Virus record (IMG/VR): IMGVR_UViG_3300032038_000034
Location: 1-64,000 of that record
From: a virus
Lineage: Duplodnaviria > Caudoviricetes
Direction: 5' to 3' (one strand)
Length of the DNA: 64,000 nucleotides
Part shown: positions 1 to 64,000 of the stretch, piece after piece
How positions within the stretch are numbered: the first letter of the stretch is position 1
Layout: each line of letters begins with the position of its first letter
Program-made: the position numbers and the translations under genes
Notes under the pieces: generated by a model
The model's database searches: none
Told to the model about the DNA's origin: nothing
Seen by the model: the letters and a program-made list of their open reading frames with translations, nothing else

Positions 1-507
1 TGTAGATTCAACAAGTTCATTAGACATTCTATCAGCCTTAACACCAAACAAACGCAAGCACTTGCGCATCTGTTCAAGCGTAAGCTTATCAAATTCCTTA
101 ATAGCTTCTCTACGCTGCTTATTAATTTTATTAGCTTCAACGGCTTCTGCTTCTCTATTAATTAAAAGGTAATCTTTACCAGCAGTAAGTTTATCGAGTG
201 AAGTAGCAACGCGCTTATGACCACTGAGGAACTTAATAATCATCTCCTGACGGGGGATAGAATCATCAAGAATAACACCTCTAGCACCAACTTTTACACA
301 GAAGGTATCCCAGAAACTGCTAGTCTTTGACAGATGGCCTTCCTCATAACCTAAAACTTTCTCGTAATATTTTTCATCTTCGGGCGTCAGTCCCGTATAT
401 ATCGACCCAGACCTTGTGAAGTAAGGAGCGATGTAGTCAAAACAACTCTTATATTTTACTAATCCGGCCCAGGGATTCTTTTTCTTAATCTTTAATTCAA
501 CTACCAT
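1..507 (-). CDS. Conserved crAssvirus protein downstream of MCP (partial, runs off the window edge)
   Basis: ATG at 507; open frame MVVELKIKKKNPWAGLVKYKSCFDYIAPYFTRSG...RMSNELVEST to position 1; lies directly after MCP. Missing from the ORF track because it is truncated. Confidence 0.8.
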   Translation of the reverse strand, partial: MVVELKIKKKNPWAGLVKYKSCFDYIAPYFTRSGSIYTGLTPEDEKYYEKVLGYEEGHLSKTSSFWDTFCVKVGARGVILDDSIPRQEMIIKFLSGHKRVATSLDKLTAGKDYLLINREAEAVEANKINKQRREAIKEFDKLTLEQMRKCLRLFGVKADRMSNELVEST

Positions 508-529
508 AATTGTATAATTAGTATGTTGT

Positions 530-566
530 GATGCCGGTCGGGGAGCCGAAGCCCCCCTCGGTCATC
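530..566 (-). terminator. Stable stem-loop after MCP (terminator or mRNA-stabilising hairpin)
   Basis: On the minus strand GATGACCGAGGGGGGC-TTCG-GCTCCCCGACCGGCATC: GC-rich stem with UUCG loop; no U-tract on the minus strand. Confidence 0.5.
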
Positions 567-587
567 AATATATCTTTTTTAATGAGA

Positions 588-2096
588 TCAAATACCTTCG
601 TTGCTGATTTCTGTATCTTCAGCATCGCAGTACAAGATACCGCAAGACAATGGGTTGCGAAGCATAATACCCATCTCACCCAGGAAGTGAACCTGGTAAC
701 CATCACGGCTGTTAGAACGCAGTGTAGTGATGCTGTTAGCGTAGCCATTAGGAGCTACAGAACCACCGGTGAACCACTGTACGAACTCACGACCCTTACG
801 GCAAACCTTAACGACGTTAGCCTGACCATCACGCTGACCAAGATCAACGAACAGGAAAGTATAAGACATCAGTGGCTTACCAGTCAGAGGATGCAGCTGA
901 CGGAAGATCTCCATGTTATCGAAGAGAGCGCAACGCTTCAGAGTCAGCTCAATACCGTTCGTCATCTTGTAAGTAGTGAACTGACCACCGAGAGTCAGGT
1001 TCTGACCAGTACCAGTTACGAATACAGTATCAATCAGGTTAAAGCTAGCAACCTTCTCCTTCAGGATGCGGTCGAACTCACGAATACCCATCTCACCAGT
1101 CAGGGCGATGAACTTACGCTCATTAGTACCCAGCAGGTTGTAGCACAGATCGAAGAGGAAGTCCTCGAGCAGCTCGGCTGTCAGGTGAGTGTAGTAACGA
1201 ACGTTAGCTGGGCTAATCTGCTCGAACAGACCAGACATCTTAGCAACGTAACGACCATTCGTACCCTTCAGGTTATAAGTACCATCCTGCTGACGGTTAC
1301 CCTTAGCGAAGAGCAATTCCTTCTCCTCACGACGTTTCCACTCACGAAGAGCAATCCAGTACTGATAGTCAGACCACAGATAAGAAGTCTTACCAGTCTC
1401 AGGATCCTTCAAAGCGATAGCAAGAACAGTGCTGTATGCGTCACCAGTGATATCGTAAGACAGACGGAGAGTCTGCAGCTGGTTGCGCATCTTAAATGGA
1501 GTCTGATATCCGATGATATCTGCCTCATCACTGTACTCCTCGTAAGCAGAACCCATACGGCTTACCTGACGACCAGGCAGCAGGAACTCACCAGGAATAT
1601 AAGCAGCATTGCTCTGATCAACTACATAACACTCGTATACCCAAGCACTACCATCCTGATAAGGAGTACCGCTTACGCGAACCTGGAACTTATAGTCGTC
1701 GAAAGACAGAATAGCACCAGGACCGAACCACTTCTCCTCAAGAGCGAGGAAGATAGGCTGACCATTAGCACCAGCAGTAGCTTGGGGATAATTAGAGGTA
1801 TTAATCTCAGAACCATTAGCCTTAGCCCAACGGATGTTGACTGCATGCTCGCTATCGATCATTACGGACCACTCGAACTCACGGTTCTCAATGACCATCG
1901 TTTTGCCCAGACCACCAGTGATCAAATCGATAGCAGTTGATACACCGTCGTCCTTAGTACCGAATACCAGTGAAAGCAGACCAGAAACCTCATGAGGCTT
2001 AGTCAGCAGGGCGTTAGAAATCATGTTCTCATCTACCAGGTCGCTGAAACGACGTCCGCGATACAGCTGGAGATTATTAAGTAAACTATTATTCAT
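588..2096 (-). CDS. Major capsid protein (crAss-type HK97 fold)
   Basis: 502 aa; strongly biased codon usage; position in the TerL-portal-(acidic protein)-MCP block; no in-frame TAG. Confidence 0.9.
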   Translation of the reverse strand: MNNSLLNNLQLYRGRRFSDLVDENMISNALLTKPHEVSGLLSLVFGTKDDGVSTAIDLITGGLGKTMVIENREFEWSVMIDSEHAVNIRWAKANGSEINTSNYPQATAGANGQPIFLALEEKWFGPGAILSFDDYKFQVRVSGTPYQDGSAWVYECYVVDQSNAAYIPGEFLLPGRQVSRMGSAYEEYSDEADIIGYQTPFKMRNQLQTLRLSYDITGDAYSTVLAIALKDPETGKTSYLWSDYQYWIALREWKRREEKELLFAKGNRQQDGTYNLKGTNGRYVAKMSGLFEQISPANVRYYTHLTAELLEDFLFDLCYNLLGTNERKFIALTGEMGIREFDRILKEKVASFNLIDTVFVTGTGQNLTLGGQFTTYKMTNGIELTLKRCALFDNMEIFRQLHPLTGKPLMSYTFLFVDLGQRDGQANVVKVCRKGREFVQWFTGGSVAPNGYANSITTLRSNSRDGYQVHFLGEMGIMLRNPLSCGILYCDAEDTEISNEGI

Positions 2097-2125
2097 ATAT
2101 TATCTAAATTGTTTAATTAATTAAA

Positions 2126-3298
2126 TCAGAACGCACCTGCAAGTAAGTCCGTAACTGATTTCTGTTTATCATCGGCATTAAATGTTGAATGATTTTTGCT
2201 TGTGTGCCGTAACATTTTTCTAAGTTTTTCAGCAGCGGATGACTCTCCTTTCTTTTCTGCATTAGAGATCAAAGCGTCAGCTTTCATCGTAAAGTATGCG
2301 GATTCAATGAGGTTCTTTGATAGATTTTCATTAAAGTCTTTTTGATATTGCGAAATACCGTTTTGATCTACTTTGAAAATATAATCAAAAAGTGCCTTAC
2401 GATCTTCCTTAGGAATGGCAATGCCACGTACATTTGTAAGAGAGTTGATCTCGTTCGTTACACTTTGGAAGAAGGCTTTTGACTGCTCTTCTTGTTGACG
2501 AGCAAGCTCTTCCTACTGTCGAGTAGCCTCTTCAAGCTCCTGAGTTCTGATCTGCTTCAATCTATCTAATGCATCCTCGGACTCTTCATAAAGCATATCG
2601 TTGTCTTCGTAACGAGCAATCTTCTTATTAATCTGCTCGTCGTTATAATTACTATACTTCAAGAGTTCACGAATAACTGCCTTTTGGTTAACTTCATCTT
2701 CCATGTCGATATTATCGAGTGACAGACTTTCTTGCTGTCTCTGATAGAAATCTTCAAACTTTCCGCCATTTTTAACGTACTCGTCAAGCTGCTTGATACG
2801 ATCATCAGCATATTCTGGGACGGAGTTCTGTTTTACTGTCTCTGCAAAATATTGAGTGAGCGCATCAACAGTAAGAGGTCTATCCTTCTCGTCAATATCG
2901 TCCATATTCCAACCGAGAGAGTTGCCGATTGCATCGAACAGAAGCCCCACTTGCTGAGCTTCGATGAGGTCTGCCTCTGAAGGTTCTGTGTTATCTTCAT
3001 TGTTCTCCTCGTTTTCCACTTCGGTTGTCTTTGTTTCGGTGTTCTTATTATCCAATACACCGTCGGGAATATCACTGTTATCCTCTGTAGCAGAGGTCTT
3101 TTGAGTGTCATCCTCTTTATTGCCGTCCTCAGTATTCACTGGCGGTTCTTTCTTATCTTCATCTTCTTCAAACGGAAGTTCTACTGCAGAATCCAAGGCG
3201 TTCATATCTGTTACACCTTCATGCTCTTCTACATTAGAATAGATGTTACCAAGTACATCTTCAAATCCGCTTGGTATAGTATTCTTCTTTTTTGCCAT
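2126..3298 (-). CDS. Conserved acidic protein upstream of MCP (scaffold-like), 390 aa, one TAG=Gln
   Basis: Track ORF 2513..3298 stops at TAG in ATRQ*EELARQQEEQ; the frame continues to TGA at 2126 (...TDLLAGAF). Confidence 0.85.
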
Positions 3299-3351
3299 AT
3301 TGCAATATAGTTAATTAAGTTATTTGTTTCGCAGTTCATTCTGCGTATTTG

Positions 3352-5250
3352 TTATTGTCCTACGAATTTAATTCTATCAAACCATCCAAAAGGATTTGGT
3401 TGAATTCCATAATGTATATCTTGAAATGGAACAATTCCAGGACCGTGCATTACATCTAATCCATCCAATGCTACTCCGTGTTGTTTTAAATCTTCTATGT
3501 CTGAAACAATAGTTCTTGGAATGTCTTGTGCGGATCTGTAACCTCTTGCATCATAATACGGAGTTCCCCTATTCCACCATATTTCAGGCTAACCTTGCAA
3601 AGAACTGTTCCATACAGAGTTTGAATTTGATGCGTCTTTTGGCACGAATCCGATTCCATTTACTGGCTGTGGACCGCTATCGTCCATATGAATTATTTTA
3701 GTACCTTTTGGAAATCTTTCATCTTTTGCTAGAATTGTGGCAAGTCTATATCTCTAGTTTTCAGTTAACTCTGATAGCGGTTTTTCTCTACCTCCCCATA
3801 AACCAAGATTATAATCAATTACGTCGCCAACAGTATTTCCTTTTCCTCCGCTAGATTTAAATGGTCTTATAAAACTTACCTCGTTGTTAAACCATTGTTT
3901 AGCGTATTCATCAAAAACCCCGGACGTACCATCCTGTGCAGCATCAGACAACCTTGCAGTTTTTAACGCCTTATTCACTTCGCGACTAGTATTATATTTG
4001 GTCATTAAAGAGTTATATGTATTTCTAAGCCTGTCGATATAACTCTTACCTTTTAACAGATTAAATCTGTTTACATAAGGTAGTAGCGCCATTCCAGACA
4101 TTACCGTATTTGCATGAGATTCTTGATCTGTAAGATTATGAACAGATTCGTTTAAATCGTATCCAAAATCTGGAGCCCCCCATGCGGCACTCAAAACTGG
4201 ACCGATTACTGGAATCTACGAAAGACCAATTCCAATCCCTGCACTGCTAGCATCTGCTTTTATCCAATCCTTTCCAACTACTTGAGCGACTCTACCAGCA
4301 AACGTTTGAGGTCTAGGTTTTACTTTATATGTACTGCCACGTTTTATCGTTGGTTGTTGCTACTATTTACGTTCTACTAATTCAGGATCTACAACTTTAC
4401 CGTACTACCTTTTTATAGCTCGAACAGGTTCTTGTCTTTGAACAGTAGTGGCGTCCGACCGTTGTTCTAAACGTCTTTTTATCAATTCTTCAATATTGTC
4501 GCCTTCTGTGCCTAGATAATATCCAGGCAACTTACCATCTTTATAAGCAGGTTTGTTAAACCTAGATTCTTTCAATAATAAATTTGGTTTTGTCCATTGA
4601 CGCACAGCACGTTTAGTATCGTAAGCGTTTCTCCAACGTTTTACTTCCGGAGAACCAGAAACTTCTTTTGCTCGCTTATCTACAAGCTGTTGATAGTTCT
4701 TTTGACCCGGATTATATTTTTGAGGAGAATTCGCATATAATCTAAATGCCGCGTCTAATACGCTTTCGTTTGTAGTTGGAACAGGACCCTCGTCGTCGCC
4801 TATTCCAGCATCCATAAGATCTTTATAGTAGTTTACAAGCTATCTAGATTTTACAGCATCTCCGTATTTATTTATATACTACCCTGTGCCAAGCTTTTTA
4901 AACACAGCAGCTTTTTCTGGAGACAGTAGGTGATAAACAGAAGTATCATCAGTGGGGTTACCTAGCGTAGATTCTTTTGTTGCCAATCCGATGGCTGTAT
5001 TTATATCCAACCCTTGTCTTGTTGCAGCATCTGCGATAGAGTCCAACATGTTGGTTGATAATATAGCTCCTGTCGCAAGCCCTGCGTTAGTTAGTTTTAC
5101 AGCCTTATCTTGTATAAAAGGGATGTCGTTATCCTTGTAAATAATTGGATTTTTTCCTTTCTTATAAGTAGGTAATCCAGCTTCATATACCTACTCTCCA
5201 TTCTTCCAAGCGGCGAACCTTTTTCTAAATTCAGTAGGATCTTTGCGCAT
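3352..5250 (-). CDS. Virion-associated modular protein with N-terminal lytic-transglycosylase(SLT)-like domain, 632 aa, TAG-recoded
   Basis: ATG 5250 to TAA 3352 in one frame joining track ORFs 4405..4815 and 3754..4194; motifs IADAATRQGLDINTAIGLATKES and KYNPG; AAA TAG TAG CAA CAA at 4354-4368. Confidence 0.7.
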
Positions 5251-5407
5251 AAGTATTTCCCTCCATTCTATTAGCTAATAGGTTAGCGATTATATTGTGT
5301 ATAAAGTCATTAGCTTCATCATGCTGTACTAAGCGAAGTATAGCTCTTAGAAGCTCATTATTCTATCTAGTAAGCTCTAAGAGCTCTTGTTCTTCACTTC
5401 TCGTCAT
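5231..5407 (-). CDS. Small hypothetical protein, 58 aa, one TAG
   Basis: MTRSEEQELLELTR(Q)NNELLRAILRLVQ...; ATGA overlap with the upstream gene. Confidence 0.65.
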
Positions 5408-6210
5408 TGTATTTCAGTATTTTTATAAGGCCCGTATTTAGCTTTTCTTATCGGACGATTGTACGCCTTCTAAATACCATTCCATATAAAATCGTACGGA
5501 TATCGGCCATTGTTTACATACATACGGAGCCTTGGTTCTATTATCTTATGTGCAACATATTCAAGACTACCTGGAGTATTGTATCCGTTTACGCCATTTA
5601 TCTTCATGTCCCCATTTGGCCTCGATAAAAATTGCTTCATCCAATTAAAGTTTCTAGGAGTATCGGTGCCGTGTATCTGATATGCATGAGACATTTCTGC
5701 TATTATGTCTGAAGCGGCGTCTTCTGGACTTACGTACATAGTATTAAGAAATGGATCATACGAAGCTCTATTTTCATCTCCTCTCATAATACCAAGTTCT
5801 TGCATAATCCGCATACCAGGAGAAAATCTAGACGTTGTCGGTTTTATTGTAGGTTTGTTTGATTTAAGATATAAATCATATAGTCTATTAACATACGTTC
5901 TAGAATCTTTTGAATTGTCTGGATCGACGAGTCCATAATCGATCGTGTTATAAAACTAATTTCTTAATTCTCCATTCGGAATCATCTGTTTAGCTTTAAA
6001 TACCGCATTATCTTTTGGCGGGCGCACTATAATTTCTGGAAGACTTCCTGCATCAAAATAGGCCTCTCCATTTAATGCGTTTCTAAGAGTTTCTTCTTCT
6101 GGAGAGCTTGTTAGAAAATTATTGTCTTTAAATTTATTCTGCCAAAAAGATAATACTGGTCGATCGTCGTTGTAATAAACTCTATCGAGCATTGGTTTTC
6201 TCAGTCCCAT
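5404..6210 (-). CDS. Zincin-like protein with degenerate AExxH motif, 268 aa, 2 TAG
   Basis: Track ORFs 5956..6210 and 5470..5814 share a frame, joined by TAG; ends at TGA 5404; motif DIIAEMSHAYQIH. Confidence 0.65.
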
Positions 6211-6212
6211 AA

Positions 6213-8699
6213 TTACTTTTCTCCGGATACTTTATTACGAATAGCTGCACGAGCTTTAACTCTTTCGCGTTCAAGAGCTGCATCATCCTTTTGCTTCTGA
6301 AGCTCAGATTCGTGCTTCATCTTTTCTCTTTCGAGTTCTATCTTCTTATCTTCGATATCTTTCTTATACTTAATCTCACGATCTTTGACATACTCTCCAG
6401 AGCGAATCTTTTGCTGCTCCATAGCTACCTTATACATCTCCTCAGGATCGGGTATACCATTGTTGTTGATATCCTTCTCTTCCGTACCACGATAGGTAGA
6501 AATCTCAGCTACAGCAATCTTAGTCTGATTATCAGCATCAATCTTATATCTTTCAAGATCCATCTTAGCTTCCTCAAGCATAAGCTCTTGCTCACGCTGT
6601 TCGTTCTGCATCTGCTGGAGTTGAATAGCCTGTTGCTGTTCTGCTTCTTGAGCTTGTTTTTGAATCTCTTCTTGACGTTGCTGCATCTCTTGAAGCTTCT
6701 GCTTAATGATATTAAAGTTGTCGTTTGTAAGAATCTCTGCTGCTTCCAACAAGCTTGCACCGTTTTGCATAGCTGGTTGAATAAGCTGTTGGAGTTTTTG
6801 TATATTCTCCATGTCTTTAGAGGTATCGCTTACAAACACGTCCATATCTTCATAATAGAACTTATCTGAAATATCGACATAAGCACGTTCACCGTTATCA
6901 AAGATATAGCTAAGCTTCTTTTTACCTGTCTGTTCCCAAGCACCTTTAGCAGTGTTTAAGAGCATATTTAAGGCGTGACGTTTACATTGGTTGTGTGCCC
7001 AGAATAAAGGCTCTGTAATATGTGAAGACTGTACAACAGATCTTTCTACGTTACCTACCAACTCATGAGTACTAATAGCACCCATACGCTGTTCTGTAAT
7101 ACCAGAGATTGTACCTGCTAGTTGTTCGATCTTGTCCATCAACTGAATATACTCAGCGATTACGTTCGACATAGTAAGATCGAGAGAAGTGATTTGATTA
7201 AATGTAGCAGTCTTTCCGCCTTCTCTTCCTGGTACGTTCCAACCTTCTTCATAAGGATTAATAAAGTTTACACCTACAGAGGACAAGTAGTGCATCCATC
7301 TTTCAGGTGAGATATTCATAGACTTAGGAATCTATGTGATATCCATGTTTACTACTTTTCCTTTGTCTCTTGCTATGGCCAATTCCAATCTATACCATAG
7401 TACGATATACATGTACTGTAGAGGTTTAAGAATGCTAACCAAGGACCTAGGACGACTATTGGTATTAGAATAAATGCATCCACAGTAGGGAAGCTTTTGA
7501 GAATTAGGGTTGTCAATTGATATGTGCTGGTACTCAAGAGGTTGAATCCCAAAATAGAGATCGCTGCCAGCGCGATATCCTTCCCAAACTTCAATAATCC
7601 AGTCTGGTTCTACAGACAATTCCATGCCTGTCTTTTTGTATGACTCGTCGACTATTTCTACCTAAGGTTGTCCTGCTTCGTCTAAGTATGTAACATAATA
7701 GATTTTCTTAAATGACTTCCAGCAACAATGCCACACGTTGATCGCATATCTGCTCTTTTGGTCATAAATTGGGTTATCGTATAAATGCATCTGTATGCCG
7801 CCAAAATCGTCAACCATGTTTTTATCTCCATAGTCGCTGGCAGGTCTACCTGTCATCATCTCTTCAAGTTTATTAAGATCCTTCTCGGTAAGCTTATCGT
7901 TGTATCTATCGTATACTTCTTGCATCGGAAGTCTCATTCTTCTGCAGCACCAAGAGCCGTCTTCAATAAACTCTAAGTCAGGACTGTGATCATAGGCAAA
8001 GAACATTGGGTTTACCCTCTCCAAATAAGGCTCATCGTTCTGTACCCCCACATAGTATATTTCGGTACCAGCGATAAGAGCGTCTTTCCAACCTTTAATA
8101 AATTCATTGTCTATATTAAGTTTTTCACGCAGATATACAAGAGTATGATATGCTGTATTCTCTATCACATCTTTGTAGTCTTTCTGCATATATTTAGCAA
8201 TAGCTTCTGGAGGCATTACTTCTCCGTTCTACAGCTATTGTTGAAACTGCTGTGCTTCTTCTGGACTCATACGAGCGGTAATAGCAGCCATTATATACTG
8301 CATCAACAACTCCTTTTCTTTGTCCATAAGTTCTGAAGCTGCCTCCTAAGAAGTTCTAACGACCTGGAAGTTCATTGGCCTCTTTGTCTCTTCACCAATC
8401 AACAAGTCAATCTTTGGTCGTATGATATTGAAATCCTAAGGAGTAGCAGGAAATCCATCTTCAACCTTAAACGGATTTGTTATCCGCTTAAAATCTTTCT
8501 CGTCGAAGATGCTATTATATAAATTATAATAGGTTTCTATCTCCCCGAAGCGAGTTTTTTCCATTCCCCCAGAGATTACATTACCTTCTCCGATAATGTA
8601 GTTTACACAGTCGTGCTGCCACTTCTCATTCTTCTTTGATAGCGGAAGTTTTTGCTACGGGAATGTTGCGTTGTATAAATTATCTTCTACTCTAACCAT
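6213..8699 (-). CDS. Portal protein, 828 aa, 7 in-frame TAG
   Basis: Single frame from ATG 8699 (FP(Q)QKLPLSKKNEKW; FNIIRPKIDLLIGEE) through track fragments 7662, 7332 and 6213; TAGs at 8655, 8436, 8346, 8235, 8229, 7662, 7332. Confidence 0.92.
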
Positions 8700-8702
8700 G
8701 TG

Positions 8703-10730
8703 TTAAAAGTTAAATAACGGTACGTCTTCGGGACCGCGATCCTAGTCATAGTATTGCTAACTAAATAGCGGTAGTTCGAAGAGCTCAACCTATTTATTTT
8801 TATCCTTTGCAGCTGCCACTTTAACTTGATATAATTCTTCTCTATATATCATAGTCATACACAGAGCTATCACACGGTCTACGTTCTTTACCCCGTCGTT
8901 TTCTATTAGCTCTTCTATCAGCGGTTCGCTGTATACTCTCTCTATATTAGGGTGGCCTGGTTCATATTCTTCCATTAGCCATTCGAGGATCAATCCCTCT
9001 CCGTACGCCCTAATAGCTTTTGTCATGTGGCAACCTTTTCGGCGTTGCACTCTACTGTCTTTAAAGACCTCCGTAATAATTTTGTCTGGCTAATCTGCCA
9101 ATAAATAATCGCAATGCTTGTTTGTGAAATATGGGTATATACCTTTACGCTCATTCTCAAACAGAAGTCTTGCATTATAGAATATAAGTAGTTTACGTAC
9201 ATTCTCATAATACTCTTCTGCTGTATCTGGACGTCCAGTATATTCTGCAACAATCACGTCGTTCCATGCTTCTCCTGCACGCACTCGTTTAAATATGAAA
9301 GTAGACCCTAAGGAGTTGGTAAATGACTCATCGTGATCATACGGGTCACAACCCCCAATGTATAGGCCGAATGGCGCGTCTGGGATAGGATATTCCCATA
9401 TGACTACAGATCCTCCTGGTTTGTCATCTTTTTTTAAGTGATACGTTGTTATATCCCCAGACTTCTTTTCTGTAGCTTTAACTCCGCCATCACCGTCCCA
9501 AGCAAGATCTACAACATGTTTCATGTTTCTAATCTTGGTGTTAGTTCTGATTCTAGTCAATTGCTCCATCAACAGTTTTCTAGGGAATATATTCTTTCCT
9601 AACTCTAATACTGCTTCCTGCGGCTTTAGTGGACGCTCAGATATAAATCTATCAATAGATGTTTGTGACGCGCCGCCTTCTTTAATAGTATTTCTTTGTA
9701 CTATTAATTCTTCTATCGCTTTCTCTTTAAGACTATTACCGTCTTTATCCATATATAGATTACTCCATGCTGGTACAAAGAATCCACATTCTGTGGCTTC
9801 CTGTCCGTCATCCCATATGTTTGGAAAGCTTAAAACATTGAATGCTTTCGGATTATAGAAGATATTCTTTAGACCGTCAAAACTACCGCCTTCAGTACCA
9901 CCTGTGCCAAATAAGCACAATAGACCAAAAGCTACACCGTCGTCAGTTTCTACAGCAGGTTGTTCAATACGCCATGCTGTTTCAAGGTTGGGGAACTTAC
10001 CACCTTCTTCAAATAACACTAACTTACCACGAGTACCACGAAGACGTTCTGGGTCATTCTTTAGGGTTATACCTGTTATGCTTGATAAGTAACCTTGTTC
10101 TGTTTGTTTACCGAACTCGTCAGTTACTTTATAACCAGATACACGTTCCATACGAGTACTTGTAAGTCTTTGTTTACTCCATGCAGTATGTTTGTCTACG
10201 AAGTCCATGATCTACCACGCTTTAGTAAGCAATCCGTCTCCAACTAGGAACTTTTGCTCACTTGCTACTGCGAAGTTTTTAGATCCTGGAATCAGCTCGT
10301 AATTTCTAACTAACATAGAAGCACCCTTAAACGAGTAACCTCTCTGTCTGCATTTGAGCGTAGCCATGTGTTTTCCCTGGTTCTCTGCTTCTTCTATTGC
10401 ATTGAAGTAATAATAATCATAATCCCAGAAGTCTGGAAAATTGAGAATACGTTCGCGTCTTTTACGAACATTACCGTATCTATCGGTATATTCTCTCTCT
10501 TCCAGCTTCATGATAGGACTATAATTTAAATAAAAGTAATGATACCCAGTTATAGCATCTCCATCAGGAGCTACATAACCATTTAAGCATCTACTTGTTT
10601 CTTGCTCCCAGAATTGTATATAATCAGTAGTCCCTCTGGGAGCTAAAGTATAACAGCCATGCTCCTAGAAGAACAATGCGCTCTATCTGAACTTATCGCT
10701 GTTATATATCTTTTTATTAAAGTCTACCAT
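8703..10730 (-). CDS. terL: Terminase large subunit, 675 aa, about 7 in-frame TAG
   Basis: Walker A LKCRQRGYS, Walker B LVLFEEGG, nuclease IGGCDPYD; fragments 10212, 9090 and 8790 share a frame; ATG 10730, TAA 8703. Confidence 0.95.
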
Positions 10731-10743
10731 ATGTCTTTATTGA

Positions 10744-13134
10744 TTATTGGTCAAATTCTGTAAAACTAAATACAGAAGTCGTTCTAGCATCGTTAAACGT
10801 GTTTACCTTCTTAACACACGTTCCTGTTATATATGTGGTTGGAACTCTAGTATATGCGTCATAGAATACATTTCCCATATACATATAGTTGTACGAATTG
10901 TCTGGGAGATTATTGTCAACGTTTATAAATATTGGTGTAGACAAGGTATAAATCCTACTAGCATTAGATGAATAACTAGGAGAGTTAGCATAAATCACAC
11001 CGCCAGACGGATATTGTCTAGCAATGTTATATTTGTTGCTATTTTTGTTATACACCAATTGTCCGTTTGTTATCTATACTTCTACATATGTATCTATATA
11101 TCCGCTAAAAATAGGTGCGTGTATATTTACAACATCTACATCATCTCTGTTTGCATAATGATAATCAGCAGTTGTTCCCATATACAACACAGAAGAGGAT
11201 TGACTTTCTTGTTCAGCATCGTCTATAAACTCCCACATAATTGTTTTTACGTAGAATGTTCCAGTAGGAGTTCCAGAAGTTGTATCGGGACTGTTGTAAA
11301 TATTTCCGTTTGCCACATATACGTTTTTCTGCGTAAATGCATTAGCAGCATCATCGCCACCTGTGTGTTGATACAAGTTAAGAACCGTGTATGACGTAGC
11401 ACTAGTATCCGTCCAGTTGCTCCAATCAATTTTTCTCCATTTGCCGTTTTCATCCATTATATACAGTTGCAATCCGCTTCCTTCAAGTACAAAATAAGCT
11501 TTTTCAGTAGCTCCATCACAGAACGATATTTTATTTCCTGTAGTCTTGATATTGAGACTATTGCTAGCTCCAGCCTGGAAGTCGTTTGCTTGCACATGAC
11601 CGGTAAGCGTCATGTTGTTTGCAGAAATACTGTTAGCAACAGTTTGTCCGTCAAGTTGAATCTTATCTGCTTTTATCATTACAGATGATCCAGATCCGTC
11701 AACAACAGCGTCTATAGTTGCTTCTACCCCGTCGACACGAGAACCAAGCGACGTTACAGCAGAACTATCACCAGCAAGAGTTTTAATGCTAGCAGCAGAA
11801 CCACTGTTGTTGGTTGCGAGAACATTAACAAGCGCTGTATCTAATGTAGATGTCGTAACAAGACTAGCAGACATGCCATTTAATTTGGCTTCTACTGTTG
11901 TGTCTGAACTATTACCAGTAATTTTTGTCGCAAGTCTTGCAATGTCGTTTTTATTATTATTAATTGATGACGCGAGTTCTGTAGAAGCTTCTCCATCTCC
12001 AGAACTGACTTTTAATCCGGCCAAATACTTACTTGTTTCAGTGTTAGTCTCGGCCATTAGTCCAGCGACAGCAGAATCAAGCGTAGATTTATTATATGTA
12101 TAAGTATCGTTTTCGCCGAGACTAGTAACTATATCCAATCTCGCTTCAGACTTGTTCGCACGCTGTCTTAATCCAGATACACTATCATATAATCCATTTA
12201 ATTTATATGTAGCAACAAGTGTATTTGTTGCGCTGGTTATATCGGATTTTTGCGCCAAATTTGCAAGGGACGTTACTCCTGTGCCATCTTTAATTACACC
12301 CTCCACTCTTGAACTAAGATCCGTACTAGCCACATAGTTGCCAAGCTGGTTTGTAATATCTGTTCTCAATCCAGCTATTGCTGTCGTATCTCCAGAATTT
12401 GCGGCAGAATATAATTCATTAAATGATTTATTTGCGCTAGCACTGCTTTTTAATCCAGAATACATCCACTCTAACACTTTTTTTGTTTGAGCGTCTGTAT
12501 TTGTATAAGTATTTGACAGTTGTGTAATGGCTTCGCCTCTATCTGTAATTTCTTGGTTTATTGCAGATTGTAATGTATCTAGGCGACCACCTTGTTTCGT
12601 AACTTGATTTACCTCAGACGAAACATTGTTTACACTTTGCCTTAATTGACTCCATTTTGTGACAATAGAACCATCATCTCCGTAGTCCCAAAGACCAACT
12701 GTCTACAAGTATGCTTTTACGTTTTCATTCCAACCGCTGTCATATTGGGTTACACCTTGTGGCCAGTTTTGTTGTATCCATTCGGAGTCTTTAACCATGT
12801 CTTCGACCTTGTCTTGTATGCTATCATCAAGGTCGTTTATCACATCGTCTAAGTTGTTATTAACGTCGTCAATATGATCATTAAGTTCGTCTAAAGTGTT
12901 GTTTAGTTCGTTGACAACGTCATCCATATCGTTCTTAACGCCGTCTATTTTACGATCAACGCTTTCGTCTATTTCCTATTTGCTATATCCGTATTCTTTT
13001 CCTTGATTAAATATCTTACCGGACGCTTTGTCTAGTACGATAGTTCTCCCAGATATTTCGCCATTTTGTACAGCGGTGGCGTAATCTGAATAGGTTAGTT
13101 TTGCCTATGGAAAATAAAATATTGTATTTATCAT
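10744..13134 (-). CDS. Tail fibre/spike-like protein with long coiled coil, 796 aa, TAG-recoded
   Basis: Fragments 12703..12927, 11074..12477 and 10744..11058 share a frame; heptad D/N repeats; IKADKIQLDG motif typical of tail proteins. Confidence 0.75.
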
Positions 13135-13135
13135 G

Positions 13136-13654
13136 TTATCTTACTGTTTCATATAAACCTATAGTACCACCACCTTTAACTCTACCAGCCTCAACCTATT
13201 CTGCTTTAGCCTGCTTCATGGCAATATCTAGAGATTTAACTATATTACCTACATCCTTTAATATTCTCGTTACCTTTATAGCAGTATCTATGTCCATTAA
13301 ACCTTTTGAATAATCGTTAAGAGCTGCTATAAGTCCTTCTGCTGCTGTCTAAGATGCACTAAGTAATCTAGTACCAGGCGTTTCCTGAAACTCTATAAAG
13401 CGTCTTGCAAGCTGTTTTACTTCTTCAGAAGGAACGTAATGTTCATCTTTGAACACGTCCTTGGCTACAACAAATGGCCTCTAATCTATCGGATATGCTT
13501 CATAGGGGGTATTCCACTTATGTAGCCAAACTACGTATTCAATCTCTTTCAATGCTTGTTGTTTATCTTTAGCATTGTTGTAGTGATCTTTAAAGGGTGG
13601 TATAGCTAAATCTTCTGTAGAAATTTTAACTTTATCCCCTTGTATATCAAACAT
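13136..13654 (-). CDS. Conserved hypothetical protein (possible small terminase-like), 172 aa, 3 TAG
   Basis: MFDIQGDKVKISTEDLAIPPFKD...RVKGGGTIGLYETVR; open only if TAG is read through; absent from the track. Confidence 0.7.
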
Positions 13655-13748
13655 ATTGTCTTATAATTTTTGAACTTTCCATAAAATAAATAAAATTAAA
13701 TTAACATTAATAAACTCCGCATTGCAGCGCGGAAACTGTTAATCTTAA

Positions 13749-13838
13749 TTGCGACATGGGGTAGAGTCGAACTACCAACAGGTGCTTCCGTAACACATTA
13801 TATGCCTGTCTCCCGCTTTACCGTTAAGCTACCATGTC
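13749..13838 (-). ncRNA. tRNA-like RNA without a canonical anticodon arm
   Basis: Acceptor GACATGG/CCATGTC, D arm GCTT-AACGGTA-AAGC, T arm GGTAG-TTCGACT-CTACC; the anticodon region is replaced by a branched ACAGG/CCTGT segment; ends GCAA. Confidence 0.65.
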
Positions 13839-13878
13839 AAGTCCTCATTTTAGACACTCGAGGTTGTGTTATAGTTTA

Positions 13879-15087
13879 TTATCCATTTGGAAAATCTGTT
13901 GCAAATTGACTTAAAGGTCTTAATCTACCTGGACCAACATACTTCCACACATCTGCTGTTTGATATTGCGATAACAATTCGTCTTTTACATATATTGGAT
14001 ACGTTTGTCCAGTGTATGGCGTTGTTACATCTCTATTATCCTAATAACTTTCACCAAATGCATTTCCGAATGTGTTCTAATTCCAATTATCAGATGCGTC
14101 GTATACCGGAACTGTATTTGATAATACTTTTATCCAATTAATATTAGGACACTCGGTGAAAACGCTACGTTTTATAGTCGTCAATGTTTCTGGTAATACA
14201 ACATCAAGAAGTCCTTTGCAACAATGGAATGTACCTTCGCCCCACTTTGTACCGATTGTTGTAATACTTCCTAAACTTTTAACGTGTTTGATGGCAGTGT
14301 GTCTCTCCCAACTCATAATGAACGCTAGTTCACCGAGATTTTGTAGATTTGGTAGATCTATTGTGTCCGGAAAAACAGATTCTGGTACATTGCGAAATGC
14401 CTGGTCCCATATTTCGGTGATTCCGGTATTAAGTACAATTTTGTCAACCAGTCCAGAGCAATTATATAAACACTAAACGCCATATACCGTAACATTTGCA
14501 GTGTTTATAGACTTAAGTTTACTACAATCCGAAAATGCATAATAGCCCAAATAAGTAAGATTTTCCGTGTTTCCTATATTTTCAAGATTTGTACACTCTT
14601 CAAAATTCCAACGCTAGTATCCGTTGCTTCCAGAGATCTTGGTAATATTGCTCAGATCAATAGATACAAGGTTTGAACAATTGTTGAACGAATTGTTCTC
14701 CCCATTGATTTCTGTTATATTAACAAACTAAGACAGTTCATCGAACGAAGTAATTGACGAATTGTTTGCAAATTTTCCGTTAAAATTCTATATAAGCGCG
14801 ACTTGTGTGGTTGTAATTCCGGTTCCATCCCCCCAAGATTGTGTTAATATGCGTTGTACTTCTGGATCTTTAAATTCTAGATATTCTTTAGCAGCTTCTA
14901 CTCTCAATTCAGGACCAAATGTGTTATTCAAATACTAAACCTGGCTAGCATATCCGCTAGGACTCTTTAAATATCCAGAATACTACACTGTATTATTAGG
15001 ATCTATAGCCAGTTGATACATCTTCTTTATTATATTAGACGTAACCCACTCTACATTACTATTGTTCTATGTTACTGTTATATTCAT
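13879..15087 (-). CDS. BspA-type leucine-rich-repeat (LRR_5) protein, 402 aa, 9 TAG
   Basis: FKDPEVQRILTQSWGDGTGIT...ITSFDELS; repeats FNNCSNLVSIDL, FEECTNLENI, AFSDCSKLKSI, VVLPETLTTIKRSVFTECPNI. Confidence 0.85.
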
Positions 15088-15090
15088 ATG

Positions 15091-18000
15091 TTACCCTCTC
15101 CATTCAAATAGTACTTCATGCGTAATATAATCTTCAACTCTCAGGTATGTACCCACACAAAACGTGTCGTAATTTACACTGTTTGAAATAGTAATGTATG
15201 CAATTTCGCTATTTAACCACTTGTCTGTAAAATTATAAACCTGTTCGTCTGTGCCAACATTGTCCCAACGGTAACTGTAATCTGCACGGTACCACTGTGA
15301 ATAGAACTTTCCGTTTTCTATTGTTCCGTCGTTGTCTATATAAAAATCACTAAATATTTGTATTTTTTGGTGGTTTCTTACATCTATTGGTTGTGTGGTA
15401 AACGCTTTGTTACGTTCACTAAGACTCGTAATCTACGAATGCCATCCAAAAGTATAACCAATATACATAGCGCCAAAATAATTCTATGTAATCTTATCAA
15501 ACAGTTGAAATGCATTACATGTCTAAGAGGAGTCTTTTACAATCTACAACAATGTAAGATTCTTATAACCATCTAACCATACTCCACTTGGTGTAAGTAC
15601 AGTAGGTCTAATAATACTTACAGATGTAGGCAAACCTAACTCATACTTAGTAACTTTAGAATCGGCGGGTATTAATACGTTTATTGACGTTCCATTTGCA
15701 TCAACCTACTGTAAATTAGCATATCCAGATAGATCTATATCGTCCGTTAATCCAGAGCAATTCTGAATAGAGAATGTTCTAAGATCTCTTACGTTGGACA
15801 AATCTATATTTACGATACCTTCATAAACAGATGTGAGATAAGATGCTCCATCAAGATTAATTCCAGTAATATTTGGTAAAGACTTTAATATACTGTTATT
15901 ATTGTATATAAGTGTCTATAACTAATCTGGAGTGCTCGATACGGTAATCCAATTAGCGTTGCTGTTATATTGTCCACTAGTACTAATTGTTCCGGTTAAC
16001 AAACAACAAATACTCTTATAGAAGCTTGTATCAAAGTTAGCGCCAAACTGTTCTACATATGCAGCATTAATCAAGCCCCATAAAGCAGTACCTTCTTGAG
16101 CTACAACACTATCTTGTACAAGTATAAAATCTTGTGACAATGTAGTAATCATACCTCCAAGTTTTACATCTGCTGTAAGCGTATACTTAGTAGGAGTTGT
16201 AGTAACACTATTTTGTACATACAAAGGAATAAAATACTTATATGTATCGTCAGTAGCTTTGTATCCAGTAGTATAAGATAACTCTGTTACAGAACTATCT
16301 ACAAACGGGTGTTCAATTGTATTTCCAGAAGTGAATGTTGTATAATCTAATCCGTTTGTAAACGCAGAGCACAACTGTCCATCTTTGTACAGCTTGAATT
16401 TAACGTATTCTATAGGCGTCTTTTTGGGATTATTTACATACTTACCATCTTCTTTAAACTGAACTCCAAAGAGTTGATTGCCTGTTTGTTTTCCTATAAC
16501 AAATACATCGGCGTCTTTAAAATATCTATATGCACTAACACTGCTACCTGCATTTGCGGTCTTGAGATCTCCGTTTACGCTTAAGAATATTTCTTGTGGG
16601 TAATCCAAAGCTTTAATATGCACAATTACAGATCCAGATCCACTAATCAATTTAACATCGTAGTCTTGACCAGTGGTATTAGGATAAGTCTTAAGATAAT
16701 AAATAAAGTCTTCTCCAAGTTGTGTTGCTGTAATAGAACAAGCTACATTTCCACTTCCAGCAGGATATATATAAGAGTCGGAAGACATTTGCGAGTTAGG
16801 TGCTGCAAGAGAGAATTGTGTTTCTGCAAAACTTGATTGTAGTCTAAATCTTGTTGCTGAAATTCTAGCAGACGTTCCTTCCTTCAAATATATCTCACCA
16901 TCTACTACATATGCATCCTGTCCAACTGTAATTGCAGTATAATCAAGAGCTTGGTCAATAACAAGTCCACCACTATTCAACGTAAATGCATCTGTACCAA
17001 ACCAAGTAGACAAATATGATGTTTGTATACCTGTTAACGCTGTCGCATCTGTAATCATTACATAACCTTTTGCGAAGTTAGTAACGTTTGGATGAAGTTG
17101 GTAAGAAGCTGTATAATCAATATTGTTGAACTTGGCAATGTATTCCAATTCAGAATAGCTCAAGCCAGGAATGGATTCGTTATCCCAATAGATGTTTTCT
17201 ACCTGCAAGTTTCTTTCTCTAAACAAAGAATCAATATATTCTTGTAAAGTATTATATCCTTGAGTAGCTTCTACATGATTATTCCAATCTTCTGTACCCC
17301 AAGCAATAATAGAATATATCCAATCTGTTACAAACTATCTAGCACAAGCATATTTACCGGTAGTTCCTTTGAACGAAACAGATAACAAACTTCTAGGGAT
17401 TGCAGTATTTATTTCTGCCGAATCTATTGTATACTTATTATATGCTGCGGATGTAACTTCATCTACAGTGTAATCCTCCATTACTGGAGTAACACCATCT
17501 TCTTCGTATACAACATTTCCCTGTTCGTCTGTTACTTCTTGTTGATAAGTATGCGTTGTTACAGTACCTGGCGTACTTGTCCAGAATGACAGCTTATTGG
17601 GATTCCATGTCGTACTGTTAAAGGTGATAGAAGTAAGTGTATCAGGAAGTTCAAGAGTATCGTAGTCAGTACCAATAGCACTAGTTAAAGTCAATAGACC
17701 AGAACCAGCAGCGTTTAGCTTGGTTATTGTTTTTACATTCTCTAAGAATGACAAACCTTTAATACCTTTTTGGCCTCTGATGTTTAGCTCTTCAAGAGCG
17801 TTCATAGAGTTACCAGCTTCAATTGTCACAGACTTATTATTTTCTGAACCCTCTAGATGATTAGCCGTCTCTACAGAAATAGGAACACCTATATTAACTT
17901 TTGTAATAGTAGGACCTACTTCTGATGAATACGAGTTTGTCGTAGAGAATACCTGCAAACCTGCAGCGATACTACTAATATCAATCTCTCTGATAAAGTT

Positions 18001-21000
18001 CGCACCGTATATCTTAAACGGAACTTTTGCACCAGAGTTAATTATAGAAACATCAAAGTGTAAAGGATTTGTTATACTAGCTGCAAATGGTCCAAACTTG
18101 GTAGCCTCTCTTTCAAATGAGAAATATGTGTCAGCATAAGGAGTAATATCAATAGTACCATTTACGTTGTGCATTTCACAACCAAAGTACATACTCTTTT
18201 TCTTAAACTCACCAACACCCCATTTAGCATCGTAATAGTCCATTGACGTTTTTAACCACCAGTGTCTGTGTGTAGTACGAGCACCTTGTAACCAGGCCAA
18301 CCAGTCGTCATTGAATCCCGGAAGAATGTTTCCGTTATCGTCAACGTTTTGTCTGTTCTTTACATACTTAAACAAACCACTTTCATTATAGATAGACTCG
18401 GACCACTCATTCTGATATTCGTTGTCGAGCATGTCAATCACATTCTCGTACTTGAGGCCTGCTTCATATAACGCATCTGCTACTTTTGGAACAATTGTTT
18501 CCATCCAATAAGGCCAAGCTTCGAGAGCGTCAAACAACCAGTTAGATACCATTGTGTCTGCAATCTTATCATTGTTAGTATCTATTCTAGATCTACCAGA
18601 TATTGCTGCAGTATCAGCATCCATCATTGTGTTTCTGTCTATAGGAGGATTAAATGCGATGCCACCAGTGTTACGGTTACCTAGCGCAATATCCATATCC
18701 CAAGGCTCGTAGTGGAAATGTTGTCCGTCGTATGTCTTTATTTGAGCGTTACGCTCTAATGAGTCCACAAGTCCAAAACGCAGTACAAAGATATAATAAG
18801 CAGCCATCTTATACAAATCCAAATGCTAGGGAGCTTCAGCTTCAAACTTAGCTTGGTTTTGATATGTACTTACGATCCATCCTAGCCAGTCTGTAAATGG
18901 TTGTACAGTACGTCTAAATTTATCAGGATCGAATTGCTTTGATGTGGTTATTTCTTCCTTCTCTGGATATACAAGCTCAAAGTCTTCTTCCCAACCAATA
19001 GACGTTGTATCTTCGGTACGACCGCTTATAAAGTCGTCGTATCTACGTTTGCTGTTGTCAGCAACATATCCACGGAAATCTGCAAGAGTACTGTTTACAG
19101 ACAAACACTCGATTCTAAGAACTTTATCGTTGTCCCAAATCTTAGACCCATCATCTTCATCCCACAAAGAATTTCCTTCCTGATCACGTTTAACACAGAA
19201 AGGATCTTGTGCATTGTTTGTACCGTTCTTAGAATCTACTACTTTATAAATAGATCGCTGTCCATATGTGTAATCAGACTTCTTATCGTCCATAAATACA
19301 TACTGTCCTAAGAACGAAGGAGCTGTTTCTCCTTTATCTAAGTTTTGATAAAACACCAAACACGGGAATGAATCAGGAGCTGTTCTTATTGTGTATGGGA
19401 ACAATGTTTCTCCAAAATAATCTCCCCATTGTTTTCCATCTGTGTTAAATCCTCTAAACAGATTGTTTGTTGCAGCATCTGTAGTATTATCTCCAGTTTG
19501 TAGAGATATTACCTGATTTGTGGTAAACAGTTGAGGTGGAGTTCTTAGCTTATATTCGTTATCTACTTTAGCGTTAAACCAAGTGTCCTAAATAAGTCTT
19601 AAGAAGCCACCATTGTGTGTACCAGATGAATCAGCGTAGTTGGCTTGTAATACAAACTTATTAGCTGGAATTGCGTCATCCTTCATTTGATATCTGTTCT
19701 TTGTAAACGGAATATCAGCAGAAGCATCTATTGTCATTGTTGGTCTTGTTTCGTCAACAGAAGACCATGTCCACAGTTTATATGATGTAAGTGGATAGTT
19801 AAGAGTAGATTGGCCGTGCTTTCTAATTCTACCGTGCGTAACAACAAAATCTTTTGTACTATCTTTAAGATTTATTCTTTGAATATCGCACGCAACGTTA
19901 GACCCTGACTTGGTCGTGTCTCTGTCTAGCACAGCAGATAGGTTACCTTTGATTATAATAACATCTGATAAATCTGCGCATAGGTTTTGATCGATTACGC
20001 CAGATTTATAGATATTGTTTTTGGCAATGATATCCTTTTTATTTTCACTATCGTATACAAAGTTGTCGTATGCGTTTGTTATAGTAATCGCTTTAGAATA
20101 ACATCTCATACCATAAACCCTTATACCAGAGTTTACGCCGCCAATTTTAATGTTTCCAGAATTAGAATTAAATACAGACGGATTATAATCTTTCCACCCT
20201 GCTGCGCGTTCTACAATACCATTGTTAACTATAAATATGACGTTTCTCATATCTTCGCTAACATCTTGAGCAGTTCTTGGCTCTACGATAAACGCAAGTT
20301 TAACGCGCTCATTTGCCTTATAGTTTGTAGTAATCACCGGAGTGTTTTGTATGTACAAAGACGCTCTATTCGCAAATATACTAATATGCGGGTCAGAAGC
20401 GATAGTTCCACCAAGCCTAATAAGTTCTTCATCTGTAGAAGAAACATATTCGGACTCGAAATCTATTTCTACTGTCACACCTTTTGTTTCGGCATTTATA
20501 TTATAGAAAGGATTGTAATTAATAACGGCATAAGAATTTTCACCAGACAGTCTTAAACTATTCTCGTACCAACCGTTTGCAGAATTCCACTTTACGCCAG
20601 TAAACGTAGTGGAATATTCGTCATATGTCCATTCGTCTACATTATAACTATCGTTCTGTTTTCCGTAAGCCGACAGTTTTAATCTCAAATCAATACCTGT
20701 AGTTTCGGTTACGTTTAAGGAACTTTGATTGATCTATATGGGAATAGCTATGATTTCTAAATTGTCCCTATATGCCACAAGATATGTCTTCCTTCCTACA
20801 TGAGTAAAGTCCGTAGGAGTAAAAGTAAATGTTGGAGCATTTATGTTTGGTGTACATCTATATGTATTTATGAGCGTTTCTACAACATCTGTATCGTCGT
20901 CTTCGCTCATGTCTCTAAGATACCAAGACACATCATTCTGTTTTTGGTCTACATATCTAATATATCCCCAATCAAACGAAAGTTGCTCGTATTGTGTAGC

Positions 21001-22050
21001 AGTCATTTGAAATTCTGTAGGTCCAACAAGACTTATTCTGTCATTGAAATCATATTTTAGCGAAATACCGTCTATTTTACGTTCACCGCCTTGCGTATAT
21101 GCTACATTTATAATATAGTATATAAGATTGCTGTAGAAATTATAATTGTCTATTGACATCTATCCCCACACCTAAACAGTATGTAGCCCGGCTTTCATGT
21201 TTATTAAATCTTGAGAACCAGATTCTTTATAACTTGCACTAGGAGTAAGGTTGTTTTCTTCAGCAGAAGAAATGTTAAATGTAGAATTTACGGTCTCTTG
21301 AGCACCTTCTTCTAAAGTATTGTCCCCATAATAATATCTACAAGTCTTAAAGCTGAGAGGGCCCTTTATATTTCTGTTGGCATACATACCAAACTACAGC
21401 TACGACAGATTCTTTTGTAGGGCTGTATATTCCAGATCAGTTCCTATATTAAGTTGAACTGCTGTAATATATACAGTCTGTGTTGTTTCTGCACCAGATG
21501 TAGTTCCTTTAAACGACATTTTTATCGTATTGGTACCTAACGACAAATGTTGGGTCATATCCATTACAACGCTTTTATTAGCCGGATCCAGTCGTCGTAT
21601 GTCACGATAACCGTTTTCTGCAATTTCATATGTAACGTTTACAACCTCGTCTAAAGTTTGGTTCTTATCGTTCTTTACTTCCCAAGTATACCGTATCTCT
21701 GCACCACTTTGTCCCTCTATGCCGTATCTAATATAGCTTTCTCTGTTGCTAGTAATAGATATCTCTATTCCGTATTCCGAAGGGGCCACAAAGTTTGTTA
21801 TTTCAAGGTCTTTGTATGCTACAGGATCGTTAAGCCATGCCAAGTGCGCATCATAGCTACTAAACACTCTGTATAAGTGAGCGTCTCTATCTCTATATAT
21901 ATAGATCGGCTTTTTTAGCTTTTCTTGCAACAGCTCTCTAATTCTGGCACCAGACACCGGAAGATTAGATGTATCATTGCCCCCCGTAAGACTGTTTTCT
22001 CCAGACACCCAGTCTGTAAATTCGTTTATTTTTTCAGTATATAAATCCAT
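15091..22050 (-). CDS. Giant structural protein, 2319 aa, with LamG-like, CotH-kinase-like and LRR regions; TAG-recoded
   Basis: Seven track fragments (21400, 21172, 20734, 19588, 18826, 17335, 15922) share one frame, separated only by TAG; ends TAA 15091; motifs ANYADSSGTHNG, FLGQYVFMDDK, DSLERN...PWDMDIALG. Confidence 0.85.
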
Positions 22051-22051
22051 G

Positions 22052-22240
22052 TTATTTTATTTCGTCAGTCCAAGGTGTTTCGTCAGTCCAAGGATATTCG
22101 TCCATCCAATATCCGTTGGCATAACAACTTAATAATTCTGTTAATTTACTCCAGACTAATTTTAGTCCGCTGTATACTCTTATAATATCCCTATTACCAC
22201 TATAAACACCAGTTATTGTGTGATTGTTTATGTGTATCAT
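22052..22240 (-). CDS. Small tail-associated hypothetical protein
   Basis: 62 aa, tightly packed; YANGYWMDEYPWTDETPW C-terminus. Confidence 0.7.
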   Translation of the reverse strand: MIHINNHTITGVYSGNRDIIRVYSGLKLVWSKLTELLSCYANGYWMDEYPWTDETPWTDEIK

Positions 22241-22246
22241 AGTTTA

Positions 22247-23248
22247 TTATGCTGCCCAGGGTCCCTGGTTGTTTGCTTTAGCCCAAGAAATATATGTTAC
22301 GATATCACCCCATGTGCAATGTGGATCGTTGCTGTCAATAACATCATAGAAATCGTCGGCTTGCTTTACATACTTCAGTGCGTTTGTAGCTGTCTTGCCG
22401 CTAGGAGTGTTGTCAAAGATACCGGTATTGTCTGTCTTACCAGAAGCTTCGGTCTGACGAGTAGCAAGATAAATCTCACCGTTCTTGTTGAAACGATATT
22501 CGTCTGTAAATAATGAACTCTTTTCGGTGTTGAATGTACCGAATTCGAGACCGTCACCACCGCCATGTTCGAACTTAATCTTGTTCATATTACCATCGCT
22601 GTCATAACCCTTAGGTTGAATAGCAATACCACCATGGTCTTCGCAACGAAGATCGATAGCGTTTGCACGAACCTTCAAATAGCCGTATTGGCCATTAGAT
22701 GCAGTAGCCTTCTTAGCTTTTGTGCCAGTCTTAACTTCTACATTCATAATGTTGGCTTTATCTGCGGTATTGTCTTTTCCTGCAGCTGCACGAGCCTTAT
22801 TCTTTTCAGCAATAGTAATAGCCTTGTCTTTAGTTGTAAGGATTACGTTTGATGCGTTTAATTGAAGATCTACAGGATATTCATCGATCTCAGCCTGATC
22901 AGTAGCAGAAACCTCTGCACCATTAAGAACCTTTATAGCCAGTTCTTCTGGATCTTTTCTGTGATGAGAATACAATGTAACGTCGTCGCCAGGTTTGATT
23001 TGAAGATCGCTATACGGTTCGATATTAATTTTACCACCTTTTACCTTATTATTCTCGTCGATGTATTGATCTGCATCCGTAGTAACAAGGTTAAGGTTGT
23101 GTTTGTTTGTGCCATCAAAATAGACATGTGTGTCGTTATTTCCTGCACCGTTAGCTCCCAATTCATTTACATCGGCAGCGAGGCTGTTCCATTCAGCTGC
23201 TGTCAGCTGATCGCCTGGATTTTTACTTGCGTTATGCTTTAAATTCAT
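22247..23248 (-). CDS. Tail/structural protein, 333 aa, TAG-free
   Basis: N-terminal KNPGDQLTAAEWNSL motif; biased codon usage. Confidence 0.75.
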   Translation of the reverse strand: MNLKHNASKNPGDQLTAAEWNSLAADVNELGANGAGNNDTHVYFDGTNKHNLNLVTTDADQYIDENNKVKGGKINIEPYSDLQIKPGDDVTLYSHHRKDPEELAIKVLNGAEVSATDQAEIDEYPVDLQLNASNVILTTKDKAITIAEKNKARAAAGKDNTADKANIMNVEVKTGTKAKKATASNGQYGYLKVRANAIDLRCEDHGGIAIQPKGYDSDGNMNKIKFEHGGGDGLEFGTFNTEKSSLFTDEYRFNKNGEIYLATRQTEASGKTDNTGIFDNTPSGKTATNALKYVKQADDFYDVIDSNDPHCTWGDIVTYISWAKANNQGPWAA

Positions 23249-23253
23249 AGTTA

Positions 23254-24618
23254 TTATATTAATGTTATTGGGAACTCACCGATACCGTTACCCCCACTGA
23301 GGATAACTGGGAACGTTCCTTCAAATGTCCAATTTGTTGTTTCTTCTTCTCCTTCGTATGTGAAGTAGTATGTTGATTTATCTACAAGGCCTCTACTTAC
23401 AAGATTTTGATATGCTTGTTCAGTAAGAGTAGACATCCTGTTGGCGACACCAGCGTTACCAGATCCATCGTCAACGGTCTCACCATCGTACCCAGAAATA
23501 CTTATTGCTGTGGGATCCGACTTAGACCATTCTGCATTATCTGGTAAATACACATCCTTCTTCAATACATACTTATCATCAATGATCTGTTGAACAACGG
23601 AAAGCGCTCTCGACATATCTGTAGCAAGAGCATAGTTTCCTCTCTTTTGATAAGTATCGTCTGCGTAATCTAAGATGAAATCTGATTCATCTCTAAGTTC
23701 TTGCCGAGTAGCATAATCTCCAACAGGTTGATACGTGTCCTAAGCATCCTGTTTAGTAATGTAGTTGTCTGATACGTTTTGTAGTATATAGTTATGATCT
23801 TCCTGAGCTTGTTGCTTAGTCATGTATGGCTCTAGATTTATCTCAGGAGCTTTCTCACCTTCTTCGTGCCAAGTCTGTGTATTGGCATCCCATTTATATT
23901 CTATATACTGCGTTTCTTCTCCGTTCTTTACCTCCAACCAATATATCTTATTGGGATTTGGATTGTTAGGAAGTTCTTGTACTATTACTACAGGATCTAC
24001 ATCGAGAGTTACACTTATTTCTGATCCCTGTATTGATATACCGTTTCCAGCAGTTAATGTGTTTTGTTTTCCAGCCAAGCCAGTAGAAAGTTCCTGTTTT
24101 GTTGCACAATTTTCAGGAACGTCCGTAAGCTTAGCGTATTCTTCTAATGTGGATGCGTCGACTTTATTGCTCAACGCTTCAGCTATTACCTTGTTTTGTA
24201 CGGGGTTTGTAGATGTTGGATTCAACCTACTGTCAACTGTAATATCGACAGTCTACGATGGAATGTCTATGTTGTTGATAGACGCAACAGTCGTTTTTAA
24301 CTGTTCTATATCAGATTGCATCTACTCTAGCTGACTAGTAGAAGCATATTGTACATCTATCTCTCCTTTAGAATTCTCAAATTTAAGTAGACCGTTTTTA
24401 TACGATATCTTAAAAACCTCATCGTCTAAAGAGTTTTTAAAAGTTAGCGTATTATCATCTACATCTGTTGTATAAGGTCCGTCACAAACATACTCTTTAT
24501 TATGCGTCCATATACGAAGTTTGTCTTGTATAAAGACAATGGCGTCATTAGGGATGTCTTTAAGATCTCTCTAAAACGCTTGATATGTTTTGTAATTATA
24601 AAATCTGTATTGTTTCAT
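23254..24618 (-). CDS. Tail fibre-like protein, 454 aa, 4 TAG
   Basis: ATG 24618; joins 23740..24225 and 23254..23616; motifs AIVFIQDKLRIWTHNKEY, STNPVQNKVI, KQNTLTAGNGISI. Confidence 0.8.
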
Positions 24619-24650
24619 GGATCGCCATTTAGTAGTTTATATATATGGCT

Positions 24651-24675
24651 AAAGGGGGCTCTTTCGAGTCCCCTA
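24651..24675 (-). terminator. Hairpin downstream of dUTPase
   Basis: AGGGGACTC-GAAA-GAGCCCCCT-TT on the minus strand. Confidence 0.5.
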
Positions 24676-24735
24676 ACCAAATACTGAAGCATTGCCAGAC
24701 TAATGTACGCCGCTTCCCAGGCTTTTATTACGTAA

Positions 24736-25305
24736 TTATTGTGCCTGCTCAGGGGTGTTTACCTCCCCCGCCGCTACCTCTGTTTGCAGTCCGTCGACCT
24801 TTTCCTCCTCTATAGCGGGAGAGTCAGCGGAGCCTGTTGGCGCGCTCTGTGTGTTTTCAGTAGGCACGTCTGTTGATCCATATCCTCCGTCACCTCTATC
24901 AGAATCGGAAAGTTCAAGTGTTTCTGTAAAAGTAGCGTCTGCAATAGGAATAATCAAAAGCTGTGCAAACTTATCGCCTTCGCGATATACGGCCGGAACC
25001 ACATCTGTAGTAGTTCTAAACTTGGCCATGATCTCACCACGATACCCAGAGTCGATTACACCAGGACTGTTTGTGAGTGTGAGTGATTTCTTAAAAATAG
25101 AAGATCTTGGCGTAAGCAGTCCACAGTATCCCTCAGGGATCTCAACTGCCAAATCAGTATGATAAACCAAGATAAGTTGTCCGCACTCATTAATCTCCGT
25201 AGTGATTCTTGTGGCAACTAAATCAAATCCTGCGTCCGTTTTATGGGCGCGTACCGGAGCTACTGCTCGCGGATCAAGTTTCTTAAAATTAATATTCATG
25301 TTCAT
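24736..25305 (-). CDS. dut: dUTPase (trimeric)
   Basis: Motifs AGFDL, PRSS, GVIDSGYRGEI, RGDGGYGST; start moved to ATG 25305 because the track start lies inside the tRNA. Confidence 0.95.
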   Translation of the reverse strand: MNMNINFKKLDPRAVAPVRAHKTDAGFDLVATRITTEINECGQLILVYHTDLAVEIPEGYCGLLTPRSSIFKKSLTLTNSPGVIDSGYRGEIMAKFRTTTDVVPAVYREGDKFAQLLIIPIADATFTETLELSDSDRGDGGYGSTDVPTENTQSAPTGSADSPAIEEEKVDGLQTEVAAGEVNTPEQAQ

Positions 25306-25315
25306 TCTATTTTGT

Positions 25316-25389
25316 TGGTCTTCCCGCAACGACTCGAACGCTGACCAAGAGGGTTAGAGCCTCCTGTGCTACCATTACACCACGGGACG
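25316..25389 (-). tRNA. Amber suppressor tRNA (anticodon CUA), tRNA-Gln-like body
   Basis: CGTCCCG TG GTGT AATGGT AGCAC A GGAGG CT-CTA-AC CCTCT TGGT CAGCG TTCGAGT CGTTG CGGGAAG A CCA. Confidence 0.93.
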
Positions 25390-25442
25390 GGGGTGGCTCT
25401 TTTAACGACTGAGCCAGAAGATGTCGAAATACTCATATTAGA

Positions 25443-25530
25443 TTGCGGCCCTGGGAAGATTCGAACTTCCTACATTCCCGCCGGAACAACCGACATATAA
25501 CAGTGCCTACCACAATTTATACTATGATCA
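25443..25530 (-). pseudogene. Degenerate tRNA-like element
   Basis: Perfect T arm GGAAG-TTCGAAT-CTTCC followed by CAGGGCC-GCAA; no matching 5' acceptor strand or anticodon loop. Confidence 0.4.
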
Positions 25531-25600
25531 AATTTTCATGTTGTGCCCTACTGCAGTCGCGATCTGCTGGATTCTTTATCTGTAGGGCTTACCTCAATTA

Positions 25601-25882
25601 TTACTTACCGCAAATCCAGTTCCAAAGTCGCTTATACCAAGGCTTCTTCTCTGTCTTCTTACATTCACAGGTCATAAAGATTACAACCTCCGAAGTACAC
25701 TTTGCGTTGTTCTTAACAAGATCAAGTTCGTCTGACGTGATTGCAACGTTGTTGCGAACCTTCTCTTCAATGTAGTTGCTATAGATGTCGTTTACAGTCT
25801 CGCAACCGATTGTATTAATCAAGAACTCAGGCTTAGTTACCTTTTTAGTTCTCTTTACAGTCTTTGTATTTTTCTTAGTCAT
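25601..25882 (-). CDS. Hypothetical protein
   Basis: 93 aa, basic N-terminus, KKPWYKRLWNWI C-terminus. Confidence 0.7.
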   Translation of the reverse strand: MTKKNTKTVKRTKKVTKPEFLINTIGCETVNDIYSNYIEEKVRNNVAITSDELDLVKNNAKCTSEVVIFMTCECKKTEKKPWYKRLWNWICGK

Positions 25883-25897
25883 ATCTGTATATATTTA

Positions 25898-26269
25898 TCA
25901 TCCGGCACAATTTGTACATGGGTCTACGCACTTATCACCATCACATGTCTCAGAAGCTTGTGCTTTTGCCCACTCGAGCTTAGCCTCTTCTTCACGCTTG
26001 TTGTAATCTTTCAGGTTAGCAACCCAATCCTTGCTCTTTACAGCGATGACTTTGTTTTTAAATGCCCCGTCATAAAATACAATGATAAGATCGTCCTTCT
26101 TTACATCGAGCTCTCTACTATACTCTCCGCTTCCAAATACAACATGCATTGGCTCTTTTGCCAAATAGATTCGGCTAATCGATTCGCGCTGGCTTTCCAG
26201 TCTGCTTACTTCATTGTTTTCTGTATCAACAACAATGTTACAACCCTGATTGAGATATAATGTCTTCAT
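25898..26269 (-). CDS. Hypothetical protein
   Basis: 123 aa; ATGA overlap with the upstream gene. Confidence 0.75.
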   Translation of the reverse strand: MKTLYLNQGCNIVVDTENNEVSRLESQRESISRIYLAKEPMHVVFGSGEYSRELDVKKDDLIIVFYDGAFKNKVIAVKSKDWVANLKDYNKREEEAKLEWAKAQASETCDGDKCVDPCTNCAG

Positions 26270-26481
26270 TTTATAGTATATTCTTTAGATTTGTTTTCTT
26301 TGTATCTACGCTTTAGCTTAAACTTAAACAGTTGATTAAAAAGAATGTCTTTTGTATAGCTATCGTCTTTCATCAGCTCTACTGTTTGTAGAAACGGATG
26401 TTTGCACACCGTAGCAACAATGTCTTTATCAATCCCTGTTCTGTTAGATACTTCCTTTATTACATGTTCAATGTCTATCAC
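26266..26481 (-). CDS. HU/IHF-like DNA-binding protein (short)
   Basis: VIKEVSNRTGIDKDIVATVC...ILFNQLFKFKLKRR follows the HU helix-helix-beta pattern. Confidence 0.65.
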   Translation of the reverse strand: MIDIEHVIKEVSNRTGIDKDIVATVCKHPFLQTVELMKDDSYTKDILFNQLFKFKLKRRYKENKSKEYTIK

Positions 26482-26894
26482 TTTTCAACTCCAAGTATAT
26501 CGTAGAGTCTAATAAGTCGACTATCCTTAACTAGATCAAAAGGAAGTCCTGCTGTGGCACGGAATATTACTATATCTCCAACACCAATATTCTTATATGG
26601 ACCGTCCTGTGCGTGTTCGCTATTGTAGTAAAGGGGAAGTTTTATAACAACACCCTTTAAATAGTCGGAATCAACTTCTTTAACCTCTGTTTCAACCTTG
26701 TCGAAGTCTTGTGCTTCAACGCCATTTGCATCTTTTGCGGGTGTACCATTTGAAACAGGTTTACTAAACTCTTTCTTTACCTTGATCGGATCCAGGGGCT
26801 TAATCAAAAAGTGATCAAAAAAGCTGTATTTAATATTACCAGCTACACTCTGTGCAAGCTCCGATTGATCAATTATCTTTTCCTCTTCGTTCAT
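26478..26894 (-). CDS. GroES-like co-chaperonin
   Basis: DHFLIKPL...KGVVIKLP...IGVGDIVIF...LIRLYDILGV. Confidence 0.7.
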   Translation of the reverse strand: MNEEEKIIDQSELAQSVAGNIKYSFFDHFLIKPLDPIKVKKEFSKPVSNGTPAKDANGVEAQDFDKVETEVKEVDSDYLKGVVIKLPLYYNSEHAQDGPYKNIGVGDIVIFRATAGLPFDLVKDSRLIRLYDILGVEK

Positions 26895-27307
26895 TTCTTC
26901 AAACTCTTTAAGTGTTCAAGCAATGTAATCATGTTTGTCAATACTGTCTGACGCTCAACCTTTACACATGCAGGAAGCTCTGCAGTATCCTCTTCAATCG
27001 TCTTAAGACCAGTCTTATACTTGTTAAGAAGATTGTCAATCTCGTCGAAGATATTTACAAAAGGAGTTGTTGGTTTATCACTAACTTCCTCAAGATAACC
27101 CTCTTCGATAAGAGCTTTTGCATATTCTGGAGAAATTTGGAATTCAGAATTATAAGAAGACTTAATTTCATCTATTGAACTGTCGTCAGTCTTATAAAAA
27201 TTTTCCTGATGTTTAGAAACATACATTTTTGTTTCCTCAGAATACTCGAACAAATCACCGAGTTCCATCACAAAGAAAGGATTAATTACTCGTAAAACTT
27301 TTACCAT
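26891..27307 (-). CDS. Hypothetical protein (first gene of the late operon)
   Basis: ATG 27307 after an A-rich leader; 138 aa. Confidence 0.75.
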   Translation of the reverse strand: MVKVLRVINPFFVMELGDLFEYSEETKMYVSKHQENFYKTDDSSIDEIKSSYNSEFQISPEYAKALIEEGYLEEVSDKPTTPFVNIFDEIDNLLNKYKTGLKTIEEDTAELPACVKVERQTVLTNMITLLEHLKSLKK

Positions 27308-27340
27308 AATTTTTATTTGTTTAATCAAATTACACCATCG

Positions 27341-27421
27341 TAACGTGTGGTTTGTTTAATGTGGTTGCAAAAAAGATATAAAAATTTTTTAAATGCAACT
27401 ATTTGAGCAAAATTATCGTTA
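27341..27421. promoter_or_regulatory. Back-to-back ECF-sigma-type promoters TGCAAC-N17/18-CGTTA
   Basis: Minus strand: GCAAC (27368-27364), 18 nt, CGTT (27345-27342). Plus strand: GCAAC 27395-27399, 17 nt, CGTT 27417-27420. Located at the strand switch. Confidence 0.65.
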
Positions 27422-27470
27422 ATGGATCAAATATTCCCCCTATAACCCCCTAATATATATAATATTATAT

Positions 27471-27893
27471 ATGACTAAGAATAATAGTAAGACTAAAAAG
27501 AAAAGTATAATAGACGTATATCCAACTATCTATGATGTCGATATAGTAGTGGCGAACAAGTATACTACTATAAAACAGATAAACAAACTATACGAAACAG
27601 TAGATCATAAAGATTTCGATGACGATGATACATGTTTAGCTTATACTCAACCTGGGTATAATAAAGTTACTAATCGTCCTATAATTCTAGTAAAATACTG
27701 TGGTGATACTATACAGAAAGATAAAGATAAGAAGCTAGATCTTATAAATACTTGTGCTCATGAAGCTGTTCATGTGTGTATGAGGATATACTCTAAGACC
27801 GGAGAAGAAGTATATAAAGATGATCATAATGAATTACTTGCTTACCTGCTTGGTTGGGTAACTGAAAATATCTATAAGACATGGACGAAATAA
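27471..27893 (+). CDS. HExxH zinc metallopeptidase-like protein
   Basis: TCAHEAVHVC...NELLAYLLGW. Confidence 0.75.
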   Translation: MTKNNSKTKKKSIIDVYPTIYDVDIVVANKYTTIKQINKLYETVDHKDFDDDDTCLAYTQPGYNKVTNRPIILVKYCGDTIQKDKDKKLDLINTCAHEAVHVCMRIYSKTGEEVYKDDHNELLAYLLGWVTENIYKTWTK

Positions 27894-28402
27894 ATCATAT
27901 AGAGCTGAATGCTATACTATTTTATGCTGACTTTTTAAGTCTTAAGGCTATTTCGCAGCCTGTAACAGATAACTGTAAGTATTTTTATATACACGGGGTG
28001 CCCATCAACAGTGCATTTATATTAGACTTAGAACCTGAATATGACGTAACAAACGAATATTTTAAACAAGCCCTTGTTGAATATTCTGCAATAAAGAATA
28101 AATACGGAGATGAAGGTGTTGAAAGTTTTATAGACGATGTCTGCTGTATAAGAGCGTGTGGGAGTGTTGATGCAGAACGTATGTTGAAGTGCATACACCA
28201 ATATAGCAGTAAACACGAACGTAAATAGGCTGTAAATGCTTATAATACGTGGAAAGATAATCAAATATATACTCATACAACAATCAATGAAAATGGAGAC
28301 CCCGAAGAAAAAGAATGCTCAAAATATGTCTATCACGCTGAAAGAATGCTTGGAAAACAAGGAATGGTTAAAAGGCTACGAAATAATAAATAGAGATACT
28401 AA
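27881..28402 (+). CDS. Hypothetical protein, 173 aa, 2 TAG
   Basis: Track ORF ends at TAG 28226; the frame continues AVNAYNTWKDNQ... through TAG 28391 to TAA 28400. Confidence 0.7.
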
Positions 28403-28428
28403 AAACAGATTAAAAAATCACTTATACG

Positions 28429-28533
28429 ATGACTAACGAATTAACAACTATTATTTGTGTCTCTGTATATCTAGTACTCTGTATAATATTGACTGTTTTT
28501 CATAAACCTATTGACGAGAGCGATTATGAATGA
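28429..28533 (+). CDS. Small single-TM peptide (34 aa)
   Basis: MTNELTTIICVSVYLVLCIILTVFHKPIDESDYE. Confidence 0.4.
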   Translation: MTNELTTIICVSVYLVLCIILTVFHKPIDESDYE

Positions 28534-28613
28534 AATAGAACCGTGCGATTGGGAAGTAATCGAAGATTTTGGAGACGAACCCCAGCATTATCACAAAGAA
28601 CCCAATTATAATT

Positions 28614-29021
28614 ATGACTAATAATAGTAATATTTATGACATTGATGGGGAAATCATCAGAAAAATCGATGATGACCACCAATGGACTGTAGAAGAAGTA
28701 AAAAATAAGATAGAATACTACCGTAATAAGCTTAAGGATCTGGCTGAAGACGATAAGAAAGCCGTCCTTTACGCTACATATATGCGTAATTTATCTAATT
28801 ATTTGCTTGTTTTATACTCTAAAATGACGCCTGACCAGCTCAACGCTGAGATTAATGCCGCTAAAGCATTGACTACTAACGAACAGGTCAAAAAAGCTAT
28901 GGAAGAGCTCCAAGACAGCCTTAATGAGGAAGAAAAAGAGAAAGAAGAGCCTAAAGAGACTGTAATGGACGAATATGTAGACTTTGTTGAAGAACCCGCA
29001 AATACAGAAGACAATGAATGA
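28614..29021 (+). CDS. Hypothetical acidic protein
   Basis: Likely ATG 28614 within track ORF 28569..29021. Confidence 0.7.
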   Translation: MTNNSNIYDIDGEIIRKIDDDHQWTVEEVKNKIEYYRNKLKDLAEDDKKAVLYATYMRNLSNYLLVLYSKMTPDQLNAEINAAKALTTNEQVKKAMEELQDSLNEEEKEKEEPKETVMDEYVDFVEEPANTEDNE

Positions 29022-29289
29022 TTTACAAGCTTACGTCTTCACCTGCATAATAAGCGCAGATAATGACGAATTTGGACTTTCTGAAGAGGATAAGCAAGAG
29101 ATCATATATAGACATGATTTAGGCTCCACTTGGGATTATGTACTAGAACCTATAAAAGATGAGAAGGTACGTAGAAATTTAATAGAATTTTTAGACGATG
29201 AGACAGATAAAACGGATATTCGTACACTGCACGGCAGGTCCATAGACCCAGACCGTAGCAGAAATACAAAAATATTGGAAGACGCATAA
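29014..29289 (+). CDS. Hypothetical protein
   Basis: ATG overlaps the upstream stop; 3' end overlaps the endolysin start. Confidence 0.55.
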   Translation: MNDLQAYVFTCIISADNDEFGLSEEDKQEIIYRHDLGSTWDYVLEPIKDEKVRRNLIEFLDDETDKTDIRTLHGRSIDPDRSRNTKILEDA

Positions 29290-29809
29290 TAAATGGACAA
29301 GTCCAGGGTATCATTACATCATTAAGCCAGATGGAGAAATAGTACCATTACAACCAGAAGACAAGCCTTCAAATGGAGTAGCAGGATACAACAGCACAGC
29401 AATCAACGTCTGCTACATTGGAGGGGTTGATAAGCAAGGAAGACCTGTAGATAATCGCACAGAAGCCCAAAAGAAAGCCTTATCTACCATACTAAAAGAC
29501 CTACACAAAAGATATCCTAACGCAGAGATCTTAGGTCATAGAGATATATGGGGTTCTGACCCTAAAAAGTGGCATAAAATGTGCCCATGTTTTAATGTAA
29601 AAGCAGAGCTTCCAACTCTCCTAGCAGAGAAGAAAGAAGTAAGTGTAAAAGAAGTAGTAAATAACATAAAGGTAGATAGTACAGCACTACACCCAAAACC
29701 AGAGATAAAACCAGTACCTGTTACACCCCTTATGAGTGAGCCAAAACCAGCTAAAAAACAGGGCTTTTTTGGGACTCTAATCAATGCTATTTTAAGTATA
29801 TTTAAATAA
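29198..29809 (+). CDS. Endolysin, N-acetylmuramoyl-L-alanine amidase (T7-lysozyme/Amidase_2 type), 203 aa, single TAG at codon 16
   Basis: IFVHCTAG...GYHYII...NSTAINVCYIGG...LGHRDI...KMCPCFNV; TAG at 29243; amphipathic C-terminal tail. Confidence 0.92.
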
Positions 29810-29810
29810 T

Positions 29811-30104
29811 ATGGAAAATAATAATGCTCAAAAGGAACAAGAACTGATAGATAGTGGTATGTGGAAAAGAGAAATTCTTTCGTTTAACATTAGTGTGATC
29901 GATGAAACATCACCATATGGTGTTCGTAGACTTACATATGATATTGGAGATGACTTTACATCAGATCAAATCGCTTCGTTTGAACAATTCTTTAGAGAAG
30001 TAAACAGAAGGTTTCCAACAGTTAAGATGTTCACTATGGGGACTGGTTTAGTGCCAGTAGACGATGATACCTATAAAGATGTACAAATTAAACTAAATAA
30101 ATAA
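29811..30104 (+). CDS. Hypothetical protein
   Basis: 97 aa, 1 nt after the endolysin stop. Confidence 0.7.
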   Translation: MENNNAQKEQELIDSGMWKREILSFNISVIDETSPYGVRRLTYDIGDDFTSDQIASFEQFFREVNRRFPTVKMFTMGTGLVPVDDDTYKDVQIKLNK

Positions 30105-30130
30105 TGTACGCGTACCTTTAATTATATATA

Positions 30131-30162
30131 AGCCTCAGGGAGAAATCCTTGGGGCTTTTTTT
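30131..30162 (+). terminator. Rho-independent terminator closing the lysis block
   Basis: AGCCTCAGGG-AGAAAT-CCTTGGGGCT-TTTTTT. Confidence 0.85.
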
Positions 30163-30338
30163 ATACACTCCTTCGGAGCACAAACATTCCTTCGGAACGG
30201 TGAAAAATTTTTAAAATTTTTTTGTTCCCAACGTGCTACCTTGTGTGAGTGTGGAAATGAGAAACAGTAATGACAGACGCCCCCGACTCAATCGAAATTG
30301 GAAAGTGCCCCCGTACCTAAGTAACAAAACAAAATGTT

Positions 30339-30647
30339 ATGAACAATTGGCATTCTCGCGAATGCTCAGGCTCAGCATATTGCTGGCCTGAATCCATAAT
30401 CTCTTTCGCTATGGCTCAGAAGATTACGTATTGCATCGTTACGTCCCAGTGGGACAACGATGCCAGTCGCTATGTCGACGAGTGGCATAAAGACAAGCTT
30501 TATGACCTCGACAACAAAGCCGACGTCAAAGCCCTCGCAGTAGACCTGCTCAACTTTAACCTTCAACAAGGTGTTAAGACAAGTCTTAAAACCTATGTTG
30601 AACGTGAAAGTCTCGCGTTCTCTGCTAAGGACCTTGGTATCAAATGA
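30339..30647 (+). CDS. Hypothetical early protein (start may be 30411)
   Basis: Track ORF with biased codons in the 3' part. Confidence 0.6.
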   Translation: MNNWHSRECSGSAYCWPESIISFAMAQKITYCIVTSQWDNDASRYVDEWHKDKLYDLDNKADVKALAVDLLNFNLQQGVKTSLKTYVERESLAFSAKDLGIK

Positions 30648-30762
30648 TACCAATCTCCTTGCTTTGCCCCTTCTTAGGGGCTATCGCTCAGACAACGTTT
30701 TATGACCAATCGGCTTAAGAGTTTATGGATCTTAGTGGAATCAATCCCTAATATTTAAACAT

Positions 30763-31149
30763 ATGAAAGTACAAGACGTAAAGAGGGAATGCCTGGCCAA
30801 TGTCGGGCTTTCCATTGAGTTCAGCAACAGTGAAGTTGACAGTGTTGTATCCTTAGTTAGAGACTTAGACATCTCAATACAAAAGGGTATACGTGACCTA
30901 GAATCATTTACTGCTCATACAAAACAGATTAATTCTGTGTTTGAACAGGAAGATCAAGGCGCACATGGCAGAGCCAATATCAACCTTGACAACGCTACTG
31001 TTACAGTTGACCTCAAATCATTGTTCCGTGCATTTAAACTGCTGGACACAATTTCAAATCACCGTGCATTTAATTCAAGTGGTCTATTTGATGGCGCAGA
31101 TACAGAATGCGAAGCATTGGTAAGCAAAATTAATCGCGGTGAAATCTAA
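30763..31149 (+). CDS. Hypothetical early protein
   Basis: 128 aa, followed by a terminator. Confidence 0.7.
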   Translation: MKVQDVKRECLANVGLSIEFSNSEVDSVVSLVRDLDISIQKGIRDLESFTAHTKQINSVFEQEDQGAHGRANINLDNATVTVDLKSLFRAFKLLDTISNHRAFNSSGLFDGADTECEALVSKINRGEI

Positions 31150-31152
31150 TTC

Positions 31153-31180
31153 TAGGGAGCCATTGCAGCTCCCTTTTTCT
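31153..31180 (+). terminator. Rho-independent terminator
   Basis: AGGGAGC-CATTGCA-GCTCCCT-TTTT. Confidence 0.75.
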
Positions 31181-31348
31181 TGCGTAACAAAACAAAACGT
31201 TTTAAAAAATCGTCGGCTTCGCCGAGTTGGTTTTATACCACTTAACCGACATCGTGTCGATGTGACAATGCGAGAGAGTCTACTCACGCTGTCATATTGA
31301 CATTTATCCGAGTGTTTATCATCAAACCTCAAATTAATATATAGCTTT

Positions 31349-32098
31349 ATGAACTACAGATTAACAAATTTCGAGATTAAGACTGCCCAGGGCAATCGTA
31401 TCTCAGGACAAGAGAACAATGGTTACCTAAGTTGCACAGCATTCAATCCTATGAATCGCTTCGAGAAGTCACACAACATTGCCATCTTCGACAAAGGCAT
31501 GGTCGAGTACTACAAGACCAAACTTCCTGTATCTAAAGGTGGACTCTTACCAGATGAAGGCTGGGACGAGAACGCTATGGATGCACAGGACCGCATCTTT
31601 GTCAATGGTTGCACAGTAGAGTATGACCTCGGAGCCCTGTATTGCCGTAAGTATACATCAGACATCATCGATGCCAATGGTGTTACTGTACCTGGCAAAG
31701 AAGCAGGCAAGGTTATCTGCGACGCAAACGGTAATCCCATTGTCTTCAGCAAGATTTCTGTGTTCTGTCAGTACGCATTCAAGACTGAGGCCATATTCGA
31801 CGATTTCGGTATGCCAGTCATTGACCCAGCTACAGGTAACTCAAAGATTAAGATTATCCGCGACGAAACCGGTAAGCCCATCGAAGAGTGGGTAGCAGGC
31901 TGGTCTCCTATCGAAGTAGGCGAGTCTATGCGTAGACTTCTGACACCGTACACTGCAAGTATTGATACCCAATCTATGGGCGCTGCTAATCAGCAAGCAC
32001 AGCCTGGTGTCCACGTCGAGGAATCTCCTCAGATATTTGGACCTCAGGGCGGAGCTGCACAACCAGCTGCACAACCAGCAGGTGCTACACAGCAGTAG
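31349..32098 (+). CDS. Hypothetical protein with Q/A/P-rich tail; ends in TAG
   Basis: 249 aa, biased codons; terminator 25 nt after the TAG. Confidence 0.8.
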   Translation: MNYRLTNFEIKTAQGNRISGQENNGYLSCTAFNPMNRFEKSHNIAIFDKGMVEYYKTKLPVSKGGLLPDEGWDENAMDAQDRIFVNGCTVEYDLGALYCRKYTSDIIDANGVTVPGKEAGKVICDANGNPIVFSKISVFCQYAFKTEAIFDDFGMPVIDPATGNSKIKIIRDETGKPIEEWVAGWSPIEVGESMRRLLTPYTASIDTQSMGAANQQAQPGVHVEESPQIFGPQGGAAQPAAQPAGATQQ

Positions 32099-32123
32099 TA
32101 CACAACAGAGTCATTGCGAAGAG

Positions 32124-32166
32124 TGCATTGGGGGCTGAGCATATTGCTTGGCCCTCATTGCTTTTT
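32124..32166 (+). terminator. Rho-independent terminator
   Basis: TGGGGGCTGAGC-ATATT-GCTTGGCCCTCA...TTTTT. Confidence 0.75.
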
Positions 32167-32361
32167 GTAGAAGTTCATACATACTATATGTTTAATCGTC
32201 TGAATCTAATCCGCACATTGCGGAACGATTATAATTCTATCATTATGAAACGTTTTTAGAACATCACGCGTCAGTGAAAACCTGTGTTAGACGTGACAGT
32301 GCATAGAACTCCAGTGCCAGAAGAGTAGGAGTTGACAGCTGGAAATAGACAGCAATTATTC

Positions 32362-32407
32362 TCTCTATAAATGGCCTTGCGTGGTTCGAATCCACGATAG
32401 AGAACAA
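32362..32407 (+). ncRNA. tRNA minihelix-like element (acceptor + T arm only)
   Basis: TCTCTAT-11 nt-CGTGG-TTCGAAT-CCACG-ATAGAGA-A-CAA. Confidence 0.55.
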
Positions 32408-32689
32408 AATGCTGACAACATGCAAAAAACTCAATATAAAATATCCAGTAAATCCGGTGTCTGTAGCTACACTAGGGCAGTTTATAAGTCCCAGCCGGCG
32501 AAATTTGGATTTCCAAGATGTTGAGGACGCCAGTTTCTTATTTAACGGTTCATGACAGTTTAATAAGTTTTAGGCGTAAAACACAAGCAAAATAGGTGTC
32601 GACTGGCCAATTCTGCCGCGTCGATATGTGTTTAATATCTGTCACACTTACCACTTAACCAACGGTGGAGAGGACAGCCTCTGACAGAT

Positions 32690-33139
32690 ATAAAGTGGTA
32701 GGTTTGATTGTAAGCAGCGTTGAGAGACCACTGAAAACGAAAAACAATCAAGTTGTGCGTAAGATAAACTGAAATGCTCAAAACCTTGTTATTCCGAGGG
32801 GAAATCAGAATCGCATACCTGTGCGTTAGACTAGCTGAAATGGGTCAAGGTAATCACACTCCTCTCAAGTGTGGTCGTATATGAACATTGTTACACTTGG
32901 TGTTCTGATGCAACATACGAAAGCAAGCGTGTTTCCTCCCTTGGTGGGCCTAAGTCATTGAGTTGCGTCGATGATATGGGATATACATGATAGCAGAGAT
33001 GCGTGTGTATGTTTGGAATCAGTGAAAGCATTTTGAGAGTTTAAATGCAAGTAGCCTCAGTGTGTTCGTTAAGTCGAACAAGCGCAACACTGTGTTAACA
33101 GACGGGGGATTTGCTCGAAAGGGCATTTCCCTCGTTTTT
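32690..33139 (+). ncRNA. Large structured RNA candidate (ROOL-like)
   Basis: ORF-free; stems TTGATTGT/ACAATCAA, CAGTGT/ACACTG, TGTTCG/CGAACA; long-range AAACT..CTCAAAA (32766-32783) / TTTTGAGAGTTT (33031-33042); terminal hairpin plus U-tract. Confidence 0.5.
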
Positions 33140-33311
33140 ATATTAACACATTATGATTGATAATAGATACTCTGTTTGCATATCTTTAAAAACCTGTTTT
33201 TTCATGGTATGTTTTGTTCATAGTTGTTTTGGTTATAGCGATAACCACAACCATACTTGTCTGGGAAGATAGGTATGTTTTGATTGAAATCAATTCTAAA
33301 TAACATATATT

Positions 33312-33404
33312 ATGAAGTACATCAATAAAGAAACATTTTGGAGCATCTTGCTTGTATCTCTAATGATGTTTTGGACATATGTAGTAATTTATATATTCCA
33401 TTAA
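33312..33404 (+). CDS. Small membrane peptide (30 aa)
   Basis: MKYINKETFWSILLVSLMMFWTYVVIYIFH; same ATGAAGTACATCAA start as the next gene. Confidence 0.45.
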   Translation: MKYINKETFWSILLVSLMMFWTYVVIYIFH

Positions 33405-33407
33405 CAT

Positions 33408-33734
33408 ATGAAGTACATCAAATCAAGGATTCTAGCGTTTATTGTGCTATTGCTAGGATTAATCGCCTACTCTCAAGACGTATTTGCACAAAATGTGGTA
33501 CGAAAAGGTCATGTATTTGTACAGCAGTCTGCATCAAAAGACTCTGTTAAAACAGACTATGAGTATCAAGACCGAGATGGCAACAAATATGTCATCTATC
33601 TCTCACCCAAGGGTAAAGCTTATTATTGGGCCGTTTCAAAGAAGACAGGTAAACGCTACAAGCGGTATCTGCCTAAAATAACAGAAATGTTAAAAGAAGC
33701 AGCAGTCAATGAGAAAGCTAAAGGTGATAAGTGA
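33408..33734 (+). CDS. Hypothetical protein with signal peptide/TM
   Basis: N-terminal hydrophobic segment, basic C-terminus. Confidence 0.7.
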   Translation: MKYIKSRILAFIVLLLGLIAYSQDVFAQNVVRKGHVFVQQSASKDSVKTDYEYQDRDGNKYVIYLSPKGKAYYWAVSKKTGKRYKRYLPKITEMLKEAAVNEKAKGDK

Positions 33735-33850
33735 CTTCAGAGGCTACGACTATGTATGTAAGAAATTATGAGGTTCAATACACCTAGGCCCTAGCAGGGG
33801 TGCGACTGTTCAACGCACAATATTAGAAATCAATTCTAAAAACATTAAAT

Positions 33851-34207
33851 ATGAAAAGGTACATAGAGCAGTCAGACATTGCTCACTTTAACGAGTTCAG
33901 AGAGTCTCTCGTAGGCAAAGAGTTCTCTCGTAAGGAGATACAGAAACTATTAGGCGACCAAATGGGTTATCCACAGTCTGATAGATTTCTGATTATGATG
34001 TCCAGCGGTGAAAATCCGCCTATTAAGAAAATACAGCATGATGTGTATGTTGTAGATTCTAAACCGACGTATAGAGACAGATTGCAAGTAATATTTGACG
34101 AATATTACAGAGCAATTGAGGCTATCCCAATTGATGAAGCTATATTGGCTTTAAAAAATGCTGGTTATAAGATATATAAACCAGATATCAAATACGTTGA
34201 AATATGA
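33851..34207 (+). CDS. Hypothetical protein
   Basis: 118 aa; C-terminus EAILALKNAGYKIYKP. Confidence 0.75.
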   Translation: MKRYIEQSDIAHFNEFRESLVGKEFSRKEIQKLLGDQMGYPQSDRFLIMMSSGENPPIKKIQHDVYVVDSKPTYRDRLQVIFDEYYRAIEAIPIDEAILALKNAGYKIYKPDIKYVEI

Positions 34208-34436
34208 TTGTCATCAATCCCCTGCTTTAATTCATTTCCATTTAAATCACACTGTCTGGGAAGATCGTGTGGTTTCTCTATTAGAGAATATAACAGCAAT
34301 AATAAGTTGTTGTTAAGCAGAGCGATACTGCTGTAGAGAACTATGTCCTACCAAGGACAGAGGGCGGCAAAAAACGTTTGCCATAATTCAACATAGCCGC
34401 CCTTTATATCTTGCACATTTTTAAACTCTCTATATT

Positions 34437-34661
34437 ATGGCAAGACAAAGATTCAGCCTCAATGCGTGTGGTTCGTCACGTGGAGGCTATGTAGCACGTG
34501 CACATAAATTATATATGGCACAGCATCACGAACAAGCAAAACAAGTCATTAAACAAATAATGATGCCTCGATATTTTGTACGATGTTGGGGCAAATTGCT
34601 TCAAATAACAGAAATTGAAGCAGCCAGATTAAAACCAACTGGTGCTGTTATTGTTAAATGA
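34437..34661 (+). CDS. Hypothetical protein
   Basis: 74 aa track ORF. Confidence 0.6.
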   Translation: MARQRFSLNACGSSRGGYVARAHKLYMAQHHEQAKQVIKQIMMPRYFVRCWGKLLQITEIEAARLKPTGAVIVK

Positions 34662-34906
34662 CAAACCCTGTACTACAAAGATATCGTAAAGTACTATCTG
34701 GTAAATCAGCGTGTGCCCGTATCACACAAGTGAGTCAGATTACAGGTTTTAAGAAGACAATCCTTCATGAACTAAATAAATTTTTTGCCTCCTTATCCGT
34801 CTGTGAAGATAGATAGGGATTTTATAAGAATTTACATTATTAATTAAATACATTCCCAATCAGCGTAATGGGTAAAGTTTACGCTAAATAAAAACGTTTA
34901 TCAAAA

Positions 34907-35341
34907 ATGTTATTCACAAAAAGTTCTTCAACAGGAATTCAGATAGAGGACCACGTCCTCCTGGTTCCTCAGGCATTCCACAACATTGGAATCAAAGCAA
35001 ATCAGCAACGAATCAAAAAATTCGTTGAGGGTTTGGGCTACAAAGTTCAGTTCTTGCCGAAAGATTCCGACTTTGCCATCGTGATTGGCAAAGCTCTCCC
35101 AAAGGAGATTGAAGCTAAGGCGTTAGCGTTGGAACACGCTAAAATCATCTCAATTGCAAGAGAGGTTACGAATTTGGCACTCCGACTGCCTTCAGAAGAG
35201 AAAGAAGCTGAAGAAGAATTACACAAAATCACAACGTTTGAAAAGATGTGTGACGACTTCGAGACTGCCATTAAGGCCGTATTTGGCGAAACTATCGGAG
35301 TGGAAATAAATCTTGTGGTATGCAACAAGGAAGAATCGTAA
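34907..35341 (+). CDS. Hypothetical protein
   Basis: 144 aa; TTATCAAA leader motif. Confidence 0.75.
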   Translation: MLFTKSSSTGIQIEDHVLLVPQAFHNIGIKANQQRIKKFVEGLGYKVQFLPKDSDFAIVIGKALPKEIEAKALALEHAKIISIAREVTNLALRLPSEEKEAEEELHKITTFEKMCDDFETAIKAVFGETIGVEINLVVCNKEES

Positions 35342-35556
35342 ACCAGCGGAACCCTCCTCGGCCAAAACTGAGGAGGGATGTAGACCTCAACAAGAAACAT
35401 ACTATCATTAAAAAAGATGGTACTGTTACATCTGTTGTAGGTTATGGTACACGTAATGCGTGTGCGGTATTTATAAACTCTCTCAAGGAAAATGCCAATA
35501 AACTCGGTATTAATTTAAAAGGTAATTATTTAATTCTTGGACATGAAGTAAGATGA
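35320..35556 (+). CDS. Hypothetical protein
   Basis: 78 aa, overlaps both neighbours. Confidence 0.6.
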   Translation: MQQGRIVNQRNPPRPKLRRDVDLNKKHTIIKKDGTVTSVVGYGTRNACAVFINSLKENANKLGINLKGNYLILGHEVR

Positions 35557-35939
35557 GAAGATTCGCCCCTTGCCAAGGAGTGCTTGGATCAGCATTAGAA
35601 AAAAAGTTTGAAGCTGCCACTAACGGCGGTTATTCATTCTTTGTTGATCCTGCTATAGATTATATCAGGCAGAAATACAATATACACATTTATAATAGTG
35701 CACCACCGTTTGTTACTCCTGTCACAAAAAAGGTTGTATATGCGTTCTCAGTTAAAGTATGTAATACTCAGCTAGGGTGGAACGGTAGAAAATCTCTCGG
35801 ATGTACCAAATGGTATTCAAACGTGTATCAAGCAAAACGAGCAGCGCTTAAAATAGCTCTCGACTGGATTCTGAGCCAGAAGTCTCAGAAAAGTAAAAGA
35901 ACCAAAAAAGCAATCAATGCAAATAGCAAAACAAAATAA
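35553..35939 (+). CDS. Hypothetical protein
   Basis: 128 aa; ATGA overlap. Confidence 0.7.
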   Translation: MRRFAPCQGVLGSALEKKFEAATNGGYSFFVDPAIDYIRQKYNIHIYNSAPPFVTPVTKKVVYAFSVKVCNTQLGWNGRKSLGCTKWYSNVYQAKRAALKIALDWILSQKSQKSKRTKKAINANSKTK

Positions 35940-36008
35940 AATCGATCCAGGTTTTTGGATTGGTTTGATTCTTATTGCATTATTCCTTTATATGTCAACA
36001 AAGTGCAA

Positions 36009-36404
36009 ATGAGAAAAGAACAGATTATAAGAAGAAAAGCTGTTAATGGCCGTCCAATCGGACCATATATGCGGATAACAGCGTTTCCTGATGCCCACCA
36101 TGTAGAAACGGCTGACATATCGTTATTAAGGAAAAACGTCTACCAGGTAAAGGTGGCCAAATTAGTAATCTCGGATAATATATTTAATCGAATTGCCGAC
36201 GGCAGGCAATCAGCGATTATTCATGACATGTGTCCGAGGTGGAAGAAACTACTTGACAACATCCCCGAAGTAATCCAATTCAGGTCTGAAAAGTACTCTA
36301 ACAAAACAATCGTATTCTCAATCGAATGTGTTAGAGTTGTGTATTATGGATGTGAGCGCATCAAACAGCTGCGTTTGCAGTTAGCAGAACACATTAATGT
36401 ATGA
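36009..36404 (+). CDS. Hypothetical protein, possible degenerate ASCH/PUA-like domain
   Basis: IFNRIADGRQ...PRWKKLL...VIQFRS...IVFSIECVRV resembles the ASCH spacing pattern; start uncertain (35955 or 36009). Confidence 0.5.
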   Translation: MRKEQIIRRKAVNGRPIGPYMRITAFPDAHHVETADISLLRKNVYQVKVAKLVISDNIFNRIADGRQSAIIHDMCPRWKKLLDNIPEVIQFRSEKYSNKTIVFSIECVRVVYYGCERIKQLRLQLAEHINV

Positions 36405-36592
36405 AAACAACTTACATTAAACCAGGACAACTAATAACCATCAGCAACGCTGTTTACAGAGCAAAAAAGCGAACTGGTGGTTGTACTGGGTGCGACTTAA
36501 ACGATGTGTTTACATGTCCATGTATGCCGGATTCAAGATTTGGAGCAAGGTATAACTGTTCCTTGCACGGGGTAATATTAAAGAAGATTTAA
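36401..36592 (+). CDS. Small Cys-rich (CxxC) protein
   Basis: GCTGCDL...CPC...CS; ATGA overlap. Confidence 0.65.
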   Translation: MKTTYIKPGQLITISNAVYRAKKRTGGCTGCDLNDVFTCPCMPDSRFGARYNCSLHGVILKKI

Positions 36593-36962
36593 TTCTTTTG
36601 TCATAATAATAATAGCTAAGGAACCTGTGGTCCGTGAGGATAGCAGGTTCAAATTAATAAATGCATAGAATGCAGCTGAGATCTGGAAACCTCAAGTCCA
36701 GACAACCAACTATTAAATAAACTCTTACATGGGTGACCGGTCTAGTTGGAGAATGCAGAGAGGGTGCATGCATGTTGCAAATTACACAAAATTTGTGTAA
36801 TTTTAGCAACCCCACAGTCGTAATAGAAATCCCGTGTCCCATAGTCGGATGAGAACTAGGCCGACACACGTAGCGACTATCGCTAGAGATAGCGCCTCTT
36901 CGGTAGTAAGGATGCTAAAACGTATGCCGTAAGTGCAACTGTGGGAACAATATTATATACAA

Positions 36963-37247
36963 ATGTTACATATGCTAGATTTAGTAGTTGTAATTGTCCT
37001 TGGCTCAGCACCAACGGTGAGTGAGCAAACTAAACAGGATCTTGAAGAAATGCAGCAAGATCTTAATAATGTTGTATACTACCTAAAAGATGCAAACTCA
37101 ATGATATCAAGGGTTGAGTTTATGACTGACACGCCTATAATAGAAAATGTAGGCCTGCCATCATGGTACAAGGACAAAGCAGTGGGTGTACTGATTTCAC
37201 CCAACATTAAAAAGGGCTTAAAAATGAACTCTAAATTCGTATTTTAA
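36963..37247 (+). CDS. Hypothetical protein
   Basis: ATG within track ORF 36933..37247, followed by a terminator. Confidence 0.65.
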   Translation: MLHMLDLVVVIVLGSAPTVSEQTKQDLEEMQQDLNNVVYYLKDANSMISRVEFMTDTPIIENVGLPSWYKDKAVGVLISPNIKKGLKMNSKFVF

Positions 37248-37267
37248 ATCCCTTTTACCTTGATAAC

Positions 37268-37297
37268 AGGAGTCGGCGACATTTGTCGGCTCCTTTG
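37268..37297 (+). terminator. Rho-independent terminator
   Basis: AGGAGTCGGC-GACATTT-GTCGGCTCCT-TT. Confidence 0.7.
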
Positions 37298-37569
37298 CTA
37301 TTTGTATATAATAATCTTATACGTCCGAGGTGGTTTGGAGGGGTACGAAATCACGCTTTCAGAGAGTAGTACATGTAGGACGTTTTTCTATGGTTTAGTG
37401 CTGTACCAGAAGATCGGTTGAATCAAGGGATATATGGTCTTCCCCCTCTCGTAACCGTGAAAACAGCACATCCTATATAATTTGTGTAGCAATCATTGCG
37501 GCGGCAATGTAGGGTGTACTTTGGGTGTTAGTTTTCGAGTCTTGGTTTTCCCCGTGCTACACAAATTAC

Positions 37570-37641
37570 GGTCTCATCGTCTATCGGTTAGGACGACAGA
37601 TTTTCATTCTGTAAAGAGGAGTTCGACTCTCCTTGAGACTA
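37570..37641 (+). tRNA. tRNA-Glu(UUC)
   Basis: GGTCTCA...ACAGA-TT-TTC-AT-TCTGT...AGGAG-TTCGACT-CTCCT-TGAGACT-A. Confidence 0.93.
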
Positions 37642-37709
37642 CAACAGGTTATTCCAAGTTTCCTTAAAACTGGACCAAACTTTAAGTTTTACAAAAAATC
37701 ATTATCAAA

Positions 37710-38222
37710 ATGAAAAAATTTATTTCTCTCTTAGGGGGAATCCTTATCGGATGCCTCCTGGCTCTGGGGGCAGTTTACCTCTATGAGACGAATGGTCCTG
37801 GTGCAGACAATCAGGAAAAGATGTATGAGTATGTAGACAGCCTTGTGCAGGCTACCAACCTGGATTATGCTAATCCGGTTATGGAAACCGCGGATGAAGT
37901 TGTTATCATGCGTGATCTTTATGCTGGTAAGAAGGCTGACGATGAAGTGTTCCTGTCAATGCCAGAAGATGTGCTAAGAAATGTGGCTGGAACACTGATT
38001 AAGCGGCAAGGGTCTGTATCTAAATCTGAACTTGTATTGGAATATACTCAAAACAAACAAGTTTATGACTACTTACCAACAAACACATCAGCACCGGATA
38101 GTATAAGCGCAGAACACAAGGATGTATCCAAAGTGCTATCTACGTCTTATCATAGGCGAACGGATACGATAGACGGCAAGCCTGTTAAAATCATGGTAAA
38201 AACTGAAGAATCAGTAGAGTGA
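37710..38222 (+). CDS. Membrane-anchored hypothetical protein
   Basis: N-terminal TM helix; 170 aa. Confidence 0.8.
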   Translation: MKKFISLLGGILIGCLLALGAVYLYETNGPGADNQEKMYEYVDSLVQATNLDYANPVMETADEVVIMRDLYAGKKADDEVFLSMPEDVLRNVAGTLIKRQGSVSKSELVLEYTQNKQVYDYLPTNTSAPDSISAEHKDVSKVLSTSYHRRTDTIDGKPVKIMVKTEESVE

Positions 38223-38692
38223 TTATGGAAAGCCGTGCTATTGTTATCCTATACAGCGGTAAGGAAACTCCTGCCGCTGTAATTGAAGCTATTGGAAATA
38301 CACTAGTAGCAAACGGTGTATGTATTCCAGAACTGCTTCAAGTTAAAGTGTTGGATGCCGATAGTGTTGCAAGCGCTATCGTTGCTCGTACAGTCCCCAG
38401 TGACACAAAACAAAAAGACAAAGATGCGTTAGAACACGCAATGAAGTTCTTGTCCACAACATTTGAGACCGAAATTCGAACTGCAAATAGTTCGGATGTC
38501 TTGGGTATATGTGTTTTGGATAGAGCCGTAAGAAAATGCATGAATAATGTAAATTACGGATTCAAAACAGAACTGCGTGCAGCATTAGAGATCATCAAAG
38601 CCGAAACCATATCTCAAAAGCTATGTAGAGCATATGGGTGGTCTATTAATGTATGGAAGGTGTTCAAACAAGCAGCTGAAGGGTATGTTTAG
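38219..38692 (+). CDS. Hypothetical protein; ends in TAG
   Basis: 157 aa track ORF. Confidence 0.75.
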   Translation: MIMESRAIVILYSGKETPAAVIEAIGNTLVANGVCIPELLQVKVLDADSVASAIVARTVPSDTKQKDKDALEHAMKFLSTTFETEIRTANSSDVLGICVLDRAVRKCMNNVNYGFKTELRAALEIIKAETISQKLCRAYGWSINVWKVFKQAAEGYV

Positions 38693-38847
38693 AAACAATA
38701 TCTATCGTTCAGGCAAAACTGTACGATATAAGGCTGCAGAACTACGTCACAAAGACGCAGTGCCTTACAAACGTGCAACCAAGCACAAAACCTCGTATGA
38801 GGAATATCAATAAAACTTTAAGTTAAACTTTTTAAATCATTATCAAA

Positions 38848-39366
38848 ATGGCAGAAAAGAAAGATGAAAAGAAGGCTCCCGCAACAAAGGAAGCCGAGGA
38901 GACAACAGTTGATGCAATTCGCACCGGTAACCAGATTACAGACGACGCTATTACAGCCGCCCTGTCTGAGATCAACAAAGAAAAGGACGATAACAAGAAG
39001 CGCGAGGCTAAGAAGCAGCTCTGTATCGCTACCTATGTAAACCGTAAGACTGTGCTCCAGCTCCAGCAGCGCCGTCGTGAGGATAAGATCACGAAGGAGA
39101 AGCTCGATGCTTCTAAGTCGCTTCTGGAAAGATTGCTCGGTGTCGAGTGTGAGATCAAGGATGGCGAATGCATCCCGACCAAGAAGAAGATTGACGCAAA
39201 ATTGCGTCTCACACCCGTCCAGCATGAGGCCGAGACCAAAAAGATGGAGGAGGAGTTCTCTAAGAAGGTATCTGAGTCCAACAAAGAGTTCGACACCGCT
39301 ATGCGCGAGTTGCGTAACTCTTACGAGGGTCAGTACCGTCACTATGTAGAGAATTACTGGTATTAA
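38848..39366 (+). CDS. Helical, charged hypothetical protein immediately upstream of the motif-array RNA
   Basis: 172 aa; strongly biased codons; TTATCAAA leader. Confidence 0.85.
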   Translation: MAEKKDEKKAPATKEAEETTVDAIRTGNQITDDAITAALSEINKEKDDNKKREAKKQLCIATYVNRKTVLQLQQRRREDKITKEKLDASKSLLERLLGVECEIKDGECIPTKKKIDAKLRLTPVQHEAETKKMEEEFSKKVSESNKEFDTAMRELRNSYEGQYRHYVENYWY

Positions 39367-39377
39367 TCCATCACCCA

Positions 39378-39714
39378 GGTCTTTAGACGTCGAGAACCTC
39401 CGAGTCAGTGACGTTAAAGTAATCGAAAAAGATGAGAGGCAGCGACCATTGCGTGTCCAGGAGCCTAGAGATCAAGTAGATACTATATATATGTGAATAG
39501 ACACATACGTAGAGAGCCCCCGAGCCATTACGTAAAGACCGCCACCGTCCTCACGGTGTAATAATATGAGGCCATTAGATCAAGTTTGCGATGTGCGAAC
39601 CATGAGTCGGTGCTCCAGTCTGAGATGGTATCAAAAGATTGACACTGCGTTGTATATCAAGAATGCGAACACATTCTATTGAGAACCCGCGAGTCAGTGA
39701 TAGGGCAATGTGTT
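39378..39714 (+). ncRNA. Candidate multi-hairpin RNA displaying repeated GARC-N3/4-GAGYC loops
   Basis: Motif at 39394, 39514, 39597, 39683; three copies have clear closing stems. Confidence 0.65.
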
Positions 39715-39859
39715 ATTATTGAGGCAAAATAAAAAGTCGTTTCTAAGCGTTCGACATGCTTAAGTGGACCAGCTACCCACAAGAGCATAGAAAATGCGTC
39801 AGAATGGCTTAAAATAGCCTTAAATCGAGTGTTTTGACTGATCATCAAGACATTCACAA

Positions 39860-40090
39860 GTAAGAATCTTAGCGTGTGTGAGGTAAACTGTTGTGACACG
39901 GGTTCGACCCCCGTACGCTCCACTAACAATAATAAAATTGGGGCGTAATTGGTATAGAACGCAGTGGAAGTAAACACATTAAGCGCTTTGATATAAAAAT
40001 TAACTGGCAATATTAACATTGCAGACTACACGGGCCTCCAGGAGGCAGCGTGAAGTCGGTGTACAGGCTACCTAAGTGCCTGTGAAACGA
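39860..40090 (+). ncRNA. ssrA: Circularly permuted (two-piece) tmRNA
   Basis: Acceptor piece ends GACACGGGTTCGACCCCCGTACGCTCC-A (39922) BEFORE the 5' piece GGGGCGT (39940); G3:U70 pair; tag ORF 40006-40053 GNINIADYTGLQEAA*. Outer ends approximate. Confidence 0.85.
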
Positions 40091-40148
40091 GAGTGAGTTA
40101 AACTGGGCATCTTCGGATGCGGTGGGTTCGAGTCCCACACTCACTCCA
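40091..40148 (+). ncRNA. tRNA-like element lacking D arm and anticodon
   Basis: GAGTGAGT/ACTCACTC 8-bp stem, GCATC-TTCG-GATGC, T arm GTGGG-TTCGAGT-CCCAC. Confidence 0.65.
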
Positions 40149-40212
40149 AAACGTCGTGAGACGCCGTATCTTTCGAATCTAATTACTTTTGCTCCACAGC
40201 GGTGGAGCATTT

Positions 40213-40286
40213 GGTTCCTTAGCTCAGCTGGATAGAGCAACAGATTTCTAATCTGTGGGTCAAAGGTTCGAATCCTTTAGGAATCA
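40213..40286 (+). tRNA. tRNA-Arg(UCU)
   Basis: GGTTCCT...ACAGA-TT-TCT-AA-TCTGT...AAAGG-TTCGAAT-CCTTT-AGGAATC-A. Confidence 0.93.
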
Positions 40287-40307
40287 CAAATTTAAAACAT
40301 AATCAAT

Positions 40308-40703
40308 ATGAGAACAATATCCTACGATTATTTCTGTAACATCTCAGTAAAATTAGAAAAATTTGTTACAGAGAACCCAAAAGTATTAAGTTCACCAGGC
40401 AAATTGCAAAACAAATTACACCTTGCATCAAATAATTGTAAGGAATTACACAAAATTGCTCAACTTTATTGGAGTGGTTGTGTACCATTGAGAAGATTAG
40501 TATTGTCCATCATTGTTGTAAAATTTTGGAAAGATAGTGTAATATTTGAAAATTGTATGGGAGATTGTGCAGTATACCAATATATGGTAGCTAGATACGA
40601 ACCACATCTGCCATATGCAAGGGCAGATATATACACAAAAGCAAAAAGCTTGGAAAAATTTATGTTTGATACATGGGAAAACAAGGATATCGAGAAATGT
40701 TGA
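40308..40703 (+). CDS. Hypothetical protein
   Basis: 131 aa track ORF. Confidence 0.65.
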   Translation: MRTISYDYFCNISVKLEKFVTENPKVLSSPGKLQNKLHLASNNCKELHKIAQLYWSGCVPLRRLVLSIIVVKFWKDSVIFENCMGDCAVYQYMVARYEPHLPYARADIYTKAKSLEKFMFDTWENKDIEKC

Positions 40704-41209
40704 GGGACAGATGTCCTAAAACAGTCGATGACGCTTTGAAATGGCAAAAAGCCAAAGATAAGTGGGTAGAACATACTTATTGTCATTTTGTACGTATTGT
40801 AGGTGACAAATACAGTTCTGAGAACAAATTGTTACAGAAAGCTCCTGAGAATAAGAAGGAGATTGTACGTGCAATTCTCGGTATTGTAAAAGGGAAACCG
40901 AAGAATTTCGTATTCGACAAAAGTATTGATTGGGACGACCTTACTGATGAAGAACGTGTATTTTGGAAGCGCGTTTCATCATGGGTATCGTGGTTCAGCT
41001 CTGAGTATGCATATATCCAAAATGCATACAATATCTCTAAAAAGGCAGGTAAAGATGATATGTCTATTAAAGTAGAAATCATCAATACCTACCTGAACGC
41101 ATTTATGCCTTCAAAAAATGCTGATGAAGAAGAAAAACAAGCTAAATACGCATATGTAGATAGGCTTGTGAATTATTTGATTCGGTGCTTAGAAAGGGAT
41201 TATGTGTAG
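40673..41209 (+). CDS. Hypothetical protein
   Basis: 178 aa track ORF. Confidence 0.75.
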   Translation: MGKQGYREMLRDRCPKTVDDALKWQKAKDKWVEHTYCHFVRIVGDKYSSENKLLQKAPENKKEIVRAILGIVKGKPKNFVFDKSIDWDDLTDEERVFWKRVSSWVSWFSSEYAYIQNAYNISKKAGKDDMSIKVEIINTYLNAFMPSKNADEEEKQAKYAYVDRLVNYLIRCLERDYV

Positions 41210-41624
41210 TATATTTTCCAAATATTTGTTACCCTTAGGGGTAAACGATGCAGATGCTAAGCCTAGCGTAGTTTATGATCATTTGCGTATCGCATACAAT
41301 CAAGGCGCAAGGGGTATATTAGACAACGCTAACGTGTTTGCATTAGAGGACGGTGAAATTAATTGTGACGTGTTGTATGAAATCTGGAGGAATGAAGGCC
41401 TTCATGATGTTCTAACGTGGGTAAATAAAAAGATTACTCTACGTTTGGGAATCGCTGACTATCGAACGATAGGTGTTCGAATGCGAATTGCAACCGGTAT
41501 GCTAAATAAATTAGTAAGTGAAGGACGTTTATCTAGAAAAATGAATATAACAATTCACAACAATTTCATTACAGTGATCAATGGTGAGCTTTCTGCTATA
41601 AATACAGAAGACTTGCCATTTTAG
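41202..41624 (+). CDS. Hypothetical protein with C-terminal EDLPF; ends in TAG
   Basis: 140 aa; SSB-type acidic tip. Confidence 0.75.
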   Translation: MCSIFSKYLLPLGVNDADAKPSVVYDHLRIAYNQGARGILDNANVFALEDGEINCDVLYEIWRNEGLHDVLTWVNKKITLRLGIADYRTIGVRMRIATGMLNKLVSEGRLSRKMNITIHNNFITVINGELSAINTEDLPF

Positions 41625-41726
41625 CCCCGACAACCTAACCCGGATTGGTATTCCGGCGGGGCACTAAGCGTTTCGGTTCCGCGTACAGGAGTGACACCTT
41701 AATAAACCGAGTAAATTTGTTTGATT

Positions 41727-42290
41727 ATGAACCCACGTATTACCCCCGAGGAAGTTGGGATGATCAAAAGAGCTCAAGCAGGTGATGAATCTGCATTTAA
41801 TGCGCTTTTCTATAGGTACAAAGGATTTGTGGAGAATCTCCTCTTTCACTATCTTAAAGATATGGATGAGGCCAAAGACGTTGCAAATATCGTCTTTTTG
41901 AAAGTGCATCAAAAACTCTCTAAATTCACAGCATATGACTCCTTTGGAGGATGGCTGAGAATTTTAACTAATCGTACTGCTATTGACTATTTGCGTTCAC
42001 AAGAAAACAAAAGAGTGGCACCTGATGCGAAAGAAGAAAGACTAACTTCAGACGTTCAGGGTTCTACTGAAGATGACCTAGTCAACCATCTGACGTATAA
42101 AGAACTGCTACCTGAGTTCAACAAGTTGCCAGAGATCACTCGTAAGATCTTCACAATGTTCTATGTGAATAATAATACCATAGAAGAGATTAGTAATTCG
42201 TTCAATCCGAAAATCCCAACAGGAACTATTAAGTCAACGTTGTCGAGAACTAGGAAAAAGTTAAAACAACGCTTAAAATTAAAAGTATGA
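41727..42290 (+). CDS. ECF-type sigma-70 family RNA polymerase sigma factor
   Basis: AQAGDESAFNALFYRY, EAKDVANIVFLKV, SFGGWLRILTNRTAIDYLR, IPTGTIKSTLSRTRKKLK. Confidence 0.93.
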   Translation: MNPRITPEEVGMIKRAQAGDESAFNALFYRYKGFVENLLFHYLKDMDEAKDVANIVFLKVHQKLSKFTAYDSFGGWLRILTNRTAIDYLRSQENKRVAPDAKEERLTSDVQGSTEDDLVNHLTYKELLPEFNKLPEITRKIFTMFYVNNNTIEEISNSFNPKIPTGTIKSTLSRTRKKLKQRLKLKV

Positions 42291-42700
42291 CATTCTTAAT
42301 GTTCGTTCTCGGAATAATTATTATTGCCGGTATCGCACGATACAATCAAAGCAATAAGTTATTCTGGACCCTGTTCATAGCCTTTGTATTAGGCTTTGCA
42401 GGTAAGAAGCTCGTGAATGACACGTTCTTCTCGGAGAAGGAACAAAGTGGAACGTCGCTCAACCAGGCGTACCCCACACAAGGGCTCGCAGTATCGTTAG
42501 ACTCAAACATGTGTCTATTCACAAACGAAAACTGTTCAGCAACCGATGTGGAAACACAAAACCTTGTGAGTCAGGAATATACGCCTGATTTTGTTGAGCA
42601 TACTCCCACTTTGAGTAATGTCCCTGGGGTGACTCAGTGGATAAACCTTCACATTCTTCCAAACCCACCAAATGATATAATACCTCATGATACCTCATGA
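42287..42700 (+). CDS. Two-TM membrane protein coupled to the sigma gene
   Basis: Two N-terminal hydrophobic helices; ATGA overlap with sigma. Confidence 0.75.
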   Translation: MTFLMFVLGIIIIAGIARYNQSNKLFWTLFIAFVLGFAGKKLVNDTFFSEKEQSGTSLNQAYPTQGLAVSLDSNMCLFTNENCSATDVETQNLVSQEYTPDFVEHTPTLSNVPGVTQWINLHILPNPPNDIIPHDTS

Positions 42701-42784
42701 AAGTATCATCTATCTACGTGGAATTGGTTATAGTTAAGCAGACTAACCACCTGCAAGTAATTAATTTATAAACACATTATCAAA

Positions 42785-44167
42785 ATGGGTAAAAACACTA
42801 AAAGTGCTGCACAAGCTGCAGCAGAACAGGCTGCTCCCGCAACTACCACTCGTCTTGACGGAGGTAAGTTAGAGACTCCTGCAACAAAGGGTCTCTCACA
42901 GGGAGAAAAAGTAAACTACATCGCAGCCATTCAGACTGAGCGCGCATTCATGATGCAGAACGTCGAGAATCCGTCTCAGAGCATGATCGATGGCTTCACG
43001 TTGCTCGCACAGGCAACTATTCTCGATGTAGCAGTTGGCGAAATCGCCACTGGTAGAAGTGTTGTCGGAAACATTATTACCGCAAACGAGAACAATTACA
43101 AGGCGCTTCAGGCAATGGCTTTGGAGCGTGGTATTAAACTTCCTGAGTACAAGGCTCTGCCTGCTCCTACAGAAGAGCAGCTGAAGATTCACGGCCTTCT
43201 CGACATTAAGCCCGCCGACGCTAAGGTTCTTAACGTTGAAGCGAGTAACGTGTCTGACCGCGCAATCGAGCAGAAGAAGAAGGAGATCGCCGCTGTCGCC
43301 AAGGCAGTTGACAATCCTGCAGAGATAAAGACGAAGGAACAGTTGAAGGCCTCTTTGACCGCTATGCTGGTTAAGCCTATCACAGACGGTATCGACCGTC
43401 CTGATGCTCGTGTACAGCGCACTATCAAGTTCTATCGTGGTTATTTGACCATCCAGGCCAATGCCGCAGAGGACAAGAAGACTGCTCTGGAGGAGATGAA
43501 GGCTAAGACTCGCCAGGATATGCTGAACGAGATTGCCGAGATCGTTGGTCCATGTCCGTTCTCTCTTAACGGTACCGCCTACTTTCTTCGCAAGCGTGCC
43601 ATTGAGACCGGTTCTCCTATCTCCGCATTCTGCCTCTATCGTCGTAGTGCCGTTCCTGAAAAGGATAATGCCATTGACGATTCTTACGTGGCTGACATAA
43701 CACGTATTCTCTTGCTCTGGTCTTGCAACAGCCGTATCGCTGAATGCAATTCTATCCTGAAGGAGCAGAAGAAGCACGTTGAGAACGAGACTGGCGCTGC
43801 TAAGGCAGCTACAGAAGCCGCTATTCGTTACAACGAAGCAGCTATCGAAGAGATGAAGCAGGTTATCGAGTGGGTTAACAATCCTACATTCGATATCGTA
43901 GACAGTCTGGTTGAAGACTACAATGCAGAAGACCAGGAGTCTGAGAAGTGCAAACTTGCTCACCGCATCGTCTCTAACATCATGTCCACCTATTATCCTG
44001 AGATCGATATCAAGAAGGCAGACAAGGATAGCATGTTGAAGAATGTTCAGCAGCGTGCTGGTATCATTATCAACATGTTCCGTGGTCCTCTTGCTCAGTC
44101 TATCTCTTACGCAGAGGGTAACCTGACGGATATCATTGTTTCTGAGGAGGAGAATGGAGGCGAATAA
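42785..44167 (+). CDS. Abundant hypothetical protein, 460 aa
   Basis: Strong codon bias; TTATCAAA leader. Confidence 0.85.
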   Translation: MGKNTKSAAQAAAEQAAPATTTRLDGGKLETPATKGLSQGEKVNYIAAIQTERAFMMQNVENPSQSMIDGFTLLAQATILDVAVGEIATGRSVVGNIITANENNYKALQAMALERGIKLPEYKALPAPTEEQLKIHGLLDIKPADAKVLNVEASNVSDRAIEQKKKEIAAVAKAVDNPAEIKTKEQLKASLTAMLVKPITDGIDRPDARVQRTIKFYRGYLTIQANAAEDKKTALEEMKAKTRQDMLNEIAEIVGPCPFSLNGTAYFLRKRAIETGSPISAFCLYRRSAVPEKDNAIDDSYVADITRILLLWSCNSRIAECNSILKEQKKHVENETGAAKAATEAAIRYNEAAIEEMKQVIEWVNNPTFDIVDSLVEDYNAEDQESEKCKLAHRIVSNIMSTYYPEIDIKKADKDSMLKNVQQRAGIIINMFRGPLAQSISYAEGNLTDIIVSEEENGGE

Positions 44168-44196
44168 TATTTGTTCTCTCTAAATCTATCAAAGAC

Positions 44197-44658
44197 ATGA
44201 AATTAATAACAACGTTTCTGTGTGCGCTCGCATTTGCCATCGCAGGCATTTCGCTGGCGGATACAGAAGCAAACAAGACGTTAGCTCTGAAACATCAGAC
44301 GCTAAACGCAGCGACCATTACCGCTCAGCCGGTATTGCCTGCGCTGAATTTCGGGACTCGGGTGAATCCGAGTGTGAAAGACAAAACGGAGAAAGAGTAT
44401 GTCCCATATGAGGTAATCGTAGTTAAGGACACTACTGCAAAAGCTCCGAAAGTAATAACCAAGAAGCTCAAGGGTAAGCGTACACCACCAAGGGCTACTG
44501 TAAAGCGTCAGGGATACAGCATTCCAGCTGCAATTCCTGATTCTGCAGTCCAAAACCAAGTACGTGAGGTTCGTGAGGAGCATACCTCGGACAGTGTTGG
44601 ACCTCCTAAAGGTTCCATTTGCCTTATTGTCGACGATAAGGTAGTCTATAAACGATAA
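44197..44658 (+). CDS. Hypothetical exported protein
   Basis: Signal peptide MKLITTFLCALAFAIAGISLA. Confidence 0.75.
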   Translation: MKLITTFLCALAFAIAGISLADTEANKTLALKHQTLNAATITAQPVLPALNFGTRVNPSVKDKTEKEYVPYEVIVVKDTTAKAPKVITKKLKGKRTPPRATVKRQGYSIPAAIPDSAVQNQVREVREEHTSDSVGPPKGSICLIVDDKVVYKR

Positions 44659-44659
44659 T

Positions 44660-46790
44660 CACTCCGGTGTGGGGGATGCATGAGGATTTGTGTGTCCCCC
44701 GGCCAGATTGGCAACACGTCAGAGCTATGTAAACGGTCTCATTAGCCGGGCTCGAAATAGTACAACTTGATCTGAGAATATGTTAGCCTGCTCAACAGGT
44801 GAGAAATGCAAAAGGTAGGATGAAATGCTGTAAGTTTATGCGTACTACATAACTGAATCGCTTACAGTAAGAGGACAGAGCGTTTGTATCAAGTCCTTTG
44901 GCCCTTGAGAACCGACTGGTGAAGGATAACCATAAAAACGCGTAAGACCCCTAGGGGCAAAATGATGCCGTATTCGACACACTAACTGATGATACATAAG
45001 GTTAGCATAACGATACAGGAGTTGCAACATTAAGTTTGACACCAACCACTTAATGATGTATCAATAAGCTGTAGCTTAGTCCTTCATCCGGGCTCTTCGG
45101 AGGTCCAACCGGATGTGTAAGGGAGTGAAAATTATCTGAGTATATTCGCCTAGCAGAAGGTGTGACTGTCTGCGCCGTACCGTAACTACGGTCCTTGGAG
45201 AAATCCTTGCCGTTCGATTCGTGCACAACTCCGTTGAAGGGGTGCCAGGGATGGGGTACAGAGGAAAATATGATGAAGATGACCGCCAGGCCTTGGTCGT
45301 TCATGCGGTATATAAAAGTAGAATGACTGCCAGTGGATGCAACACTTGAAGTTCTTGTGGTTCTGGAGCCCAAGGATGCGCGACTGAAGCCCGCGAAGAA
45401 AGGCTATTGTAAATGATAACACGCATTGGTAAGCGAATGTGATGTTTGAAATAGGAAATGCAATTAGATGACAACTTGACAGTCAGACGTTTGTTTTGGG
45501 TGGTCGATTCGAAGCCTATACATTCCAGTATAGAGGGAGATCGCTTCCTTCGAAAGTAAGATGATAGTTAGATGACGAACTGTATGCGATATACCGTCAT
45601 ACTTTATCGGGAGAAGATTCTAACGAAGATAATACGTAGTAGAAAACAAAAGAGATATTAACATGTTTAACAAAAATTGATGTTCCCAGCTGGTGGAAGG
45701 AATAAAGACAACTTTGTATGTATGCGCCATCACGCCTGGAGTTCGAGTGCCAACCGTTCCTGAGAAGCAAGTAGCAGAATGAGATACAACGATCGCTATC
45801 TAAGCTTGAGTCGCCAAAAGAGCAATCGAATAGGTAGCCGTGGGTAGCGACTTGAAGTAGGACAGCAAATCCTTTGTAGTCCATAAAGCAATATACATTT
45901 AATCGATGGGCAGCTTATCGTGAAGTTATTAGCCACCTCCCTGTCTCGGAGGGGTAAAGAAAATGAGTAATTAGTCTGTCGAAAGACAGTTCGCTGATGA
46001 AAAGGATTCGGCAAATATGAATCTTTAAGTGGGTGACAAGAAGCGATGTATGAGGTGAAATCCCTCCAGTATTCGTGCACTATAAACAAATGAGGCAAGC
46101 ACTTGCCAAGAGAAGAAAACAAGCCGTAGAGTTATTTGGTTCTGGAGCCTAGACTGTCCGATAACGAAGCACGTCCCGTGCAATGACACACGCACGTCAT
46201 GATGAAAAGGGAAAAGGTAAACAGTAGCGTACGCCTTAAAGTATGCGACATCAGAGAAAATCTGTGGTTAAGTAACAATCACTGTGTAATAACTCGTAGT
46301 AGCTTGGGAAATATACTTACAGAGAAATTACGCAATCTTTTGAGGGGTCCTATGAGCATTAGTTGGCCTAGCCAAAATTTTGCCAACGGACAAAAAGACG
46401 TCGGAACTAGTACGCAAGGAACGTATTCGATGCATGTTTTACGAAAAATAGACATAACTACATATGGTTCTAGTAAACTTAGTGATTGAATTCACATATT
46501 CAGCATTTAAAGCTTTAGCACCTGTTGATGATGATGGGCATGGATGATTCTACCGTTGAATCCCCGTTACACGAGTTGAGCTTCATTTTAAGGAATATAG
46601 AAGTGTAACTAGTCGTCAATAAAAACGTGCTTCCCATTAGCACAGCAACTGAAAACATAATAGGTTGAACAAACCGCATCCAGTAGAACCTCCGAGTCGG
46701 ATGTAAAACTATTTTAGAGGTCACGGACACACCCAGAAGTGTCCATAGTTTTTAATCTTATCGTTGGTGGATCAACCACGATATCAAACA
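44660..46790 (+). ncRNA. 2.1-kb non-coding, hairpin-rich region with internal duplication (large RNA candidate or pair)
   Basis: No credible ORF; repeats GGWGAAATCC..ATTCGTGCAC (45197/46054) and TGGTTCTGGAGCC (45358/46137). Confidence 0.55.
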
Positions 46791-46802
46791 GGATAAGAAA
46801 AA

Positions 46803-47477
46803 ATGAGTAACGAAAAAACAATTGATGTAAACATCAAAACCGTATTGGCCGACAACCGTCAGGCCGCAAGTTTAATTGGCGCGCTGATTGGTAAGGCTTA
46901 CGCCAAAGTAGAAAGCCGCGACTGCTGGCAGGGTGGTAAAGAAGGTTTCGAGAACGATAAAGCCAAGGCAACAGCTCCTGGTGCAGCAGGTCTCATTCTC
47001 AATCGCTCTCCTCGCAAGTTCATGTTGAAGATTCAGGACATCCTCGGCGCCCAGATGTACGTACAGCCTCTGACCAAGCAGGTCGGCGTTGTAGTAAATC
47101 TGGACAGTTCCAATGGTTCCTACGACATGTTCTTCCCGCTGGACGGCTCTAACCCCACTGTCGCTGAGAAGCCTATGGCAGAAGCCATTTCTGATGCTCT
47201 GAAGGGTGAAGGTCAGAACTTCTTCCTGGAGCCCTCTAAGGTTGTCGCTGTTGTCAACGAGGGTAACCGCGCTGAGGTCAAGAACATTGACACTCTGATC
47301 GGTGCTCTGAACAAGATGAAGCAGAACATCATCACGACAATCAACGAGAACGAGAAGAAGGCTATCGAGATCGATAAGGAGTGGGCCACTTCTAAGGTTA
47401 ATGGTGTTGACATCAAGGATGTCGTAGCCAGCGCATCTAGTGCTGTACTCAACGTTCATACTGCTACTGAGGAATAG
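46803..47477 (+). CDS. Abundant hypothetical protein; ends in TAG
   Basis: 224 aa, biased codons; TAG GTA TGA. Confidence 0.85.
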   Translation: MSNEKTIDVNIKTVLADNRQAASLIGALIGKAYAKVESRDCWQGGKEGFENDKAKATAPGAAGLILNRSPRKFMLKIQDILGAQMYVQPLTKQVGVVVNLDSSNGSYDMFFPLDGSNPTVAEKPMAEAISDALKGEGQNFFLEPSKVVAVVNEGNRAEVKNIDTLIGALNKMKQNIITTINENEKKAIEIDKEWATSKVNGVDIKDVVASASSAVLNVHTATEE

Positions 47478-47479
47478 GT

Positions 47480-48070
47480 ATGAACAAAAAGACCCTCACA
47501 AACAGATCTATCCAGCTGATTGGTCTGTTGATGTTAGATGAAACAATTGCAGCCAAAGTTAAGGCTGCGGCTAGCGAGGGCAAATCATTTGAAATATTTG
47601 AAGTTGATGACACTACAGGAGTTATTACCCTGGGTGTCACTCGCTTCAGATGGTGGAATCAACTCATCGGATGTCAGGTAAAACTGCCATTCACGAGTTG
47701 GGCACTTGCCGTATGGGATGCCCTTGTGAGTCTTTCTAAAAATGGCAACGCTGTTGCTATTGAAGAAGGGCTAAGTGTGGAAATCGCTAAGAAAGCACAG
47801 CGCGAAAGTGAGTTTAATTGGGTTGTGGAACGACTCAACGATATCTATGATCATGTAGTTAACAATAAGAACGGTGGAGCGTCTCTCGAGGGAGACCCGG
47901 GGAAGTCAGGCCCAAGCGTAGTCGTTCGCGAACATGATCACGGAGAAACGGTGGTAAACGTACACATAAACAACGAAACTCCTCGCGTGTTCCGCTTTCC
48001 TGACGCAACAGGTAAAGCATTTCTTGACTTAGAAATGGGTATTGTAAACGTAACACGATCGCGGAAATAA
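47480..48070 (+). CDS. Hypothetical protein
   Basis: 196 aa track ORF. Confidence 0.75.
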   Translation: MNKKTLTNRSIQLIGLLMLDETIAAKVKAAASEGKSFEIFEVDDTTGVITLGVTRFRWWNQLIGCQVKLPFTSWALAVWDALVSLSKNGNAVAIEEGLSVEIAKKAQRESEFNWVVERLNDIYDHVVNNKNGGASLEGDPGKSGPSVVVREHDHGETVVNVHINNETPRVFRFPDATGKAFLDLEMGIVNVTRSRK

Positions 48071-48086
48071 CGATCCCGTGGGATCA

Positions 48087-48252
48087 GTTCATATAATATC
48101 GAGGTATAATATGAACACTCTAAGAAACTGTTATACAGCAATACTTGGTTCTTTGCCGAGAAATGTATTAAATAAAAAACAATCTCATCTATAATACTCG
48201 AGGGTATTCGGGGAGTAGGGGATCGAGGTCCCCCTCCCCAGAGATTTGTTTT
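48087..48252 (+). promoter_or_regulatory. Structured leader with three UCGAGG-loop hairpins
   Basis: TCGAGG loops at 48099, 48198, 48223 on three different stems. Confidence 0.6.
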
Positions 48253-48344
48253 GCTTTGTATTAATTTGTTTTGATGCAAGGTACGTGTAGGTAATCTCGA
48301 ATTCAACTAATTAACGGATGTCTAACTAAATCAAATGTTTATAT

Positions 48345-48887
48345 ATGACGAAATCAATTAAGTTGAACGCGAGTAAGATTATTTCTATCCGACAGGATAT
48401 TGATAGCAAGAAGAAGAAGTACTGGAGCTATATTAAAGCCGAGAACCTTATGAGTAAAAAGGACATTAAGAATGGCTACCGTACACACGATCTGAAGAAT
48501 CTTTATAATGAGATTACTCAGATGGCACAGAAGCTTGTATACATCAAGGGTATGTTGTTCTACCTGAATATGGGTATCACAACCTTTGATAAGGAGGCTT
48601 TTAAGAAGACCAACAATTATAGTATTTTCATGGCCTGCGAGATGAAGGAGGCCATCTGTCAGCTCAAGATGATTCCTACCCTGGACCAGAAGACTAAGGC
48701 TCAGAAGGGTCTGAAGAATATTGGTAAGGAGGAGGTATTCACTTCTGCAAAGATTGCTTCTATGATTAAGGAGTTGCAGTTGAAGGCTAACAAGTTCGAT
48801 ACTGACATGGAGAAGTTTAATAGCGATACAACAATCACTATCGACGAGACTATGATTCCTATGGTAGAGACTGACTTGACAGCATAG
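48345..48887 (+). CDS. Helical hypothetical protein; ends in TAG
   Basis: 180 aa, biased codons. Confidence 0.8.
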   Translation: MTKSIKLNASKIISIRQDIDSKKKKYWSYIKAENLMSKKDIKNGYRTHDLKNLYNEITQMAQKLVYIKGMLFYLNMGITTFDKEAFKKTNNYSIFMACEMKEAICQLKMIPTLDQKTKAQKGLKNIGKEEVFTSAKIASMIKELQLKANKFDTDMEKFNSDTTITIDETMIPMVETDLTA

Positions 48888-49004
48888 AAAATAATCCCGA
48901 TCAGAAAGCTGGTGCATGTGTTTATACACATGAGCGGATCGTTCCCGTAACTGATCACAATATTTCCCAATAAATAACATGTTTAACAAATTCATTTATC
49001 AAAG

Positions 49005-49175
49005 ATGAAAACAAGATACAAACAACTTATCGTTTCATTTGCTCTGTCTAACGAAAGATTAGAGCGAGAAACAAAAGATTACGATATCCTTCATGTCGTA
49101 AACACTACCGAAGGTATCGTATACGTAATGAAGAAGAAAAGCTTCATTAAGAGACTTATTAACAAGATTTTTTAA
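49005..49175 (+). CDS. Small hypothetical protein (56 aa)
   Basis: MKTRYKQLIVSFALSNERLE...KRLINKIF; TTATCAAA leader. Confidence 0.55.
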   Translation: MKTRYKQLIVSFALSNERLERETKDYDILHVVNTTEGIVYVMKKKSFIKRLINKIF

Positions 49176-49195
49176 TTTAATTATATTATCAAAAT

Positions 49196-49909
49196 ATGAG
49201 TAAGAATAACACCGTAGACACTGCCCAGAAGGGTCAGACTGCAACTAAGAATAATATCCCCACAGGTAAAGTAAAAACTCTTGCTGACGCTACAGAGCGT
49301 CGTAAGACACGTGAAGAACAGTTCCGTAATTTCCGTATCAACGCCTTGCGTCGTCGTTGTAAACGCATGGGCTTCGATGAGGAGAAGACGGAAGAGCTCG
49401 TAAAGAAGCTCATAGAACAGATGAATGCTCCCAAAGAGTATAACATCGTAGTAATGTTCGATAACTCCGACTATAACATGCTTAAGGAAGCTGTTGAGAA
49501 CGCCAAGATTAAATACAACGTTCTGATAAGCGGAAACACCAAGGCCCGAGTATCACTTGCATACATGTCTCTTGAGGGCGACCAGAATGTTCTGGCCAAG
49601 TTGCGAGAGATTGCACCGCCTAGCGCCAAGATATATCCGTATGCCAAGAAGATGGAATCCGTGCTGCCAAAGGCAGAGCCGAAGAAGAAGAAACCTTCTA
49701 ACAACAGTAAGGAGAAGGCCGCTGCTGTAAAAGCTGCACGCAAGGAGAAGAATATTCACATCCATCGCAGCAAGAAGACCGGAAAGGTCACTAAGAGAGT
49801 AGTGCTAAAAACGCTCTCTGCCGTGAAGAAACGTAAGCCTAGTGTAGTTGTCCACCTGAACCCTAAAAAGGCGTCAGAAGGCTCTAAAACAGCTAAGAAG
49901 GCCGCTTAA
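49196..49909 (+). CDS. Lys-rich hypothetical protein
   Basis: 237 aa; histone-like basic tail. Confidence 0.8.
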   Translation: MSKNNTVDTAQKGQTATKNNIPTGKVKTLADATERRKTREEQFRNFRINALRRRCKRMGFDEEKTEELVKKLIEQMNAPKEYNIVVMFDNSDYNMLKEAVENAKIKYNVLISGNTKARVSLAYMSLEGDQNVLAKLREIAPPSAKIYPYAKKMESVLPKAEPKKKKPSNNSKEKAAAVKAARKEKNIHIHRSKKTGKVTKRVVLKTLSAVKKRKPSVVVHLNPKKASEGSKTAKKAA

Positions 49910-49938
49910 CGTATGTTTAACTTAATCGCAGAAATAAT

Positions 49939-50712
49939 ATGGGAAGTAGCAACGTACGTATTAAGGTTCGTAGAAGAAAAGTAGCGAATCTTGCAGCCTA
50001 TAGCCGTCAGCATACCGTTAACAATATACCAAAGAAGAAACCAACGTTTGAACAGAAGGATCTTCTCAAGGTAGAGTTCAATGATGGTAAGGATGTACAT
50101 TTTGTACAAAAGAGCACCAAATGGGACGAGAAAAAATATCCACAACCTAAGAATCTCCGTAAGAGATGCCACGGCCAAAAGTGGGTAAAATACAAAGACG
50201 GTACCGTAGAACTTAAGAAGTGGGATCATCCGTCAGAGTTCCCTAATCCACGCGACTATCAAAAGAAGTTGTGGAAGAACCTAGGCAAAGCCGCCAAGAT
50301 GAAGGCATATGAGGACGAGAAGATGAAGAAATGGGAGCGTAAGCACCCTAAGCCTTGTCCTACTGACGACCTCTTTAAAGACGAATTTATCCCTATGTGG
50401 GAGAAGGAACGTGAAGAGGCCTTGATACGCATTAGAGACTTCGTCGTCTCGATGTTTGACAAATTACCGCTGACTGGACGCTTTAAGATGAGCGAAAAGA
50501 ATGCGGTCTACCAAGAGAAGAAGATAGCCGACATAAAGGATATCAACGGGGAAGGTCATAAAGTAAACGAACTTGGACCTGAATCCAAACTTCTCAATAA
50601 GGCCCAAAAGATTACTAATAAGACACACGCGAAGAATCCTTCGCTAGTGGCTACTAATCTGAAGGACCACAAGCGCAAGAAAGGTCGTATGATATTGCCA
50701 AAAGCGGCATAA
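49939..50712 (+). CDS. Lys/Arg-rich hypothetical protein
   Basis: 257 aa, very basic. Confidence 0.8.
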   Translation: MGSSNVRIKVRRRKVANLAAYSRQHTVNNIPKKKPTFEQKDLLKVEFNDGKDVHFVQKSTKWDEKKYPQPKNLRKRCHGQKWVKYKDGTVELKKWDHPSEFPNPRDYQKKLWKNLGKAAKMKAYEDEKMKKWERKHPKPCPTDDLFKDEFIPMWEKEREEALIRIRDFVVSMFDKLPLTGRFKMSEKNAVYQEKKIADIKDINGEGHKVNELGPESKLLNKAQKITNKTHAKNPSLVATNLKDHKRKKGRMILPKAA

Positions 50713-50929
50713 ATACGATAGATAAAAGATAGGAATAGGTACACCTCTCAATGATGTGTAAAATACTGATAAATATGCGTATCGGCAGACCTAAGAGTGT
50801 AGGGATCGCTATTTGGTTAATGGTTAATGTCACTCTATTGCCAGGATAAATCCAAGTAAACTCCGATGTCCTATCTTTCTAATATAATGCACAGTAAAGC
50901 CTCTACATAGTACGTAACTGTGTGTAAAA

Positions 50930-51003
50930 GAGTGAGTTAGCTCAGTTGGTAGAGCAGCGAGTTAAGTCGGCTATGTCGCAGGTTCGAGCCCTGCACTCAC
51001 TCC
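50930..51003 (+). ncRNA. tRNA-like RNA with defective anticodon arm
   Basis: GAGTGAGT/ACTCACTC stem; normal D and T arms; anticodon arm AGCGA-GTTAAG-TCGGCT (6-nt loop, bulge). Confidence 0.65.
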
Positions 51004-51030
51004 TAGTATTAACTAAAGAACCTATGAGTC

Positions 51031-52923
51031 ATGTGGATACGAAATCGAATAGTCTACGTATACGACGTAGAGATATTCCCTAATTGTTTCCACTGTTGCT
51101 GTAAAGATACAGAGACCGGTAGACTATACAAATTTGAAATATCAGAAAGAAGGAATCAGCTAGAAGATCTAGTTGATTTCTTTTATTATACACACGAAGA
51201 TTATTTCAAATTGTTTTGTGGTTACAATAATCATCACTATGATGATGTAATCATAAACTATATGATAGACTACAGGAAAAAACTAGCAAGTTTACCTTAC
51301 TGGAAAATTTGTAATTCTTTGTTTAATCTATCTACTACGATAGTGGAAGACGAAGATGGGAGCCGTGAGAAGCTCAAACGATGGAAGTATGCACATTGCT
51401 TCGAATCGATGGACTTGCTCACAATGCAGTTTAGTCAAAAGCTTAGAGTGGGTTTGAAAACCATGCAGGTTACAATGCACTATAAGAATGTCTATGAGTA
51501 CGAAGGAGACTTCGATCAACCTTTGCCTGTAGATAAAATTGACGAAATGATAGCATACAACATAAACGATGTTGAGTCGACTACAGAGTTATTAAACCGC
51601 TTGAAAGAGCAAATCGATTTGAGGTTGTTTATCGAGAAAGAACACGGCATAGATTGTCTTTCTATGGACAGTGTTAAGATGGCAGAGACCTTCCTGTTAG
51701 AAGAATATTCTAAGAAGTCAGGTATTCCTAAAAATGTTATAAAGGAAATGCGTTCTCCTATGGATTATATTCCGTTGAAGGATGTTATTCTGCCATTTAT
51801 AAAATACAAAAATCCAAAGTTACAAGACGTTCTTGAGGATATGAAGAAACAGGTCGTATACTCTAAAGAGCGCAAAGGCTATGAGAAGAAGTTTGTTCTC
51901 TCAAATGTGGTGTATTCAGTAGGTGTAGGTGGAATCCATTCCATCCACACTCCAAAGATATTCCTCCCTAAAGATGACGAGCACATTGGACACGCCGATG
52001 TTACGTCCATGTATCCGTCCTTATTGATTAAATATCAATTTGGCCCTCGTCACTTAGGAAAACTTTTTTGCGATATATTCGAAGGTATTTACTATGAACG
52101 AATAGAAGCAAAACGTACTGGTCAAAAGATTAAGAATCTGTTTCTAAAGATCGTGCTTAATTCTCCTACAGGAAAGATGCAACAGGAGGTAAGTTGGATG
52201 TACGATCCGTTCAATGTTTTTAAGATTAGGATAAACGGTCAACTAATTCTTTTAATGCTCGTAGACAGGCTTTTAGAGCTCGGCTGTGAAATTATACAGG
52301 TGAACACTGACGGCGTTGTCTACAGGGCTAAAAACAGCCTTAAAGATGGAATTGAGAGAGCCATTAAAGAGGTAGAACAGATCACTCAACTTGGTTTTGA
52401 AGTGGATGAGTACGAAGCATTCTATCAATATGCCATCAATGACTACTTTGGGGTCATGAAGGGATATTCAGAGTCGAAAGACCCAGATCTGATAGAGAGA
52501 AAAGGTATGTTTATAACTAAAACAAAGCTTGGGAAGGGATTAGCACCTGTAATCATTCCCAAAGCTGTTATAGAATACTTTGTCAACAAGATACCGGTGA
52601 CAGAAACTATTGAGAAGGATAGAGATATCCGTGATTTCTTAATGTCTCAAGCTGTAGATAAGAAATTTAAAGTTGTACACGGTGAAAAACCTATACAACG
52701 TATCAATAGATTTTATGCAAGCACAGATGGTCCTTATCTCTATAAAGTAGATCCAAATGGAGACAGAGATAAAACCAATATGTTAACTAAATCAGGAGTA
52801 ACAATCCTGAATAAATTTGATGATACCCCGATAGAAGATCGCAAGATTAACTATCGTTACTATATCAGTGAAGCCAAAAAAGTGATAGCAGACTTTACTG
52901 AACAACAGCTATCGTTATTTTAG
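51031..52923 (+). CDS. polB: DNA polymerase, family B
   Basis: ExoI YDVE, ExoII GYNNHHYD, ExoIII YNINDV, motif A DVTSMYPS, motif B KIVLNSPTG, motif C NTDG; C-terminal QQLSLF; ends TAG TAA. Confidence 0.95.
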   Translation: MWIRNRIVYVYDVEIFPNCFHCCCKDTETGRLYKFEISERRNQLEDLVDFFYYTHEDYFKLFCGYNNHHYDDVIINYMIDYRKKLASLPYWKICNSLFNLSTTIVEDEDGSREKLKRWKYAHCFESMDLLTMQFSQKLRVGLKTMQVTMHYKNVYEYEGDFDQPLPVDKIDEMIAYNINDVESTTELLNRLKEQIDLRLFIEKEHGIDCLSMDSVKMAETFLLEEYSKKSGIPKNVIKEMRSPMDYIPLKDVILPFIKYKNPKLQDVLEDMKKQVVYSKERKGYEKKFVLSNVVYSVGVGGIHSIHTPKIFLPKDDEHIGHADVTSMYPSLLIKYQFGPRHLGKLFCDIFEGIYYERIEAKRTGQKIKNLFLKIVLNSPTGKMQQEVSWMYDPFNVFKIRINGQLILLMLVDRLLELGCEIIQVNTDGVVYRAKNSLKDGIERAIKEVEQITQLGFEVDEYEAFYQYAINDYFGVMKGYSESKDPDLIERKGMFITKTKLGKGLAPVIIPKAVIEYFVNKIPVTETIEKDRDIRDFLMSQAVDKKFKVVHGEKPIQRINRFYASTDGPYLYKVDPNGDRDKTNMLTKSGVTILNKFDDTPIEDRKINYRYYISEAKKVIADFTEQQLSLF

Positions 52924-52953
52924 TAACCAACTTAGAGCCCCCGAGTCAATAGT

Positions 52954-53520
52954 ATGATTATTGAAGTAAATACAAGACTTCTGGATGCAAATCCAGAACT
53001 GAATTCAAATCAATTATTGTTCCTAAGTATTGTATTGGATAAGAATCAGCCAAAATATCAAGACGTCCAAAAGGTCATCAACCTTGTCAGTGATGACGAT
53101 ATACAGTACTTAGTCGACCAACATTTGGTCACCTCGATAGAGAGAGGTGATTCAGTTACATATGAGCCAACGGAAGAGTTAAAGCAAAGTATAGCACCTA
53201 AGAAGGACTATTTTGACCTCTTCTACGATATGTATCCCGTGTATGTTGTTCGAGCAGATGGCAGTAAATCTTATTTGCGTGCGAACGTAAACAAGTGTCG
53301 TCATTTCTTTAACCTCAAATGTGGTCGTAGCTCAGCTATGGCAGAACATATCATCAAGTGTCTGGATTATGAAATATCTAAACGGATGCGTGAAGGTAGC
53401 CTTAGTTATATGATGACTATGTGGAATTGGTTAACACGTAGTCAATGGGAGGCCATTGAAGATGAAATGAACGACAAGAAGCAAACACCAGTAAACTCTT
53501 ATGGAACAGAACTTATCTAA
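52954..53520 (+). CDS. Replication-associated protein (putative initiator/helicase loader)
   Basis: Between PolB and DnaB; FDLFYDMYP...WNWLTRSQWE pattern. Confidence 0.6.
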   Translation: MIIEVNTRLLDANPELNSNQLLFLSIVLDKNQPKYQDVQKVINLVSDDDIQYLVDQHLVTSIERGDSVTYEPTEELKQSIAPKKDYFDLFYDMYPVYVVRADGSKSYLRANVNKCRHFFNLKCGRSSAMAEHIIKCLDYEISKRMREGSLSYMMTMWNWLTRSQWEAIEDEMNDKKQTPVNSYGTELI

Positions 53521-54424
53521 CATACGTCCAATGAGCGTTGTTGCTCAAGAAGCAATCAACTATATCAAAGGACGAAGAGAGCATAACATTGTTTCTCTTA
53601 AAACTAGATGGGAAAAGTTTAATAAGCAGTGTATGGGAGGTATAGAACCAAATACCGTTTACACCATAGCTGGTATATCTGGAACTGGTAAGTCGAGCTG
53701 GGTTAATAGTTTGACAACCGATATAATTGATTTGAATCCAACTGAAGACATAGTCATTCTAAACTTCTCGTTAGAGATGGTTGGATTTAGGCAAGTAGGA
53801 AGGACGCTTTCGAGTAAACTTCGTAAAACGACTTCTGACTTGTATAGTTCTGAAAAGGACCTGGATGACGAAACGTTTAAACGTGTTATTGCAGTATCTA
53901 ATCAGCTGAAGGAATATCCTATATATTTTGTGGATAACCCAAGCACTCCTTCAGAGGTAGAAAAAACTATAAAGAATTTCTATGAAACGTATGTAAAGGG
54001 TTCTAAGAAACACTTTATTATCGTATACGATCACACGTTGCTGACTAAACAAGTAGGTTCTGTAATAGAGACTACTTCGGAACTTGAGCGAGTATTTATA
54101 CAAGCTAAAAAGTATCCGATGACATCAGTGATTCAGATTGCACAAATGAATAGAAATATCGAGTCTTCAGAAAGGATAAATAACCCATCGAGTCATTACC
54201 CGATGCGAAGTGATTTATCGTCATCTGATGCGATGTTTCAGGCAAGTGATTACGTGCTTGTCATGCATAGACCAGAGATATTGAACATTCAAGAGTACGG
54301 ACCAAACCGTTTACCTACACAAAATAAGGTTTACATGCATATGTTGAAAAACAGAGACGCAGGCAAACCTTGTATTCTTGAATTCGAGAACGATTTGATG
54401 TACAATAACCTGATCGAACGTTAA
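53501..54424 (+). CDS. dnaB: DnaB-family replicative helicase
   Basis: AGISGTGKS, FSLEM, IVYDH, IAQMNR, SDLSSSDAMFQASD, KNRDA. Confidence 0.92.
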   Translation: MEQNLSNIRPMSVVAQEAINYIKGRREHNIVSLKTRWEKFNKQCMGGIEPNTVYTIAGISGTGKSSWVNSLTTDIIDLNPTEDIVILNFSLEMVGFRQVGRTLSSKLRKTTSDLYSSEKDLDDETFKRVIAVSNQLKEYPIYFVDNPSTPSEVEKTIKNFYETYVKGSKKHFIIVYDHTLLTKQVGSVIETTSELERVFIQAKKYPMTSVIQIAQMNRNIESSERINNPSSHYPMRSDLSSSDAMFQASDYVLVMHRPEILNIQEYGPNRLPTQNKVYMHMLKNRDAGKPCILEFENDLMYNNLIER

Positions 54425-54465
54425 TGCTCAGATGACAAGTATTAACAATTAAAATAGGCTGATTT

Positions 54466-54933
54466 ATGATTACGACATATACTTTTGGTAAGAAGAATAA
54501 TAATAGTTACAATCCCTTTCACACTAGTAGCAAACCCAACTATTCTAAGATTCTTGATGATATCATTATTGCTGATGTAATTAAGAAGAATAGTTATCTG
54601 TTCAATAAGACGGACAATACGGCAGCTATCGACACCACTCTCCTGGGTGCATCGTACGATTCTGATTTCGATAAGGCTGTTAAGTTCCTTGCCAATTACA
54701 AGAAGCCGAAGAAGAATTATATTCTCCCCTTCGCGCTGAATAAAATGTATACTCTTTCTGACGGTACTCCCATTATCTTCTACGATGATGAGATTCAGAT
54801 TGGTTTTGATACGTATAGCTACGCTGATTTCAGCGACATTTCGTTCATTAACGCTCTGACACCTAAGAAAAAGAAGATTATTATTGATATCTATACGTTT
54901 GGCAACGCTAATATCAATATTAATATTCTTTAA
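54466..54933 (+). CDS. Hypothetical protein
   Basis: 155 aa track ORF. Confidence 0.75.
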   Translation: MITTYTFGKKNNNSYNPFHTSSKPNYSKILDDIIIADVIKKNSYLFNKTDNTAAIDTTLLGASYDSDFDKAVKFLANYKKPKKNYILPFALNKMYTLSDGTPIIFYDDEIQIGFDTYSYADFSDISFINALTPKKKKIIIDIYTFGNANININIL

Positions 54934-54954
54934 TCATTAGAACTATAAGTCAAT

Positions 54955-55701
54955 ATGATAACATTACCTACTCAAAAAGTTCCTGCAACTTCAACTAATC
55001 CGCAGTATTTAATCTTATACGGTCTTCCTAAGAGCGGTAAGACGAGTGCTGTAGCTCAGTTGGAGAATAATCTCATCATAGACCTTGAAGGCGGATCTAA
55101 GTTTATTGATGCGCTAGCTGTTCAGGCACGTACCATCAATGATCTTGGAGAGATTGCACAAGCCATTCGAGCTAAGAACGATGAGGTAGGACATAATTTT
55201 TATAGACACATTACTATCGACAATGCTACACGTCTCGAAGATATTTGTATGAGCTACGCGTGCACACTTTACAGACAGACCGAATTAGGAAAGAACTGGA
55301 AAGGAAACGATGTTACAACACTTGCACGAGGAGCAGGTTATAAGTATTTAAGAGATGCAGTAAAGAAGGTAATTGATATGTTCAAGGACCTTTGTGACGA
55401 ATTTATTCTGATAGGACACGTTAAAGATTCTATTACTGATAAGGATGGACAAGAAGTCAATGCTAGAGAAATCGACCTTGTTGGAAAACTCGGACGAATT
55501 GTATGCGGACTCGCAGATGCGGTCGGCTACGTTTATCGAAAAGAAAATGAGACTCATGTCTCGTTTAAAGGCGGCGATGGAGACTCCGTCCTCGAAGCAA
55601 GAGCGAAACATCTTGCGGGAAAAGATATCATCATTTCTACAGGAAATGAAGACGGATCAATAACAACCTATTGGGATCGTGTTTACAAACCAGAAGTATA
55701 A
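54955..55701 (+). CDS. AAA_24/Sak4-like ATPase
   Basis: LILYGLPKSGKT, IIDLEGG, ITID, ILIGH, ADAVGYVYR. Confidence 0.85.
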   Translation: MITLPTQKVPATSTNPQYLILYGLPKSGKTSAVAQLENNLIIDLEGGSKFIDALAVQARTINDLGEIAQAIRAKNDEVGHNFYRHITIDNATRLEDICMSYACTLYRQTELGKNWKGNDVTTLARGAGYKYLRDAVKKVIDMFKDLCDEFILIGHVKDSITDKDGQEVNAREIDLVGKLGRIVCGLADAVGYVYRKENETHVSFKGGDGDSVLEARAKHLAGKDIIISTGNEDGSITTYWDRVYKPEV

Positions 55702-55718
55702 CTCAGAGTTTAAGAATT

Positions 55719-56327
55719 ATGTATAGTACAAAAACAGCAACAACAAATAACCAGGAGTTTAATAGCTCCTATATGCCTGTAGGCATCAACGAGAATGTAA
55801 CCTTGAAAGAGGTTAATGTAAACAAAACACCTAATGGTCGTGACTTCTTGGAGATAATCTTTGAGAATGAGAACGGTCAGACAGCAACTATGACAGAGTG
55901 GAAGAACGAAAAGAATCAGTGGATTGCTACCGACGAAGATTTGCAGCGTCGTGACGATGCACAGTTTGGTCGTATTCTGCAGGTTATAGATGCAGCAAAC
56001 GGTAACCATACCGACTTCGAAGGAAGTTCGTTTGTGGAGATGATTAACTGGGTAAAAGCTCAGCTTGAACCAGCTACAAATCCTGCAAACATGCGTCAAG
56101 GTATGCGTTTGAAGGTTGTTTACGACAAGAAGGGTTATACGAAAGTTAGCTCTCTTGGTACTTTTGTTGAACCTATGAGTGTAGAAGAGTCTCAGATTAA
56201 GCTTTGGAAGAATGATCTTCTTGAGCGTCCTGTTGTAGCAGATGTTGAACCTGCTGCAGATCCGCTCGGTGTAACTACCGCTCCGGTGACTGAGACTTCA
56301 ACAGGTGCTGACGACCTGCCTTTTTGA
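55719..56327 (+). CDS. Single-stranded DNA-binding protein (putative)
   Basis: Follows the Sak4-like gene; ends GADDLPF; true ATG at 55719. Confidence 0.75.
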   Translation: MYSTKTATTNNQEFNSSYMPVGINENVTLKEVNVNKTPNGRDFLEIIFENENGQTATMTEWKNEKNQWIATDEDLQRRDDAQFGRILQVIDAANGNHTDFEGSSFVEMINWVKAQLEPATNPANMRQGMRLKVVYDKKGYTKVSSLGTFVEPMSVEESQIKLWKNDLLERPVVADVEPAADPLGVTTAPVTETSTGADDLPF

Positions 56328-56424
56328 TTCGTGGTATTATAAACCACGAAAAATGTATATCGGAAACGGTTTACTAGAGCAAATGGTCAGTGGTGGAGGT
56401 TGACTTCTGGTCAACCCTTGGTTA

Positions 56425-56522
56425 AGTATAGATGCTAAAGCGGCCGAGTACCCTAGAGGGAAAGCATTTGACGTCTAAGGCGTGCGGTGCACACAGAGGT
56501 TCGAGTCCTCTCTATACTACAA
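56425..56522 (+). ncRNA. tRNA-like RNA (acceptor + T arm, non-canonical interior)
   Basis: AGTATAG/CTATACT-A-CAA; AGAGG-TTCGAGT-CCTCT. Confidence 0.55.
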
Positions 56523-56540
56523 TAATTTAAATTAAGTACT

Positions 56541-56819
56541 ATGATATCAGAAAAGTTAAGAAGATGTTCTAATTGTGGAAGGTTCATGAATGAAGGTTAT
56601 CTTCTTGGGGTTTATTACGCCTGTAGTGATAAGTGTAGAAATAAAATTTACAGAAAACATAATGGCGTAAAAACAGACGAAGAGGCTAAAATAATGTACC
56701 TGAAAGACTGTTATATGCTTGAAGATAAGGACATCGAAGGACTTACTTCTGAGCAAATATCAGAGAAATACAAAGATTGTGAAATATCAGATGATGTATT
56801 TTGGACACAGTGGTGGTAA
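56541..56819 (+). CDS. Small Zn-finger-like protein
   Basis: CSNC...CSDKC. Confidence 0.7.
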   Translation: MISEKLRRCSNCGRFMNEGYLLGVYYACSDKCRNKIYRKHNGVKTDEEAKIMYLKDCYMLEDKDIEGLTSEQISEKYKDCEISDDVFWTQWW

Positions 56820-56948
56820 ATAATTATGAAGAAAAAAGATTATCACAAACCAGGATATTGGAAAGACTGGTATTGGAACAAAGGCGGACGAGAAAAAGTC
56901 CAAGCAACACGTTATATTGCAGAATATGAACGTGAAAAAAGGAAAAAT

Positions 56949-57020
56949 GGTTGTGAGGCTTAAAAGTAGGAATAAAGCTAGTGCGCGCGCTAAGTGGTTC
57001 GAATCCACCCACAACTTCAA
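56949..57020 (+). ncRNA. tRNA-like RNA with a 4-nt loop in place of the anticodon
   Basis: GGTTGTG/CACAACT, GCTT/AAGC, TAGTG-CGCG-CGCTA, GTGG-TTCGAAT-CCAC. Confidence 0.6.
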
Positions 57021-57040
57021 TACAAAAGAGCTTATAAGCC

Positions 57041-58015
57041 ATGTATAGTACAAAAACAGCTATTACAATGAGTCTTAGAGACTTGTTGGATAAAGTGGAT
57101 GACTATACTATCTATTCTTATTATCTTGGAGCATTTAAGCCCGGAAAACTTATGAATAGTCCTTTACGAAGTGATGATAGAATGCCGTCTTTTGCTATAT
57201 TTCCTACAAAAGATGGTGCACTCCTATTCAAAGACCACGGTACTGGAATAGCGGGAAACGCATTGAAGTTCTTAAAGCTTTATAGAGACATTCAAACAAG
57301 AGAAGAACTTGAACGAGAATTGTTGAGGATTGTACGAAAAGTAAATCCAAACTTAAACGTTGTTACTAAGACTAATGGTCATTTGGTAACATCGGGATTA
57401 CCAGCAGATATCGGAATAGTTCGTCAACCATTTACAGAAGTTGATAAACAGTATTGGAAGCAATTCCATATATCTATTGATACGTTGAAGAAATTCAATG
57501 TGTTTAGCATTAAATATTTTCTTTGTAATAGAGTCGTCAGAGGAACCTACAAAGAAACTAGTCCTATGTATGCATATAAGGTTTATGATCGATTTAAGAT
57601 TTATAGACCTTTAGCTTCAAAGTATACTAAATGGCGTACCAATCTGACAAATAGGCACGTTCAGGGATTAGCCGAGTTGCCCGAAGCAGGCGGAGATCTA
57701 CTTATAATCACAAAGTCTTTAAAAGATGTTATGTGTTTATATGAGATGGGTTTTAATGCTATATCGCCTTCTAGTGAGACTACATTTATCCCAGAAGATA
57801 TATTGAAGTCTCTACGTAGTAAGTGGAAGAAGATTGTTATACTGTTCGATCGAGATGCAACGGGGATGAAAAAAGCTCGAGAGTATAGTAAACAATATAA
57901 GATGGATGCTATATTTGTCCATAAGAAGTTTAAATCGAAAGATATTTCAGACGCAGTAAAAAACAATAATTTTAACACGGTCAAAGATTGGCTGTATAAA
58001 ACGTTGAACATATGA
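57041..58015 (+). CDS. dnaG: DNA primase (crAss DnaG/TOPRIM type)
   Basis: SPLRSDDRMPSF, FKDHG, LIITKSLKDVM, LFDRDATG, KDISD. Confidence 0.88.
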   Translation: MYSTKTAITMSLRDLLDKVDDYTIYSYYLGAFKPGKLMNSPLRSDDRMPSFAIFPTKDGALLFKDHGTGIAGNALKFLKLYRDIQTREELERELLRIVRKVNPNLNVVTKTNGHLVTSGLPADIGIVRQPFTEVDKQYWKQFHISIDTLKKFNVFSIKYFLCNRVVRGTYKETSPMYAYKVYDRFKIYRPLASKYTKWRTNLTNRHVQGLAELPEAGGDLLIITKSLKDVMCLYEMGFNAISPSSETTFIPEDILKSLRSKWKKIVILFDRDATGMKKAREYSKQYKMDAIFVHKKFKSKDISDAVKNNNFNTVKDWLYKTLNI

Positions 58016-58266
58016 TAGAGACATTGATCCTCGGCATAGTGATTGGTATCGTAGGTACTATTGCTGGAGCCGCATATGCAGCATATAAGTGGAGTAAAAA
58101 CCCATATGTGCTGAAAAAGTTTAATAGTGGTTATAGTGTACTTGCTTGCGATATTGGTTTCGAAGGAGATCCGAATGGCTACATTGGATTGAGAAAGAAC
58201 AATAAAATAATCGCAGGCATTAAATACAACGATAACGGAGTTACAGATATCGTATATGATATCTAA
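58012..58266 (+). CDS. Small membrane protein
   Basis: N-terminal TM helix. Confidence 0.65.
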   Translation: MIETLILGIVIGIVGTIAGAAYAAYKWSKNPYVLKKFNSGYSVLACDIGFEGDPNGYIGLRKNNKIIAGIKYNDNGVTDIVYDI

Positions 58267-58651
58267 ATCTAAAAGCAGAGTTAAGAATGCGACAGCAGTC
58301 GATAAGTATGGAATCCATTTCAGGAGCAAACTCGAACTCTATACTTATGAAGCTTTTATGGATGCAGGGATACCTGTAAAATATGAGCCAAAGCATTTTA
58401 CTCTGTTACCTAAGTTCGAGTATCTTGGAGAGAAAATACGTCCTATTACATATCTTCCAGACTTTATAGGCAGAGGATTTGTAGTAGAATGTAAAGGTCT
58501 TATGGGAGATTCGTTTCCTCTAAGATACAAACTCTTCAAGTATTATTTAAAGCGTCATCATTCCAAGATGCGCTGCTACCTGGTGAGAAATCATAAACAG
58601 GTAGATGAAATGATCCAAGAACTAAAAAGTCAGAGACAAGATGGAAAATAA
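58256..58651 (+). CDS. PD-(D/E)xK endonuclease (T7 endonuclease I/DUF1064-like)
   Basis: FRSKLE, YLPDF, VVECKG. Confidence 0.85.
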   Translation: MISKSKSRVKNATAVDKYGIHFRSKLELYTYEAFMDAGIPVKYEPKHFTLLPKFEYLGEKIRPITYLPDFIGRGFVVECKGLMGDSFPLRYKLFKYYLKRHHSKMRCYLVRNHKQVDEMIQELKSQRQDGK

Positions 58652-59411
58652 ATTTTCGTTTATAAAAAACGGTGACAAGATTATGCCAGTGCCTTCGGGT
58701 ATTAATTACTCATTAAAGGCTGGTAAAGTTTATGAACTTCACAATACACCAATGGATGAGCCATGTTTATCTGAAATAGACTCGTTTATTTTCCCTGAGG
58801 ACTATTATCTTAGTGACTCAGATGAGAAGTTTATGAACAAGATTGTTACTACATACAGAAAGACTGATAAACTTACCACAGGTGTATTGTTTAGTGGTCT
58901 TAAAGGTAGCGGTAAGACTCTTATGGCTAAAGCAACAGCTATGAGATCTAACCTTCCCATCATTGTAATTAGCGGTTCTGTACGAGCAAATGACATAGAA
59001 TCATTCTTTTCACAAGTAAGTGATGACGTATGTATCATTATGGATGAACTTGACAAAAACTGGTATCTGCCAGCATTGTTAGGATTCTTCGATGGTGTTA
59101 AACCTACGTGTAAAAAGTTGATTCTTTGCACTGCAAACGACGAACAAGATATCAATAAGTACTTAAATGATCGTTGCTCTCGTATACGTTATAAGCGTAC
59201 ATTTAAGAGTATCGATAAGAATGTAGCTAAAACTGTATTGTTGAAGTATTTCGATACAGAAGAGGCCGCAGATGGTGCTGCTGAGTTTTGTTGTAGTGCA
59301 ATGGGTGTAGTATCGTACGATAATGTTGTTATCTTCGGAGAAGAACATCAAAATAACCCTAATGAATCTTTTGATGATATACTTAAAGATCTTAACATTG
59401 CACACAAATGA
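58641..59411 (+). CDS. AAA+ ATPase
   Basis: GLKGSGKT, IIMDELDK, CTAN, RCSRIRY. Confidence 0.85.
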   Translation: MENKFSFIKNGDKIMPVPSGINYSLKAGKVYELHNTPMDEPCLSEIDSFIFPEDYYLSDSDEKFMNKIVTTYRKTDKLTTGVLFSGLKGSGKTLMAKATAMRSNLPIIVISGSVRANDIESFFSQVSDDVCIIMDELDKNWYLPALLGFFDGVKPTCKKLILCTANDEQDINKYLNDRCSRIRYKRTFKSIDKNVAKTVLLKYFDTEEAADGAAEFCCSAMGVVSYDNVVIFGEEHQNNPNESFDDILKDLNIAHK

Positions 59412-60403
59412 TGGACATATCAGTTCCTTATTACGAAGATAAAACTAGAATATCCAATTCGAACATAGGCTGGTTCCTAAACAAGGGGCCAGCCTTTTTA
59501 CATAAGATGCTAACAGAAGATGTTCCTGAAGAAAAGAATCCAGTACTCGAAAGAGGAACGATGATTCATGAATATATTCTGCAACCTGAAGAGTTCCGAA
59601 AAGACTATGTGATCTGGGACAAAAGTAGGCCTACTTCTGCACAGCAGGAGAAGTTCTGTCAGGCACTTGCATCTTCACTAGAAATAGAGCCAAATAGAGC
59701 CATTCTAGACGCTTATAAACAAGCATATAGTACAGCAGGAAAGTCAGAAGACAAAATGCTATCAGAAGGCCTTAAAATAGCCTCTACGTTGAAGGATTAT
59801 ATTGACTTCCTGAAAGAAAATGATGGAAGGATTATGATCTCCCATTGGGATTATCAGATGCTTGAGAAAATCAAGCATAATATACGCAATCATAAACTTG
59901 CTTGGAACATAATAGATGCACCATTAAGGGCAACTGAATTATGTGATTACGAAGCACACCACGAATTCCATATAAATTGGGAGTGGGAAATGCAAGTAGC
60001 ATGCAAGTCTCTATTAGACGGTCTTACTCTTGATTTTAAGAATAAGAAAGCTATTATCTATGACTTAAAGACTACAGCCAAGCTGTGGCACTTTGAGGAT
60101 AGTATAGAGATGTATGATTACTGTAGACAGCTTGCATATTATACAATGGCTGTTAAATGGTATCTCAAGAACGAATGTAACGAAAACACAGATGATTGGA
60201 CATTTGAATATTATATCATTGGAATCGACACTACTGGATCGTATGAAATACGTGTATTCAGGATTGAAGAGTTCATGGTGCAAAGCCGCAACTATGTCAT
60301 ACAGGACGCGTTGACGGATATTGCTTGGCACCAAACCAATGATAAGTGGGAACATAGTAGAAGTTATTATGAAGGCGATGGCTCAGAGTCATTGAACCTA
60401 TGA
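59408..60403 (+). CDS. PD-(D/E)xK exonuclease (RecE/exonuclease VIII-like)
   Basis: ISNS, GTMIHEYILQPE, CKSLLD, IYDLKTT, YCRQLAYY. Confidence 0.85.
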   Translation: MMDISVPYYEDKTRISNSNIGWFLNKGPAFLHKMLTEDVPEEKNPVLERGTMIHEYILQPEEFRKDYVIWDKSRPTSAQQEKFCQALASSLEIEPNRAILDAYKQAYSTAGKSEDKMLSEGLKIASTLKDYIDFLKENDGRIMISHWDYQMLEKIKHNIRNHKLAWNIIDAPLRATELCDYEAHHEFHINWEWEMQVACKSLLDGLTLDFKNKKAIIYDLKTTAKLWHFEDSIEMYDYCRQLAYYTMAVKWYLKNECNENTDDWTFEYYIIGIDTTGSYEIRVFRIEEFMVQSRNYVIQDALTDIAWHQTNDKWEHSRSYYEGDGSESLNL

Positions 60404-60894
60404 GTACACAGATGAAACTAATAATCCCCCTTCTTGATAAAAATATCACGAAGGAGGATTTAAGTAGTAAAGCAGGATTTGTAGATGCATATATATTTGA
60501 TAAAAACAGACCTGCAATAGACAATTGTATATTTTTAATGTACGATATGTCAAAAACAACAGCTGAAACCGGAAAGCGAGAACACAATTTCGCAAAATGT
60601 ACAAATATTCACAGCATTAAAGTAGAATATATTGGCGGCAAACCATTTAAAATTTTTGCTTTTAAAATAATTGGCAAAGATGTAAAGGATTTGTTAAACG
60701 GTTATAAGCCAAAACAGTATAACAATGTAGTTCGTATATTATCGTTCTGGAGAGGTTATGATGATGATGTCAATAAAACAATGTTGATAAATAAACCAGA
60801 ACGAATTAGTCGTGACTGGAAGACAATTCCAGAATACGACTACCGCCCATCGCCACAGATGGGTTTTGGAATAAATAAAGGCGAGGCTCTGTAA
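60400..60894 (+). CDS. Hypothetical protein (start may be 60412)
   Basis: 164 aa; last gene of the rightward block. Confidence 0.75.
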   Translation: MSTQMKLIIPLLDKNITKEDLSSKAGFVDAYIFDKNRPAIDNCIFLMYDMSKTTAETGKREHNFAKCTNIHSIKVEYIGGKPFKIFAFKIIGKDVKDLLNGYKPKQYNNVVRILSFWRGYDDDVNKTMLINKPERISRDWKTIPEYDYRPSPQMGFGINKGEAL

Positions 60895-60917
60895 AAAGAG
60901 TCCCGCCTTTTATTTTT
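60872..60917. terminator. Bidirectional terminator between the convergent blocks
   Basis: AAATAAAGGCG-AGGCTCT-GTAAAA-AGAGTCC-CGCCTTTTATTTTT. Confidence 0.85.
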
Positions 60918-60942
60918 CCATTAGAGTTTATTTTTACGCTCG

Positions 60943-63900
60943 TTATAATCCTCCTAAACCAGAAAATTCGTTCATTCCACCTAAGTTATTGAGTCCGCCT
61001 AGATCGTTAAGATTTCCAAATTCAGAACTATTTTTACTTGAACCAGAAGATTTCTTTCCTGGGGCAGCTTCGTGCCAGTAACCTTCCCACCAAACCATCT
61101 TCTTAAACCATTTTGTCTTGGCTTTAACACCTTCAGTGCTCTTAGAAGTATAGATGTTATGCAAACCTAAGCTTGAAAATGTCTAAAGCAAATCTCTAAA
61201 AGCTTTTGGTGTATTCTTATAACCGCCAGATTTGACTTTTTCCCAATCTTCATATTGAGTACCGTGTTCTTGAAATCCTTTGTAGGCGTCTTTTACAAGG
61301 TCAATAAATTTAAGTTTCTTGTCGATATCGCTCTTAGATGGCGTAATACTATTTATAAGGTCCATAAACGTATTTGCATCAAACCACGTATAACGAACAA
61401 TAGCAAGTCTGATTAATATGTGGTCTATTACTTGATTCCAGTATTCGTCATCGCTTCCGTCATCTACCATTTTGTTATGAAACGTTGTCTGAATCAAAGC
61501 CAACACACCAATGGCAGCAAGTTCGGAAACTATTCTATTGAACGCGTAAATATCAGATTCTGGAATTTCAAGCTCCTCCCTCTTCTACTTTGATTTCTCG
61601 TTGTAGCGAGATCTGAATGGATGCACCAGCGTATATAGACCGTATTTAATTGCGTTCTTTGTATGACTAGGAGTGTCTACTCCTTTTGGAGTTATTTTAA
61701 ATTGACGTATTTGCTGCCAAATATAATTAAACAGTTCTCCAAATGCACACATGTGGAATGCAGCAGAGACAATACCATCTTCTATCTCTCCGGTTTGGAA
61801 GTTATATCCGCCTTTATCAGCCCAATAGTCTTGTTTAAGTTCAGCCCTAGCTTTTGATGCTCTGTTCTCGTCGATTGGTGAATCATCGTCAATCTGGAAG
61901 TCTCGTAGAGATCTAAAACGTTCACTTATACCTACAAGCATAAATGTACGCATAACAACAGTAAACGCTGTAATTACATTAGACTGAATCTTTGTACGCT
62001 CATTTCCAGGCACTATAAGGTTTGATACTGTAGCACGGTTACGCATACGTTTACCTACACGATTCTCAAGTTCGGGAGTAACAGCACGACCATATTTGTT
62101 ATTTGTCGTTACAAATTCTCCGTTCTTGTCTGTTTTATACGCATCAAATAACGTGTGCGTTGACATAAAGAACTTTCGCTTAGCAACGCTCATAGGAATA
62201 CCTTTAGATTGTGCATACTCGTAGTACTCTTGGCGATTCATATACGCATTAGCATCTTCTATATACCTATAGCTATTCATAGTAATAGCAAACACCTATG
62301 CGTTTATAGTATGCTCTCCTAAAGAGAACGGAAGCATTAGTACTCCATCTCCTAAGAAACGTCCAAGCTGACTTCTATCCATACCTCTGAAGTTAACCGC
62401 TCCGGTTTTAGCAAGTCCAAACTTAACCATGCCGGAAGAAATCTTATCGTACGATTTACTCTTACCGGCGCTTATAATAGCAGCTGGTAATCTACCAAGC
62501 ATTTTAAGCGTGCCAATAATATAATCGTCTGCGCCCATATATCTTCCAGCTACAGCATCCATTGCTATCTATACAGCTGGATCTAAATAGGCTACTAGAC
62601 CAGCAAGCCAGTTTAATGCAAGTAAACCGGTAGTAGTAAGAGCTCTTAAACCAGGTATCCACTTCAACATTTGACGAACCCATTTATCAGTATAAGTTAC
62701 AAGGTTGTCCTCGTTTATATCGAAGTTTCTCTGACGTTCATAGAATGCTCTGTTTACAATACCTTTCAAGAATGTCTTTTGGCGATCTCTATTTGTTTTA
62801 GCACGTTCTAGTTTATCAATAGCTGTCAAGAATAATGGAAGCATCTTAGACTTTGCTTTGTAGTTCTATGACATTTCATAGAAATCTATAACGGATCCAA
62901 GGATATCAGAATTAATCTCATTTGGATTATCCAATCTTCTGAGATATCTGACAGGAATATTCATAGCACGAGTACCATCAGGTCTAAGCTCATAGTCTAC
63001 GTTGATATCCGTATCAGACTCATTTATTCCAAAATGACGTCTAAACCAGTATAGAATGGGTTTACCTATATTCCACCATCTATTTCTATGGAACATCTGA
63101 CCAGTTCTAGCTCCTTGTTGCGGCAATCTTCCATCATACGTGCCTGCAAACGGTATATCCTCATAAGCATTGCGCATAGTATTCATAAGCGCTGTATAGT
63201 ATGTTTTTAGGGCCGCAGGGCCGTTTTCTATGTATTTCTTATACTTTTCATTAGTATAGCTTACATCGTCGCTAGAACGCTTTGTATCATCTGTAATAGG
63301 CTGTATAGGCTTATTGGCTGTAGCATCAAATCTCTCGTCCACATAGTCCTTATCTGAAGCTTCTGCATCGATTACAGAATATGCCTGTGTTGGTTGTTTG
63401 ATAGTAGCATCTATAAGACCTTTAGATGTGCTAACCTGTTGTGCAGGTGGCTGCGTGATAGAGAATATACTAAGCTGGCCTTTTTTAGACATTTGTCCAT
63501 TTGCGCCGCGTATGGTATATTGAAAATTCTCCATCTCTCTAGCTAATTCTGTAGCCACACGAGGATCGTTTGTGCCATATTTATTCTCCAAACGTTTCTT
63601 AATCTTCTTTTGTATATGAACATACATTGTTTCCTGCGTGCCGCCTGGAAGATTTACCATTATAGGCAACGATGTCATTAAAGACTTATACATCTAGGCT
63701 TGTGCTTTCGTCCATTTAGAACCAGTATTGGTATGTTTTAGATTTTCAATAAGCTCGTCATAATGTCTAAGATTGGCCCAAAACTCTTCATATCCAGGAC
63801 GAATCTCACCAGTTTCCAAATTAAGTACCTGTTCCAATCTAGGACTATATAATCCTTTCTTGGTTTTTATTATGGAAATGAGTTTATTGCGAGTGTAACG

Positions 63901-64000
63901 TAAATCAGCAATAGTTGATGATGCTGTCTTAGGGAACAAGCGTCCAATTTCTTCCCATATCTCTGGGTTTATTACTGTATATGTATTATCGCGTTCAAAC
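60943..64000 (-). CDS. C-terminal >1000 aa of a giant virion (cargo/ejection-type) protein, TAG-recoded
   Basis: Seven track fragments (63694, 62866, 62569, 62296, 61585, 61183, 60943) share one frame, separated only by TAG; ends TAA 60943. Confidence 0.85.

Follow-up and report, generated by a model that had tools for sequence, protein, structure and literature searches.

A rumen crAss-like phage and its close relatives keep the same tiny hairpin on, or just ahead of, the start codons of their replication genes, which points to a shared form of control that has not been described. We favor the reading, at a probability of roughly 45%, that this hairpin serves at the RNA level as the site of a single trans-acting factor, probably a dimer, that controls translation initiation. 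crAss-like phages rank with the most abundant viruses of the gut, and to our knowledge almost nothing is known about the post-transcriptional timing of their gene expression. The element is compact and covarying, stands at almost all replication units, and is found again in non-coding RNAs. The window analyzed here comprises the first 64,000 nucleotides of a 102,772-bp genome (IMG/VR record IMGVR_UViG_3300032038_000034).

A recurrent mini-hairpin on the early-gene strand

The motif is genuine and occurs far above chance expectation. A regular expression with one pair constraint matches the whole 102,772-bp genome 14 times on the + strand and twice on the - strand; 200 second-order Markov simulations averaged 2.7 matches and never exceeded 8. 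At E<=1 a covariance model recovers 12 matches in this 102.8-kb genome, all on the + strand and all within 39.4-59.7 kb. The same model finds 113 matches on the + strand and 0 on the - strand of 24 long related loci; because its seeds were drawn from those 24 loci, this count shows strand and place rather than independent discovery. Copies in five complete relatives are grouped in one block of ~20 kb on the early-gene strand, and a reversed-pattern control in these genomes gives 0-3 matches per strand.

The positional enrichment at starts that the original prediction proposed to measure in related genomes is pronounced: within 25 nt upstream of an ORF start, 80 related loci hold 143 matches on the + strand versus 1 on the - strand, the 143 lying 0-14 nt from the ATG. 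Orthologous starts carry the motif position-specifically, with compensatory changes, and sites keep it by position down to 62% PolB identity. A motif-poor set of close relatives ('group 2') has the same genes and has lost the motif. Copies within ORFs are held by codon choice in motif-bearing phages and are lost in group 2 with the protein sequence kept. In crAss001, phi14:2 and cr4_1 the covariance model gives only background, which rules out using published transcriptomes from cultured crAss-like phages here. The literature we searched holds no description of the motif in crAss-like phages, and a permissive Rfam scan of the whole window (E<=1) gives no match for the motif region, its hits being tRNAs, the tmRNA and two chance-level matches elsewhere.

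The consensus, (A)G[A]RYY-N2-4-R[A]RYC, describes a mini-hairpin of 12-15 nt, usually with an A ahead of G1. Two GANNC-like strands, each with one unpaired A (A2 and A10), pair at positions 1-13, 3-12, 4-11 and 5-9 around a loop of 2-5 nt. Orthologous sites from ~40 relatives, aligned without reference to structure, show compensatory changes at pairs 1-13, 3-12 and 4-11, and of the 46 distinct 13-nt motif strings 43 have C-G or U-A at pair 5-9. This model accounts for TAACC...GAGTA and GAACC...GAGTC as well as for GAATC/GAATC, GTATC/GTATC and GAGCC/GAGCC; a direct-repeat model of two half-sites fits the last three and fails on the first two. Mimicry of a K-turn, an anticodon loop or a T-loop, and a partial likeness to 16S helix 45, were weighed by eye and rejected on misfitting registers.

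On this comparative evidence the conserved structure sits within the motif, and the flanks are not part of it. The hairpin had originally been drawn across the start region, with flanks such as ATCAT/ATGAT and ATACA/TGTAT as its arms; these words are present, but outer stems at start-codon copies are no better than those of shuffled flanks, the 52954 gene excepted. We therefore do not retain outer flank stems as a general structure. The lone mini-hairpin is predicted to be only marginally stable, and the start regions show no other structure. Its pairing register is shifted relative to that of a DNA palindrome, which fits a folded single strand and not a double-stranded operator. Among inner pairs there are 2 G-U against 1 A-C, an asymmetry too small to prove that the folded strand is RNA rather than + strand single-stranded DNA.

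Copies at start codons

The motif strings first reported at six gene starts are all present at those positions on the coding strand. Five of them lie 0-9 nt ahead of their ATGs. The polB copy (51017-51030, + strand, G1 at 51018), A-GAACC-TAT-GAGTC, abuts the ATG at 51031 and is the top model match in the genome (23.3 bits). In most relatives, too, no nucleotide separates it from the ATG, and 98.3% of pair cells among the polB orthologues are paired, with AU in 33 and GC in 6 at pair 3-12, and CG in 26 and UA in 10 at pair 4-11. The next copy (52934-52947, +, G1 at 52935), with a G-U at 3-12, lies 6 nt ahead of the ATG at 52954 of a gene whose cr4_1 counterpart is annotated ScpB. At this site a 12-bp A-U/G-U outer stem encloses the mini-hairpin and takes in the AUG; against shuffled flanks it scores z = -1.6, and 12 of 200 shuffles are equally good. 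Across 41 aligned orthologues, 98.4% of cells are paired (1-13: GC 29, UA 9, AU 2; 4-11: CG 38, UA 3).

The Sak4-like ATPase has a 12-nt form, GAACTATAAGTC (54939-54951, +, G1 at 54940), 3 nt ahead of its ATG at 54955. This copy is kept in relatives, four of which (L022, L030, L034 and L045) place the AUG within the hairpin, at positions 7-9. The primase gene, which carries a Toprim domain, has A-GAGCT-TAT-AAGCC (57027-57040, +, G1 at 57028; 21.0 bits) abutting the ATG at 57041; this copy too is kept in relatives, as GAGCC-CAT-GAGCC at the same place in L022. The AAA ATPase copy (58618-58631, +, G1 at 58619; 22.3 bits) lies 9 nt ahead of the ATG at 58641, within the 3' end of a DUF1064 resolvase-like ORF. 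Motif-bearing relatives retain it despite differing overlapped codons, and group 2 loses it while retaining the residues EELK.

The sixth site is better read one register upstream of where it was first placed. The string at 60394 contains a G-A mismatch, and overlapping it at 60386-60398 (+) is GAGTCATTGAACC, 1 nt ahead of the ATG at 60400, in which all four pairs form. This 'swapped' type, GAGTC-ATT-GAACC, lies in the 3' end of the exonuclease ORF and is conserved in motif-bearing relatives, where group 2 has non-pairing codons instead; the canonical GAACC-TAT-GAGTC, with the AUG in its loop, stands at the 60400-type gene of L075-L077 and L080. The weaker variant reported ahead of SSB (55705-55718, +; ATG at 55719) is degenerate in this genome, pairing through wobbles only, and escapes the covariance model at E<=10; canonical SSB copies occur 12-19 nt upstream of the ATG in L004, L008, L010, L014, L019 and others.

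This genome thus has five to seven sites 0-9 nt from ATGs, and the comparison supports the proposal that its replication and recombination translation starts are marked by one common strand-specific element. An AUG inside the hairpin loop, seen in several relatives, is as expected of an element acting on initiation. Two overlapping-ORF starts bear the motif; it is absent at the independent starts of g54466 and g56541, and so it is not a simple marker of every initiation site.

Copies away from start codons

About half of the copies, at least seven, lie off start codons. Four are in tandem (39394, 39514, 39597 and 39683; 39394-39695, +) in non-coding sequence upstream of a permuted tmRNA, which matches the tmRNA model. 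Two of these four carry strong outer stems, and all five complete relatives have a tandem array at the equivalent place. A further copy, at 42223-42235 (+), occupies the 3' end of an ECF-type sigma factor gene, 51 nt ahead of the next ATG; its motif is identical in relatives, and the flanking stem switches from CAAC/GTTG to CAGT/ACTG. The copy at 46686 (46678-46704, +) sits at the 3' end of a large ORF-free region, ~115 nt ahead of the 46803 gene, within an outer stem of 5-6 bp (GCATCC/GGATGT). Its orthologues have an outer helix of at least 5 bp in 14 of 14 cases, built from at least seven different helix sequences, G-U pairs included.

The last of these copies, GAGCC-AAATA-GAGCC (59687-59701, +; 16.8 bits), lies inside the exonuclease ORF and is flanked by CTAGAA/TTCTAG. 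With 11 relatives set side by side its nucleotides are invariant save for the free third base of one Pro codon, and the adjacent codons vary synonymously. The original interpretation of the motif as a set of translational operators is borne out insofar as a shared strand-specific element stands at the starts; the copies elsewhere make it at most part of the story.

Discussion

Our preferred explanation is that the element acts as an RNA-level recognition site. The mini-helix appears too weak to fold stably by itself and would probably be clamped by one trans-acting factor. The near two-fold symmetry of the helix makes a homodimeric protein, encoded by phage or host, the likeliest candidate. 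On replication mRNAs each site either overlaps the AUG or precedes it by up to ~20 nt, positions that an initiating ribosome covers, so occupancy would set translation initiation. The genes jointly set in this way would be polB, the ScpB-like/helicase pair, the Sak4-like ATPase, SSB, the primase group and the AAA/exonuclease group, with repression the more likely sign of control. The non-coding copies, G+C-richer and with real outer stems, may be pre-formed, stronger sites that would compete for or store the same factor, a decoy role that we infer. It is conceivable, if rather doubtful, that a Suoliviridae subclade around Bohxovirus, cr272 and cr130 possesses a hitherto undescribed post-transcriptional regulon, in which a dimeric RNA-binding factor reads a two-fold symmetric mini-helix with two flipped adenines and co-ordinates translation of the entire replisome gene set, buffered by structured decoy RNAs with several copies next to the phage tmRNA.

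In ~50 early proteins of the + strand (27.4-60.9 kb), Pfam scans detected neither a RegA, CsrA or coat-protein domain nor any translational-regulator family, and Pfam and PHROG scans of the same set returned no RNA-binding domain. An ESM Atlas search with the 54466 protein gave no usable match. Profiling neighboring genes for presence and absence against the motif yielded no gene that tracks it and no candidate binder, because all core genes are common to the motif-poor group 2 phages.

An improbable but serious alternative is that the hairpins punctuate RNA: each would be an endoribonuclease site, or a protective element at a 5' or 3' end, that splits or stabilizes long early transcripts into mRNAs, the tmRNA/tRNA cluster and a large non-coding RNA, akin to the RNase III sites of T7. 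Copies do flank non-coding RNAs besides genes (the 39.4 kb array, 46686 and 42223). The public RNA runs consist of contigs that carry no strand or level and whose ends are only weak hints of 5' ends; with that limit, contigs of one random-primed library begin at two motif sites (51033 and 52939), contigs from three studies stop at 55689-55695, directly ahead of the SSB leader, and in another library one contig runs through the polB site, which speaks against cutting there. Cleavage of an AUG-containing hairpin would also ruin the start codon, RNase III substrates are much longer than this helix, and polB and primase already have a tRNA or tRNA-like element ~15-25 nt upstream that offers a processing point for RNase P/Z. 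The position immediately upstream of start codons, like that of a ribosome-binding site, invites the thought that the hairpin, alone or with a phage factor, draws ribosomes to the replication mRNAs as a class-specific stand-in for such a site. Shine-Dalgarno pairing is hardly used in the host phylum, and a second start-proximal motif, TTATCAAA-ATG, on another class of early genes suggests class-specific leaders. We consider a positive signal of this kind unlikely: spacing to the AUG varies from overlap to ~20 nt, copies also occur in non-coding RNA and within an ORF, and the group 2 phages express the same genes without the motif.

Less probable again is a signal read in DNA, either a single-stranded hairpin promoter for a virion RNA polymerase of the N4 type or a compact ECF-type sigma promoter. 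The usual elements of ECF promoters are GAAC and GTC, separated by ~16-17 bp. Both words occur in the motif and the phage encodes an ECF-type sigma factor (41727-42290), but the gap here is only 5-6 nt. A search upstream of late genes revealed no obvious ECF-like promoters. The two contig starts noted above would suit a promoter as well. Also in favor, the replication genes of phi14:2, the one model studied, belong to its early genes, and their transcription falls to a virion polymerase acting on single-stranded DNA; no promoter motif was found for that enzyme and no regulatory motif for those genes (bioRxiv 10.1101/2020.03.07.982082). Against this, at polB, primase and other genes the motif touches or overlaps the ATG, leaving no room for a downstream start site, at least 12 sites occur per genome with several inside ORFs, and covariation in the outer stems at non-coding sites includes G-U pairs, so that upstream sequence belongs to the folded strand. 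The earlier judgment that the GAAC-GTCA spacing is too short for a -35/-10 promoter agrees with the compactness of the motif and its closeness to the ATGs. That the element has no function, being a small repeat spread by duplication or a chance product of A+T-rich leaders, we regard as very improbable; it is short and some instances are degenerate (55705 and 60394), but position-specific conservation, compensatory changes, absolute strand bias and constraint at synonymous sites all weigh against it.

The motif can serve as bait for its binder, as the definition of a testable regulon and as a marker of the Suoliviridae subclade. If a new RNA-binding protein does read this symmetric double-bulge helix, the two would constitute a new protein-RNA recognition pair and a possible tool.

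Comparison with known systems

Promoters of the N4 virion RNA polymerase resemble the motif in being small hairpins with a triloop, and ECF promoters share the GAAC and GTC words. The N4 promoters are few and near one genome end, whereas at least 12 copies are spread here over 20 kb, several of them abutting or containing an AUG or lying in ORFs; ECF spacing is wrong, and the motif stops at -1 of the polB and primase ATGs. T7 RNase III sites are likewise conserved structures that recur just upstream of gene starts and break up an early polycistronic region. They are, however, cut by host RNase III and consist of a ~20-bp duplex with an internal loop, and the phage inner helix has 4 bp and its outer helix 0-6 bp (12 bp of A-U/G-U at one site).

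Among translational systems, the T4 gp43 and gp32 operators also control replication proteins at their own translation starts through RNA structure, but each is gene-specific and bound by its own product, whereas this motif is common to at least six units. T4 RegA is one factor acting on many early or replication mRNAs at a site over or beside the AUG, as is proposed here. RegA sites are unstructured and A/U-rich rather than covarying mini-hairpins, the phage has additional copies in non-coding RNA, and the early proteins scanned include no RegA-family member. The coat operators of ssRNA phages (MS2, PP7 and Qbeta) are small hairpins with an unpaired adenine at a replication-gene start codon, and they are recognized by a protein dimer. 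We take this as no more than a likeness: theirs is a single site, the present element has two unpaired As, a different sequence and a dsDNA phage as its setting, and the scanned phage proteins contain no Levivirus-type coat Pfam match. CsrA/RsmA with CsrB/RsmZ differs in that the phage consensus, G-A-R-Y-Y...R-A-R-Y-C, has no GGA core and the scanned early proteins include no CsrA homologue. The arrangement is nevertheless alike, with sites in initiation regions and tandem copies on the stem-loops of a non-coding RNA, and CsrA is dimeric, as the phage binder would be.

Distribution of the hairpin among early genes

The window covers the first 64 kb of a complete record of 102,772 bp, a crAss-like phage genome. 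The family-B DNA polymerase encoded there shares 78% identity with its counterparts in the uncultured phages cr272_1 and cr273_1 and 62% with that of a Bohxovirus; both related records whose taxonomy we checked, cr4_1 and the Bohxovirus, belong to Crassvirales, Suoliviridae. The gene set runs from polB (start at 51031) through a 188-aa uncharacterised protein (52954; its cr4_1 counterpart is annotated ScpB-like), a DnaB-like helicase (53501), an uncharacterised protein (54466), a Sak4-like ATPase (54955), SSB (55719), a Toprim primase (57041), a DUF1064/resolvase-like protein (58256), an AAA ATPase (58641) and a PD-(D/E)XK exonuclease (59408) to a further uncharacterised protein (60400). An ECF-type sigma factor lies at 41727-42290 on the plus strand (Pfam Sigma70_r2, 1.4e-11; r4_2, 4.6e-08) and is conserved in almost all relatives at 49-83% identity; in cr4_1, a gene annotated as 'sigma-W factor' precedes the replication genes.

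The late genes, on the minus strand (window 1-27400 and genome 61000-102772), are interrupted by in-frame TAG codons. Read through, they give ORFs of 5457, 2444, 2319 and 1442 aa, and a tRNA with the amber suppressor anticodon CTA is encoded at 25316-25389; the plus-strand early genes can be read without such recoding. The record ends carry diverged paralogous minus-strand ORFs with sequence in common (588-2096, 502 aa; genome 101271-102707, 478 aa), which could reflect terminal duplication and not an overlap in the assembly.

The motif strings of the original prediction, which proposed hairpin operators at six start codons, are all present at the positions it gave. With a regular expression that imposes one base-pair constraint, this genome yields 14 copies on the plus strand and 2 on the minus strand; in 200 second-order Markov simulations the mean is 2.7 and the highest count 8. 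The covariance model R1 yields 12 matches at E<=1, all on the plus strand between 39.4 and 59.7 kb, and none at that threshold in the late regions. The strand bias extends to the relatives: start-proximal matches in 80 related loci around polB (L001-L080) number 143 on the plus strand vs 1 on the minus strand, and 24 long loci hold 113 model matches on the plus strand and 0 on the minus strand. In each of five complete relatives the copies are confined to a single ~20-kb block of the early-gene strand (0-3 hits for a reversed-pattern control). Recurrence at orthologous starts, the check originally proposed, is seen for polB, the 52954 gene, the ATPase, SSB, primase and the AAA ATPase. The motif-poor relatives of 'group 2' (e.g. 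L037, L053-L055, L058) keep every core gene and lack most copies, and at ORF-internal copies they retain the protein sequence while the pairing is lost. With the model, the motif is detected in the Bohxovirus, whereas crAss001, phi14:2 and cr4_1 score no higher than background, indicating that the element is subclade-specific.

Several individual sites could be refined or added. A copy does precede the 60400 gene as predicted, but its perfect fit is at 60386-60398 (GAGTC-ATT-GAACC) rather than in the register first proposed. It ends 1 nt 5' of the ATG at 60400, which overlaps the exonuclease stop and is a conserved start (M-S-T/H...) in relatives. The weaker variant noted at SSB is indeed a degenerate copy here and canonical in relatives. 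Absent from the earlier list were four tandem plus-strand copies at 39394-39695 and single plus-strand copies at 42223 (the 3' end of the sigma gene), 46686 (non-coding) and 59687-59701 (inside the exonuclease ORF). Directly 3' of the tandem array, at 39874-40053 (+), is a match to a permuted tmRNA family (RF04321, 53.7 bits, above the gathering score). In 11 relatives compared side by side, the nucleotides of the exonuclease copy are invariant save one free third codon position, and the flanking codons vary synonymously. In L022, L030, L034 and L045 the ATPase AUG itself occupies hairpin positions 7-9, as does that of the 60400-type gene in L075-L077 and L080.

Structure of the hairpin

Orthologous upstream regions were aligned by MAFFT, with no structure used as a guide. 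Numbering the 13-nt hairpin from G1, 98.4% of alignment cells are paired at the 52954 gene (1-13: GC 29, UA 9, AU 2; 3-12: AU 38, GU 2; 4-11: CG 38, UA 3) and 98.3% at polB (1-13: GC 40; 3-12: AU 33, GC 6; 4-11: CG 26, UA 10), values that represent a modest number of independent compensatory events because the relatives are phylogenetically clustered. Sliding the 3' partners by 1-3 columns reduces pairing to 6-43% and 1-64%, respectively. Of 46 distinct 13-nt motif strings, 43 have C-G or U-A at positions 5 and 9; in the inner pair, G-U against A-C stands at 2 to 1, a count too small to decide between RNA and plus-strand ssDNA. Together the alignment pairings and the 5/9 counts support the structure G1-C13, R3-Y12, Y4-R11, Y5-R9, with A2 and A10 unpaired and a loop of 2-5 nt.

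The two halves vary together (GAATC/GAATC, GTATC/GTATC, GAGCC/GAGCC and the swapped GAGTC...GAACC), and the element is a nearly two-fold symmetric duplex of two GANNC-like strands. A tandem direct repeat fails on variants such as TAACC...GAGTA, which a bulged hairpin accommodates, making the hairpin the better fit. Relative to a DNA palindrome the pairing register is offset, which favours a folded single strand over a double-stranded protein site.

The additional pairing of flanks across the start region proposed earlier is present in part (ATCAT/ATGAT, ATACA/TGTAT, and TTTAGTAA/TTATTGAA, which includes two G-U pairs), but at start-codon copies it is matched by shuffled controls, except at the 52954 site, where a 12-bp A-U/G-U stem encloses both motif and AUG (z = -1.6 vs shuffles). 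At the non-coding 46686 copy, 14 of 14 orthologues have outer helices that are 5 bp or longer, in at least 7 different sequences (e.g. CATCC/GGATG, CGCTC/GAGCG, TCCAC/GTGGA, CGTTC/GAACG). Helices that differ in sequence yet always pair show maintenance by compensatory change, and their internal G-U pairs mildly favour plus-sense RNA.

Other leader elements

A second start-proximal motif, (A)TTATCAAA, sits 0-3 nt 5' of the ATG in six other early genes (34898, 37702, 38840, 42777, 48996 and 49186, all plus strand). It is conserved in 'group 2', and cr4_1, where the hairpin is absent, has the near-identical ATTATCAA; possibly it distinguishes another class of leaders. Several ATGs have a conserved AGTATTAAC-like element some 26-29 nt 5' of them (51005-51013, 54438-54446), and it recurs in the related loci upstream of polB, g54466 and g49196. 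TAGTA stands 8 nt 5' of the hairpin at polB and the 52954 gene, and GGCTGA is a conserved leader word peculiar to the 54466 gene; all three are possible promoter or leader elements.

SSB (55719-55738) and primase (57041-57060) share identical first 20 nucleotides, encoding MYSTKTA. These codons vary synonymously in relatives, so what the two genes have in common is probably the peptide. The exonuclease also contains AYST, some 40 nt past its internal hairpin. Across the SSB gene, in the stretch 55598-56261, summed contig depth is several-fold above that of its neighbours in four RNA-library runs, a measure that cannot rank genes. Both polB and primase are preceded by tRNA or tRNA-like elements with acceptor and T arm (50931-51003, ~56960-57015, ~56380-56520), which also occur upstream of polB in L001-L080, keeping their position while differing widely in sequence.

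Possible roles of the element

The hairpin lies within the ribosome footprint, can hold the AUG in its loop and marks almost every replication unit, which suggests that a trans-acting factor bound there would govern translation initiation. The mini-helix alone has marginal predicted stability and start regions are otherwise unstructured, so a partner is probably needed. Repression would be the likelier sign of control, and the non-coding copies, which are structured and richer in G+C, may be stronger sites that compete for the factor. Of the translational operator under one regulator envisaged in the original prediction, the shared site within the ribosome footprint at starts stands; the regulator is without a candidate in Pfam and PHROG scans of about 50 early proteins, in an Atlas search and in gene presence/absence among relatives.

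That the hairpin is instead a promoter or other DNA-level signal seems improbable to us. The phage does encode an ECF-type sigma factor, as is also annotated in cr4_1, and GAAC and GTC both occur as words in the motif; however, these are separated by only 5-6 nt and the motif abuts ATGs, bearing out the earlier remark that the spacing is too short for a -35/-10 promoter, and the outer stems covary. The replication genes of phi14:2 are early genes transcribed by the virion polymerase, for which no promoter motif was found (bioRxiv 10.1101/2020.03.07.982082), a precedent that leaves some room for a DNA-level role here. There is also a weak hint of RNA processing or 5'-end formation at the hairpin: contigs of one random-primed RNA library start at 51033 and 52939, and contigs from three studies terminate at 55689-55695, although one contig from a different library runs across the polB site, and with all RNA runs in contig form such ends weigh little.

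Comparison with known systems

No Rfam family matches the element, and the motif is not described in the literature we searched. In its logic it resembles RegA, Csr/Rsm and coat-protein/operator systems, but it departs from each in at least one defining feature of membership. We would describe it as a shared RNA operator regulon with a putative reader.
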